Origin: Ramazzottius varieornatus
Lineage: Eukaryota > Animalia > Tardigrada
NCBI GenBank assembly: GCA_001949185.1
Contig: BDGG01000018.1
Coordinates: 186,001-250,000 of the forward strand
DNA: 64,000 nucleotides
Direction of reading: 5' to 3'
Shown here in pieces: positions 1-64,000 of the stretch. A program made the translations under genes and the position numbers. How positions within the stretch are numbered: position 1 is the first letter of the stretch; every line of letters starts with the position of its first letter. The notes under the pieces were generated by a model. It did not search any database and was not told where the DNA came from. It worked only from the letters and a program-made list of their open reading frames with translations.

Positions 1-348
1 GTTTCCTCAAAATTTGAAAAGTTGTTGATTCAGACAAAGCTTGTTTTTCTAAAAGGTTTTCCGGCACTCTGATTCAGCGCAGTCTGTCTCAGACAATTGT
101 GATTCAGATAGGTCATGAATTTGGCTACGCTTTCAGGTTTTTACTTTCCGGAATACAATTCAGACCATTTCGAGAAATCTTGTTTCTAGACGACCACCCT
201 TTATTTTCGCACGATTTTGTAAGAGTGGCTGTATTAGTGAATCAACAAGTGGTACAATGGATCACGATGTTTTTATGGGTCGCTGGATTACCACTAAAGG
301 GTTTACAATTAGCAGTTTTCAATTAAGATTGCAACTGAGTGAAAAAAT

Positions 349-409
349 CTTGGCCGGACCTTTTCGCTGTTTCTCCCCGAGGAAGAAACAGCGAAAAGGT
401 CCGGCCAAG
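349..409. repeat. Perfect 26-bp inverted repeat (hairpin), 9-nt loop; probably the core of a MITE
   Basis: CTTGGCCGGACCTTTTCGCTGTTTCT-ccccgagga-AGAAACAGCGAAAAGGTCCGGCCAAG. Confidence 0.85.
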
Positions 410-1171
410 GCAGTTCCGCGGTTGCACCTTCCCTGATCCCAGGTCAAATCTGGGCTTCTGGTAGACGTTCTTCGAGACCAATCTATTTTTAGATGGTGGC
501 AAAAGAGATGCCAAAGTAAGGATAAACAGTTAGGAGGACGAACATACACTCAGCCAAAAGCACCATATTTGGTAAAAGGTGGTAGCAAGTTGGCGAACTC
601 ACCCTGTAGTTAACACTGGTAACTCAATGCGTCACTGGGTCTTTGCTCGGGAAGCCGCTATTGGTAAATTCGACAAGTCAGCGATAGGGAACGTCAATTC
701 ATTAGATAAGAAAGATCAAGGTATCTAGTAGCGTGGACGACACGACAGTGGTGTGCGAGAACTTGCTGGTGGCTGATATCAGGGTCGGTAGAGTACTGGT
801 CTGGGAGGTTGACTGCCCGAACGGTTAAGATGGCCATAGCTTTATGGAAAACTTCACACAAGCTTTGCCGCAACAAGGAAAAACAAGGTTTTGATTGGTC
901 AGGTGCGTGCACGTCATCGCCCAGTCATGGTAAGGTGGTGCGTCCCGTGCGTGATAACTAAGGTAACTTGTAATTACATGCAAGTACATGCACACACTGC
1001 CGACCTGTAGGCTATTGCGTGGCCAATCTGGCAACCAACAATGGGATGCGACAAGTTCTTGCATACGCCACCTGGTATGCATGAACTGGCATAGGCATTG
1101 AATCAGACTTTAGACGATTTCTGGATCTTCTTCTCGTCTCCTGTTATCCCCTTGTCTACCTTGCTTTCATA

Positions 1172-2882
1172 GGTTCCCAGGATTGATTTTAATTTGTGCA
1201 GAAGAGGTAAGCTGGATATACGTCACCGTTTTTTCGGCCAGTGGGAAGAAAAAAATGGATTCTTCCGGCTGTCTTGATGTAGGTCGATAGCACATGGTTC
1301 TTGAGGTGTAGGAGAGACGAATCGAGCCGATCTGACGGTTAACTGCACTTTAATGACCGGCCAAATTTTGTCGACTGGTGAAGCGTGAGATCCGTCTTAC
1401 TATATGTCCACGGTGCTCGCTTGCGCACTCATAACGCAACCTCGAGAATGTAGGTAGTCGTTACTGAAGGAAAGAGTAAAGCCGCTTTAAGTGAACAAAG
1501 CAACACTGAACGCATGGTCAGCTTTGTTCGCGCATGGCAACACCTAAGCCAGTCTTTTTCTTGCACGTAGCTGTGAAAATATTCGAGAGTGAACCAGCCG
1601 AAAGCTGTAGGCGCAAGCAAGATGCAAGTTCAGAAGATTCTGGCAGGTTCGCTCAGAGTTTCACGATGTTTGTACTCAGTCCTGGTTTGTCCGCGATGCC
1701 ATGACGAGAATCCGAATAACAACTTCTTGTTCTGGAAATTATGATTTAATCGACTTTTGAATTTTAATGTGTCTGGATATTAGAGAGACGGCGAATAATC
1801 TTATGTTATCATCAGAATAATATTGAAATCCGAAACGATAGAATTCTGTGGAGATTCGTTAAGAGCTGTTTCCGTAATGAAAGCGTGCTTATCAGTGAAA
1901 GCATTGCACATATTGATATTACTTGTCCGCATCCAACCCATGAAGTTCTGGATCCAGGCCTTGTTGATCGTCTCATCCGCATCCTCCATGTCCGCGAGGT
2001 TAATTTCGCGCGTTGGCTCCGCAGCCAGCGGCAAGTGACCGAGTGGTCGCTAAACATACTTTTGAGCGACTTGTTTGTGGTCGAATCGGTACTCTTTATG
2101 GTCATTCAACGTTGAGAAGGAACATTCGCCTCTGCTCCGTGAGCGAGTAGACGTCGCAGTTGCTAATACGATACTTCAGTGTTTCGCTTGCAGTCTCAGG
2201 GAAACGCGTTTCTTTCACCTGAAAAAGATTAATTTTTAATCCGGAAACAACGATTGTTAATAACTGGAATAATACACAACATGACGTGTACCTTTTCAGC
2301 TTCATGAATGCAATTTTCTGCATGTATGTCATCGGACTTCTGAAAGTGCTTGCCAATAACAAACGGACGCGGATTAGATTGCGTAACTCACGCCTCTTGG
2401 ACAGAAAAATTTGCGTTCGTTTGCCTCTAATACCATTACTTTTTTGTGATGAGTGCCTATGCAGTATCTGCTTTGCTCTGTGAAACCGAACTTGTCATGT
2501 TAAAGCATTCAGCTCGATCCATTGCGTCGGCATTGCTCATTATCGCTTGTCGCATAACGTGTAACATAAAAATGCGCAGTGCTGTTGTTGATAAGTGTAA
2601 TTTTTTACAGGAAAACTAACCTTATAATACCATGATCATGATTATAAGCACAGAAGGGTCCACTGAGACACTATACCGTTTGGGAATAGTCGACCGGTCA
2701 TTAAAGTGCAGTTAACCGACAGATCGGCTCGATTCTTTTTTCCTACACCTTAGGAACCATGTACTATCGACCTGCACCAAGACACCCGGAAAAATCCATT
2801 TTTTTCTTCCCATTGGTCGAAAAAATGGTGACGTATATCCAGCTTGCCTCTTCTGCACAAATTAAATTCAATCCTGGGAATC
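1172..2882. mobile_element. Non-autonomous DNA transposon, ~190-bp imperfect TIRs, TA flanks (Tc1/mariner-like target)
   Basis: 1172-1361 (GGTTCCCAGGATTGATTTTAATTTGTGCAGAAGAGG...GCACTTTAATGACCGG) is the near reverse complement of ~2693-2882; TA on both sides; no intact internal ORF. Confidence 0.85.
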
Positions 2883-4512
2883 TATACTTGCTGTCGCTCA
2901 TTTCTCATGGATTGAGCAAGTGAACAGCCTTCATGGAAGTTGTCAGAGGATGTGTGGTGGACTACTGGCTACCTGACTGCTGTTGTTTTATGCTAGCCGA
3001 AGAAGCCCCGTGTAATCTTCTCCGCCGTCTCCTACCAGTTGTGCTCGGCTTTCCCGTCTTCCTGTTTGGTTTCTTCCTGTGCTGTTGGATAGGGTACGTG
3101 GCTGGCCTTCAAAGGTTTATCACGTGATGCATAGTTGACTCGTCGTTTAACCTGACTGATTGTGTTTCAGTCGACGAAGCATCCTGCCCCACCATTGCCT
3201 GCTGGCTGTTGTCGGCGGTTTCGCGTCTTCTCCTCGCCTCAACGGTCATTCCTTTAGTCTTTGCTGCCCGTTCAAGCTACACTAGAGTCCCCTGCGCATT
3301 TCTGTTTTGTTTTCTCCTAAATTAGTGGCAGTGAGAGCAGGGATATACGCTATTGATATATTTGTATGCACGTGAGTGTCTCAGGTCGACTTTCATATTG
3401 TGGTGCATGTAACTTCCAGATTTATAACACGTGCGAGACAATACATCCGAACATATATCCAGCGCATCATTCTCTGAGCAGTTACAATACATTTTAGTAA
3501 AATATGGACGTCATCATTTCTGGTGGGCGTGTCGGTGTGTTCTCGCCTCCTTCAATCAGTTTTCAAACTGTGTTTCCACTGTTCCGACTTTCGATATAGC
3601 CGTGTTGTGCTGCTGTAAGACCAGTAGTCAACTGATCCTGCTGATATCAAGGACGACACCGTGGCTCGAGTGCTCCTGTTGATCGGTGACATGTCGGCGC
3701 TGACTTTGAAGAACCGGGCTCTTCGCCCCATCGCTGGACATTTTTCGTCGCTAAATAGGCCTGGACCGATAAAGAATGCTCTAAATGCCGGTAACAAAAC
3801 ATTGATACATAAGGTATTTGAAGCTTTCGCTCTTTGGGAAGCGTCTGCTGCTGTCGCTCCTAATTAACCGTATTCGCCCTGAAACCCATGACCAGCCCGA
3901 GTTTGTATACAGTACATCCTCCTTCGACAGTTACTCCAGTTTTGACCATTGACTCTATTTCTTTAAGTTTGTTTCACCGCCTCCGATACTGTCCCCGTAT
4001 GTTGTAGTTGGACGGTTCGTCGGCTGAACCTGTCCTGTACGTATTGTGTGCGTACGGTTTTGTAGTGACCCTCCCAAAAGCTGACAGACAGAAGGATAAA
4101 CGGATATCGATCAAAACGACTGCGTGATTAAATTGGTATCTCATCTGCGGTCAATGGGGATCAATGATACTCTATTATGGTCAAAGTGGTGATTAATTTG
4201 CAATTGATAAATGATTATCCACATATGCTTCAACACATGCATGCACAGACTCTGCAGTTCCCGACTTTGATATGCACAGCTTTGCATCGTCCCTGCCATG
4301 CTAGTAGATTTCCTCCTCCGTTTATCACGTACATCTAGTTTTCCCATACGACAAGCACCACTTTTACGCCCGATAGCTTTGCCTCACAGTCGTCGAGAGG
4401 TTCTTGGGCCTCTTTACCGAGATCGACCGCTGCCGATAGTTTTTTGTACTGATACTTTTCTCTTGCAAAGAGCCAAGCGTATCCAGCGATCCAAGAGTAT
4501 TCAGCTTCTGCT

Positions 4513-5540
4513 ATGTCTAACCCATTGCAGTTCCGGGGCTTCGTCCGCCATTACTCCACATTTCAACCTCCACTGCTAACGGGCCCCGCAGACCTTGCTT
4601 TCGCCACTGACATGTATCGAGCTCGACCACCGGCCTTGGACAAGACAGCGCCATCAAGTAACAGGCAACCTCCGTCCGAAACGACCAACGCTTGTCGCCG
4701 CTACCGAAACTGGATGGTCGAGAACGAGGACGACGAAGAAAGCGTTAACAGTAACGACTCGACCAGTTCGCCAGTCCGAGGCCAGTCTAGCAGCACAGAA
4801 GCCGATTCTGATTTACCATCTCCCTCCCATCTGACCTTTTGTAAGTGCATGTTGCCATTTTGTAGTGTCGGGAATCAGATGTCGATGACACTCTAATCTA
4901 TGGAGCTATATGTCCGTACTATTGAGTAATATGAACTTCAATCTGTTTGACAGTTTCGCGCAAGAAGCGAGATTCGAAGAAGGAGCGAAGAGCTCGAACG
5001 ACCTTCAGCAGCCAGCAAACGCAGCTACTGGAGCTGGAGTACCAACGCTCCGAGTACGTCACTCGCCCTCGTCGCTACGAGCTGGCCACTCAACTTTGCC
5101 TCAAGGAAGTCCAAATCAAGATATGGTACCAAAATCGGCGAGCCAAGGATAAACGTATCGAGAAAGCCACTTGGGACCGCCAATATCGGTAGGTAGAGGG
5201 ACTAATGACCCCACACCATCATTGCATTTATTGTATAGCAACACATTGATTTGCCGATGGCGTGCCAATAACTGTTTCGTAGCGGGGAAATGGGGTTAAC
5301 CCAAAGTGTTTAATGGTTATCATTTCCGTTGGATTTTGCAGCTGTCTAGCATTAACTAGGAATAGCAGGCAACTTCCTTCCTCGCCATCGACCACCGGCA
5401 ATTATGGGCTCAATCCCCCGCTCACTCCAGCTTCCTTTCCGCCAGCACCACTTCGACTTCCGCTGCACATGTTCCCCACATCCGCCGCCTCATTCCCACT
5501 CCCCCTGCTCCAACAAGTCCGCCCTCATAATAGTAATTGA
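4513..5540 (+). CDS. ro: Rough-family homeobox transcription factor; exons 4513-4840, 4954-5188, 5342-5540
   Basis: Homeodomain RRARTTFSSQQTQLLELEYQRSEYVTRPRRYELATQLCLKEVQIKIWYQNRRAKDKRIEKA; the AKDKRIEKA..D.QYR end is typical of Rough; GT-AG introns keep the frame. Confidence 0.88.
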
Positions 5541-6282
5541 TAACATCGTACAGTAGCAAATCATAGTCTGCTTCATCTTTGCATCTGAAAATAATCAGTG
5601 CCATTTTCCCATATAATATATTACACTTATTTGAGGGATGAAGTGGCTGTGTTCGTATTATTTTAAGCTCTTGATTGGGTCATGAGAAGTATCATCGGTG
5701 ATCAGTTTTCGATTGGCGCTTAGCAAAAAGGATTGCGTGTTTAAAGGGCGTTTGAACAAGTCGATCATCGACAAGGCGATATCCGCCCTCAAATCAGTGC
5801 AGCAATGTTCGACCTCGTTAACGGCCTTCACGAGCGCAAAACGAGGAAATGATTCGTGAAGATGTGGCAGGAAGCCCGTCTGTACTTGTCGTGTAATCGG
5901 TCACGCGAACAAGTCTTCCACTCACAAACAACCATCAAACTTTCCACCTGCCCTGTCTTACAGCCATTCACTGTATATTCAAACCGGTTCACAGGACAAA
6001 AACTCGAATACTCGTCGGACCACAGCTAACAAGAAAAAACCCTACCCAGTCATAAACTGTACACCAAAATAAAACAAACAGAAAATAATCGTCGTCATAT
6101 AAATCTTTTCGGAATGCGGTAAACGCAATAAACGTCGCTGATTGAAAAAGACAGACGCAAAAGCTGCAAAAGGAGATCAAATAACGATTTTGATTCGTCA
6201 TGAATGAAAAAATCAACGTGGAAAACAACAACAAAGGAAACGTTCATTTTTGATTTACAACAGAGAAAGAGTGCAGTTTTCA

Positions 6283-9200
6283 TTATAGTGGTTCATGCGG
6301 CGACTTGAACTGAAACATATCCAGCCGGTTGGTAATCTGCGGAAAAGCGAAGCTTCGCGCCGGCGTCAGCTTGCCGCTCTTTCGTGTACTCGATGTCGTC
6401 GTAGAACTGAAGGTAACGCCAGGTATCGTCACACTTTCTTCAACCAATGTTATTTCTTCGACCGGCTGATCAACGACGCTTCGCCGACTAACATTCTCCG
6501 TGTTCTCCGCGCCGTTGATCACTTGTTCACGACGCTGCATTTCGGCAGCTCGTTCGAGGCGCTGGAAGGTCCCCACACAGACAGCTATCAAGGGTGCCTA
6601 ATCGAATGTAGAATAAATATGACTGCAGTTCGGCAAACAAGCTCCACAGGACTATTTGCCACAGTGGCGCACGTTCCCATCATTATCTGGTGATGTTGCG
6701 CGCCACTTGTGTAAGAACGATCTTGTCAAGATTGTTACTACTCAAGTGGCGTACGCTCCCAGTGTTACTGGCTGAAGCCTGCAATACTTGGGAAGACGAT
6801 GCTCTTGGGACATCCTTATACGAGGTATAGGACATAATTGAGGCTTAGGGATTTTAGGAGCATAATTCGGGCAACGCGGAAAGTTTAGGCTTCGTTATCA
6901 ACGCTTGATCGATTTCTCATCGTATACCTGTTGACACAACTTTGGGCATTTGTACACTGGACAGACGCGTCTCTCCCCAACGACAGATTCTTCTGACCTA
7001 CAGCATTTCATCGTTCCCAAACCTGTTAGACCTTGAGGAGAGAGAGATTAATCTACCTCTGAAATCAATAAAGACGTGATTACATGAAGCAAAAGCTCAG
7101 AAAAAATTCGCCCGAGTCATGATGCGAAAATGGCTATGGCCGAATTGTGTTCTCTACCTCGTAGGTCCCAAATATTCTAGTTGATATCTTCAGAACAAAT
7201 TCCAACCTGCTTAGAGTAGATGTGGAGGAGGCGTTTTTGGCAGGAGGAAGTTGGGCTGTCCACCGTGTTATGGAAGCTAACGGGGACGACCAGGTCCAAA
7301 CAAGCCGTGTCTTGGTTCTGTATGGCCTTCTCTTCTGAAGGCTCTCGAAAACTGAAGGATATTTCCTTGTGGGAAAACGCAAGCAAAACTTCCTGTGAGA
7401 AAATAAGAACAAGCTCGGAACAAGCTCAGGATAAGGACGAAGTGAAGGAGGGCAAGACGTACTGCTGAAATGCTTGCTGCCTTTAAGGAGGAAAGGACGA
7501 AGAAGCCTCGCTGGTTGACGGCCAGCAAGACCGACATTTCGTTCTGGTCGGAAAACAAGCTGGTAATGCTCAGGCTCATTGGTACGTCAACTGTGCCGTG
7601 AAACATGGCCGCACTGAAATTAAAACTCAGATGACTGGATAGACCCAAGTTCTATTGAAATTAGTCGATCGCTTCACGAATTTCTGAGAAATGAAGCTGA
7701 AGATTACCCATAAAGTACGTCTTGCTGGCATATTTCGAGATATCGTTGGCGAGCGTCGTCACGGTGTCGAATTTCTAGCATCTCGTACGCAGAGAGGATT
7801 TCGTTGATGGTATCCTCGCGCTTGCTGGAGAAAATGTTGGCAAACTGTGTGGGAAAGAGACCGGAAGGAAAGTAGCCTTCCATTGAGTCGCTGTCAAACA
7901 AGGAGACAAATCAAAGCCAGCTGTGTATCGTCTCCAGCATTTTTGCAGAGTGCAAAGAGACTTCTCACTGGAGTTGCTGCATCTTTTGAGGACTGATGGT
8001 ATTGGAGTATCTACCGTTATCGCGGAAGATGAGCAAACAGCCCAGCTTCAGCACGCTCTCCCGCGATAAAGCGTAACGCTTGCTCAGTACGTTGGACTTT
8101 GCTTCGTGGAAGAGCAGATGCTGCAGACGATGATCCGTCACCTACGGAAGAATAGCATATAGTGCATATCCCCTTTCAATTTTCAACGAACAGCGCACAG
8201 TGGCCTCCTTTTCGCAGAAAGAATTTACCTGCCGTTCGACGTCCACAGGCAACCAAATCGACCTTCTGACATAGACCACAGGAGCTAAAATCACAAAAGT
8301 TACACTATCAGCTTAAGAACGAAATTATACGGAAGAAAAGCTACGGCACAAGGAAAATAATAGGAAGGCAGGACGCACTTTGGTCGTTGGGCTTCAGTAC
8401 GGTGGAGTATCTTTGCATGTAATACTTCCAGTATTTCTGGATCCAAAATGGATTGTGGTGGGGCTTCAGCTGTACTTCTGTAAAAGACAAGTAAAAGCAA
8501 GTCGGGATATATACGGACTCAAACAGAGGGCAAAAAGGAGGGGTCGAAAAACAGAGGAAAAGAGCGCGCGACGGTAAAAACTGGCGTAACGACAGTGCGA
8601 TTCTAAGCGCAGTTTATTCCGCCGTGCGCTGTTGGGGGGCGTGACGACATGCCTATCTCCCGTAAGGAAATCTCACCCAAAGCGTCAGTCAAATTGGCAA
8701 ACCACACAGCCAAGCATTTTCGTCCTTGGTCAAAGTCCAGGCTTCGCTTCTTGATGACTATGTCCACCATTTCCCGAGCGAGACATTCGTAGCCAGTGAC
8801 GGGAATGAAGTCGATAGAGGTATAGTCCATCAGGTAGACCTTGATCTGCGCTCGAACTGCAAGCACCAGTCCCAATGACAAATATGCCTGATTGTTGATT
8901 GATACGGGCAAACCCATCTTCTTACCGAACAGATTCTCGATGAATTTGTCGAACGACTTGCCTCGGGGTCTCTTGACGGGAAAGAGGGGAAGCTCCGGCT
9001 CGGCAATGGTGGAAGAGACAGCTTCCGTTCCATCTCCTGTAAATGCAATCCAGTGGGTGCAACGAGTATTTTGGAGGTTAATATCGAACAGAATTTTCTA
9101 CTGCAGCACCTTCATCGAGTCCAGACAGTGGAGGAGCGGGACGGTCGTCCTTTCGACGTTTCTCCAATAGCACGCTACATTCATGGACGAGGTTTCCATG

Positions 9201-9323
9201 TTCATCGACACATTCGTCGATCTCGGTGATGGGAAAGACGGGTTTGCGGTGGAGGGCAGGAGGATGACGGCTGGTCGAACTGGAGGCTTCTCCGTTCTGC
9301 ACTCTGTTGGCGAAGGCGGCCAT
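6283..9323 (-). CDS. FRMD8: FERM-domain protein, FRMD8/iTAP-like; about 10 exons, 5' exon boundaries approximate
   Basis: Spliced peptides IKVYLMD, EVQLKPHHNPFWIQKYW, LLFHEAKSNVLSKRY, RYLEICQQDVLYG/AAMFHGTVDVP and RLLHIYSKQ follow the FRMD8 motifs EVQLKPKHQP, LLYEEAKGNV, PFYGCAFFHGEVD and LLKIYSKQ in the same order. Confidence 0.8.
6658..6795. repeat. Tandem pair of the N25 hairpin family in a FRMD8 intron
   Basis: Arms 6663-6672/6698-6707 and a degenerate copy 6745-6754/6779-6788 (24-nt spacer). Confidence 0.75.
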
Positions 9324-9870
9324 GGTTGTCGATCACGTCGCATAAGACTAGCCTTGCTGTCCCCCACTAGCGCCTCATCCTCGCTTCACTGCATTCCTCA
9401 TAACCATTAGACAAACGGACAGGCCATCAATCTTTTCCCTCGGCAAACATTCCATCACGCAGCTGCTGACGGAAGCTGTCACCTGAGCACCTCAGAATCA
9501 AATGGATAAAGGTAAACAAACCGCGTTGACGAGCCGTCGGGAGCCGAAGCACTGCAGCAGGCCATTCGGTGACTCGGGGGGAGGGGGGTTCCACCGTGGT
9601 ACCTACCACCAGTGACACCGATACCAATGCCACTCCCAAGTGATGAATCGTGGACAGTGGTCAGTGGCCACCGTTAACTATAAAGCGGTTGATTATGCGC
9701 CAGGCTGATTATCTTGATTGCCTCATGATAATCCTGAATTTTAATGTAAACAATCTCGTTCATGATGGGCTTCATCATCCTCGAGCTCATAAAGACTGGT
9801 GAGCAAAGTCGTTTGCTATGTTCCGCTCGGTACCAGCCATGAAATATTAGGAACTGACCTGCGCCTGCTC

Positions 9871-11243
9871 TAGTGATGTTGGCATATGCAAATCCGAATT
9901 CCGAACCTAATATAATTTTAATATAATATCGACCGTCCGGGTCGAATCTAATCTAGTATAATTTAATACGATGATGAGCGGATGGATGGGCTTCCTATCC
10001 GGACTGAAGCCGGTTGGATGAAACCTCCATCCGGGGAGACACTGGCTAATTTGAATTCCCAACCGGATGATCCGGTTTGCAACCGGATCGCGGTTCTACA
10101 ATGGAAATCGGTTTTGTAGTCCGGAACGGCTCGGAGCCGGCTCAAGCCGGTTCTAAGGTTGAGGCTCATCAACTGCATGCCCCCGTTCGACCGAAGGAGC
10201 GGAGACTTTATTTGAAACCCGACCCGAACTGAAGGCTGAACAGTCAGACTGGATGTTCCCCTCCAAGCCGGCCTGACAGAACCGGCCATGGCTCCAACCG
10301 GATAAAGAGTTGGTTGGGTGGACTTCTCATCCGGATCCGAACCGGATGGTTGGAAATCCCATCCAATCCGAATTCTAGCCGTATTGTCCCGGATCCGTCC
10401 GTTGATGGGTTGGTTCCTAAAAACCCTAACGCCAAACCGGTTTAATTGAAATGATTTCCCCCACAAACCACCGAAAGTAATTTGATCTAATTCTCAAACC
10501 AAACCATTTAAACCAAACCACATAAACTACCGGTTTGAACCGGTTTGCAGATAAATTTACAATCTATGGTACATAGTGAAAATCTGCTGATGTTTTCTCA
10601 CAGTTGATCAGTGCCAACAGAACAATCCACCGAGGTAACCGTCAGCGACATGAAGGGATAATGCGACCAGGATATTGCTGCCTGGATGCACCGGTAGAAA
10701 ACACGGAATGGGTTGACAAACGCACTGCGGAAGAAAAAATTCGGCAGGCCGATACAAGTCTCTCTACTGGCACAAGTCGCTCTACTGGTGCATCCATGCC
10801 AGCCTGGGCGCAAACCTGCCAAACTGAGTTGGTGCAGCCTTCCGTCTAAATCTTCCCTCTACCGCAGACCATACTAAACCATTTGAACCAGTAGTCTATG
10901 TGGTTTGGTGTCTTGTCGAAACCGGTTTACGTGGTTTGGTTTGAGATGCTATATGGTTTGAGGTGGTTTGGTTTGTGTCTCGAACTACAGAAGGCTCGGC
11001 GAAGCTAAAAGAAGCCGTTTTATCCGTTCTTAGCGGTGGCTAAAAAGTTTATTAAATCAACATTAAATTAGGTGTAAGATGGCTTATTTTGGCTAATATA
11101 TCACATTAAACCCAGCTCATCAGGTGCAAAAACGACCTAATATAATATAAATAACATCCGTTTAACCGCTTAACCTTTCATGAACAACCCTATTTGGCGT
11201 GCAAACCACCACTTAAATCAAACCAAACTATGTGGTTTAGACT
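9871..11243. mobile_element. hAT-like non-autonomous element(s) rich in CCGGA/AACCGG/AAACC subrepeats; right end approximate
   Basis: Starts TAGTGATGTT with an AT-rich subterminal block shared with 38347; AAACC arrays at ~10495-10530 mirrored by GGTTT arrays at ~10900-10975. Confidence 0.55.
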
Positions 11244-11356
11244 AGCTCTGTCTATCGATTGTCCAGTGGAGCGATATTCACCTGGACCTTCACCAGGAGA
11301 TTTCCCTTCACTTTGCCACTCTGCGGCGGGCGAAATACTTCAGGTAAGATAGATTA

Positions 11357-11615
11357 CAGAGATTAAGTTGCCCCTCCGGTTCACTTTGCAACTGTTGCTA
11401 CGGCCTTGCTCCGCTCCTTTCGTGACGTGTAACTACATTTTGCTTTCCGGAGCTCCCCTTATTTTCGAAAAATAGCGTAATCGGAGCTGCGGTTGGCTAG
11501 CATTGGGAAGCATGGTGGCTGCCCAACTATTCAGAGTTCTGATCAGCTGCTGCGCTTATGAGTGACGTTGCAGCTACAGTCGGACTTCCATCCTGCGGTG
11601 GCAACTTAATGTCTG
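11357..11615. mobile_element. MITE, 16-bp TIR, TA target duplication
   Basis: TA|CAGAGATTAAGTTGCC ... GGCAACTTAATGTCTG|TA. Confidence 0.75.
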
Positions 11616-11620
11616 TATTA

Positions 11621-11772
11621 TTGAGTTAGCCGGCTGTAGGAGCGATTGTTGAGTTGGCCACCAGTTATCAGGAGTAGGCCTTCAAAAGGCCTACTCGCTG
11701 CCGTCTATGGCTAACTCAAAAACCTCGGCCTACGCCGGCTAACTCAACAATCGCTCAGCCGTACCTACTCAA
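11621..11772. repeat. Palindromic MITE-like element built from TTGAGTTAGCC units
   Basis: GAGCGATTGTTGAGTTGGCC pairs with GGCTAACTCAACAATCGCTC; central hairpin GAGTAGGCCTT-caa-AAGGCCTACTC. Confidence 0.65.
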
Positions 11773-12307
11773 TGACCTGATGTGTGAACTTTGTCGTACG
11801 TTCAGGGTTTCAAAGCGTGGGATGGAGTTTTGAAGATTGAGGGATCGACATTGACGTCAGCTCTGGTACTTGATGCAAGCGACTGGAAACTGAACGGTAG
11901 TACAGCTGGCCCCACTTTGCGGATCGAGGCCTTTCTCGCGACTGATCTAATACCCACCTGACCAAAGCACTCTATATTGACCTCTAGTCCGCAACAATAG
12001 CGAAGGTCGTCGACGAACCGAGGATACAACAAGAATTGTACACTAAGGTGACCTGCACAGAAACTATTTAGTTGTCTCTTTATTCCAGCTTGTAAACCAA
12101 TGCAACCCGTATTTGCAGTACGCCTCCATTGTTCTTCCATGTGGTAGCAGCTTGCAGAAGTGCCTTTCCGATAACACGTTGCGGATAAGGCACTCTTTGG
12201 AACATAGGGAAGTAAAGCGCCGCCACTACGCCAGAAAAGAGCGGAATCATCGCTTGCACTGTGGGATGCTCTGCTGTAATGATACTAATAGTAAATTAGT
12301 TCGAGTA

Positions 12308-12720
12308 TACGCACGACGAGATATTACGGGCCAGGCGGTTAGACGGCAAATTTACAATTTTTATGGAAGTCAGAAACAGAAATCGCACAAATGGCGTTAC
12401 GTAGTAAAATTCAACGGTAGAAAATTGTCATGGACAGTGCCCATCAGCTGATCAGCTGTATTACTCTAACGCTTCCATGCTACTGTCGACTTTCTCCCGG
12501 AGGAGCCTTGGAATAGTTTGAACTGTTGAAGGTATAATGGAGATCTGACTGCTATACCATTAATATGACAAGCTTTAGCACCCCAATATCCAGCACGCAC
12601 GTACAGCAGTGCAGCCTTCGATGTGGTTTTTACTTGAAGCAAGAATCACCTACCCGCGACGCCGTAGCGAAAGGGCCTGGTCCGTAATTTTTACTGGCCC
12701 GTAATATCTCGTCGTGCGTG
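12308..12720. mobile_element. MITE, longer member of the CACGCACGACG family
   Basis: TA|TACGCACGACGAGATATTACGGGCCAG ... CTGGCCCGTAATATCTCGTCGTGCGTG|TA; related to 24733-24917. Confidence 0.85.
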
Positions 12721-13817
12721 TACGTCACTTTTCGAACATTGTACTCAACTTCTACCGTTTACCTCGTTCGGGTTAAATCTTGTCGAAAAGGTCAGCCCCT
12801 TTTACTTTTTTATGCATGGGAATATATAGTGCAGAAGTCTAGTCCACTCGTCCGAGATGACTTGCATCCACCAGACCACGAAATTTGGCGTTCTAACAGG
12901 CCTTTAAATCAACTGACACACTAAACTTGTTCGGAAAGTCTGAAAAATTGCGGATTTATTCCTGGAATTCCAACTAGTATACCAAACTACGCCAGTTTTC
13001 CAAAACAGTAATTCCGCCGTTCCAAATCTCCGCCCACTTGGAAAGGAGAGGAATTTCTGGAAAGCAACGGAACGGAATTAGGAATGTACAACCTTAGGAA
13101 GAACAGTGCACGGATTTCGAACAAGTGGACTGTACTGTACAGTATATCCGGTTGCATTCATCTTCATCGTACTCAAGCTAATAAAGCTAATCCTCAAGCT
13201 AATCACGAATCATCATGCCATATACGAATAGAATATCAAATTAGAACGTGTTGGATGCTTTTCGCATGTAATATATCATATTACCATTTATTAGATTCCG
13301 CGCCGCACTCACGGACGGTTCGGACTTCGTGGCTTGAAAAGGACTGTTGCTTTGACTGACGTGCGCAGGATCCCAATTGCGGTGGCGCACCAGTCTTGCT
13401 GTAGTCAACAAAATGCCGTCTGCGTTTTGGGCGCTGCATCGCGTTTTGGAGTAGATTGTGCGTCAATGTCCTGACTGTCATCCCAGGGACGCCCACATGG
13501 CTGGAAAGAAGGGACCTCATTGAGTGTCAGCACAAGAGACAGCAGCCGACAAAGACTGAAGTGTTATTTTTGGACGGTAAAGACGTTTTCTTGACAAAGT
13601 TTTACACTGATAACTTATGAGCTTTCTCTACTGCAGAGATGTTAGGAAGGGAGTTTCTCTTCCTACAGATTTGAAATATTTTAATATCTTATAATAAGGA
13701 CCTGATAAACAAGATAATATATTAGAATCATTATCCTGCTCCATATTTTTTTTAAAAGCATAATGCCGGCCTGGTAGGACCAGACCGCACACACAAAAAA
13801 CAAACAAGCAATATCTA

Positions 13818-14348
13818 TTACACAGACAAAAGGCGGTTCTTCTTCGCATCTAAAATATTGTAAATCTCTTCCAAACCTCGACTTTGAGCAAAAGTAAAAA
13901 CACAAGCAGCATTTCCTTTTTGAATCTCAATGCTAATTTTTTGCTTCAAGAACGAAAGAGATCTTGGTTCACCTGTCCTGTCCATGATCTTCTTACCAAT
14001 CTTCTGGATGAGGTCCCTCGCTCCTTTCCCGAAAACACCGAAAGTCTCAAACCCCACCGCGCAGAACAGGTACCGTCCTTCCAGCTCCACGTACTTTGAT
14101 TGTTTCTTTTCCTCAGCTTGGTTGGCAGCAAACCCAACCCTTTCGGTGGATCCCTGGAGATAGGTCTGTGCCAGAGTATCCACCACTGTAACGTCCCAGG
14201 CCAACGCCTTTCCCTGACACCAAGGCACGAGCTTCAGGCCATCCGGTCGCCTCCCGTCATCTCGTAGCAGTCCATTAGGCTCTCTGATGTTATGCACCTG
14301 ACAACTTGTCAGTGCACGATGAATCATTATTAGATATGCGGAGGTCAT
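13818..14348 (-). mobile_element. 5'-truncated non-LTR retrotransposon fragment: C-terminal restriction-like endonuclease, CRE-clade-like
   Basis: REPNGLLRDDGRRPDG..VPW.QGKALAWDVTVVDTLA...AEEKKQSKY...GFETFGVFG...QKISIEIQKGNAA, the RPD...D...KY...ETxG...QRGNA pattern; no reverse transcriptase upstream. Confidence 0.85.
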
Positions 14349-14851
14349 GGCATATTATATTAAGATTACATTAGAACTCCGGCAACTCGGTCTCAGTAAA
14401 TCGAAATCATGTTAAGTCGGAATACCCTAATGCCACCCTCACTAATAATGTCAGGCTGTCAGCTAGTTGCTTTTTTGATCAGGGTTGTAATCATGTTTTA
14501 ATCCTTTCAGCGAACGGCTTACCATTCATCAGTCGCAGCGGAACCGACAAAAGTGATACCGGTACCGTTTGCGATCAAGGCTCTAAGAATGCTTCTCCGT
14601 GTGCAATGTCGGCGCACAGCCAATCAGGGTCAGATTCATTATCAGATACAGCACCAGCTTGATTAATAGATGTTACAGCCTCATGCAAAACATGCCGTCG
14701 AAGCTTGAGCTTTTCCTAGCTTTCAAACCCCATCAAGCCGGATGTCATTCGCTCTTCGCCACATACGGCCACACACGGTCACACACAGTACTAGGGGCGG
14801 GTGGTGTTCATTAACGAGTTTAAACTTTTGTTCTTGTTCTTGTCGAAAACG

Positions 14852-15907
14852 ATGGCGGGATCCATGAATATCTCCGTTGCTTCTAACATGACTAACCAGA
14901 CCTTCTTTGTCCCATCGCCCGTTAACCCGGTTCGGGCCCTGGCCCACTTCACTATCTGTTGGATTGAAGCTGTGGCTTTAGCCCTCAGCGCCGCCATTCC
15001 TCTAACCGCCTTCATTAAGGTTCCCTTGCTGCGCACCGGCTTCAACTACTTTCTGATCAGTTTCCTCCTGACAAACCTGATGTACGCCCTTTACCTTCCT
15101 ATATTCGCCTGGGACGTGTACTTTGACGGCTGGCTGATCTCCACTGGTCTTTGCGCTTTCTACACCTCCTTGGCGCCGCTTGCCGGCATCCTGACTGGGT
15201 GGATCCAGCTTCTCATCACCGGTAACCGTCTGTGGGCCTTGTACTTCCCTCATCACTACCGCAGCCATCACAGTAAACGCTCCTCTCTTATATCATGCTT
15301 GGTCATCTGGATGCTGGCCCTCTTGGTCGTAGTACTCTTTGGGGCTGTTCTGTACAAACTACTGCAGATTTATCCTTATTCAGGACGCTGCTTTGGTAAA
15401 GCGGACATCTTGCTAGAAACGCCCACCAAACTGCTCTTTTTGCTTTTGGATATAGCTCCATTAGTCATTCTGTCAGCTTATCCCTGGTTGTTGAGAAAGT
15501 ATCTGGCGATGCGCAGGCAACACGCCAACCTGGTGGAAAAGAATCGAACTGCTACGTCGAACGTCAATACGAACAGTTCAGCTGCGCAGGCAGTAGTTAA
15601 CTGTCTTGGACCAACCGCAACAGCTGAAACCACTGCATTAGCTGCGAAGCCGCTGGTGGTACAAAAGAGTAGCACCAAATTTTTGGTGCTGACTTGGGTG
15701 GTAGTCTGTATTACCCTCTTCTGGTCGCCTGTGCTTCTGTATGGCGTCATTCAGTCAGTCACTGGCATGAAAGTGGAAAGCGACATCTCAAGTTCGGCTT
15801 TCATCGTCAACTGGATGTTGTTATGTCAGTGCACCGAACCGTGGATCTTCGTCTTAACGGTCCCCTTGCTACGCCAAACAGTCAAGCAGCTCTTTCGCCG
15901 CACTTAG
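14852..15907 (+). CDS. Intronless divergent class A (rhodopsin-like) GPCR
   Basis: Seven hydrophobic segments; N-terminal N-glycosylation sequons (NIS, NMT, NQT); LRTGFNYFLISF (TM2), GLC (TM3), NRLWAL at the DRY position, FWSP (TM6), EPWIF at the NPxxY position. Confidence 0.85.
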   Translation: MAGSMNISVASNMTNQTFFVPSPVNPVRALAHFTICWIEAVALALSAAIPLTAFIKVPLLRTGFNYFLISFLLTNLMYALYLPIFAWDVYFDGWLISTGLCAFYTSLAPLAGILTGWIQLLITGNRLWALYFPHHYRSHHSKRSSLISCLVIWMLALLVVVLFGAVLYKLLQIYPYSGRCFGKADILLETPTKLLFLLLDIAPLVILSAYPWLLRKYLAMRRQHANLVEKNRTATSNVNTNSSAAQAVVNCLGPTATAETTALAAKPLVVQKSSTKFLVLTWVVVCITLFWSPVLLYGVIQSVTGMKVESDISSSAFIVNWMLLCQCTEPWIFVLTVPLLRQTVKQLFRRT

Positions 15908-16260
15908 TCCAAAGATTTACCAATTGCACCAGTTTTGGACTCAGCATAGTTTGCCTACATTTCCTCTACGACATGAAAATATCAGCGACCCCACATACAT
16001 ATCAATCGCTTTCTATTGAAATTATGGCTACATATTCGTTCCTCAGAATCCACGGTGGAAAAAGATGTAAAGAACATCGATGAAGAATACCTACTGGTGA
16101 ACTAAACTTAGTACGATGTTAACGATAGAGAATATACATAGCCATCCATTGTTCGTCGATCAGACAGACACTGATCCCGTTTAACGATGGAACGTTTCTA
16201 GAAAGCGCCGATATGAAGAATTCAGCTGACAACCATTGATCAGGTTGCTGGTGTGAAGTA

Positions 16261-16417
16261 CTGTATTCCCTCAACATCTCCGCGGAGCCTGATACCCATG
16301 GCGCCACCTACGAAACGTACATAACGTACAGCGGATAGGCGCGCATGTGTGGATCACATACGTCCTGTAGGTGGCGTCACGAGTAACGAGATTCGCGAAG
16401 ATATCGGGGAAATACAG
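16261..16417. mobile_element. Palindromic MITE, copy 1, TA target duplication
   Basis: TA|CTGTATT...AATACAG|TA; internal GCCACCTAC/GTAGGTGGC; homologous to 17671-17827. Confidence 0.8.
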
Positions 16418-17670
16418 TAGATGTTTATCCATTTACAAGGTGGCGGTGACGACTTTGAAGGAGGCTTTAAGGAAGCAATCTATCCTTCAACGAAGGCATA
16501 ATCCAGCTTGTCCAAGGAATATTCCTCGAATTCTAGGTCGTCATCGTGAGTCGTGACTTCCAAATTGGAATGCCCGTTCCCACCGGCATTCCAAAAACGG
16601 TCGATTTCATACTGTACATTCGTGCAACAGTACATCCTTTTCGATCACGGTGAGCTCATTTTGAACGGCAACAAAAGTCTTACTCCAAACAGCATTGCTT
16701 TATTTGAACAAATAACTTTTTCTTCGAAAGAAGGCAGCGATGGAAAAACGGCTAAATTAGAAAAAAGAACAAATTACGAGGACACGGTTTTTTCCCTTTT
16801 TGAGATTTAAAAGCTGAAATATCTCTTCAAGTCCTCGCAATGCGACCCATAACACAAAAACCATTACAGGGATAATCCTCATTTCTCTACTACGTCACAC
16901 AAGCAAGCTTCTACGGGCTGAAAAGAACTAGTTGGTAGTTTGCGTTCAGCACATCGCAAATGTGCAAGTGACAACCTGCCTGTGCTGTAAGCGGCATGTT
17001 AGCTTTTTTTTCTACGTTTGCTCGGATCTGCAAAAGTAAATTCAAGCTTGAGCGCACACTCCCTGTGATTCTGCCCTGTCAGTGACGTAGTAAAGAAGGG
17101 AGGATTATCACGATACCTCGTTGTAAATCAAGATACGGACGTTCTTTCTCGAAAGTACTGGTTAAGGACTTTCTTGCTGAAGAAACTTTGGCCTACGTTG
17201 TAATAAGATGAGAAACGTGTTTTCTTTCGAAGAGTCTAGCTACACTTTCCTGTTCCTTTTCCAGACCGCGTTGGATGACATCCGGGCAGCGGCACGTATG
17301 TGCACGAACGGAAACGGCGAAGTTCGCTTCAACGTCAACTTCAAGCAGGATGTCGAGCACCAGTTGATGTGCGGAATGGATCGATGCCAAGAAGGCAGGA
17401 AGCACGACCTTTTCTATACGATGGATGCCTAATTCACCCGTAGTCCAGAAGTCATCTGACAGGCTTTGCTAATCAAACCACTAGCACGTTGTTAATTTCC
17501 CAGCTTGCTCCTCTTCTTTTCTCAGTAGACAACTGGGAGTGCATGACACGTAAAGGCAGCATATGACTGTCCATAGTTTTCGTGGACCATAACTGTGCCT
17601 CGGCCTTGTGATCGCGAATCGAGCGGGAACATTGACATTCGAGAAAATCCCTATTTGTTAATTTCAAGTA

Positions 17671-17827
17671 CTGTATTCACCCGATATCTCCGCGAAGCCT
17701 GATACTTATGGCGCTCCCTACGAAACGTACATGACGTACGGCGGAAGGGCACGTATGTATGGATGACGTACGTCCTGTAGGTGGCGCCACGAGCAACGGG
17801 GTTCGCGAAGATATCGGGGGACTACAT
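17671..17827. mobile_element. Palindromic MITE, copy 2, same orientation as copy 1
   Basis: TA|CTGTATTCACCCGATATCTCCGCGAA...TTCGCGAAGATATCGGGGGACTACAT|TA. Confidence 0.8.
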
Positions 17828-18888
17828 TACGCCTGTGCGCGACAGAACCGTTGTTCGCAGTCAGAGGTGCTCTATTTAACTCCGTTGTTTAATCAGGCCG
17901 AGCCAAGCGAGTTCCTGATAAATCTGTCGTGATTTTAATGGAACATGAGGTTGCTCGCGCAAATGCTTAGCTGCAAATTGAACCACGTAGCCATTTCGAT
18001 AACGCAGAATTTCGAAAACGTTTTGGGACCAGCAGCCAACAGCTGTACCACTTTTCACTGAGGATGGCATCAGTAAAGCGGCTACAGCTCACTACCCCAC
18101 TGCAGACCCGTGATCCCTTTTGGTAGCTGACAAAAACTCGGAAAGATGCACGGACTAACTGTGAGCCAAGAACCACTTTGGTTTCTCTAGAAACGGCGGA
18201 GATGGTGAAGAAAGCAAGTGCGAGGAGACTGCTGGCTATATACCGACCCGACTAATGTGTGAAACTAGGTATCGAATAAACTATGCAGCAGCTGGTGACC
18301 CTGTGGTGCGCCTGTGGTCGTTTCATCCGTTGTGGTCTCTGGTTCATCCATTTTAGGAATTCCCAACTGAGTGCACTTTTCGTTGCATTCGCTCCAGTAA
18401 TGGCCTCGCTTGACTTCTGTAACGGGTCGGATTCTTTTTTCACTAAACGACCCGTCAGGCTGCAAGACAAGCTAGGAGGAAGAGCTCAACCTGAATGAGA
18501 AGGAGAGAACAACTCGTCGGAGCCGGTCAGGTCAGGTATGATACAGTCCAGTATGGCCGGTTACAGAACTGTACGCGGATGTTTCATCGACAGTGTTCTG
18601 GATGATTACAGCTAATGGGGCAGTCGACTTTGGTTTGCCCACTTGACACAGAACCCGTTCGGCGTATTCTGGAGCGGCAGTGAGTACTACCGCTGCCCAC
18701 TATTCAGGTTGGAGAGCCTCCAAGAGACGCAGTGTACACGATGTGCAGTTTGAAGTGCTGGGGCCTGGCTGTCACGTTTCGAAAGTACAGAACGCCGCCA
18801 GAAGTTACGGTCCGCGGTAGATTTCTGCGCCATCCGCTTTTTCTATCGTTTCCGGTTCTTGGCCTTCTGGAGCGTGCCGGAGGTTACC

Positions 18889-20926
18889 TCACTTCCTCTT
18901 TTTCGACTTTTTCTTCTTCTTGGCCTTCTTTTTCTTAGTCTTGGACCCTCCCTTCTTCTTCTTATCTTTACTTTTGCCCTTCTTATCCTTGCTTTTGCCA
19001 CGCTTCTTGTCCTTTCCGTCCTTCCCTTTTCCTTTTTTATCCTTTTCCCCACCCTTCTTATCGCCTTTCTTCTTACCATCCTTGTCACCCTTCTTATCCT
19101 TCTTGCCACTACCACCGCCACCGCCACCTCCTCCACCACTCGGTCCGCCGTCCGACACATTCGTATCTCCACCTTGGGTCGTTGTCGTACCACCTTTCGA
19201 GGTTGTCGCACCTTCGTCGTCGTCTGAGGTCAAGTCCGTAACCAGATTATCCGTTTCATCCTCCTCACCGGTAAACTTTGCCTGCTTCTTCCCAACTGGT
19301 CTTCGCGAAGGAGGTGCTGAGCTTGGAGAAGCCTGGTAGCCCTGCTTGTCGTAGCGATTCATGTTACCGTGGTCACTGGCGTAACCGTTACCATGATGGT
19401 ATCCGCCGCTTTGCTCATGACCACCAGCTCGACTGTAACCGTTACCATTACTATAAGGGCTGATGTTACCGGATCGTGCATATTGCTGTGGGTGCTGTTC
19501 TCTTTCGGTGCTAGCTCTTCTTAACAAAGGTACATCAACGGCGTCCTCGTCGTCGGTATCGAGGCCGCCAGGCGGAGGTTGGATCTTGGTTTCTTTACCG
19601 TTTGTCCGTTGCTTCTTGGCGGGTGCTTTAGCGCCGGGCATTGCAACTGGGACGTCCTCGAGAGGCTGGGGAGTTTCCGTGTTGCACATGCCAATGGGGC
19701 ATTCTTCCATCAGCCAGGTCGGTGCTTGGCCTTCCGGGTCGCCCCAAGGGTACGTGTTGGCGATGGCGGTTGCTAGTAACTTGAGGAAGACAAGCGACGA
19801 AACCTAGGGGAAAACGGGCAAGTCAAGTTCTTTCCTATAAGCCTTTTCCACTACTAACCCAAGACGTCACCGCGGCACTTCATCAGCTGTTCGCTTTCTG
19901 GGTAAGCTGGAATTAATTTGACCTGATGACCAACAGCATATTGCTAGAGATCTTTTGGCTTACCATTAAAATGAAGGTGGCCAGAAGGATATAGCCAACG
20001 ACGCTCAGGGTTGTCGCTCCGAACTCCGTAGCCAATGCTGCCGCACATCCTATCGAGTTTAGAGTCGAGTCCATTGGCCAGCTGTAATGCGCATGGGCTC
20101 CCGTCACATTGCGATGGATACAAGGTCGAGTGGCTCTGACACTGCAACAGCTAAAAGGCACATTGGGACCCTTGTAGGCTCCGTCCCTCATGTGTGCCTT
20201 GACTTCCGCTGACTTCAGGTCCAAGTAGGCGTTGTCGATCCATGTGATGTTGAACCAGTCGCCCGCCCCTTTACTGCCACAGCACTGCAGCTCCAGCTGC
20301 ATCTCATCAATGCTTCTCTTCATCTCCAGGCTGCGCACATAACGGTCCATCGCCATTTTTAATCCGCTCTAAAAATGCACTTGGATAACGGACTGGGAAG
20401 TCGATGCTTACTCTGTGTCCAGAGACAATGTTGTCTTAATTTTAATTTGTACCTGGAAGTACTTTTTCATGGTAAGTTGGTGCGTAAAGACGACGATAAC
20501 GGCAGAGAAGGCGATGACAGATATGACCAGGACGATCAGGCCGAAGAGCCTGGTGAGGGATTCCCAGCGGTATCGTGATGCGTGGAAGCCCAGGTCCAGG
20601 CAGATCTTGACGCCGACGGCGTGAACAAGGGCAATCATGACACCCGTTACCGCCAGGAAGTAGACAAAAGCATCTCCGCTATAATTGTCCAGTAAGTGCA
20701 GTTTGGTCTGGATGCGAGCTCGGATGAAGAGTGACAGCCCGACAATGGTCAGCCCTGTCAAGCGACAAGTCCGCACTATTAGGGTTTCTGCACCCTCGTC
20801 GAGATGCGACGTCTTGGGAAGTGGCAAGTACTCACCTAGCATTACCAAGACGAGATTAAGGATAGCTGCCACCCGTCCCAGCTTGTTCCTTCCAGACTCC
20901 GTGAGGACGAAGACGCAAAAGGCCAT
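18889..20926 (-). CDS. PRPH2: Peripherin-2/ROM1 (RDS) family tetraspanin with ~270-aa disordered tail; exons 20926-20836, 20754-20453, 20368-19964, 19803-18889
   Basis: Four TM segments; large loop QCCGSKGAGDWFNITWIDNAYLD...VPFSCCSVRATRPCIH...HAHYS...GCAAAL matches the RDS signature CCG..DWF.I.WI...YLD...VPFSCC...RPC; DPEGQAPTWLME after TM4. Confidence 0.88.
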
Positions 20927-21400
20927 AAGACAAGCTGTGTGATGTGGAGACTGGCGAGCAGCAAGGTGAGCCCACGTCGACACATGGTCAAGTGCCGCAA
21001 CTGAATAGTAAGTAGCCTGCAGTTTTCAATCTGCCCGGCCTGCGCTACCAGCAGCTCTATTCCCTGCTATAGGCAAAAATCGTCACGTTGCCGTGTGACA
21101 TTCGTCCTGTAAGATTACGTGTAAGATGGCCGTCAATAAGGCCATATCCCCAACCAGGTGCACACCACGTCTGTTTGAGACACTGCCAAATTTCCTCCTG
21201 AAAGTCCATCACTTTGGTAGAGCCCATTGCCAATCGCTCTACCGGTTATTCAAGATCAGCACACTTGATACCCTGGAAAAAACGGACGGCGAAACTACGG
21301 ATCATCACATTTTGCCAGAGCCAGAATGGTACTGCGTACCTCCAAGTCTTATCAAGGAGAAGATGTCCACTCCAGAATGAACTGCTCCATGGCTGGCAAG

Positions 21401-21760
21401 TTAGCAGCAAGCAAGCAAAGTTCGTAGGCATGCAGTCTTCAAGCCCTGCATTTGGTGCTTGCCAGCTGCCACAAGGACATCACGAACCGCTCCTTGCAGA
21501 CTCTGCGTGCTGCACATGTGATCCAGGCGGATGTCCATTGTAGCACTTGAGACGTCCTCCATTTGACAACGTCGACTTTTGGCTTCTACCGTGTCAGACT
21601 GTAACATGGCCTCGAAGACTTCGCAGTTGGCAGCCAAGAAGGCTCGGTGGACGTCTCTTTTCTTGCCCTCGGCAGAGACCAGAACGAAATATTTGCCCAT
21701 TTCTGAATCGAGAATTGTCTCTAGTGTAGTTTCTAGTAACGCTAATGGGTCCGCACCGAC
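21401..21760 (-). pseudogene. BTB/POZ domain (SPOP-like) gene, probably decayed
   Basis: FVLVSAEGKKRDVHRAFLAANCEVFEAMLQSDTVEAKSRRCQMEDVS...VLVAAGKHQMQGLKTAC; stop directly after the BTB domain; no convincing N-terminus. Confidence 0.65.
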
Positions 21761-22359
21761 TTGCTTGGGAGGCCACAATCTGACGCGAACTGGACAACGC
21801 AGCGTATCGCCTTCTAACAACAAAACCAGAGCTGGATTCGGCCCCCAGACTTGCGAAATGCGAATGATGGGACAAGGCATATTCGCGGCAGACACGGTTC
21901 GTTCTATCAAACCTATCAAAGGGAGCGGGGTCGGCGGTACTTTTGGGCTTTGGCACTTCCCAACATGCTTTGCACCTCGTTCTTTGCATTCAGCATACTG
22001 AAACAAGAAGTGTGTTGAGCTCTGCTCGCATCTCGTGCGCATATTTAAAACTATTCAAGACAAAAGGTCGCGCTCACCAGATTTCGAATCGTGCTTGGAT
22101 GTCGCTGTAACGACTGTCGACAAAGTTGTCTATCAGAAATAGTCGGAGTAGCGTCTTTCTGTTGTATGGATACAGTGGATACACCCTAATTATTGAGAAT
22201 TTAATCGTAGAAAATTGTCGAAAAGTGTATTGGTGTGAATTGCACACGTACGTACGAACTTCCGTTCCGCTGTTTTGGAATCGCCTGTTCAAAAGTCGAA
22301 ATTTTCCCTTCGAGTCGAGCGTGTACGAGTACAGTAAGAACAGCATGTCAATGTAGGTA

Positions 22360-22562
22360 CAGTGAAGGCAAATAAGGTACTCTATAAGGGGGAGGGCCAA
22401 AATCGAGTTTTCGACAAGTGACGTAGAAACTCAGGCTCGAAGTAATCAGCAGATCAAGCGGCAGTTCACGTCTCTGGATTGCAGCTTGATCAGCTGTTTG
22501 TTTTTTGCGTCACGTCGATTTTGGCCTTGCCCCCTTTTAGAGTACCCTATTTGCCTACACTG
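22360..22562. mobile_element. Tc1/mariner-type MITE, ~47-bp TIR, TA target duplication
   Basis: TA|CAGTGAAGGCAAATAAGGTACTCTATAAGGGGGAGGGCCAAAATCGA ... TCGATTTTGGCCTTGCCCCCTTTTAGAGTACCCTATTTGCCTACACTG|TA. Confidence 0.85.
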
Positions 22563-22810
22563 TAACAGCGCAATCAAAGCGTCGGGGCAAATTTAACGGG
22601 ACGGATCGTTCGAACCGTTCGCACCGCTCCTTTGGGAAACCCGAAATAAATTTAATTTTCATTCAGCGAAAAAATAATATCCAAGGAAATTCTCGAGCTC
22701 GAATGATACTCGTTGTTTTTGTTGTTTTCGTTGGAAAAATCTATCTGTTGTTTCCGTTCGTGCTCAGGACGAGATTTTCATTGTAAGGTTCGTTTATCAC
22801 CTGCAACAAG

Positions 22811-24194
22811 ATGGAAAAGAACGGAGCCAGTATGAAGATGGAAGATGACGAGTCCGCGAACGCCGCCGTGGACCGCACCGACGCCACCAACGGAGCTCTA
22901 TCAGGCGGCATAAAAGACGAACCAGAATTCCCTGAAGATGACTTTGGTGAAGGAGAGGAGTACGAGGAAGAAGGTGACTACGGCGAAGAAGAAACGTACG
23001 AAGGCGAGGAGGAGGGAGGTGAGTACGGCGCTAACGAGCACGGAGGCGAATTTGAGATATCGGCCGAAAATGGCGACTTTGGTGAGAATATCGAAGATCA
23101 GGGAGAAGACATGTTGGAAGACGTCAAGCTTAAGATCCGTGAGATGGAAGAGGAGGCCGAAAAGCTCCGTCAGCTCCAGTCGGAAAGCGACAAGCCCAAC
23201 TCTCGAGCCAGCGTCGGATCCACAACAGGACTTCGTACGTCAATCGCTTAGTTTACCCTGGCGAGTCGCGCACTGACGTCATTCCTCGTGGTGGATCTGC
23301 CATTTGCGTTCGGATACTAGCCACGTGGCGGTGGCGTCACGGCGCGACTCAAATCTCACTTTGCCATTTCTCCAGTGTGCCGTATTCGTTTGATTCTTGA
23401 TTTACTTTCCCTCACCGTGCATTGGTCGCTTGATTCTTGATTCACCTTCTTTCGGAATATTCTGTTCTCGCCCGATTAACTCTGTGTTTTGTTTCACAGC
23501 TTCCAGTACTGCTCCCAGCGAGTCGGAGAAGGCCGAGGTGGATGCTCGATCAGTCTACGTTGGACAAGTGGACTACAACTGTACGATCGAGGAGTTGGAC
23601 GCACATTTCCGACCCTGTGGACCAATAAACCGCGTTACGATTATGTGCCATCGTCACAACGGCGCTCCGAAAGGGTAATTCTACTCTCCCGTTGGTACCT
23701 ACGCCCTCTAACCGAGTTTCCCTACCCTTTTATAGGTTCGCATATATTGAGTTTACGAATAAAGAATCCGTGGAGGCTGCTGTGGCCATGAACGATTCGA
23801 TCCTGAGAGATCGGCAGTTGAAGGTGAGAATTCAAATTCTGAATTTATGTATGTAGGTTGGTGCCATTCCGGTGCACCAGGGCGGAACTGTCTGTGCGCG
23901 TGTGGATTGGCAAGCACCGCACTAACTCACGATTGCGCATTGAACGATCAGAGTTTCTATTTTGATTTTTCTCCATTGCAGGTTGTGGCAAAACGGACAA
24001 ATATTCCAGGAATGGGCTCGGTTACTCGTCGACCCGCGCGATTTTACCGCGGGGCTGGCTTCCAGCGTGGACGCAGACCTTACTATCGTCCCTACAACCC
24101 AGCTTACCGCGGAAGAAGCTCGTATCGAGGAGGATACCGTGGAGGCGGTGGTTACCGTCGTCCACGCGCTTCACGTGGATATCCTGTTTACTAG
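22811..24194 (+). CDS. PABPN1: Nuclear poly(A)-binding protein; exons 22811-23234, 23500-23674, 23736-23823, 23982-24194
   Basis: Acidic N-terminus; coiled coil [16 protein letters not shown]; [20 protein letters not shown]...PKGFAYIEF...KRTNIPG; Arg/Gly-rich tail. Confidence 0.95.
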
Positions 24195-24732
24195 CCGCAT
24201 CTTCTTTTTTATTTGTTACACCAAAATGTCGTGAGTTTTCTTTGATATTCGCAGCAGCATATTCTCGTGTAGCGACAGTGCACTGACTAAAAATTTGCGC
24301 TGAATTTTCCAACCCTAACTTTTCAGTCCGTTTCGTTTTTCCCATCCGTTAATCATTTCCGTGATACTACTGCAAAAAATGAGTCTAAATTGACTCGGCA
24401 TCGCGAAAGAATATTTCGCCACAAAAAATCGAGCCAGAGAATTCGAATAGAATGAAACGCGAATGAAAGTCAAAAGAAAACATCAACTTTGTTTAGTGAG
24501 ATATTCGAAAAAGGATGGCAAAAAACTAAAAAAGCAGATTTTCTGGCTGTGGCGAAATGATGCGTTTCTAAATGAAATAAAATATCCTCTCATTACCCTG
24601 TGTTGTTGCGGTCGTAAATATTGGAATGTGAAGGAGAACGCATGCTAATCTCAGAGCCTCGGTTTTGGATGGAGAAGTGAAGCGGTCGATCGGATCAAAA
24701 CAAAATAGACCATCAACCTACCGTACGGCGTA

Positions 24733-24917
24733 CACGCACGACGGGAAATTATGGGACCAGGCGCGGAAAAGACGGCAAAACTGAAATTCAAACGTAGAAA
24801 AGTGTCCAAAAGTGCATCGCTGTGAATGAGTCCCGTACATACGAGCTTCCGTAGCGCCGTAGCGAAACGGCCTGGTCCCATAATTTTTACTGGCCCCATA
24901 ATTTCCCGTCGTGCGTG
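24733..24917. mobile_element. MITE, shorter member of the CACGCACGACG family, TA target duplication
   Basis: TA|CACGCACGACGGGAAATTATGGG ... CCCATAATTTCCCGTCGTGCGTG|TA. Confidence 0.88.
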
Positions 24918-25265
24918 TACTGTTATATACGGATCAGCCATCTCACTGTCCATTTATGTTCCGAATCTTCGATGATATTTTCAATTCATCTTGGAACAAT
25001 TTGTAACCCGTAAACAAAACATGATTACTGGATAGAACATAATATGTGGGTAAAAAGAGCCGACTCGAATAAAACTCTGAAACATTGTTTCGGGCTTTTT
25101 CTCACTGCCAGATGGAAGTGGCGAGCTTGCCTTGATTCTTGATTGTTGACATCTGCAACAAACACAAACTGAGTCATTCAGAGTTTTACAAACGAGCCCC
25201 TTTCTACTCCTTTCTACCCATTTCGTGCAACCGGGATAGGAGGAAAGAGAATTACCTTTAGGCTT

Positions 25266-25576
25266 TCATCTGAGCCTCCTAGCTTCGCGTTCGGATTCCA
25301 TCAGAGTAAGGATATCGCCTTCTCGGACGGGGCCTTTCACGTTGCGGATGATGGATCGCTTGCTGTCGTCCAAGAATTCCACTCTGACCTGTGTAGCTTG
25401 TCCTTGGGATCCAGTACGTCCCAGTACCTTCGACACCTGGAAATCACAAGAACGATACGTCGCTCGTGATCTTTCCAATGTAATGCAGCCCGAACTAGTC
25501 GATCGGTCCATTCAACAGAACATCGGCACTCTGTTCAAGCAAACCTTACCTTGGCTTGGATGGGCTTGGAATCCAT
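25266..25576 (-). CDS. RPS28: 40S ribosomal protein S28 (eS28); exons 25576-25550, 25436-25266
   Basis: [65 protein letters not shown]. Confidence 0.97.
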
Positions 25577-26658
25577 GTTGAAGCTTACACCTCGATAATG
25601 CTGTAGTTTCTTTCGACGCTGTAAGCTGATGCAAATAGACGATCCGTGCGGGATACGGACGAGCGGGGAAGCCGGACGATCGTGGCAGAAGAAGACTTAT
25701 GTGGTTCCTGCGAAAACTGAAAGCAGACGCTCAATGGGGAAGAGCCCCATATAGCTTGCTTTCGGTCACATTGCGTCATCGCTCGAGAAATTGTAGGTAG
25801 CGCCTTGGAGCAGCTCATCGTAACAGCACCAGGGTGGGGACACTGACAACACCCTTGATTTCGGACGCTAGAAGACCGCTGCGCCATCTTCAAGCCTTGT
25901 GGCCGCACACCATTGCGCATGGTGAGCTGTATGGCCTTCAGCCTGGTGAAATTCCTACCCCGAGATGGCGCTACTGTGCCGAAAGGGAAGGATGTAGTTC
26001 GCACTTTGTTCTCTGAGTGCGGAACCCGATACCTACATGACTTCCTGAACTAAAAGTGACATGGAAACCACGAAACTAGAAGGACCCAAAGCTGAAAGGC
26101 ATGGTATGTCTTACAGATTTTGCATTGGCAGATGGCAGTGGCAGAGACAGCCTGGTCACTTCCTGCTGGGCCGTTTCGGCTCTCAGTCTGTCACCGGTCT
26201 GCTCAAGATCTGAGAAACGTGCGGCGATGGACGAGACCAGTTATAAATAGGTACACTCGAGCCTGACATTCTTTGACAAATAAAGATTGAGAAAACGGCA
26301 GCTGCGAAATGTATGCATAATGCCGTGGCACACTTTGCTCTACATCAAGCGCCTATGAAATGTCAGTTTTCCATCGCAGCTGTAGAGGCAAGTCTGCGTC
26401 ATGGGTATATTAAATCGTGCGGAAACAGTGCGCACTTCATGTTGTTAGCAAACACTCACCGCGAAAGATCATCGGATTCTGTCGACTGTCGCTCGACGTC
26501 CTAATGTCTCATAAAATTAGACCGGTTAGTTCGTTATCAGCCTGCCGCTATTCTAACATTCAAGCATCTCTTGTTGATATTGGAGCTTGTAGTCGCTGGT
26601 ACTGCGCTTCCCCATCCGTGTTTATTTCATCGGTAGTTTTGCCGATCTGGTTGGGACG

Positions 26659-27549
26659 ATGGATGAGCGGCCGGAAGTGCAGCCGAAGCCTGCTGTGAAA
26701 CTGTTCGTGAAAGCTGGTGCCGATGGGATGTCGTACGGTGCCTGCCTCAACAGCCAGCGTCTCTTCATGGTCCTGACTTTGAAAGCCCAAGGCGGCGCTT
26801 TGAACTACTCTGTCCACGCCGTCAATCTATCAAAGCCTACTGAAGAATTCACCACACTCGGTCTCCACAACCTGCCAGCCATCAGCTACCTCTACGACCA
26901 TCTGGACAAAGTGGAGGACATTGTTGAGTACCTGGACTGTCATTTCTACAAGGTAGATCTATCCTACGATAACATCATCGCCGCAAAGGCCTGCAAAGAC
27001 TTCTTCCCCAAATTCTGCTTTTATATCAAATCGATATCAAAGGATGCATATGGCCTGACCTTGGAACTGGATCGTCTTGACAAGTACCTGAGCGGAAGAG
27101 CGGTGTCGAAAGGGCCCTTTCTATGCGGAGGGCGTATGACGCACCTGGACTGTGAGGTTCTTCCCAAGCTACAGCAAATTCGAGTGGCCGGCAAAGCGCT
27201 GAAAGGCTTTGATATCCCGGAAACCATGCTTGGTTTGTGGTCGTATCTGAAAGCCGCCTATGCCACAGAAGCCTTCCGCGATGCTTGTCCCAGTGATGAA
27301 GAAATCCTACTGCACTGGATGGACCGGACGGAAATGACGGCAACGGTCTCAACGCCGAAACGAGAGCGGAGTACCCTGATGGATCCTCCTCAACAAACTC
27401 ATTCTTTCCATACCCCACTTGATTCCTCGCCAACAGAAATCTCCAAGAGCGATACGCCTAAAGCTGCAACCAGCACTACCAGTTCTGGGCCGCTGCCACT
27501 TTCGGAAGAAAAAGAACGATATGAGCTGAAGCAAGTCGTACTGGCCTAG
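26659..27549 (+). CDS. CLIC: Chloride intracellular channel (CLIC / EXC-4 / EXL-1 family), intronless CDS
   Basis: VKLFVKAGADG..GACLNSQRLFMVL; FLCGGRMTHLDCEVLPKLQQIRVA; GLWSYLKAAY..EAF.DACPSDEEILLHW. Confidence 0.93.
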   Translation: MDERPEVQPKPAVKLFVKAGADGMSYGACLNSQRLFMVLTLKAQGGALNYSVHAVNLSKPTEEFTTLGLHNLPAISYLYDHLDKVEDIVEYLDCHFYKVDLSYDNIIAAKACKDFFPKFCFYIKSISKDAYGLTLELDRLDKYLSGRAVSKGPFLCGGRMTHLDCEVLPKLQQIRVAGKALKGFDIPETMLGLWSYLKAAYATEAFRDACPSDEEILLHWMDRTEMTATVSTPKRERSTLMDPPQQTHSFHTPLDSSPTEISKSDTPKAATSTTSSGPLPLSEEKERYELKQVVLA

Positions 27550-28149
27550 GTACGCCGCAGCAGTTTCGCAGAACTATTTCCTTCACCTTATTTATTTGCT
27601 CAGAGGAGCATATGTAAACTGTTTTGCAATAAACATATTTACTGCGTAATTTTGTAATATAAGCGAAAGACAATAATATATGTTTTTTCAGGATCTTCAA
27701 AGGGCGATTATGCAGGTCGTAATCATCATAGTGCAGTACAGAGCGTATAACAAAAGTGAGCTCTGTTGTTCCTGTCACTTTCCCACTTTCATAATCAAAA
27801 AGAGGCTCAGAAACTACGGGAGGAACAAGTATTTAGAGGCAAAATGCAGAGCCGTGAAGGACGCGGGAGAAGTTTAGCTTTTTCAGGGGTCGTCAGAAAA
27901 GGGAAACGGAGGAGCTGAGACACCTGTGAAGTTAATGTAGTACATAAGTTCGATATCGCGAGCCCATTTGCACATTGACTTGAAGGGAGCGATGTATTGC
28001 AGCAAACGGCAGACGAATTGTCCTTTTCAGACGAACAACCTTCCCTTCCGGCACCATGGCACGCTCTTTTGCAGTCAACTTGTTTGCGAGGTCCAAGCAA
28101 AACAAACCGATGCATTAAGCACCAGCCAACTGCCACAACGATGCATAAA

Positions 28150-29310
28150 ATACCTCACCTATCCAGACGAAATTCGTCCAGGGACGGACTGCAATAGCCA
28201 GCGGTCAGGAACTTTTCCTTCTCTTGTCTGTAGTAATCCTCCAGCCACTTCAACTGCTGCGGTGGAAAAGGCCACAGTACATTGGCCATGCTTTCATGCA
28301 GAGGAGGGAGGAATTGCCCGTCAGCTATTCCGCTCTGGCACTTGATCGTGGTCGTCGGCATCATGCCGGGGAACATGGCGTCTTCCTGCGCCGCTTTCAG
28401 GCAAAAAGCCGTGGAACGTCATGGAACGTCCTGGGCCAATGTCGGCGTCGCAGTGCAGACGTTTGAGGAAATTGGGCCTCTGACGTTTGTTCACCAGCTC
28501 TTTCATTGTGTAGGTTCAGTCGACTTAGCATCAGATGCGGCGATTGTCGACGAGCCTTCCATAACTTTGCAGCCGCTTCCAGCTTGGGGTGCAGACAGTC
28601 GATATCGTAAGTCGGGATAGTTTTATCGTAAGGGCAGACCTCTTTCTTGGCGCTGGCTTTTCCATACAGGGCGATATAGAAGACGTTGGTGGAGGGAGTG
28701 ATGAGGCGCGAGAGAAAGCTGGCTCGCTGTATTGGTCTTGAATTACGCTTGGAGGCTCCTTTTCCGAAAATTGCACAATGACCCAGATCTTCCAGGCCGA
28801 ATATTAGAGCCAATGTCAAGTCTGGTCCGCCATCTGTAATGATCCTATCCCACTGTAGTGAAACCCTGCAAGAGCGAAACCAAAGTTGTGATCATGGCAT
28901 ACGACGAAATGGCGCAGTGGCGTAGCGTTGCGCAGCACAAGGCTGAAGGAAAAGGGAACGATGGTCGTACCTTCGATACAGGACTCGCTGCAGTGTGGAG
29001 AGATAGCGGAAGTTCGCTTGGATGAGGGTGCCATTGCGTACTCGAGCCTAAATGCTCTAGTATAAGCTGTACAGCTTCCTCATCCACCACCTGTACAGCT
29101 GTTGCCTTCGCCTTCTGCCGTTTCAGCCCAGGCTTTCCACAAACCCCTCTCGCTCTACGCTATCCGGCAGCCATCGCTGGAAGCTGTCAACAATTTTGAA
29201 CTTAGTCGGACCTCCAAAGAGTGGACAGGGTCGCCTGCACGTGAGTTCATCGGAAAGAGCAAGTCGGCATAGGACTATACAGTCATGCTCAACGGTCATC
29301 GTCACCCCAT
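28150..29310 (-). pseudogene. Possible decayed protein-coding sequence of unknown family
   Basis: Overlapping protein-like fragments in shifting minus-strand frames (VDEEAVQLILEHL; FLSRLITPSTNVFYIALYG; LKELVNKRQRPNFLKRLHC); no continuous frame. Confidence 0.3.
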
Positions 29311-29480
29311 GGTTTACTTTGGTTGCATGTATCTTTTGATCCTGTCGTTCGATTTTGATGATTTGAACGACATTACTTAGAGCACACCTTGAACTTTGTG
29401 ATCACGTGACAGACGGATTGCCTGTTCAACCAATCAACCGGTACGAGTGGCTGGTTTGAGCAAGGAAATATGGGTCATTT

Positions 29481-29950
29481 TTGGCGGCTTATCTCACGTC
29501 ACGTGATAGATTTGTGGGAAAATCTAAACGGCCAAAAGGTAGTCCAAAAATCATTGTATAAACAGCCGTAAAAGAGATCTCCTGCAAAAATTTCCTAAGG
29601 AATTTCCCCATATGCGTTCTACGCCCACTTTCCCTTAAAAAGTGAATGTATCTTCTTACTTCTTGCTCATGTGTGGATTTTTCACCAGAACACTATGCTT
29701 CCTGAACAGACCAAACACTTTGCTACCAACGCAAATTTGTTTCGCAGAAATCGGATGTGCACGAAGAAAAATATTCTAAATTTTGATCTCTCATCCATAA
29801 AGAACATTGCAAAGTGGACGGTAGAACGCATATGGGGAAATTTCGTAGGAAACTTTGCAGATCTCTTTTACGGCTGTTTATACAGTGATGTTTGGACTAC
29901 CTTTCCGCCGTTTAGATTTCCCCATCACGTGACATGAGATAAGCCGCCAA
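29481..29950. mobile_element. MITE with ~150-bp imperfect TIRs
   Basis: TTGGCGGCTTATCTCACGTCACGTGAT...CCCCATATGCGTTCTAC mirrored by GTAGAACGCATATGGGG...ATCACGTGACATGAGATAAGCCGCCAA. Confidence 0.85.
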
Positions 29951-30499
29951 CACATGCAAGCCGATACATGTAACCAAAGTAAACCATGGGGTGACGATGA
30001 CCATTGAGCGTGACTGTAACAGCTGATCGACAGTTCCGCCAGAGAGTTACTCTCTGCTATCAGTTTCACAAATGCGAGCTGAAGCGCAGGCACGAGAATA
30101 GAGGACGCGCCAGCGCAGCATGTCAGCACTGATGGGCAGAAGTAGCCGCAGGTTTCTGGTTAAAGCAACGCGTACGGTATCTCCAACACCATATGCTTCC
30201 TTTATCTCCTCCGAAGACTCATCGCACTATTTCAAACTGGTCAACGTGAACGCCAAGTCACAACAAATAAAAAAGAAATTCCTTCAAATTGATCACGGTA
30301 CCAAACATCAACTATCATCACTTCAAAAACGTGGAATGTATGACAGCTACGGTGCCAAAGGCGGTTGACAGCCTAGCGCCAAAAGCTAATCTTCCTCCTC
30401 TGCACAAAGACGATAAGCCCCCTCACAGACAACCAGATGGATAAAGCAAAGCCATCATCTACTACCACAGAACAAATGGACCCAGCTCCTCCCTGGCCA

Positions 30500-33400
30500 T
30501 TACATGGACTGCATTCCTGCCTTCTCGAACTCGGCCCAGGCTTCGTTCAGCTCCATGAAGATCAACTTGGCCAAGGGCAGGTTGGGAGAATCGGTCAACT
30601 ACACAGACAGAAAGACAGTATGTATCTGCATCGTTGAATGCATCCAGCTACAACCAAGTCATAATAATACTTACCTTGTCAGGATGAACAACCAGAACGG
30701 CTTTCCTGTAGACCTTCTTGACCTGGTCGCCGGTGATCAACTCGTGCATGCCCGCACCCTTCCACGTTGTCCCTTCCCACAAGACAGTGTTCAGGCTACA
30801 CAGCAAGGCCCGAATATTCTTCCTCTTCCCCTCTATCCATCCTCGAACCTACAACGACATTCATCACAATCTAACCACCCTTTCAATTTCGACCAATGAC
30901 ACTGGAGCATTTTGTGCTTACCCTCAGTACTTCCGGGTCCACAGTTTCTTCCAGCCCCTTGGCCTGCATCTCCTTCATATTCTTCGGTTGATGATGTTGC
31001 GCTCTGATGGGTGTCGGCATGAAGTCCTCAAACAAGGACTGACTGAGCACCGGCTTGATACCCGGTGCCACATTGACGTCGTCTTTGGCAGCTGGTGCCT
31101 GTCTGAAATGACTGTAGTCTGGTCGAGTAGGCGCTACGCCTACTGACGGCCCCGCAGGTCGAGTAGGACCAGTGGTCATACCCACGTTATTCAACGTTGG
31201 GCCATTGGTGCTGTTACTCGATGAAAAGGGATTACCGCCAGCTGCGCTATTGGCCTTCATGTTGCCCAAATCGGCGAAGGGATCTCTTTTGCCAGGAAGA
31301 TTGCCTCCTGAGGTGGGCCGAGGTATTTCAGCGGTGGTGGGTGTCAGGACTGGTTTGGCCGTGCAGGCTGATGTGGAAAGGAGGTCGCCAAAGGGATCGC
31401 TGATAGGTGTGGTGGCTGCCGAGGCCTTGCTGGCGGCCATGGAGTTGAGGCTGTTGTTGGAGGCCGGTCGGGAGAGACGAGGCGACTGCGGGAGGAGAAG
31501 CGGGCTGGAAGATGGCTGCGGCTGGGGAAGGTTGGCTGAACGGACTGCTGGCGGCGTGGTGGTGGATGGGGCGGCCAAAGAGGCGAACCAGTCGTCGGTG
31601 GCGGGTTCCGGTTGAGAAGAAGGCTTGACTGGAACTGATGTTGGAGCTGCCATTGACATGAGATCTTTCTCCAGTCCTGTGCACGAAAGAACACTTGGTC
31701 AAGTTTGAGACTTGGCAGTGCTCTAAACCAGCTGGGTAAGACGCTTTGCTCAAGTGGCGCACGCTACCGGCCAATAACATTGAAGCCATGTGCCACTTGG
31801 AAAACTCTCCTGCTAGTTCACTTTCCAAGTGGCGGACGCTTCCATTGTTGTGGGTTGAGAGCGTGCGCCATTGGGAAAAGGATGCCGTCGAGAATTGGTT
31901 GAGCTGAGTGAGGAAGATACCGGAGGAAAATGGTGAGGGTTGGCTGGGTGAGTTGGTGGGGCCAGTCCATCGGCCATCAGTTCCACCCAGCAAATCGACA
32001 TTACTGCCGGGGTTGGAAAGGAGGCCCGAAGAGGGTGAAGCAGCGCTGGCGGAGGACTGGTTGCCGCTGAGGCCTAGCAGGTCTATGGTGTACTCTCTGG
32101 TTTGCCCCCTTGGCTCGGAGGCCCTTCCCCTATCTACTTCCTCGTTCCTGGCCGACGGGCTCAGCAAGAGGGGATCATTGGACTCAGCCGAGGCTGAAGC
32201 CGAAGGCAGCCCCCCACCCATCTGCAGACCCGACGAACCCAAGCCTAAATAAGATAGCAAGCCAATGCAGACAGTTACTTTTGCTGAATCTTCTCGCTGA
32301 TAAATGTGTTGAGGAAGAAGATTGATACATTAGTATTACTTAAACCTAGCAAGTCGTCTTCGGGGGACTTTAGTGGTTCCAGCGGTAAGGGTATATCTTG
32401 CAGGCTAGGCGATAAGGAGGGTGGCCTGGGCGGTCTAGAGGGCTTGTCGCCTCTGCCGGGATAGACGGTCCCATCGTCATGGTCGTTCCTCAGTGGAGTA
32501 CGCGGCGAGCGTGGAGGCTGCGGTCTGGGTGGAGCTTCGTTCCGTCTGCCTCTCTCTTCCGACCTGCCTTCTCTCTCTCTAGTCACCCTCTCATTCTGCC
32601 CACTGTTCCTCCTGGGAGGTTGGGCGACGGCCACGGCAGCTTCGTCGAGGTAGGAAGTGAACTTGTCGGGCCGTTGGCGGCCTTGATGTGCCGACTGTGA
32701 CTGTGGCTGGGGGCGCGAGGGGGCGTTGAGTTCTTCCTTGACCATGGCCGCCGTCTGTTGGATGTTCTTGACGATGCTCTTGCCCCCTTTAACAATGTTG
32801 CCCAGTAGTCCACTGCCAACATTGCCGAAGAGACCACCTTGGGAGGAATGAGTGCTTAAGGGAGTAACGCCATCGCCTTGGGTGGCAGTGGCTGACGGAC
32901 GATGGCCAATCGCACCTATAAACAATACATCACTTTTATTAGTCACTCGAATGAGACGAAGCACCCTCAATACTATCATGCTTTATTTCAAGACTCAACT
33001 GCACCCAGACGCTTCCAAAGCTCAGTTTATCACCAAGAAATGAAACAGTGAAATTTTGCACCGTGAAAAACGAAAGGCAGGCGTGACAAGGGGATCGACA
33101 ACAGCCAAGGAGATCTTTACGGGGGGAAAGGAAGGAAATAATATAGGCTGGCATGGTTTCAGCAAAGGGAGCATGCTGGGCACTGGTTTTTACTGTGGAG
33201 AGGCATACAGTCAGAGTCTTGCATACCGGTAGGGTGGTTGTCCAGCACAGGCGAGGGCATCTTGACCGTCAGTGCCTTGTTGGTGTCGACGTTGAAGGCA
33301 TCGGCCATCGAAGCCAGGTCTTCCAACAGGCTGTTAATGCTCGGCCTCTCCTTCGGATCGATCGTTAGCAACCTGCCTAAACAAGAACCCATAGACCATT

Positions 33401-34914
33401 CAAAGACTGCAACTTGCATACAAGGCGCAAGGTAGGGACAGTCAACGTTACTGATCAGGTCGTTGAAGATGTCGTAGGTCCGACTTGGGGGGAAGGTGTA
33501 CTTGGCGTTGATGATCCTCAGCTTGGCCGAGTCCTCGAAAGGGTGAACTTGGTAACAGAGGGCGTACAGGACGCAACCCAGCGCCCAAATGTCCAACTTT
33601 TCGTTAATGGCAGCGTTGCTGTACAAGTCCAGCATTTCTGGTGCTCTGTACATCGGCGTCGTATTCTTCGTCATCTACAAATAACATCACAAGAAAAGAC
33701 TCCCATGAAAACATCTCCCGCATGGAAAACTCGAGCAGATTTTTTGCCCAAGTGGCGCACTCTTCCGGCCAACATCCCTGCCAACGTGCGCCACTTGGAA
33801 AGATCAAACAAAACGGGAGAAATGGACCTTTCCAAGTGGCGCACGCTCCTTGCCAATAACGTGGGCGCAGTGCGCCACTTGGCAAAACATATTGTTACCG
33901 TTTACAAAAAGGGGTTTTGACTGACCTCGTCCTCGACTTGGTTGCGCCGGCGACTGTCCCAGGTCATGTCCGGTGCGTGAGTGACGGTAGTGGCGCTGCC
34001 AAAGTCACAGAGCTTGACTTTGCCGTCCTGGCCCAACAGCAGGTTCTCCACTTTGAGGTCGCGGTGTATGATGGGAGGTGTCTGTTTGTGCATATGCTGG
34101 ACAGCTTTGCAGGCTTGATAGAAGACGGTCAAGACATCGGCCACCGTCAGGGACACCTCCTTCTTCTTGATTAAATCGATGACCTGCCCGCCTACCAACA
34201 GCCGCAAACTTCCCTAAGCCTCCACAATGCACCACCATCAAGACACTATTCCTTTACCGTTGCAAAATTCCGTCAGGATGAGGTATTCTTCGACGTTGGA
34301 GTTGTCTCCGCGCCTGCACAAGGCTGCCGCAATATATTCGATAATGTTGGGATGTCCGTTCAGCTTTTTCTACAACACATCAGCCACTTCATTCTTTCCC
34401 ACTGGACCAAGCAAGAGGGAAATGTCAAAGACAGCTGCCTGACGCTTGACCTACCAGAAATTTGATCTCCTGCTTGACATTCTTGGCGGCTTCCTCGTCG
34501 TGTGCCAACAGGCGCTACCAACATTCAAGACTAATAAAATTTACAAATACCACCGGAAAATTCCTTCCAGTCTTGTCCACCAACCTTCAGCGCGTATTCC
34601 TTGCCGTTCTCGGCATCCTGGACCAAATAGACATAGGCAAAACCGCCTGCAAAATGTTTAGAGTGCAATTTACTCACAAGAAATTCCATACAAAAAAAGA
34701 CATGCCGTAGGGTCAAATGCCCAAGGTCAATGTGTGAGTGAGCGCAGATGTTCAGTTTGAGGCTTTTACCTTCGGCAAGCAGTCTTTTGACGCGGTATTT
34801 CCTCTTCTCAATCTCGACGATATTTCCCACCAGATCAGTGTCATCTTTGGGGCCCGCGGAATTGTTAGCTGCAGCGCCGATGTAATCCAATGCGCTTCGT
34901 AAGAATTCCCCCAT
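30500..34914 (-). CDS. GAK: Cyclin G-associated kinase / auxilin: NAK kinase, clathrin-binding low-complexity region, J domain; multi-exon
   Basis: [41 protein letters not shown]; DLL and DPF motifs; J domain [13 protein letters not shown]...[16 protein letters not shown]...[12 protein letters not shown]. Confidence 0.93.
31748..31879. repeat. Tandem pair of the N25 hairpin family in a GAK intron
   Basis: Arms 31753-62/31788-97 and 31828-37/31863-72; both spacers 25 nt. Confidence 0.85.
33745..33886. repeat. Tandem pair of the N25 hairpin family in a GAK kinase-domain intron
   Basis: Arms 33751-60/33786-95 and 33835-44/33870-79; perfect 10-bp arms, 25-nt spacers. Confidence 0.9.
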
Positions 34915-36474
34915 CCTTTGACCCTCACCTTCTCTAATGGCTTCCCAGCTCCAGTCTTAGGGATGAGGCTTGGCTTCTGCAATAGCCAACAAGTCAGCAA
35001 GTTGAGACGATTGAAAGTAGGTGGCAGAAGAAGAAAATGTCGGCGTTGTCACTGCCTAATCGGCCACGCTCACTTCCTCGACGTTTCTTTCTGTGCCACA
35101 ACCAGAAACGATACACAGCTTGTATGATGAGCTAGGCTCATCAGACAGACACGATGGACGGCTTTACGCTTCACAACCGCATCTATTGATTTCAGTGGGC
35201 AGTACTGACTTACGTCAGACTCCTGCAAAGACAGACACAGACGATGAACAACTCATCCTCTGCACCTACCTTGCCAAAATGTCGCCTTCTCTTACAACTG
35301 CTAACTTGTTTCCTCACCTTCCAAAGCCTACGAGACCCAAGTAAACATCAGCACATCGTCCAAGCATCCATCACAACACACAGCACAAAATCCAACAGAA
35401 AACCAGAGTATATATGCGAAAAGTTTAAAGTGGCGCATTCAATCAAGTAATTTTTTCTTGATTTGATCGTTTATTTTTTCGGTGAAAATTCCAACGTAAG
35501 TGACGTAGCGAAATCTGGACTTTCACCTTGCGCAAAAGCGTCATCGGAGCTTCCGTTGAACTTCCATCGGGGGTTAATTGACAGGTTGGTCAAACTCCCG
35601 GCGCACTGTATGCACTGTACGAGCCTCCCGTCCCTCAATCCGATCCAGATACAATCGCTCCCGATCGATGATAATGCAACGCTTATCCAACAACACCATC
35701 GACTGTCACTTCTACGTCACACTGACAACAACATCATCAATACCAGCAGCCAGACAAGACCAAACGAAAGATCCGGAGAAGCAATGCTATAAAGAAGCAA
35801 GAAAATAAAACGAACTAGATCAATTTTCAGAAACCCAATTTCGTTGCGTGGCCAAAGCCCCCCAGGCGGCGGAAAAGACTGAGCGTGGAGGCCAACGGGA
35901 CGAAACGACCAAGCGGCCTATCTTGCACCGCACCCTTACGTTGATTTGGTCAGTTCTGTGGTGCACAGAAAAGCAGACCGCCCCGCACTGTCAAAATCCT
36001 CTAGGAGTCTAGGGGCTGGCCTCAAGTAGTTCATATGGGCGGAGTCAACCCCGCGGTTAATGGGATCGCTCAGCTGATGTCAACTTGGTGCCAAACTTGC
36101 GTTGACAACTACTCCGTCAACTTGGCGTGAAACTGGCGATTCCCCGATGATATCCACCGTCCTCAATTACCCTTTCAACACCAACAGCGTCCCTTCACAC
36201 CTCCAGAAGAAGAAGCGCAGGACGCCTCTTCCCAAGCCTCCAGGACTACGACGGACCCAGACTGGAATATTGCCCAGTAGCGTCGTTTAATCAGTCAATC
36301 AAGGCCGGTGCGTAAGGCTAATCTGACCGTCCTGGTTTGAACTGTAATCCTTGCAGCTACTGTGCAACCTCGTCCTGGACTGCTGCTCGTCTAGACGTCT
36401 ATAACCTGCCAGCGTAGCATCAACGGCGAAGGCAGTTTCCAACGAGGCACAGTGGAAATTTGCCACGGTGAAGG

Positions 36475-37472
36475 ATGGAGACAGGTCAGCGGAAACGCCA
36501 CAGCCAAAGTCGCTCTCCCAGTGAGTCGGTCCGTATCATCTCCGATAAAGTCCTCCGTCGCTCACAGCAATCGCTATGGATTCGCGCGGTGGTCCTCTTT
36601 ATCGTCGGCGTCCTCTTCGCTCTAGTCCTCAACCTGTTGCAAGTGCAGCGCCGCGTGACGCTCTTCCCACCTGAAGTGCTAGCCAGCCTCTTCTCCTCAG
36701 CCTGGTGGATACCTCCCTGCTGCGGCATCGCTTCCGGTCCGTACCGAATATCGCCCTGCTGACATTCTATGTTACTCTCTCTCTCTGTGTCTTTGCAGCT
36801 TGTATAGGGATAGCCTATCCTTACATGGATGAGAAGCTAGGCAAGGCCCATCGTTTTAAGCGCGAATGGTCCTGCGTGATGCGCTGTATCGCCGTCTTCG
36901 TCGGCATCAACCACGCCAGTGCCGTAAGTCATTCTTATGCTGCTGTCGCCTGATGCCTTGGCTGTAAGATGCAGGGCGAAGGTCTTGAAGTATTTTTTGT
37001 GCCGTGTAGAAGATTGCCTTTGCCAACAATCTGCAGTTGTCCATCACGTTGGGTGCAATGTCCATCGGGCTGTGGTGGCTCTTTGATCGGTCGCGCAGTG
37101 GCTTCATGCTGGGCCTGGCCATTGCCTTCTTCGCCACCTTCGTCACCCAAGTCCTCGTCTACAACGACATGTTCCAGTAAGAAGGAGCTTTTCTTCAGTT
37201 CAATATTTTAAACTAGCAGTAACGTTTACACTGAAGTAGACATGAGTTGGTGCTGACTTGCCATCTGGAAGTGGGTCGTCTCAACGCTGCTTCACCTTTT
37301 CCTTGATAGGTATTCAGAGCCAGATTTCCTCTACATCCGCTCGTGGATCCCCTGTATTTTCTTCTCCGGTGGCATCACCATAGGTAGTTTGGGTCGGCAG
37401 TTGGCCTACGTCGAAGAGGAGGAAGCGTACCCCCACACTAACGGAAGTCAAGACAAGCTCCACACGGAATAA
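36475..37472 (+). CDS. INSIG: Insulin-induced gene protein; exons 36475-36736, 36799-36923, 37010-37176, 37310-37472
   Basis: [34 protein letters not shown]; [23 protein letters not shown]; [12 protein letters not shown]; [18 protein letters not shown]; C-terminal KLHTE (KxHxx). Confidence 0.96.
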
Positions 37473-37785
37473 TCTCTTACTGTAGCTTTAACGTCAATTG
37501 TCAATTTCAACATTTCTATTTCTTCCAGTCTTCGACGCTCTGGTTGCATGTGTGCTCAACTCTGTGTCTTCCAACCGCTACTGGGTCCTCCGAAGCCTGT
37601 CGGTGCCTTCCTTTCTTCCCCAATATCTCAAGCTTTTCCTGCGCTGTGTGCTTTGTTTTTGCCTCTACATATTTCACGCACAAAGTTCTGGAACCTTTTC
37701 TAGACGAACGCCTTCCATTATTTCATCAAATCAAAAAAACTCATATCCTGAGATCTCTCTGCAAAGAACCTCGACAACACTGCTG

Positions 37786-37842
37786 TCCCAAGTGGCGCAC
37801 GTTTCCATTGTTACTGGCTGCAGTCGTGCGCCACTTGGGAAA
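37786..37842. repeat. Single N25 hairpin-family copy downstream of the INSIG stop
   Basis: TCCCAAGTGGCGCAC-gtttccattgttactggctgcagtc-GTGCGCCACTTGGGA. Confidence 0.9.
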
Positions 37843-38346
37843 ATCATCCGTGCTTAACGAGGTTCACAACTAACGATGGTGGGTCAGTATACAACGTCGG
37901 AAACGCATCCCTTCCGTTTCTCCGTCTGAAGATTTTCTTTGGCTTCCAGTTGGGAGTACGGTTTTACAAGTGGTATCCCCAGCTGGAAGGCGATAAAAAT
38001 GGGGGTCGGGGGTTGTACGCTAACTTGACGAGGAGCAAAACTTTTCGATTGACCGATTTGGCCAGTTCAGTCTGCCTTAGGTCTTGTGCAAACGCGCGTC
38101 AGGGCCTGAAAATCTGACGGACCAGACTATGTGGCCAGGGAAGCCTGAAAAAGATCTCATGGACCGCGGGTCCACAAGGAGACTGGCTGACGCGCGCTTG
38201 GTCTTGTATCTTTTGACGCCTTTCTTTGGGTCCGTCTGGTGCCCGGATACCTCCATTTCTTGTTTCTCCTTCGTCTTCTTCGCTTCTAGGTCGGCTAACT
38301 CATTCCAGAGAACCTGCAGACCACCAAGAACTAGCTACGGCTTATG

Positions 38347-38530
38347 TAGTGATGTTCTAATATGGGTTAATGAGATCTAATTTAATAAAAATAAATATCC
38401 GCCGTCCATCAAAGTTCTAATAAGTGACAACTACTATAGTAAAACGTCTACCTGATTTAATATAATATTACTATAGTAGAACTTTCGGGAGTTTGTCATC
38501 GAAATATATTTTAATATCGGAGAGCTCGAC
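38347..38530. mobile_element. Terminal fragment of a TAGTGATGTT hAT-like element, same family as 9871
   Basis: TAGTGATGTT...TAATTTAATAAAAATAAATATCCGCCGTCC resembles 9871-9940. Confidence 0.5.
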
Positions 38531-38532
38531 GG

Positions 38533-39701
38533 ACGTCAGTAGTGCTGGCAAAAATACGATAAAATTCGATAAGATGTTTTTCGATAAAGTATAACCGGAT
38601 ATTTTATCGCGGTCTTCGATATTCATTCAGTATCGATATTTCGATGTGATATTTTTCCACTACCGTATTTTCGATATATCGCCTATTCACAATTCTACAC
38701 AAGTGTGTGAATTACAGGTGCAAGTCGCAGAGCAGTACGCAGGTGCCTGTCTCGCATCTCTGCTGAGAGGGCTGACAAATTGCAGTTGCGCACTTCGGCG
38801 ACATGCACCTTCGTACTACCCCGCGACTTGCACCTGTAATTCACACACTTGTGTAGAATTGTGAACAGGCTCGACAAGTCCTCATTCAGTTTTGTAATTT
38901 GGTAACGATACGGTATACCGATATCGTATCGCAATATATCGAATCTTTGCGATAAAATATGCGGCAGACATCGTATCGATGATATGGATATGAAGCTCAT
39001 CTCTAATAACGCAATAAAATATTCGGCGATATCGTATCGCACCATATCGATATATTTTCGATATATCGGTATTTTGCTGAATGGCAAACGCAGCAATAAT
39101 ATGGGTAAGCGGCAGCGTAAGTTAGTAAGGCAAAGTCTAATTCCGAAGTATGGAAAGGGAATCGAGACCGAACGAAACACTGCCAGCCAATCAAAAGAGC
39201 AGGTTTGCTACGGTAAAGTCAGCTGATTGGATGAGAATTGGTTGCAGTTTCGTCTCATTGCCAGTTCTCTATGACGCCGTTTGGCCACGGTTTACTGATT
39301 TGAAAACCTTGATTCTGGCCATCGTATGCCGACCAGGCGAGCACGCTCCGCCCATTCGGTTTTAGTACTAATTTTATCCAGGTTTTCATGTGTTTGAAGT
39401 CTTGGTATAGTCACGTTTTTGCTGCATCCGACGCTTCCGATCTTACTAACACTCAATGTGGAAATCGGCTTCTTGAGTTCTTGAGCCCGGACCAGTGGAA
39501 TTCCGACAAAAATTAAAATTGAAGAAATATCGGTATATCGCTGCGACATGATGCAATATATCGAAAATACGGTAGTGGAAAATATCACATCGAAATATCG
39601 ATACTGAATGAATATCGAAGACCGCGATAAAATATCCGGTGATACTTTATCGAAAAATATCGTATCGAATTTTATCGTATTTTTGCCAGCACTACTGACG
39701 T
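38533..39701. mobile_element. hAT-like non-autonomous element with ~150-bp ATCGAT-rich TIRs
   Basis: ACGTCAGTAGTGCTGGCAAAAATACGATAAAATTCGATA... mirrored by ...TATCGAATTTTATCGTATTTTTGCCAGCACTACTGACGT. Confidence 0.85.
38681..38870. mobile_element. Palindromic MITE nested inside the 38533-39701 element
   Basis: TTCACAATTCTACACAAGTGTGTGAATTACAGGTGCAAGTCGC has a perfect reverse complement ending at 38865. Confidence 0.88.
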
Positions 39702-39943
39702 AAGGCTTCAAACCGCACCTACTCTCGAGTTCCGCACCTGCCATATTTAATCAAGAGCTTGATTGCGTGGTTTTCGCTCCCAGTCCCAGTATTGTTCGGT
39801 TTAGCAGCTCATCACTGACCCTAATTCCGCGATTTCTGAAGGATCTTTCGCTGGATGCGTTGCCCTGGGTCTTTTGTTGACTGCTGGTACTACTAGACAA
39901 TTATCTGTCTTTGGGCTGGAGTAGGAGCTTGCCTTTGTCTGCG

Positions 39944-40977
39944 ATGAATGCGGGAAACTCGCCGTCGTTGCCGTTCGGAAGCGATAGCTACAGCACATCG
40001 TCGCGAGACAGCTCCAGATGTTCCGTCGACGAATGCAAGGAATTCATCGATAACGACCATGTCCCTCGCGCCCAGATGTCCCAAATCATCCTGGACTACC
40101 TCATCAACGGTAAGGCCATAACCTGTCGTACCAGACCATTCCTCTGAACACACATGTTGTTTCCCTGCAGCTGGACACAAAGATGCAGCAGTCAACTTCT
40201 CCCGCGAAGCTGCCATTGCCCTGCCTGTGCAGCCATCCTCCATGGACGATCGCGTCAAAGTCTTGGAAGCAGCCCACGAGGGAAGGATAGCCGACTGTAT
40301 GAAGATACTGCAGGAAAGCAGCCCCGATTTGCTCGAGCAGAATATGGATGTTTACTTGGCCATTATGGTAATTTGCAAGTTCACTACGTGAAGAAGGACA
40401 TTGTCCATGGGTGGTTGACTTGTGTAGAAGCAAATGCTGCTGGAGTTGATCCGGGAGAGGAAGATCAGCGACGCCCTGCAGTTCGCTCAAGATGTACTGG
40501 CAGAGAAGGGGGCGGAAGATCCAGCCTTGCTGGAAGACTTTGAACGAGCCATGGCGCTACTGGCCTTCGATAAGCCCGAAGATTCACCTTACGGAGACCT
40601 GCTGGAGCTCACACGCCGCGAAGAGGTACGAGCTATAGTCACTGTCATATCCTCCTTGATCAACAGATGATAGATATTCAGTGCGGGACACTTGCCATTT
40701 CTTCTTCCCAACGAAGAGGCACTGCTCTGTTGTCTTGCTCGTCACTGATTAAGGAAATGATGTCCTCTTGTTGTAGGTGAAAGCGCAATTGAACGAAACA
40801 TTACTTCGAGCCCATGGAAGGGACACCGAGTCAAAACTGGCCACCATCTGCAAGCTGCTGCTGTGGTCGCAAGAGGACCTCAAGAAAAAAGGTCTCAAGT
40901 TTCCCAAATTAACCGACATTGCCACCGGAATCATCTCCGACGACTCTTCAGACTTTGGAAGCGACGTCCTCATGTAG
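39944..40977 (+). CDS. GID8: GID/CTLH complex subunit GID8/TWA1; exons 39944-40109, 40171-40367, 40428-40625, 40777-40977
   Basis: LisH RAQMSQIILDYLINAGHKDAAVNF; CTLH; CRA LLELIRE..DALQFAQ..ERAMALLAFDKPEDSPYGDLL; KLLLWSQEDL..FPKLTDIATG. Confidence 0.93.
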
Positions 40978-41241
40978 AATAAAACTGCAACGATTGTTCC
41001 CTGCATTAGCCTTCTGCACTTTCTGTACAGAAGGACAATCCATTAGTTCCTCAGTTTGCTAATATCTTCTTTTTATGTCCGCCTGTGGAATTTTATTTTT
41101 GTCGGACTCTTGTTCAAACTCACGATAAACCAGAAAGTGAAGCAGCAGGATGTAAGAAATAAGAATGAAGAAGAACGAAACAACTTGCATCAAGTCTAAC
41201 AAATAAAAAGTGAGACAAGGATTTCATACAAGGACAAAGTC

Positions 41242-43093
41242 TCAGCTGGCTTTCCTGGCTTGAATCGCGGCTTGCGTTGTCGGCCTGGCCTTGGTCGGAT
41301 CATACTTGAAGGTCTTGACCACCGGTCCCATCCCTGACTGCCGAAAGTTGACCGCATCGACCCTTTCCCTATCAGCCAGCTCCCTTTGAATCCTCGAATT
41401 CTGCATGGCTGCAAGAAGAAAAGCACAAGCCTTGAATTGCCTACGGCCGAAATGAGTACAGCAAAGAGGGACTTACAGTCTCTCATGGCTTCCCGGAAGC
41501 CCTTCTTCTTCATGGGCAGATGATCAGGGTTGTGGACGACCTTGGGCGGGATCTTGAGAGCCTTGCGAATGACGGGGATCTTCAGTAGGCCCACCTGGCC
41601 CAGGGAAATGAGGTTGGAGGTGAACCAGTAGCAGAGCATGGCTGTGGGGAAGTAGGAAGTGAAGATGAGGGAGACGAAGGGGATGGTGCGCATAAAGTAC
41701 TTCATCAGGTGCATCTGCTGCATCTGCACACTCTGTCCCGTTCCTTCCACCCCAAACTCAATGACTAGGTACAGCGTGGCTGCCGTCATGATGGGCAGAG
41801 CAAAGTAGGGATCGGCCACGGTCAAGTCGGTGAACCACAAGGCTCCTTCCTGCTCCATGGAGGCCACCGGCGCGTTGGCCATTCCGCGCAGCGCGAAAAA
41901 GAAAGACATGAAGACCGGCGCCTAACAATCACACTTCCACGATCAATTATACTCCGCAGCCCTTCATGTAAAGGCAGTCTGAGAAGCCTTCAGTTACCTG
42001 GAGGAGACCGGGAATCATCGACTTGAGCGGGTTAAAGCCTGTCCTCTTCATGAAAGCTTGGAGTTCTCCGGCAGCCTGAGCGGCTGCATAGAACAAAGAC
42101 ACAGTTATGGCACATATCTCTTCCCAGCCTTTGATGTATCGTTCAGTGTTACGATTTGGGCTTACAGCCGTAAACATCACCGCGCGATCTGGCGTCGCTC
42201 ATTTTCAGCTGGATCTGCTGCATTTCCGGCATGTTCTGCTGCAGATAGGCGGCGTTCCTTTGGGCTTTTACCACCAGCGGAAACAGTAGTGCTCTGACCA
42301 TCACCGTCGCTGTCAAGACCCAGGTTAACGTGGACAGTTTGTGAAAACGCAGGTTAGTGAAGGAAGAGAACGATGTTTTCGGTTACCTACAACGATACAA
42401 GCCCACCAGGGCATTCCAGTAGTGCTATGCATGTAATCCATCCCCTGCTGTAATATCCCAGTGGGCCACCACGAGCCGAGGCCTAGCTCATGCAGATTGG
42501 AGGACGGTGCTGCCAGAACCATTTCGCCCAGTCCATCCGGCACGGCGGGAGCGTCCGGGGCGACAAAGTCATCACTCTGCCGAAAGAAAAGCGCTGCACT
42601 ACCGTGTGGTGTAACGAGCACAGCATGACGTCATGGGGCAATCACATCGATGCTACACAAGGCCGTGCGCAATCAATTGGCGTCTCTTGATTGGCGACAG
42701 CAGACCGGAAATGAATTTTGGACTTACGGGCGCTAGCTTCGGTGATATTACAGTCTCCGCTGCTTTCTGTGCGGCTTCTGCTTTCGTTGACATGAAAGCC
42801 ACAAATATTCTGGACGCGCTGGTGGGTATGCCGAGATGGAGGGAACTTCTGGCTAGTAGCGGAGATGGTCGGTCCATGGAGTATCGAGATCTGGCTGGCA
42901 GTAAATGCGCGTACCTGCGCACAATGTCTGCTTCCTCTGTGCCTGTAGTTGAGCGGGACGCCGATTCGCTCGAGAGGGATCTGCTCGCATGACATGATGC
43001 AAAGCAAGTCTGCGAAGGGAGTGCCGTGCATCGGAAGGGAGAGTAGGACAAAGTTATACGAGATGAGATCAGCCTTCTTGCTTGGGCAGCCAT
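41242..43093 (-). CDS. OXA1L: Mitochondrial inner-membrane insertase Oxa1; multi-exon
   Basis: Arg/Ser-rich presequence; LGLGSWWPTG..GMPWWACIV; FFALRGMANAPVASMEQEGALWFTDLTVADPYFALP; FPTAMLCYWFTSN; FKYDPTK. Confidence 0.93.
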
Positions 43094-44454
43094 CGTCGCG
43101 CCAGCTGCAAAAGATGCCGCTACTTCCTCCGCGCTACACGTCCAGATCTCGTTTTTTCTAAAGGCAAAAAGTCACATGAATGACATAGAAGCAGGTGGAA
43201 GACGTTCTGACTTGTGAACTGGACGAAGTCTTCATTCGGGAGAAATCAATTTTGTTTTATTTTTCAGTTTTCATGCGCCTGAGTCCAAGTACTACAGTAC
43301 TGGGTGGCCACACAGTAAAACTGTACTCATTACGCAATACGTTACTCCAGTTTGTTCCCCTGTCAATAGAAACCAAGGGGATAACCCGGATTAGAAGAGG
43401 TATTGTCTACCTGATTTCTATAGCAGATGTACCAGTCCTGTCCGTTCCGCTTTTCGGGCCCCGAACCGTCGCAGTTCCCTCTCCTGTTCCCAAGCGAACG
43501 TAAGGAACGCCGGAAGGTGCATTCGGTGCGCACACGTGCTTTTCTATCACGCACAACTTTTCACTTTCCAGTTTGACTGTTTGAGACTCATCGCATTGTC
43601 AGAAGTGGGGGAGTCTCCTTCAGCCTTAAGGAACAGTCGGAAGAGATTCCCCATCTCACAGAAATCTTAATTTTTGTTTGATTACAAGCGTATCCTGTTT
43701 ATCTTTCTCATTTTTGATTTCACCCAGACATCAGTCATACAAGCTTTGATTGGGAAGGAATAGTCCATCTCGCTGCGAATGTACGGCAATTTCTCCTCGT
43801 CTTGTCCCTGAAGGTGAGCTTACATCCGGTTAGGAGATTATGCTCCTGAGCACAGTTGTAGAACTTACGGCTTGTTGACTTTGATGAGTATTATGCTTGT
43901 CGTGTTTGTTTGAGCAAGCGGTTTACCTTTCTTCAGTAGCTGCGGTACCGCAGTACGGGTTGCGTGTCGGTGTCTGACTTGCGGTTCGGTCTGGCCTCTG
44001 ATAGATCAGCTTGGGCTGGTGTTTGGCAAAACAAACTGTATTGTCCGGCTATCGGTGCTACGTTTCTGGACGTCACACGTATGGTACTTACTTGTCTGCC
44101 GCCACTGATTATCGCCTCAACCGCGATTAGATCCAGGCTACCGTACACGATCCGAGCTGATTGACAACAGTTTCTATCCCTTCAGACCTCTCTTCCCAAA
44201 ATTCGTTCTTGTTTTTCAAAAAAATCTTATTTCTTGAATTCTTGACAGCTGGAATAATTTAGAAGTATCGTCTCCATCAGGAACTGGCTTACATTGGTCT
44301 ATTTGTGTCGTCTGAGTTGATTAGAAGAGATATTTTGGTCGTGTACGTCTGACATTTGGGAAGATTGATTCAGCAGACAGTTGCGTGCTCAATGACGTGT
44401 ACTCATTCCTTCTTCTTTACCTTGCAGATTCGCCACAACTGAACGTCTCTAACC

Positions 44455-45969
44455 ATGGTGATGGAATCCCAGACTGAAGTCAAGGCTTCCATGCCGCAAG
44501 TCTTGGTGATAAACCCAAAGAACAGTCTGTTGTTCAAAGGTAAGTCAGCTTTTTGTCGCCACGGCTTTTTCCGTTAATGTATACCTCGGTTATGTAACGG
44601 CACTGTCAACTGACAGGTCCTTCCAACCAACCTGCCAATGTGCAGATTGGCCTGACCAACCCTTCGACAAAGTGGGTAGCCTTCAAAGTCAAGACCACCG
44701 CCCCAAAGCGTTACTGCGTGCGTCCCAACGGTGGCTTCATCAGGTCCAACGAGTCTTGCAGCGTCAACATTGCCTACCAACCAGGAGACGGCCCCAACGA
44801 CGCCGCCGAAAGACTCAAGCACAAGTTCCTTGTGCAGGCCATCTTCACAGATAACGACCAAGTCCACCTAGATCAGATAGTAAGTCTGAGCTTCGCCCCA
44901 GAACATTGACTAATTCAACCTTCAATTTTGTCGTAAAATATATCTAACCCGAAGCAGTCGCGCGTGGGGAAGTGATCCGTTTACTTTGCCCCACCCACGC
45001 ACCATGAAAATGAACCACGTACTGTATGCGGGGGGCGGCTGGGGGATAATACACGGTCTGATGGGCTCAGTGCGCGGGTTCGTCGGGGTGGCTGAGTATG
45101 CGCGTTTTAGTGGGTTCTGTATAGTGATAAGGTCCATTCTTTACAGTGGAAGGATGTTCCGAAGGATCAAATCATGGAGTCAAAGATACGCTGCGTGTTC
45201 GATGACGCTGACACAGGTGATAACGTGGGCGGTGCAGGAGGAGGAAGTGGACAGCCTAAAGGCGATGTCTTGAGCGCACCTGACGTGACGGGAGGCGTCA
45301 GCGACGCGGCAAAGTCCATGGCACACACTGTCGAGGCTGCAACACGCTCCGGAATGGTAAGCCAGTCTTTGACAGAAGCTGTGATCGAGCTGTATGAAAG
45401 AACTGTGGTTACAGGCAAACGTTGGTCAGACAGAACTTGAGCTGCGGCGAATGGGAGAAGACTACCGACGGGCACAGGACGAGATAAATAATTTACGCGA
45501 CGAAAACCGACGATTACGAGTAAGTCTTTTCCCCCAACAGCATGGCCGCCATGGCCTAGAAAAAGCTGTTTACTGCTAGTATTAGCGGAAATTTAGAGGC
45601 CGGCAACGGAAACCTTCAAAATCGTTCTTCTAAGTGGCGCACGCTTCCAGCCGGCAATACGGTAAACGTGCGCCGCCTGAGAAAACGATCTTGCTCCTTT
45701 CGTCTGTCGACCTATCAATGCCTATTCTTCGCCGGAGTGAATGCAGGGGTGGTTCTTTGTGTTTTCAGGACGAAAGCGCGCGAATGAAGAAGTCGATTCA
45801 GTCGATCGGGCAGTCGCCAAACACGTCGGGGATTTCTTCGGTGCAAAGCGGCTTCGGATCTTCCCAAGACTTTGTGGGCACTTTGAAGACGGACTTGACA
45901 AAAGTGACGACCATAGTAGCACTTCTGGTGGCCATGTTTGTCGGTTTGATTCTCTCAAAGATATTCTAA
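44455..45969 (+). CDS. VAP: VAMP-associated protein (MSP domain, coiled coil, TM anchor); 5 coding exons
   Basis: AFKVKTTAPKRYCVRPNGG; KHKFLVQ; MESKIRCVF; coiled coil AQDEINNLRDENRRLR; C-terminal TM IVALLVAMFVGLILSK. Confidence 0.94.
45628..45682. repeat. N25 hairpin-family copy in the last VAP intron
   Basis: Arms 45633-42/45668-77; 25-nt spacer. Confidence 0.8.
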
Positions 45970-46399
45970 GCGTGATAACAGTTCGATGGAGTACACATTT
46001 TACCTTGAGGCTCTTTTGAAGTGGAAAAAGGAAGGAAGCTGACTTTCTTTCTCTTTGACCACGTTGTAGTCCTGTTGCTTGTCATCTTTTTAACGGTCGT
46101 TTTTCCAGCTCCTCCAAAGGTCTTTGTCGCTTGCAAATGTTGTCCATTCTCTCTAACTCTAGTACACCCTTCGTCTATCGTTTCTCTGGCATTTTTCCGA
46201 CCAACGTCCGATCATGCAGCAGAATGTTTTTTGCAAAGTTCTTCTCTTAGATCTTTTTATCCCCAATGCAGTATCTTCCAGCGTGATTAGTACATCGATA
46301 GTACCAAGGTTTACTTCTGCCGCAGAATACCTAACCGAACAGAAGTCCTGTATTTATCTGGAATTTTGCCTCAAATGGAGATGCTTTGTGGAAGACATT

Positions 46400-49300
46400 T
46401 CCTGATGATTAGATCGCTTAGCGTGGTCATTTAGCGCCTTGTTAATGCCTCGGGTGAGTTAGGTGGGCTGACGGCATTAAAGTCCTAACAAGGAAAGGTA
46501 GGCTGCTGCTTGACGTTCCTTGGGTGTCGTGTGTCCAGCGGGATGTGGGAGAGGAAGTAGGGAAGTGGCATATAAAGGAGTCTTGGTTGGTCCTTGATCA
46601 ACAATAGCTTGCTGATGTCAATGCATGGGACGGTTTGTGACGACTGATCGATGTGGACGATGGGGCAGAAGAATTGACGGCATGGCGGCCTTGTCTTTTC
46701 TTCCCGCCTTGCCCTGGCTTCTCAGGCACGCATCCATACAGTGTAGCTGGTTTGTATATAACCGTGGTCGCTGGCTGTTAAGTGCAAAGCAATGCAAGTA
46801 GCGCAACGAAGGGCCTGCAGGGGCGCCACAGCACCATTCTTCCCGACCATGATCGCCTTCTCTTGTTATTCTTGGGATGACAGAAGGGTCAAGTCAATAA
46901 ATTAGCCCCCCTTTTTTTCGTGGGCCGCAACCTACACAGGACCACAAACCCTCCGCTGGCTTACCACCAACCGGCCTTTAGCTGACGAGCAGCGCGCAGG
47001 ACCGGGGAAAGAAACGACAAATGCAGCTACCTCGCTTCTTGCGAATTGTGCACACGATTCCCCCCGCTACCTCGATTTGTTGAGGCCCTGCAGATGAGTT
47101 GTGGAAAGTGTTGATGCTGGACCAGATGCATCAAGCTTAAATTATCAAACATACTGAAAGCCCCGCAGTTCGTATAGATCGTATTATTGCCTGCTCAACG
47201 CTGATCCTTCTAGTCTTTGCAGCTGGTTGAGCAGGCCATTGAAATCCGACAAGCTGATATAGGTGAAGTCGAAGCGGACTTTTCTTGTTTGGATTTGCAG
47301 TGTATCATAGACTGCCAGACGATAAAGGGTTAGCCAAAGTGGGCGCAACTTGCTGGTCCCTGGACCTGCCCTAAGCCTATACTGGATACAGTTGGAGCGC
47401 CAGTATTTAGGAGGTCTTTACCATAATGATCTAGGACCTCAATGATGCGTAGACGGGGATAACAGCCACGATCATTAGCCTCATAAGTCGATGGCATTGT
47501 CCCAGCTGCAGCTACGTGGGTACTGCCCGTCTACAGTACGTGCAGCGGGATCGTTGGAGCCTTGGGCATCTTGTTAGCCAGCGTGCTGAGCAGCCTTTAA
47601 TTTGCCTTTGCCAAAGATGTTGTTGTGGGCTGCCTCAAGAGGAGCTGCAGATTGGAAGAAGAGGAAGAATGGGCCGTGCGCGAGCGCCGTGACACGTTGG
47701 TGAAGGAGTGAGTGAGTGGCAGCAATGGTTGATGACAGCAGCACTGATGTTAACCTATTGAAGGAAGCTGGCTGGAGCCTGGGCTACATGGCTACAGCGA
47801 TGAAAACAAGCGGAAGAGACAAGAGAGTGCCGTGCCATTGTCGTGGCCATGCCACAGGAGGCAAAGGAGCAGATCCATTGTGTCCATGGCCAAAGGATGA
47901 TGGCGAGCCTCAGCCCGCAAAAATCAATATTCTTTTATTATAGTTCCCCCCTTTGCTTTCGCTGTCGCTTCCACTCTCCTTTCCTCCCATCCTGACGATC
48001 CGGATCCTGCACTGCAATGCAGTAGGACGCAGAAACACAGCACAGGTCATCCCTCCTTTCGATTTATTATGTACTGTCAAAGGGAGGAAAGGCAATGTTG
48101 TTCAGGAATCCATTCAAATGCAGGATTGACATCCAATCTATTCTCCTGATAATCCCTTTCCTCTTCCTTCACATTGGCCTTTGTACTTTGTCCCATGCAG
48201 GCCACATCCATAGCTATCCAGCCAAGACTTTATTGCTCCCCTTTTCTTCTTGTTGCTCCCCCAAACTTTCACGCCATATAACCTGTCCCGTGATACCATC
48301 GCTATAGTATCTGATATTACAGGTTATATATCCATATCCTTGTCTGTTTCTGACAGAACTCTCCTCCAGCAAAAGTTCAGCGCTGGTCTGCTGGTCAGGA
48401 AGGGAAAGCTGACGCCAAGCCAACTGCAACTGTGGCATCGGAGAGTCCCTGGCCGCCAAGCTGCACTTCCGGTACGCCAATGCCCCATATCTCAGAGTGG
48501 ACCTGGAAGATACTAACCACGCCCAAGAGGTCCCAGCAGCCAGCAAGAGGCCACAACTCTGGTAAGCTTGGCACCGACCAACGTCCTGTCCCTACAGTTT
48601 GCTACTAAAACAGATTCAATATATCCAGTAAGAGGCGAAGCTTCTGTGGGGGGTAGACAACGTCAAAGACAGCTGGTGGTAATGGTAGGCTCCTTGACGC
48701 AGGTAGGAATGTTCTAGTTGGTCGAGCGGGTATAGCGTAATGCGGATATGCAGTGCGCGACTTGGGGCGGGTATACTCTTCATAGTCTTCGGCGCTAGGG
48801 TCTGTTGAAGTACGCTCTTCTTGGCCTCTGCCATCGTCCTGGCCCAGTTTGTCGATCACATTACAAGGAGCGCCATACATCACCTGCATGATTGATAGGG
48901 TTGCAAATGAAGACAAAAATGCCTGCATGCATGGGCCACAGCCCACAGGACAGGAAAATCGATGCATGTGTTTTGCTAGCTCTCATGGCACCATCGACGG
49001 CACCCACTCCACTGTTTGTCCGCTCATCCATCCCTCTCCAGTCAAGCAAACCTTCCTTTGTACCTCCGCTCAATATTGTTTACGCCTTTATTGTCCTCAA
49101 AAGTTTCACCCTCCTAGATATTCAGCCACTTTTTGCGAATCCAAAAAGCAGCACTCCTAAATAACCAGCTCCAGCTTCAGTGGCCAAAATGGGCTGTCAT
49201 TTTGGTGGAGAAAGACATACGTAAGATATGAGCCAGTTAGGTTGGGTTTTTGGGACCTTCCAGCTAGCTGTGGAAGGGTTTACTTTGTACTTGGAAATCC

Positions 49301-52300
49301 TCTTGAAAAATCCTTTGGGAAAGTTGATAGGGAACAAACAATAGGTAGGGGGGCACGTGAGTTGACGTCGGCGTCGCCGAGGTGATGAGGTGACGGTTAG
49401 ATAAACGGCACAGCACGAGGCTTACAGTCACTGGCAGGGATAAGAGGGGATGAAGATAATGGGATTTGAGATTTGCTGTACGTCTGCCGATCTTTACCGG
49501 CTAGGAATGTGTGAGGGGGCTAACGATGCATGCTGTAGGTGTAGGCGCTCTGATGCCTGTAGCGCTTCAAGGAAAGGCTCGAAGGGAGATTTTTCATTGG
49601 AATGGCGCAGCGGAGACTTTAAAGGCTAGCAGACAGGTTACGATTGACATTGCGGACGTCAAAGGGAAGGGAGGGAAGGGAGGGAAGGGAGAGATGGTGC
49701 CTACCAGCTGTAGCATGCAGCGGATGGTCATTCGCCCATATCAAGTTGGTTATTGAGGCATTAGGTTAATGGGTCGTAGTGGCAAATATGCTGACTGACC
49801 GCAGCTAAGCCTCTTCAATGGAATTTACATCACTGTCTAAGCTAGACATGCCATTGTCTGCTCCTGTCTCCATATATGTATGCGAGTGAGGAGGACAAGC
49901 AACTTCTGTCGGTAGATACTGTCTTGACTGTCCAGTTGTTCCCCACTGTGTCAAACGGTTGAGGCCAAGTCTAGCGCCTGGACGCATTGTCCAGAACTAA
50001 TTGTCCTCTCTCTTCCTCTCTCTCGCCTCAACAAGTGCAATATTGATCGCAACGCTTTGGGCCAATGCGACGTAAACAACATGTTATTCCCCTTTAATTC
50101 CTCTGGCCTGTCATTGTCTGTCAGGATAGTTTACCCCTATACTCCTCTCTGATCATCAGCCCATCCACTCGATCCTTCTTCTCCACCTTAGCTTTGGCCA
50201 AAGCCTAGACGGTGCACTGTAGGCAAGACATTGGCGCACCTATACCAAGAACCAGCAGGAAAGGACCGATGGGTTAAGCCGCCCATTAAAATCTCAGGCG
50301 CCCTGCTTCTCAAGGAGAGAGATTACAGCCAAAGTCAAGACACAAAAGAGAGACGTTCTATCAACATTTCGTTTGCCATTTGCTGTTCCATATGTTATAT
50401 GTTGATTTGAATTGTCAGACTGCAGATTGCAGTTTTTTAGCAGCTTGTATATGGTCGACGTCTGGTTGTGGCACTGAGAGTCCAGCGAGACAGGAGGTGG
50501 CCCATGCAGGGAGCGCAGTGGGCCTTACCTGATCCCCTTTTTGTCCATTGTGATCACATTCCCCTCCCCCCATGCGCTTTTAAGATTGAGTGGCATAGAC
50601 TGGAGAGAGAAAATGTCCGGAAAAGACAGCGAGGGTTGGCCATCGTACCATACAATACAATAGATTACGTGCTGCACAGTGGGGCGTGGTCACATGGGAA
50701 GACCATGCTCTTTAGCGTATAATTTTCAGCCGTTTTTGGTACAGGCACATTTTTGGTGGTCGACTTTGCATCAGAATGGAAGGTAATTAAGTGCAGTGAC
50801 AATGCTCGAGCGTTTTAATGGAAAGTGCCGATTGTAGCCGGTTGGGTAAAGTAGTGAGAATGAAGTCGGCCTTTGTTGGGGCCTGTCCATGATTACAAGG
50901 GCTTGCGTGGCATAGTTGTTCTGCGGTGAGAAATATTGGCAGACAATGGGCAATCTGTGTGCTGCAACGGCACTGGAAACTTGTCACATTGTACTGTGTG
51001 AACGTATGCGCAACGATTATCGGCGCCACAATCAGGAAATCGCAAGGAGAAAGAGAGAAGGACAGAAAGAACGGCGTTGCATTCCCCGATGGGCACAAGG
51101 CTATTGTTGTCCAAGCTAGCTCAACTCAAAACTTGCTCGTCGTTGCCTTTAAAGTCGGCAGTGTGCCGGCAAATCGGCCAGAGTTAACTTTACTTCCAGT
51201 TGCTCCCTTCTTGTTGGTTGAGACACTTGCATCTGCCGGCCACAAAGTGATTCTTTTGTCCTACAACCAGTTTCTTTCTTCCAGCTCCATATATTGTCAT
51301 GGACATTTTTTGAGGCATCACATTCATTGACGATGGACCACAGTCAACTCCATTGTCCACTGTGGGGTAAGTCGTGCTTCCTTCAAAAGACAAGCTTGCC
51401 ATCCCATTTGCAAAACGAAGTGCCCAAGGCTCTCTGTGCGCAAAGCTCCCTCCAAATGCTTATCCCACGCTTGGCCCCTACAATGGGATGATCATGTAGA
51501 TTTCTCCTTCTTACCATGGAAGCAAGCATATTAGCAAGGCGCACTGTCGGTGTCCTTCAGTAGACATCCAGCCGCCAAAATAATTGTATCTCGATGGTCT
51601 TTTGACTGAGGGCAATTTTTTACGCTGTTTTTTGCGTCGGCCACCATTTCAGGCAGATCGTAGAAAATTGTCCAGATGGACAGATTCAGGGATGGAAATT
51701 GCATGGCATGTCAATGACTGGAAGAAAAGCTCCATGGGAGAAAAGTTTTGAGTTGGAGTTTTGAGTTGGTCATTAGAACGTGTTATTGTGTCCAAAGTTA
51801 GAGTGCGGGCATGTCGATGGAATTTTGTGGTTGAGCCTTTGACGATGGGTGGCTGTGGCGTGCCGTGCGGGGCTGATGCTGCTTATGGCAATCTTGTTGT
51901 TCACCCTTCGATGAAATCTTGAGCGATCGGCGAGCAAGGAGGGAATAGGAGAATGAGAGGACAGCTTTGTCAGTCACTTTGGCCAAAAGTGCAAAGCAGG
52001 AGAAAAACAAGGAGTAAAAATAGTCGCATAATCTAACATCCTTGTCCGTTATTATGGCCAGGCTATGGCTATAGCTGGCTGCTGTTGCAGCGTACTGTGC
52101 ACATGAGCGGCCTTTGACACATGGAAGACCTTCTGTAAGAACAGTGAGCTATATATCCCGCACAACAGGACAGACAGATATCCTTTTCCAAAGAGTAGTG
52201 AGGGGCCATCTTTAAAAAGCCCTGTCATTTCTTGGTGTGACGGTGTTGCTTTCGTGTTGAAAGTGCAGAAGAGAGTGTACAGTGGCAGTGTCTGTTGAAA

Positions 52301-55300
52301 TAATGAGTGAGACAAGGCCCTGTGCGCAAGCCGTCACCGTACGGACTTACACTGTAAAGTCCATCTCTAGCCCGTCATCGACATGCATCCAAAGAACTAT
52401 AAGACCAGCCATGACGATGGCTAGTATTATTAGCCAAAGACACTGTTCATCACCACCACTCAAAGTCCTCTGTGCTCAACATTAAACATGGCTTATAATG
52501 ACCTCCATTTATGGATATGCCTTTTTTAACTGTCCCTTCTCTACACTTTCCTACTGTTCCACATCAAAATAAGACGCCCTCGCTTTGCCAACCTTTGCCA
52601 CAGTCAGTCCGATGCAGCTGTAGTGGCCATAGCATGTGGGCCTTGGTGGCCAATACCTGACTTCCTCCTTCACTTTCTACATAGTGCACTGCGAAACCTG
52701 TAGCAAAAGCCTTGTTTCAATGTCCAGTGCAGAACAATAAGCTACGTTAACTTATCGTCTGCACATTATCAGCCAAAACCTTGCAAAAACATGCAGGCAG
52801 GCGCAGACAGAATAAGCCATCGGTCAGCTCCAGCTTGATTACTTCCATCATATGCATCCCTGAAGGAGGGAGGACCAGAGGAAATATTCATGCTCTATAC
52901 AGTGGTCGTTTTGTTCGACCAATGGCGTTACTCCTTGACATTATTTGGCTGATTTCTGTCGTGTTGGACAGGCAGTGATGGGAGCTGCAGGTTTTGACCG
53001 ATGTGATGGCTGATGGAACGTCAGTCTTGTTGTTGCCTGTAAGGAAGAGAGTGCATGTGGCGCAACTGTTGCTAACAATAGATCATTTGGGCCGGTGCGT
53101 ACAAGAGAATGAGTGTAAAGTCTAAATGGCCAATCTTGCAGCATCTTGTAGCGTACAAGATGGCGTACAAAACGTAGGCCAATGGGGTGGATATCAATAG
53201 GCATATTGGCCATTGTGGACGAGGCAGTAAGTATATCAAGAAAAGCCACAGTAAATGATGGTTAGGCTTAAGGTTGCGTCGATGTTAGCGCCGAAGAAAA
53301 GGAGGGAAAGAAAGGCGGTGTCGTCTTGAACGTCGGCTTGAATAACAGGGACATAAAGTGTTGGCTGTTGTGAGCCAACCATCAGTCATCATCCATATCT
53401 GCGCCCTGTATGCTCGTTATACTTGTCGTAAACGATCCTCTGCCCCATGTGCATTGTCCATTTTACGTTCATCTTCTATCTTGCGAGCTGTGATAGCGCT
53501 CTTCTTGGCCGCCAACCTACCTTGGCTGTACGTCTTTGTAACCATTGCTTCTGGCCTGCAGCTCCTCACTGACTGCTCTCCCCCACAAGTAGACCTTGAG
53601 CAGGAAGAACCTGCTGAAGGCAAGTAGCCAGCTTGAACAGTTTGATCCGGCCACTGACATGTCCGTACTCAACTCTGCCGGAATCAAGGCACCGTCGGCA
53701 GCCAACTCTTTCTCACGGATATCCTCCCTTCTCCAGCGATCCACAGGTCTGTAGCCTCTTTCAACACCATCTCCTACCTTTTACCCTCCAGTGCGCAACC
53801 TTGACTAAACCAAGCTTTTCCCACTACTTTGGTACTCGTATCAAACCTAAAACTGCCAATTTGAAAGAGCAGAACCCCACGAACCTTTGATGGCGGCAGA
53901 AGCGGACGGAAGGAATGACTCGGCTTTTGTCACTAGTTTTTCTCCCAGACGTCCAGCCCTGCTTTTCTAGGAAACCGACGTTAGAAGCTAGTATGAGTAT
54001 CGTAAAAGTGAGATATAGAAGGCTTGTGATATGGTAGCCACAAAGTGGCAAAAGGTAGAGTGGGAAGGTATGTCAGTCAATATGGGCAAAGTTGACCAGC
54101 AAACAATGACGCAAAATATTATTCTTATATTTACGGCGTCTTCTGACAAGAGTCCAAGACGGCCAACGCTACTGTATATTGCGCCATATATAGCGTCAAG
54201 CTGTAGAACAAATAGTCAGCACGTGGGAAAATGCCGGCATTCTTCGAGGCAGGACGGCTATTGTAAACTGTCAAGTTCTTTATTATACGGCGAGTTATGG
54301 TATTGTTGAACTGGAGGTGCCACTGTCCTCCTTCAAGTGTGACATACGGCCATTCTCCAAGTAAAGTCGCCAAGTTCTTCGTGCTAGTACCCGGAAGAAT
54401 GCTTCGGAGTCTCTTGCTGTTGAAAGCCCAATACTTTCGACTGATGGGCTACGAGACTATACGTCAATCGTTGTGTGCATTGTGCCTAAGCTTCGCTTCT
54501 GTCCATAACAAGGCACATGTCAGAAAATAAAAGGACGTCAAGCGGAAAAGGCTTTGCTGCTTAATTGTTTGTTTTATTACCAGAAATGGCAGCCATTTTC
54601 TTGTTCTCAGATGGATGATCGACTTTGCGCTCAACTTCGGACTGTGCATATGGTTGCGTATCATATGGCAGCCTGTTGACACATATTATCAGGCCACTCT
54701 TCTTTGGGCCGAAAACATAGCTCAGCACAATCAAATTATGCATACATAATTGATAGAAATTGGCCGCTAGAACTTGGGAAGTTGTTAAATTTTGAAGAAG
54801 GGGGCGCTGTTTTGCTGTTGTTGAATGTGCATAAAGAAGAGCGTTGGAAGAGGAAGAAGCAGTCTTGAAGGGTCGATGGTGATTGCCGACAGGCCCGACA
54901 CATTTGTTTGATTTTCAGATTGAGGCAGATCTTTGACAATGTTGCTTGTTTGGCTCTTTGGCTGTTGGCTCTTGGTTGCAAAGCAAGCGAGGGATAAAGC
55001 AGTGAGCTATTGTCCAACAGGTTCTTGTGCTTTTCTGTCGACACAATACCAGCCATATATTTGATATGGGCAATGTTTGCTCGATGACGTTGTTGTTTTC
55101 TGCCTTCTTTCCATTTATCCTGACGATGACTTTTTTTGGGGGTGAGCATCGTCATGGAGCCGTTTGGAGCAAGAGCTGACTTGGTCTATTTGGTTAGTCA
55201 AGGCCCGAAGAGTTGCCAAACAGAGAGCCCTTCTGCTTCAGACCTCTCCAGCCGTGACGTCCGCCGCTTTCCCGCTTACGTCTACTCGTACCTCAAAGCG

Positions 55301-57537
55301 CCCCATTGTCTTGTCACTGCAACCTTATCTGCCCCACTCAAGATGGACACTTTTGGCCCCAGCTTTTAATCGCCATTATAAAATCCAGACATCCGCTCGC
55401 AGCCTATCTATCTGCTCTGTGTAAGTCCAATAATATGTAGTCCATTCTTGTCTTAGGCATACACAGCACATCTCTGCGCCGGTTGACCACTTTCCCATGG
55501 ATGACTGCACTTACGCGCCGAATTTACCAAAACTGCCGTCATACCGTGATAGTACATTTGCTTTGCGCGACAACTTGTCGGTCCATTACTTTCATTCGTA
55601 GATTTGCTTGTTGTGTCACCGTTAAAGAAAGAATGGTGGTTTCCAAGTTGAATGTACACAGGCACAGTGCAGACCACCTTCCCGGTAGAGGACGAGCGCA
55701 GCCGATGAAATTAGCGTTCTTCTATCAAGACCAGCAGTTGATTACGGGGCTGATTTAAGTGGGCGCATTAAAATCTTAGGAGAAGTGGGGCGATTGTGTA
55801 AAGTAAGTGATCAGTCTAAAACGCGTAAATAGTATCATCTTGTCATCAAATGAAGCGCTGCGAACGTTCAATGGATGTACTAAGGACAGTTGATTCTCAA
55901 GTTGTGATCTTGTTGGCCCCAGCCCAAACAATAGTTAGATTGTCTTCCATTGCGGCAAAAGTGCCGCTCGCCACTTTTCGGCTTATCAAGACACAGCCGC
56001 TATTTAATAGCCCACCATTGTACTACCCATCAAAAAGAGCCTTACGTTTGTCTTGGCATTTTAAACTCCAAGTGGAAGTGATGCATAAATTAACACTTGT
56101 AAGTCTGTTCTTGTAAAGAGCCGCAAAGCCACCCCAGTCTTTTCCGGCTATATGCTGAGTAACGAGCGGGAACAAAAAGAGCACATGTCGCTTAAGCTCA
56201 GTCTTGACTTTTGTGGAAGGCAGACAGTAGAGCTCTGCCATTAATCATGGCGGGGGAGGGAATTGTGACAGCCGAGGAATCTTAAAGCATATAGTGCGCT
56301 CAAAAACCGGCAGCTAGCCTTTCTTCCTCCCATGTCCTGCTCGGCTGGCAAAGACAATATTCCACTGTTTATCTTTGGCAGCGTCGTAGGAAAAAGACTT
56401 TGCATTATTCAGCGGCGCACAGCCAAAGGAAGGGGTTAATTTTAGCTTTTGTTAAGAGAGCGCAACTCTTGGAGTGACTGACGTTCACCGTTTGTGCTTT
56501 GTGGGCAGAGTACACAGTGAGATAACCGTCAAATCAAGCGTGCAAAGAAGGCCGTCCGTACAAGCAAACTTCGAACCTCATCAGACATTACATTTGTTCG
56601 TCAGGACAAAAATACCCCCCGCAAAAGAGCCTTGTGGCAAACAGTCGGAGGCATCACCCCAGACAAAGTCCATTCTCGAATGTGACTAGGCTCTTGTCAG
56701 GCTTGCGACAAGCTACTTGACCAGGTTGTCTGCCACGAAGAACTCTGGGCTTCGTCTTTGGAGAACTGAGTAGAGTCCCGTGACGCGAAGAAGGCAAGTT
56801 GTTTGTTTGTTTGATGGTCCTTCTTGGCCAAGGTGGATGTAGCTTCTTGTCCAGAATTACGGCCAAGTTAGGATCTGCCACTTCCGACATGACAGTAGTT
56901 GGTGACGGTTGGGAGACCTCCTTCATTCTCATCTACCGTATAAACACAACTTTGTCTTTGTCGGCTGCTGCATGTTTATTGTGTACCCAAGCTTTTTATC
57001 TTTTGTCGACACCAGCAAAAGTTGGCCATTATGCTGCCTCCAACTATGGCCAGAAGAGCGATCGTATTCCGCCGATACTAATCATGTTAGGCACAGTTGC
57101 AAAAAGGCCGTAACGAGCCAGTTGTGTGTCGTCTTTGGGCGATTAACCGGCCATGATAAAAAGAAAACAGAGGAGATTGTTTCGCAAGGCACTGAAATAA
57201 GCCCAACGTTGTCCATGCCATCATTGCCCATCAACCCATCGGACATGCTTGCTGCGCCACATATTCGCCGTTTAATGCCCAACTGGACGCATCTCGCTAA
57301 CTCCACCCACCCGCTGTAAAAAGCATGGCCCATTGTTCGTCATCCGACCGTAAAATTCGTTTAGAGCGGCAACTTCGTCCTCAATTTTGACTGGTTGAGG
57401 CCGGACTGACGGACCGCCTATGGGCGTATCCCGCTTGCTCATTTGATTGTGCAGAAAGAAAAACAATTCTTTCGCCGTGTCGACTGTCGACTTGTCTTGT
57501 TGAAGCTGAGCATGACGATGGCTGTTCTTTCTTGCAG
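46400..57537 (+). promoter_or_regulatory. ~11-kb gene-free upstream / 5'-intronic region of SoxD; candidate TATA box at 46571
   Basis: No credible ORF or recognisable TE; TATAAA at 46571-76; the first SoxD coding exon starts at a splice acceptor (57536-37), implying upstream exons. Confidence 0.5.
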
Positions 57538-57539
57538 AG

Positions 57540-60153
57540 ATGCCATCACGGCGGAAGAGTACGCCATGTAAGATTTCCTCCGTACAGCCCGACTCCTCCG
57601 CCTCGACGTCGCCCGTTAAGAACGAAGCGGAATCGCCTGATCGTGCCTCGCCTCGCTCCTCGCCAGATTCCTCCGACATGGACCAACCTGCCGTCCTCAA
57701 AATACAACCGGAAAGTCCGCAAGACGTCAAGGAAGAGTCTAGCCAGTCCGCGAAAGACGGGACCAGGGCGAACGGGAGCGAGTTCAACGTCGACGAGAAC
57801 CTGATCCTGCACTACATGCAGGAGAACACCAAGCTGGTCTCGTCCATCCTGGCCGAGAAGGATCTCTCCTTGGGCCACAAAGAGTTGTGCTTACAGCAGA
57901 TTATTCACTGCGTCAAGACGGCCAGGGACAAGTTGCGAATTACAAACAAAGATCAGGTAAGAAACAGACTGTTCTTGTTCTCGCCATCGAGCTTGTTTGC
58001 GGACCGGACAATCGTTTTATTCATATCTGATTCGGATATCGATCGAAAGCCACAAACGTCCTTCTTGTTGTTGACCACGTAACCCACCAAGTCCGCGTCG
58101 TAATATAACCCCCAAAGTGCGCCGGTGCTTCTCGGGAGAATGTTTGGGGTTCATATTTTCATGGAAAATTCAAGATGAAATAAATGGGCGGGATTTTTGT
58201 TGGAAAGCGCGGCACGGCCTTGAGTGAGGGCACCGGCTTTGACTGCATTGCACTTCCGGTTCGTGCTGTACGTATACTGATCCTTTTTCCCTTGCAGAAC
58301 TCGACTCCTGCGATCACACACACCAACGGTCACAGCTACCAGCCTTCAACCTCAACGTCCAACCAGCGATGCGACACTCCGACCAGCTCGGTCATCAAGA
58401 ACGGCAAGTCCTCGCCAAAGACCTTGTCCACTTCTCCCCTGTCCATCCCTCCCTTCGGCTTGCCCGCCGTCGCCTCCGACTCCTCGCAGGCCAACGCCGC
58501 CATGTGGGGTATGCTCCACTGCTACCCCTTCCTCGCTCAAATGCAGGGTCTACCTTTCGGAAGCCTACCTCCTTCCCCCGACTGGTAAGAGAAATGTCCA
58601 TCTGGTTTGCCCGTTACCTTGTCCAGTGGTGTTCTTCTTGGTTAGGTCGGCCCTGTCCAAAGCTCCCTCTCAAGAGGGCAAACGTCCTCATGGTCAAGAA
58701 GCCACGACCAACGGGGCTCCTCTCAACCTCTCGTCACGCACATCCTCTTCGAAAGGGGGCAAAGAAGGCAGTAACGGCAGACACAACCCTGACGCCATGG
58801 ACCTGTCCAAGCCCAAGCAGCAACGGCAGCGCTCCACCGGCGAACTGTCCATGGCTGGTGCCCGCTCCTTTCTCGATCGAGCCAGCTTTGCCCAAGATCC
58901 CCGATTCCATCGGACGGACCTACAAGCCTTGCTGCAGAACAAGCACGCCAGGATGGACGAAGGCATGGAATACGCCTCTGACGCTGAATCCGCAACCATG
59001 GGTAAAAGTTTTAGTCAAATATCAAAAGCAAACCATGTGGCGCACGCTTCAAGCCCATAAAACTGTGACCGTGCGCCATTTGGAAAGTAACAATGGAGCT
59101 CGGTCAGATCGTTGTCCCAAGTGACGCACTCTTCCAGCCATTGTGAGAGAGAGCGTGCGTCACTTGGGAAAGGATACGGTCGCGTGTGTTTGCCGAGCTC
59201 CTCATTTTGGAATTTACTTCAACTGAGTTTTGTTTTGTTTTTTTCCAGAGCGATCAGTGGGTGGAAAGAGTGTCAAGCATCCGAAAGCCAGTCGGAATGC
59301 CGATGAGGAGGCGATAAAGCGACCGCACATCAAGCGTCCCATGAACGCCTTCATGGTCTGGGCGCGCGAAGAACGGCGCAAAATTCTCAAAGCTTGTCCG
59401 GACATGCACAACTCCAATATCAGTAAAATTCTTGGTACGAACGTTTTACACAGTACCAAGAAGAATGTTGGGGCTTTACGAGCGTTTGATGGTGTAAAGA
59501 GCCATAAAGTTGCAAGTGATCAACGCTCTTTTTTGTGTCTTTCAGGTGCCAGATGGAAGTCCATGTCCAATGATGAAAAACAACCATTTTATGAGGAACA
59601 GAGTCGCCTTAGCAAACAGCACATGGAAAAGCACCCTGACTACCGGTAAACGCCGAGCATCTTTCACTTTACATTCAAAACGGAATGATTGAACATGAAT
59701 GAGAGCTCGCCAAGCAAATTCGACCCGATTGTTTTCTCCAGTGTCGCACTTATTCTATTGCCTAGGCTGGAGGCATGCGCCACTTCAGGAAAGATATGGT
59801 CGATTTTGGTTGTCTCAGGTCGCAGTTGGTAATTTCTCGGCCTCCTCAGACGACTGTTGTCCGCCGCCGAACGCTAAAAGCATACTAGTAGAAGTTGTCA
59901 AAATTTAGCCGATTGGGCACGGATTTTCCATCATTTTGTCGTTTGATTGGTTGGCAGGTACCGTCCTCGGCCAAAGCGGACGTGTGTTGTGGACGGCAAA
60001 AAGTTGCGAATAAGTGAGTACAAACACCTGATGCGCGAGCGTCGCCAACACGTACGCGATAACCTGCTACAAGGCGATGAATCTTCCAATTCTTCGATAG
60101 CGAACTCCTTCCACGGCCACGACTCACCCCTGCCCTATACTCCTGAAAGCTGA
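57540..60153 (+). CDS. SoxD: SoxD-group HMG-box transcription factor (Sox5/6/13, Sox102F, egl-13 group); exons 57540-57956, 58298-58584, 58646-59001, 59249-59434, 59546-59645, 59958-60153
   Basis: [93 protein letters not shown]; CtBP-type PLNLS and MDLSK motifs. Confidence 0.95.
59032..59172. repeat. Tandem pair of the N25 hairpin family in a SoxD intron
   Basis: Arms 59036-45/59071-80 and 59120-29/59155-64 (compensated GTGACGCAC/GTGCGTCAC). Confidence 0.88.
59735..59790. repeat. N25 hairpin-family copy in the last SoxD intron
   Basis: Arms 59740-49 (AGTGTCGCAC) / 59775-84 (ATGCGCCACT); 25-nt spacer. Confidence 0.7.
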
Positions 60154-60941
60154 GCCAACCCTTCGCTGTGCAGACCTTACGCTTGCAGAACCCGGTCGAT
60201 CAAGAAGACGTACTACCCGGGAGCCCCTTTTTGTCCGTTGATCAAAGTAGCAAACCTTTTTCTGTAGTGGAGGTTTCTTCCTGTACAAGACTTGCATGAG
60301 AGACCTTAGTTTGTTGTTTGCCGGTTGATCTGTCTGCCTATATGAGTTTGTTATCCAGTTGGTCCTCTGCTGGTGTTCCTGGCAAGAACTTGTTACCTGC
60401 TCTTTTCTGTTTGCTAGTCCCTATCAAATTCGAGACGACTTGTCGATGTTCAATAGAGTTGTGCCGGTTAGAAGTTGATTGTTGATAATGGTACTTTTCT
60501 TGCGTCCGCATGATGAAGTGCTCGGTAAGAGTTGAGGGCAGAGTCCGCGCCGTCTCAGCTCATTTCTACGCAGCCACTTTTTTCTACTGCGGCAAGAAAT
60601 CAAACGGAAGGTACAGTCTTCGGGTTGACCAGTGGGTCAGTTGAAGAAACTTGGAGAAACGTCCATGTGACGTCATTTCGCACCTAAGCTAAGTGCATCT
60701 AAACAACGCAGAAGGTGATTTCAAGAGGTGTGAAAAACGAGAAAGTATTGGAGAGACCAACTGTGCCAAAGCACCATGTATCAGTGAAGATCAAAGGAGA
60801 AGAATCTGCTGTCGCGTAACAAGCTTCTCACGTAAAAAATTTAGAAAAGTAAAACGAAAGACGCATCTGATGATCGTACAGCGTGAACCTGGCAATCGAC
60901 TTTCTTCCGGACCGCACTTTACTTCTAGTCTTCCTCCATCT

Positions 60942-62403
60942 TTACGGTATGAAGACCTTGACTGTTGGCCCCACTCGGGATTTCCCGTTTCCGGGGGCGG
61001 GATGAATGAAGCCTCCTCCTCCAAATCCTGCCGTGGCCACCATGGTGGGCTGAATTCCCACTGGAGCGCGGCAAACCATGCAGTGAGCCTGAAACTGGTT
61101 GACGTTGGCCAGGTAGCACTTCTCGCAGGCCGCAACGTGGTTGCATGGCTGGAACATTATGTTGGCCGGTTCCTCCTTGCACAGAATGCACAAGCCGCGC
61201 TCTTCCTCCCTCTTTTTGACCGTCAGCTTGCCCACTTTCACTAACAACAATAAACGGGAAATGGGCACATCATTTAAACTAGATCTTTATCCCAAGCGGC
61301 GCACTCGTACAGCCAGTAACAGTGAAAATATGCGCTACTTGTACAGCCAATCTTGACGAGTTTTCCAACTGGCGCACGCTATTGGCCAGTATCACTGGGA
61401 ATATACGCCACTTGGGAAAACGAAGTGGATCAGTTTGTCCGTCCACGTCTCAAATACACTTTTAAAGATTTCACGAAGGCTTTTCCAAAGGAGAAGGACT
61501 GAAGAGAGACTTACTGGAGAGTTTGGCTACCTGTTTGACCAAGTTGTCTCGGTCGGTCTTGATCACCCACGCCTCGTCCGGTTCCAACAGCCCGCCATTT
61601 GTGCCTTTAATGTTCATGGCCTGCAGCTTTCCCTGTGGCAAGAAGACTCAGCGTTACTATAAGAACCCTCCAGAAGCCTTTACAGAGCTCATCTTACGGA
61701 AATGGCGTCTTGGAAAAGGTCGAAGACGACGGTCTGGTCCACCTTCAACGTGACGCACTTGGCCAAGTTCCCGGCTTGTAGACGAGCTCCTGTGGCACTG
61801 TTCTCGTTCAGATCCTTCTGCCAAGAGTACAGAGACTTTATCGGAAGACTAAGTTGGCAAGAAGAAAATGAAAATGGAAGCTCACATTGCTGAAGAAAAC
61901 ATCATCCACCACTTCACCATCCTCCAAGGCCATCTTGTCCCCTTCCGCCGGTTTGATGAAGCCCCATCCACTGCAAAAATAACAAAGATCGAGGAACATC
62001 CACAGGTTTTAGAGAATCCTTCACCGGAACGTACCGGAAGACGTGGAAGGATTTAATACGGCCGGAAACGTGCTCCCCTGCAAGAGAAAAACCCCAAAAC
62101 TTGGACTTCTAGGTGACAGAACCAAGGACGACTTTCCCTCTTACCGATCAGCTGAAGATCCTTCTTGACTGCTGGAGCAACCACCTGCTTGACGGTAGCA
62201 GCCTTGGGAGCTGGAAAAGCCCGAGGAGGAGAGCTGGTGGATGGCCCAGGTTGACATTCAGGAACGGAAGCAACAGGTGCCTTCTTCTTGGCCATCTTGG
62301 CCAAGCCGCGAACCGCCTTGCTTTTCTTGGCCTTGACCACTGCCAGTCCTCTCACCTGCAGGTAGGCACCGTAGGCCTCCACCTCCTCGTCGGAGGACGA
62401 CAT
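60942..62403 (-). CDS. Cold-shock-domain + C3HC4 RING protein, ~307 aa; exons 62403-62145, 62077-62035, 61970-61886, 61817-61698, 61632-61515, 61240-60942
   Basis: All five GT-AG introns are phase-compatible. CSD: GRIKSFHVFRGWGFIKPAEG..DDVFFSN..TLKVDQTVVFDL..GKLQAMNIKGTNGG. RING: CILCKEEPANIMFQPCNHVAACEKC..CMVCRAPV. Confidence 0.78.
61290..61420. repeat. Tandem pair of the N25 hairpin family in the last CSD-RING intron
   Basis: Arms 61295-304/61330-39 and 61368-77/61403-12; 25-nt spacers. Confidence 0.82.
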
Positions 62404-62771
62404 CTTTCTGGACAGACCTGTGGAGAAATTAGTAAGGAGTATGATGGATCGAGCGACAGAGGAGAAAGAGAGCCTTCCTGGACGCAAAACACCGAAGAAA
62501 TGAAAACAGGAACCAATTAACCAAAGAAAGGGTACGTTTTCGAAAGAGATTCATTTTCCCTAACCCCTGAGCGGAGCTGGGCCTTCGCCCTTGCTTCCCC
62601 CAGTCACCCCAACTGGGCCACCCCATGATCGCCACTCGTACCGACTCATTCATGTCATTTTCTAATCGATACCATAGCTGGAAATATCAACAGGAAAAAT
62701 GCTACAGCGTCTATAACCGTCGACAGAAGTAGACGTACACTAGAGTGTACTAGAGAAACTCGAAGGTGAAG

Positions 62772-64000
62772 TCAAACTGAGACGACAAAGTTGCCAAATC
62801 TTTTCCTATGGGCTTCTTCCAACAGGCGTATCCTTTCGCCATCGCTCAGTCCATACTGTTTCCTCTGGAAGGACTTGGCGTTGGGTGGTTGATGATCCAC
62901 ACTGAGGAAGACACAGTCCTGGAACGTCTTCCAGTCCTTGGCGCTGAGTCTATCGGGACTGATATCGCCCCCCTTCATCCACACATCCTTCTCGTCGTTT
63001 CTCGCTCCATTGCCGCCCACCACCTTCACACTAAACCCATACACCACCCTCACGACCTTCTCCCCAATCTTCGTCTCCACTCCATCACACTTCCTCATTC
63101 TGCTCACTTTGATCTCTTTCGTTGTCTCAGGCAACATCTTTGCCAGTTCATTCTCAACGAGATCTGATACAGTATGTGAGGAAGCTTTCTCGTCAACTGG
63201 CAGCTCTATCCTGACAAGCCCTACTTTCTGCTTCTCCTCCGATTTGCTAAAATAGTACGTCTTGCTTTGGACGTCTTCGATGACACAAACTGCTTGGTGC
63301 TTCCTCTTGACACGATCTTCAGCCCGCATCGAGTACTTGGTGACGCCTTCGCTACTGCAGTAGCCGGAAGTCAGGACATCGGGCGAACAGAGAAGACACT
63401 CGTTGCCCTCACTGCACAATCTGGAAGGAGTGTACACCAGAAAGGAAGTACTCTTCAAGTATAGCTTGACAAAGTTCTTGATGAGCAGGTGGTTCTTGTA
63501 GGCGTTACAGAGGGACTTTAGCGGACAACTGGGGCACTGTGGCTTCCTTTCCGTGCAGACCTGCGGTCAAAAAGTAGCGTAAGCGGCACCGACATTTGTC
63601 CTTGTGGAGCTTGAGAATTACGACAAACCTTTTGTGCGGTAAGACTAATGGCGTCCTCGATGTCCGTCACTTCGTCAGAACCAGCACAATTCCGCATTTG
63701 GCTGTAAATCTTCCGACGATGAGTGACGGCAGCTGCGCCACCGTGGTTGGAGCTGATACGACCCATTCGTGTCAGCATCCGTCCCAGGTCCACGTCTTCC
63801 GTGTCCAATACCTTCCGGGAACGTGCAAAGTTCCTGGCCAGCGTCACCACCTCTTCGTTCTGAAAGCATAAGATCAGAAGGTTGGGAGTATAGAAGAAAG
63901 GAGAGGGACTAAAACAGTCGCAATCTCCGTAACCGGAAGTTGTACACCAGGCGCTGAACGAGCGCGCTGTGCAGTGCCTGCGCAGCAGATGCGTACAATT
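62772..64000 (-). CDS. HhH-GPD/endonuclease III-like protein with 4Fe-4S (FES) motif and chromodomain-like C-terminus; visible exons ~63859-63629 and 63560-62772, 5' part presumably outside the window
   Basis: Removing the 68-nt intron 63628-63561 gives EDVDLGRMLTRMG...DIEDAISLTAQKVCTERKPQCPSCPLKSLCNAY (C-x6-C-x2-C-x5-C), in frame with ORF 62772-63458. Confidence 0.68.

Follow-up and report, generated by a model that had tools for sequence, protein, structure and literature searches.

The window, a stretch of 64,000 nucleotides of Ramazzottius varieornatus DNA, ends within a minus-strand gene whose last two coding exons give, once spliced, a frame identical to residues 208-546 of RvY_18265, a protein of 546 amino acids (Table 1). 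The initial annotation had proposed a hidden spliced gene of the HhH-GPD family, unlike the standard animal enzymes, and both points were borne out. The intron between the two exons was skipped exactly by contigs of all three RNA-type sequencing runs, which came from three studies, and was not skipped by the DNA run (no listed run is recorded as RNA, and the term RNA-type is used accordingly). The locus is transcribed, since these contigs carry spliced joints. Beyond position 63860 the RNA contigs continue into sequence that is absent from the window and translates as ISEADKNTT, corresponding to residues 198-206 of RvY_18265, and residues 1-207 gave no tblastn match within the 64-kb window. 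The exons encoding residues 1-207, including K123, therefore lie beyond position 64000. RNA data, suggested in the initial annotation as a means of completing the gene model, have thus confirmed the intron and extended the model past the window end. The RvY_18265 gene is real, expressed and conserved in eutardigrades.

Table 1. Features of the RvY_18265 gene within the window, in the direction of transcription
Feature	Positions	Strand	Remarks
Upstream intron, 3' part	63861..64000	-	acceptor ...TTTCAG; RNA contigs run out of the window from 63860
Penultimate coding exon, residues 208-284	63629..63860	-	second HhH helix remnant, catalytic-Asp helix, invariant DIE(D/E)
D229-V-D231-L-G-R234	63779..63796	-	corresponds to human MUTYH Asp236/Asn238/Arg241, with Asp in place of Asn and the other two unchanged
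Intron, 68 nt, GT-AG, spliced	63561..63628	-	joint in contigs of RNA-type runs; ends checked
Last coding exon, residues 285-546 and stop	62772..63560	-	
4Fe-4S motif C286-x6-C293-x2-C296-x5-C302	63507..63557	-	in 6/6 sequences covering the site; weak PF10576
Connector C333-x5-C339-x2-C342, predicted Zn site	63387..63416	-	aligned to mouse/human zinc-linchpin cysteines
Nudix-like domain, residues 366-506	62895..63317	-	without Nudix box and FSH motif; AlphaFold2 model and structural matches
Beta-hairpin, residues 444-455	63048..63083	-	strand-turn-strand in model; place of the MUTYH H-x-F-S-H loop, position inferred
C-terminal extension	62775..62894	-	conserved helix L-x-x-A-x-x-K-R/K; no canonical PIP box

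Just downstream, positions 60945-62403 of the minus strand hold a spliced gene for 307 amino acids, with five introns seen in RNA contigs. Its product carries a C-terminal C3HC4 RING (PF13920, E 2e-11), and its middle stretch presumably resembles a cold-shock domain (G-x-I-K-x-F...GWGFI...DVFF); exon pieces gave no Pfam match. A protein combining the cold-shock-like stretch with the RING could be an RNA-binding ubiquitin ligase. The stop codon of RvY_18265 and the next ATG are separated by 369 bases (62404-62771). Both genes are covered by a single RNA contig of run X4, and the contigs of two other runs break near 62480-62545. An AG acceptor-like site, for which no donor was seen, immediately precedes the downstream ATG, possibly a sign of trans-splicing or of a 5' exon that was not sampled. 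Within a 274-nt intron of the RING gene, two pieces of 18-20 bases (61361-61423) match another contig on opposite strands in both DNA and RNA-type runs, which suggests a small inverted-repeat element. On the plus strand, a multi-exon HMG-box gene (PF00505, E 8e-22) occupies positions 57516-60153, and its HMG box resembles that of SoxD.

Relatives of RvY_18265 and descent from MUTYH

An exhaustive search with the last exon returned nine matches, six of which are relatives of RvY_18265. The other three (P0009, P0011 and P0012) were dropped as repeat-rich proteins matched over short stretches by chance. The named full-length orthologs are XP_055336406.1 of Paramacrobiotus metropolitanus and BV898_08647 of Hypsibius exemplaris, about 30% identical, and four further relatives (P0004, P0007, P0008 and P0010), assigned to tardigrades by similarity, are mostly partial. 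Including RvY_18265, the family set comprises seven sequences, three of them full-length, and the motif counts given below are limited to the sequences covering the respective site. All named family copies are annotated as hypothetical or uncharacterised. Apart from RvY_18265, word-based homolog searches brought up just a 70% relative and two MutY proteins from bacteria. A metagenome scan by pattern gave 109 matches, none of which was confirmed, and the 462 matches of a second scan led to one locus, a bacterial mutY. The latter gene (L001, 3488-4579) has five, not six, residues between the first two cysteines of its Fe-S motif (CNKPAKC). Across the three full-length proteins of the family, the invariant positions amounted to 12/21 in the Fe-S region, 12/59 in the connector, 20/132 in the helical/HhH region and 19/141 in the Nudix-like domain. 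The occurrence of intact orthologs in three genera and the invariance of the Fe-S region were counted for a probable retention of the family under selection.

The gene had initially been regarded as neither NTHL1 nor MUTYH; the searches point to descent from MUTYH. When the seven-sequence profile was compared with PDB sequences, mammalian MUTYH scored best (E 4e-11), followed by Geobacillus MutY (2e-8), ROS1 (0.014) and EndoIII (0.04). Mammalian MUTYH was also first in the single-sequence PDB searches with RvY_18265 (E 9e-4), P0005 (2e-9) and P0008 (5e-7). Beyond the Fe-S motif the match continues through the metazoan connector and reaches the first strand of the C-terminal domain. In NCBIfam, 6/6 family sequences scored best with TIGR01084 (mutY), at 27-39 bits, far below its cut-off of 286.5, while nth (TIGR01083) matched none of the six at E up to 1. 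Pfam yielded only the sub-threshold Fe-S motif, the penultimate exon alone found nothing in PDB sequences, and the ESM Atlas returned adenine-glycosylase clusters at 0.88, as a lead only. The domain order is that of MUTYH, with a helical domain, the 4Fe-4S motif, a zinc-linchpin connector and a Nudix-like domain. Set against this descent is the three-sequence profile, with which bacterial MutY and mouse MUTYH scored about equally. RvY_18265 is very probably the tardigrade ortholog of MUTYH.

This assignment would correct the record of tardigrades lacking MUTYH. In the table of a manual survey, as far as it was available, MUTYH, NTHL1, MBD4 and NUDT1 were given 0 copies in both R. varieornatus and H. 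dujardini (PMC6797769). The table may contain errors: Drosophila is credited with one MUTYH, whereas the available part of PMC2941479 reports none in insects, and a gene that is labelled NUDT1 and has a homolog in R. varieornatus appears elsewhere. The accessible data of PMC11233135 flag BV898_08647 as tardigrade-specific, which would likewise need correction, and give the P. fairbanksi ortholog the automated name mutY, with human MUTYH as its tblastn homolog; the MUTYH link is already in print, as an automated label. Among the 8,991 rows listed from the R. varieornatus gene table, HhH-GPD appears only on OGG1 (PMC5034306). MUTYH is not mentioned in the available sections of PMC13407396, and no paper describing RvY_18265 or its degenerate site was found in our search, outside which most subscription papers lay.

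Active-site and metal-binding positions

For the N-terminal domain, hhalign returned a match at 92% and E 6e-7 over residues 115-304, and Atlas structure rows named HhH-GPD at a TM of 0.40. Folded alone, the domain reached a pLDDT of 48.8 (low confidence). Foldseek found nothing for this model at E up to 0.001, and structural comparison placed MUTYH third, tied, at Z 5.5 and rmsd 4.9 with 126 aligned residues. The assignment of the N-domain rests on the profile alignment. The alignment of DVDLGRMLTRM with the catalytic-Asp helix of MutY, proposed initially, was confirmed by profile and sequence searches.

In human MUTYH, according to the available text of PMC12000561, Glu134 is the general acid and Asp236 the nucleophile, tuned by Asn238 and Arg241; the N238S and R241Q variants are inactive, and N238S alone abolishes activity. 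At the site of the general acid (SExMLQQT), RvY_18265 carries K123 and the other full-length orthologs R124 and R103 (Lys/Arg in 3/3), the bacterial controls having E. The site lies in a gap-free YRxxVx[E/K/R] block, found in three alignments and by a fixed-offset count; the active-site geometry is read from alignments at about 19% identity and from three full-length sequences only. In five sequences, the catalytic-Asp site reads D, D, D, F and R (Asp kept in 3/5), with Phe in Hypsibius and Arg in P0008. The Asn site of the same sequences reads D, D, N, H and H, the Arg is kept in 5/5, and D-x-N-x-x-R is whole only in Paramacrobiotus (1/5). The motifs QQT, LGYY and [LM]xG[IV]G occurred nowhere in the seven family sequences (0/7), and the HhH motif [LM]PG[IV]G and LGYY, present in 2/2 bacterial controls, occurred in 0/3 full-length orthologs. 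At the helix lining the MutY pocket, DFNQA of MutY is replaced by DIE(D/E), in which D273-I-E275 is invariant (6/6) and D276 is kept in 5/6. Residues 76-232 of RvY_18265 have a net charge of -7, the HhH and hairpin regions being acidic, and a net acidic N-terminal region is seen in two of the three orthologs. The arginines R234 and R238 are invariant, and R241 is also kept.

Judged by these alignments, excision of adenine opposite 8-oxoG would quite likely be impossible for RvY_18265, as a basic residue stands in for the general acid and protonation would not take place. The initial annotation had considered the protein possibly non-catalytic because of a Glu at the EndoIII Lys site. The suggestion itself is seen as right and the site is not Lys in any plausible register, whereas its reading as Glu depends on the register (Asn208, Glu209 or Glu210); the better ground lies beyond the window, in Lys123, or Arg, at the general-acid Glu of MutY. 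A MUTYH of the ordinary kind, evolving fast but still excising A opposite 8-oxoG, its losses being alignment errors, would agree with the full domain set, the low alignment identity, the automated mutY/MUTYH label of the P. fairbanksi ortholog and the presence of OGG1 in R. varieornatus. We regard it as very improbable, since the block at the Glu site is gap-free by three methods, the motifs are missing anywhere in the sequences, whatever the alignment, and the lost residues are extremely well conserved across eukaryotes, according to the available part of PMC2941479.

The retained acidic residues bring in a second reading, that of a rewired glycosylase acting on another substrate, with Asp229 as the nucleophile and E275/D276 as the acid, perhaps covering for NTHL1. 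It is favoured by the retention of Asp and Arg in both Ramazzottius and Paramacrobiotus, by the conservation of D273-I-E275 and D276 at the pocket-lining helix and by the score of 0 for NTHL1 in both surveyed tardigrades. We nevertheless consider such an enzyme unlikely, given the Phe of Hypsibius and the Arg of P0008 at the Asp site, the loss of the HhH, QQT and LGYY DNA-handling motifs and the Arg that two genera carry at the Glu site. Arginine is incapable of forming an EndoIII-type Schiff base.

The metal sites are preserved. The initially reported C-x6-C-x2-C-x5-C motif was confirmed above shuffle expectation, with two motifs in the six frames of the window versus a mean of 0.07 in 100 shuffles, and is kept in all six family sequences that cover the site; the kept cysteines are predicted to bind an Fe-S cluster. 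The three connector Zn cysteines are likewise kept in 6/6 sequences. In MUTYH, Zn is bound by one His and three Cys of the connector that docks 9-1-1 and APE1 (PMC8266592, available part); vertebrates have the full H/C/C/C set, whereas most arthropods show H/X/C/C (10.64898/2026.05.27.728240, available part). The N-terminal His ligand of MUTYH has no clear match in the family, and H38, invariant in 3/3 full-length orthologs, is a candidate fourth Zn ligand. H38 belongs to an N-terminal IHxxDxxxRLL segment (residues 37-47) that is conserved in tardigrades and for which no MUTYH counterpart was found.

The C-terminal domain

In the AlphaFold2 model (mean pLDDT 55.6; over residues 371-500 most blocks at 65-85 and two near 50), residues 366-506 adopt a Nudix fold of about 140 residues. 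The top structural match of the tail was the C-terminal domain of MutY (1RRQ; Z 12.9, rmsd 2.4 Å, 117 aligned), and 7EFA gave Z 12.3 and 2.7 Å with 121 aligned; overall, the mouse and human MUTYH C-terminal domains stood at Z 12.3 and 11.9. Ordinary Nudix hydrolases tie with MutY/MUTYH, one of them at Z 12.7. Foldseek showed MutY/MUTYH in all matches listed for the tail down to rank 24, the 50 structural matches listed all cover the tail, with titles nearly all of Nudix/MutT/MutY proteins, and an Atlas search on the tail returned NUDIX_4 clusters. The Nudix box Gx5Ex7REUxEE is absent from the seven family sequences (0/7), and the sequence alignment of this domain to bacterial MutY is unreliable.

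The tail had initially been read as a chromodomain, and the protein as a chromatin-targeted glycosylase acting in the removal of modified bases. Pfam gave no match to Chromo at E up to 10, and the chromo pattern Y-x-V-K-W occurred in 0/7 family sequences. No chromodomain or RRM entry appeared among the fold matches listed for the tail, which excludes nothing by itself. The separate structure runs proposed for each half had a mixed outcome: the tail came out as Nudix, and the N-domain gave only the tied MUTYH match described above. Based on the model, the tail is a Nudix-like fold of the MUTYH 8-oxoG-recognition type, not a chromodomain. A DEMETER-like tail, our first idea, was dropped as well, given the missing Pfam support, MUTYH as the best profile match and the Nudix-like tail model. 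A glycosylase with a chromodomain or DME-type tail would share the Fe-S motif, the ROS1 profile match at E 0.014 (Fe-S region only) and the Cys-rich stretch that follows the Fe-S motif, as it does in DME. It is extremely unlikely, as the E-value for MUTYH is lower by nine orders of magnitude and its match is longer, Pfam searched up to E 10 shows neither Perm-CXXC nor RRM_DME nor Chromo, and the Nudix assignment of the tail contradicts it. No support was found for chromatin targeting or for the removal of modified bases. The assignment of the tail to the Nudix rather than the chromo fold and the descent from MUTYH are two findings that the initial annotation had itself named as counting against its reading.

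The available text of PMC12938805 attributes the reading of 8-oxoG to the FSH loop of MUTYH. The FSH motif HxF[ST]H was found in 0/5 family sequences covering the hairpin; of the controls, the bacterial P0017 and P0018 carry the variant HGVTK and L001 carries HIFSH. MUTYH also ends in a PIP box for PCNA (PMC8266592, available part), and the corresponding QxxhxxFF was absent from the five sequences that reach the C-terminus (0/5). Their conserved C-terminal segment, residues 524-539 of RvY_18265, had no MUTYH counterpart that we could find. As far as sequence can tell, the protein has the descent and architecture of MUTYH and lacks the Glu, HhH and FSH features of an active MutY.

Proposed function and comparison with known systems

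On balance, and with modest confidence, we favour a MUTYH that has lost its catalysis and persists in DNA repair as a metal-stabilised scaffold which does not cut. A metal scaffold that is kept while the chemistry is lost fits a pseudo-enzyme. K123, or the Lys/Arg at its site, could pair with the invariant acidic E275/D276 and seal the adenine pocket; contact with DNA would persist through the Fe-S domain and its arginines R234, R238 and R241, and partners in repair or checkpoint control would dock on the Zn-held connector and the new C-terminal helix. Against the scaffold stand the Asp229 and Arg234 kept here, the whole D-x-N-x-x-R of Paramacrobiotus, the poor N-domain model (pLDDT 48.8) and the weak induction by irradiation; the acidic HhH and hairpin regions speak against both catalysis and DNA binding.

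In the accessible tables of PMC11233135, the H. exemplaris ortholog rose 1.7-fold after irradiation (log2 0.76, padj 8e-6) and the P. fairbanksi ortholog 1.5-fold (log2 0.56, padj 6e-5). In the rows listed for bleomycin and for A. antarcticus (3,640-6,656 per file) the gene did not appear, nor was it in a 5,627-row proteome table. The induction was counted as linking the orthologs to damage; it is small beside the 421 genes above 4-fold. Such weak and inconsistent induction would also suit a role outside DNA repair, with the Fe-S/Zn/Nudix body no longer binding DNA and acting elsewhere as a redox sensor or protein scaffold. In its favour, none of the DNA-contact motifs checked is present, two of the three orthologs have the net acidic N-terminal region, and the N-terminal (IHxxD, RLL) and C-terminal conserved segments are new. 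This role is nonetheless distinctly unlikely, for the cluster-adjacent arginines R234 and R238 are invariant and contact DNA in MUTYH (PMC12000561, available part), and the orthologs of two species are induced after irradiation.

Beyond the scaffold as such, it is a tentative and rather doubtful proposal that tardigrades disarmed MUTYH rather than lost it, so that a pseudo-glycosylase of Hypsibioidea and Macrobiotoidea would shield or bind oxidised and abasic DNA and recruit 9-1-1/APE without the strand-break-prone intermediates to which active MUTYH gives rise when oxidative damage is massive. In human cells, 8-oxoG-induced senescence is partly rescued by loss of MUTYH, according to the available part of PMC11751180. 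An animal well known for tolerating oxidative and radiation damage appears to keep the body of MUTYH and to drop its chemistry, which raises the questions of how A:8-oxoG pairs are handled and whether excision at such pairs does harm when damage is extreme. The family is also a natural test case for the roles of the Fe-S cluster and the Zn linchpin apart from catalysis. If MUTYH was indeed disarmed, tardigrades would hold a natural separation-of-function allele for these non-catalytic roles, in an invertebrate with all three linchpin cysteines.

Among the known systems, Mag2 of S. pombe is a homolog of the HhH glycosylases that is inactive and binds to abasic sites. It belongs to the AlkA/Mag branch, is not known to have an Fe-S cluster or Nudix domain, and offers a precedent for a selected, non-cutting HhH glycosylase homolog, although it was not a relative by any test here. 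DEMETER/ROS1 shares the Fe-S motif, the Cys-rich stretch after it and a C-terminal alpha/beta domain; it differs in that its match (E 0.014) covers only the Fe-S region and the tardigrade tail is Nudix-like, without Perm-CXXC or RRM_DME. EndoIII/NTHL1 has in common the HhH-GPD ancestry, the Fe-S motif and, in two family sequences, a His at the Asn site, whereas its match (E 0.04) is confined to the Fe-S motif and no catalytic Lys is found in the plausible registers; NTHL1 has no Nudix-like domain. Bacterial MutY is the best NCBIfam family for 6/6 sequences (TIGR01084) and its C-terminal domain the top structural match (1RRQ), yet it lacks the long Zn-type connector, and the tardigrade gene has introns and no sign of recent transfer. 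Compared with mammalian MUTYH (7EF8, 7EF9, 8FAY), the tardigrade family has Lys/Arg at the Glu134 site and, in R. varieornatus, Asp at the Asn238 site; QQT, LGYY, HhH PGxG, FSH and the PIP box are missing, the first two Zn cysteines are 5 apart rather than 6, and there are extra N- and C-terminal segments. What is shared with the mammalian enzyme is the domain order, the 4Fe-4S motif, the three linchpin connector cysteines, the Asp236/Arg241 equivalents of R. varieornatus and a C-terminal domain of Nudix type that has no Nudix box.
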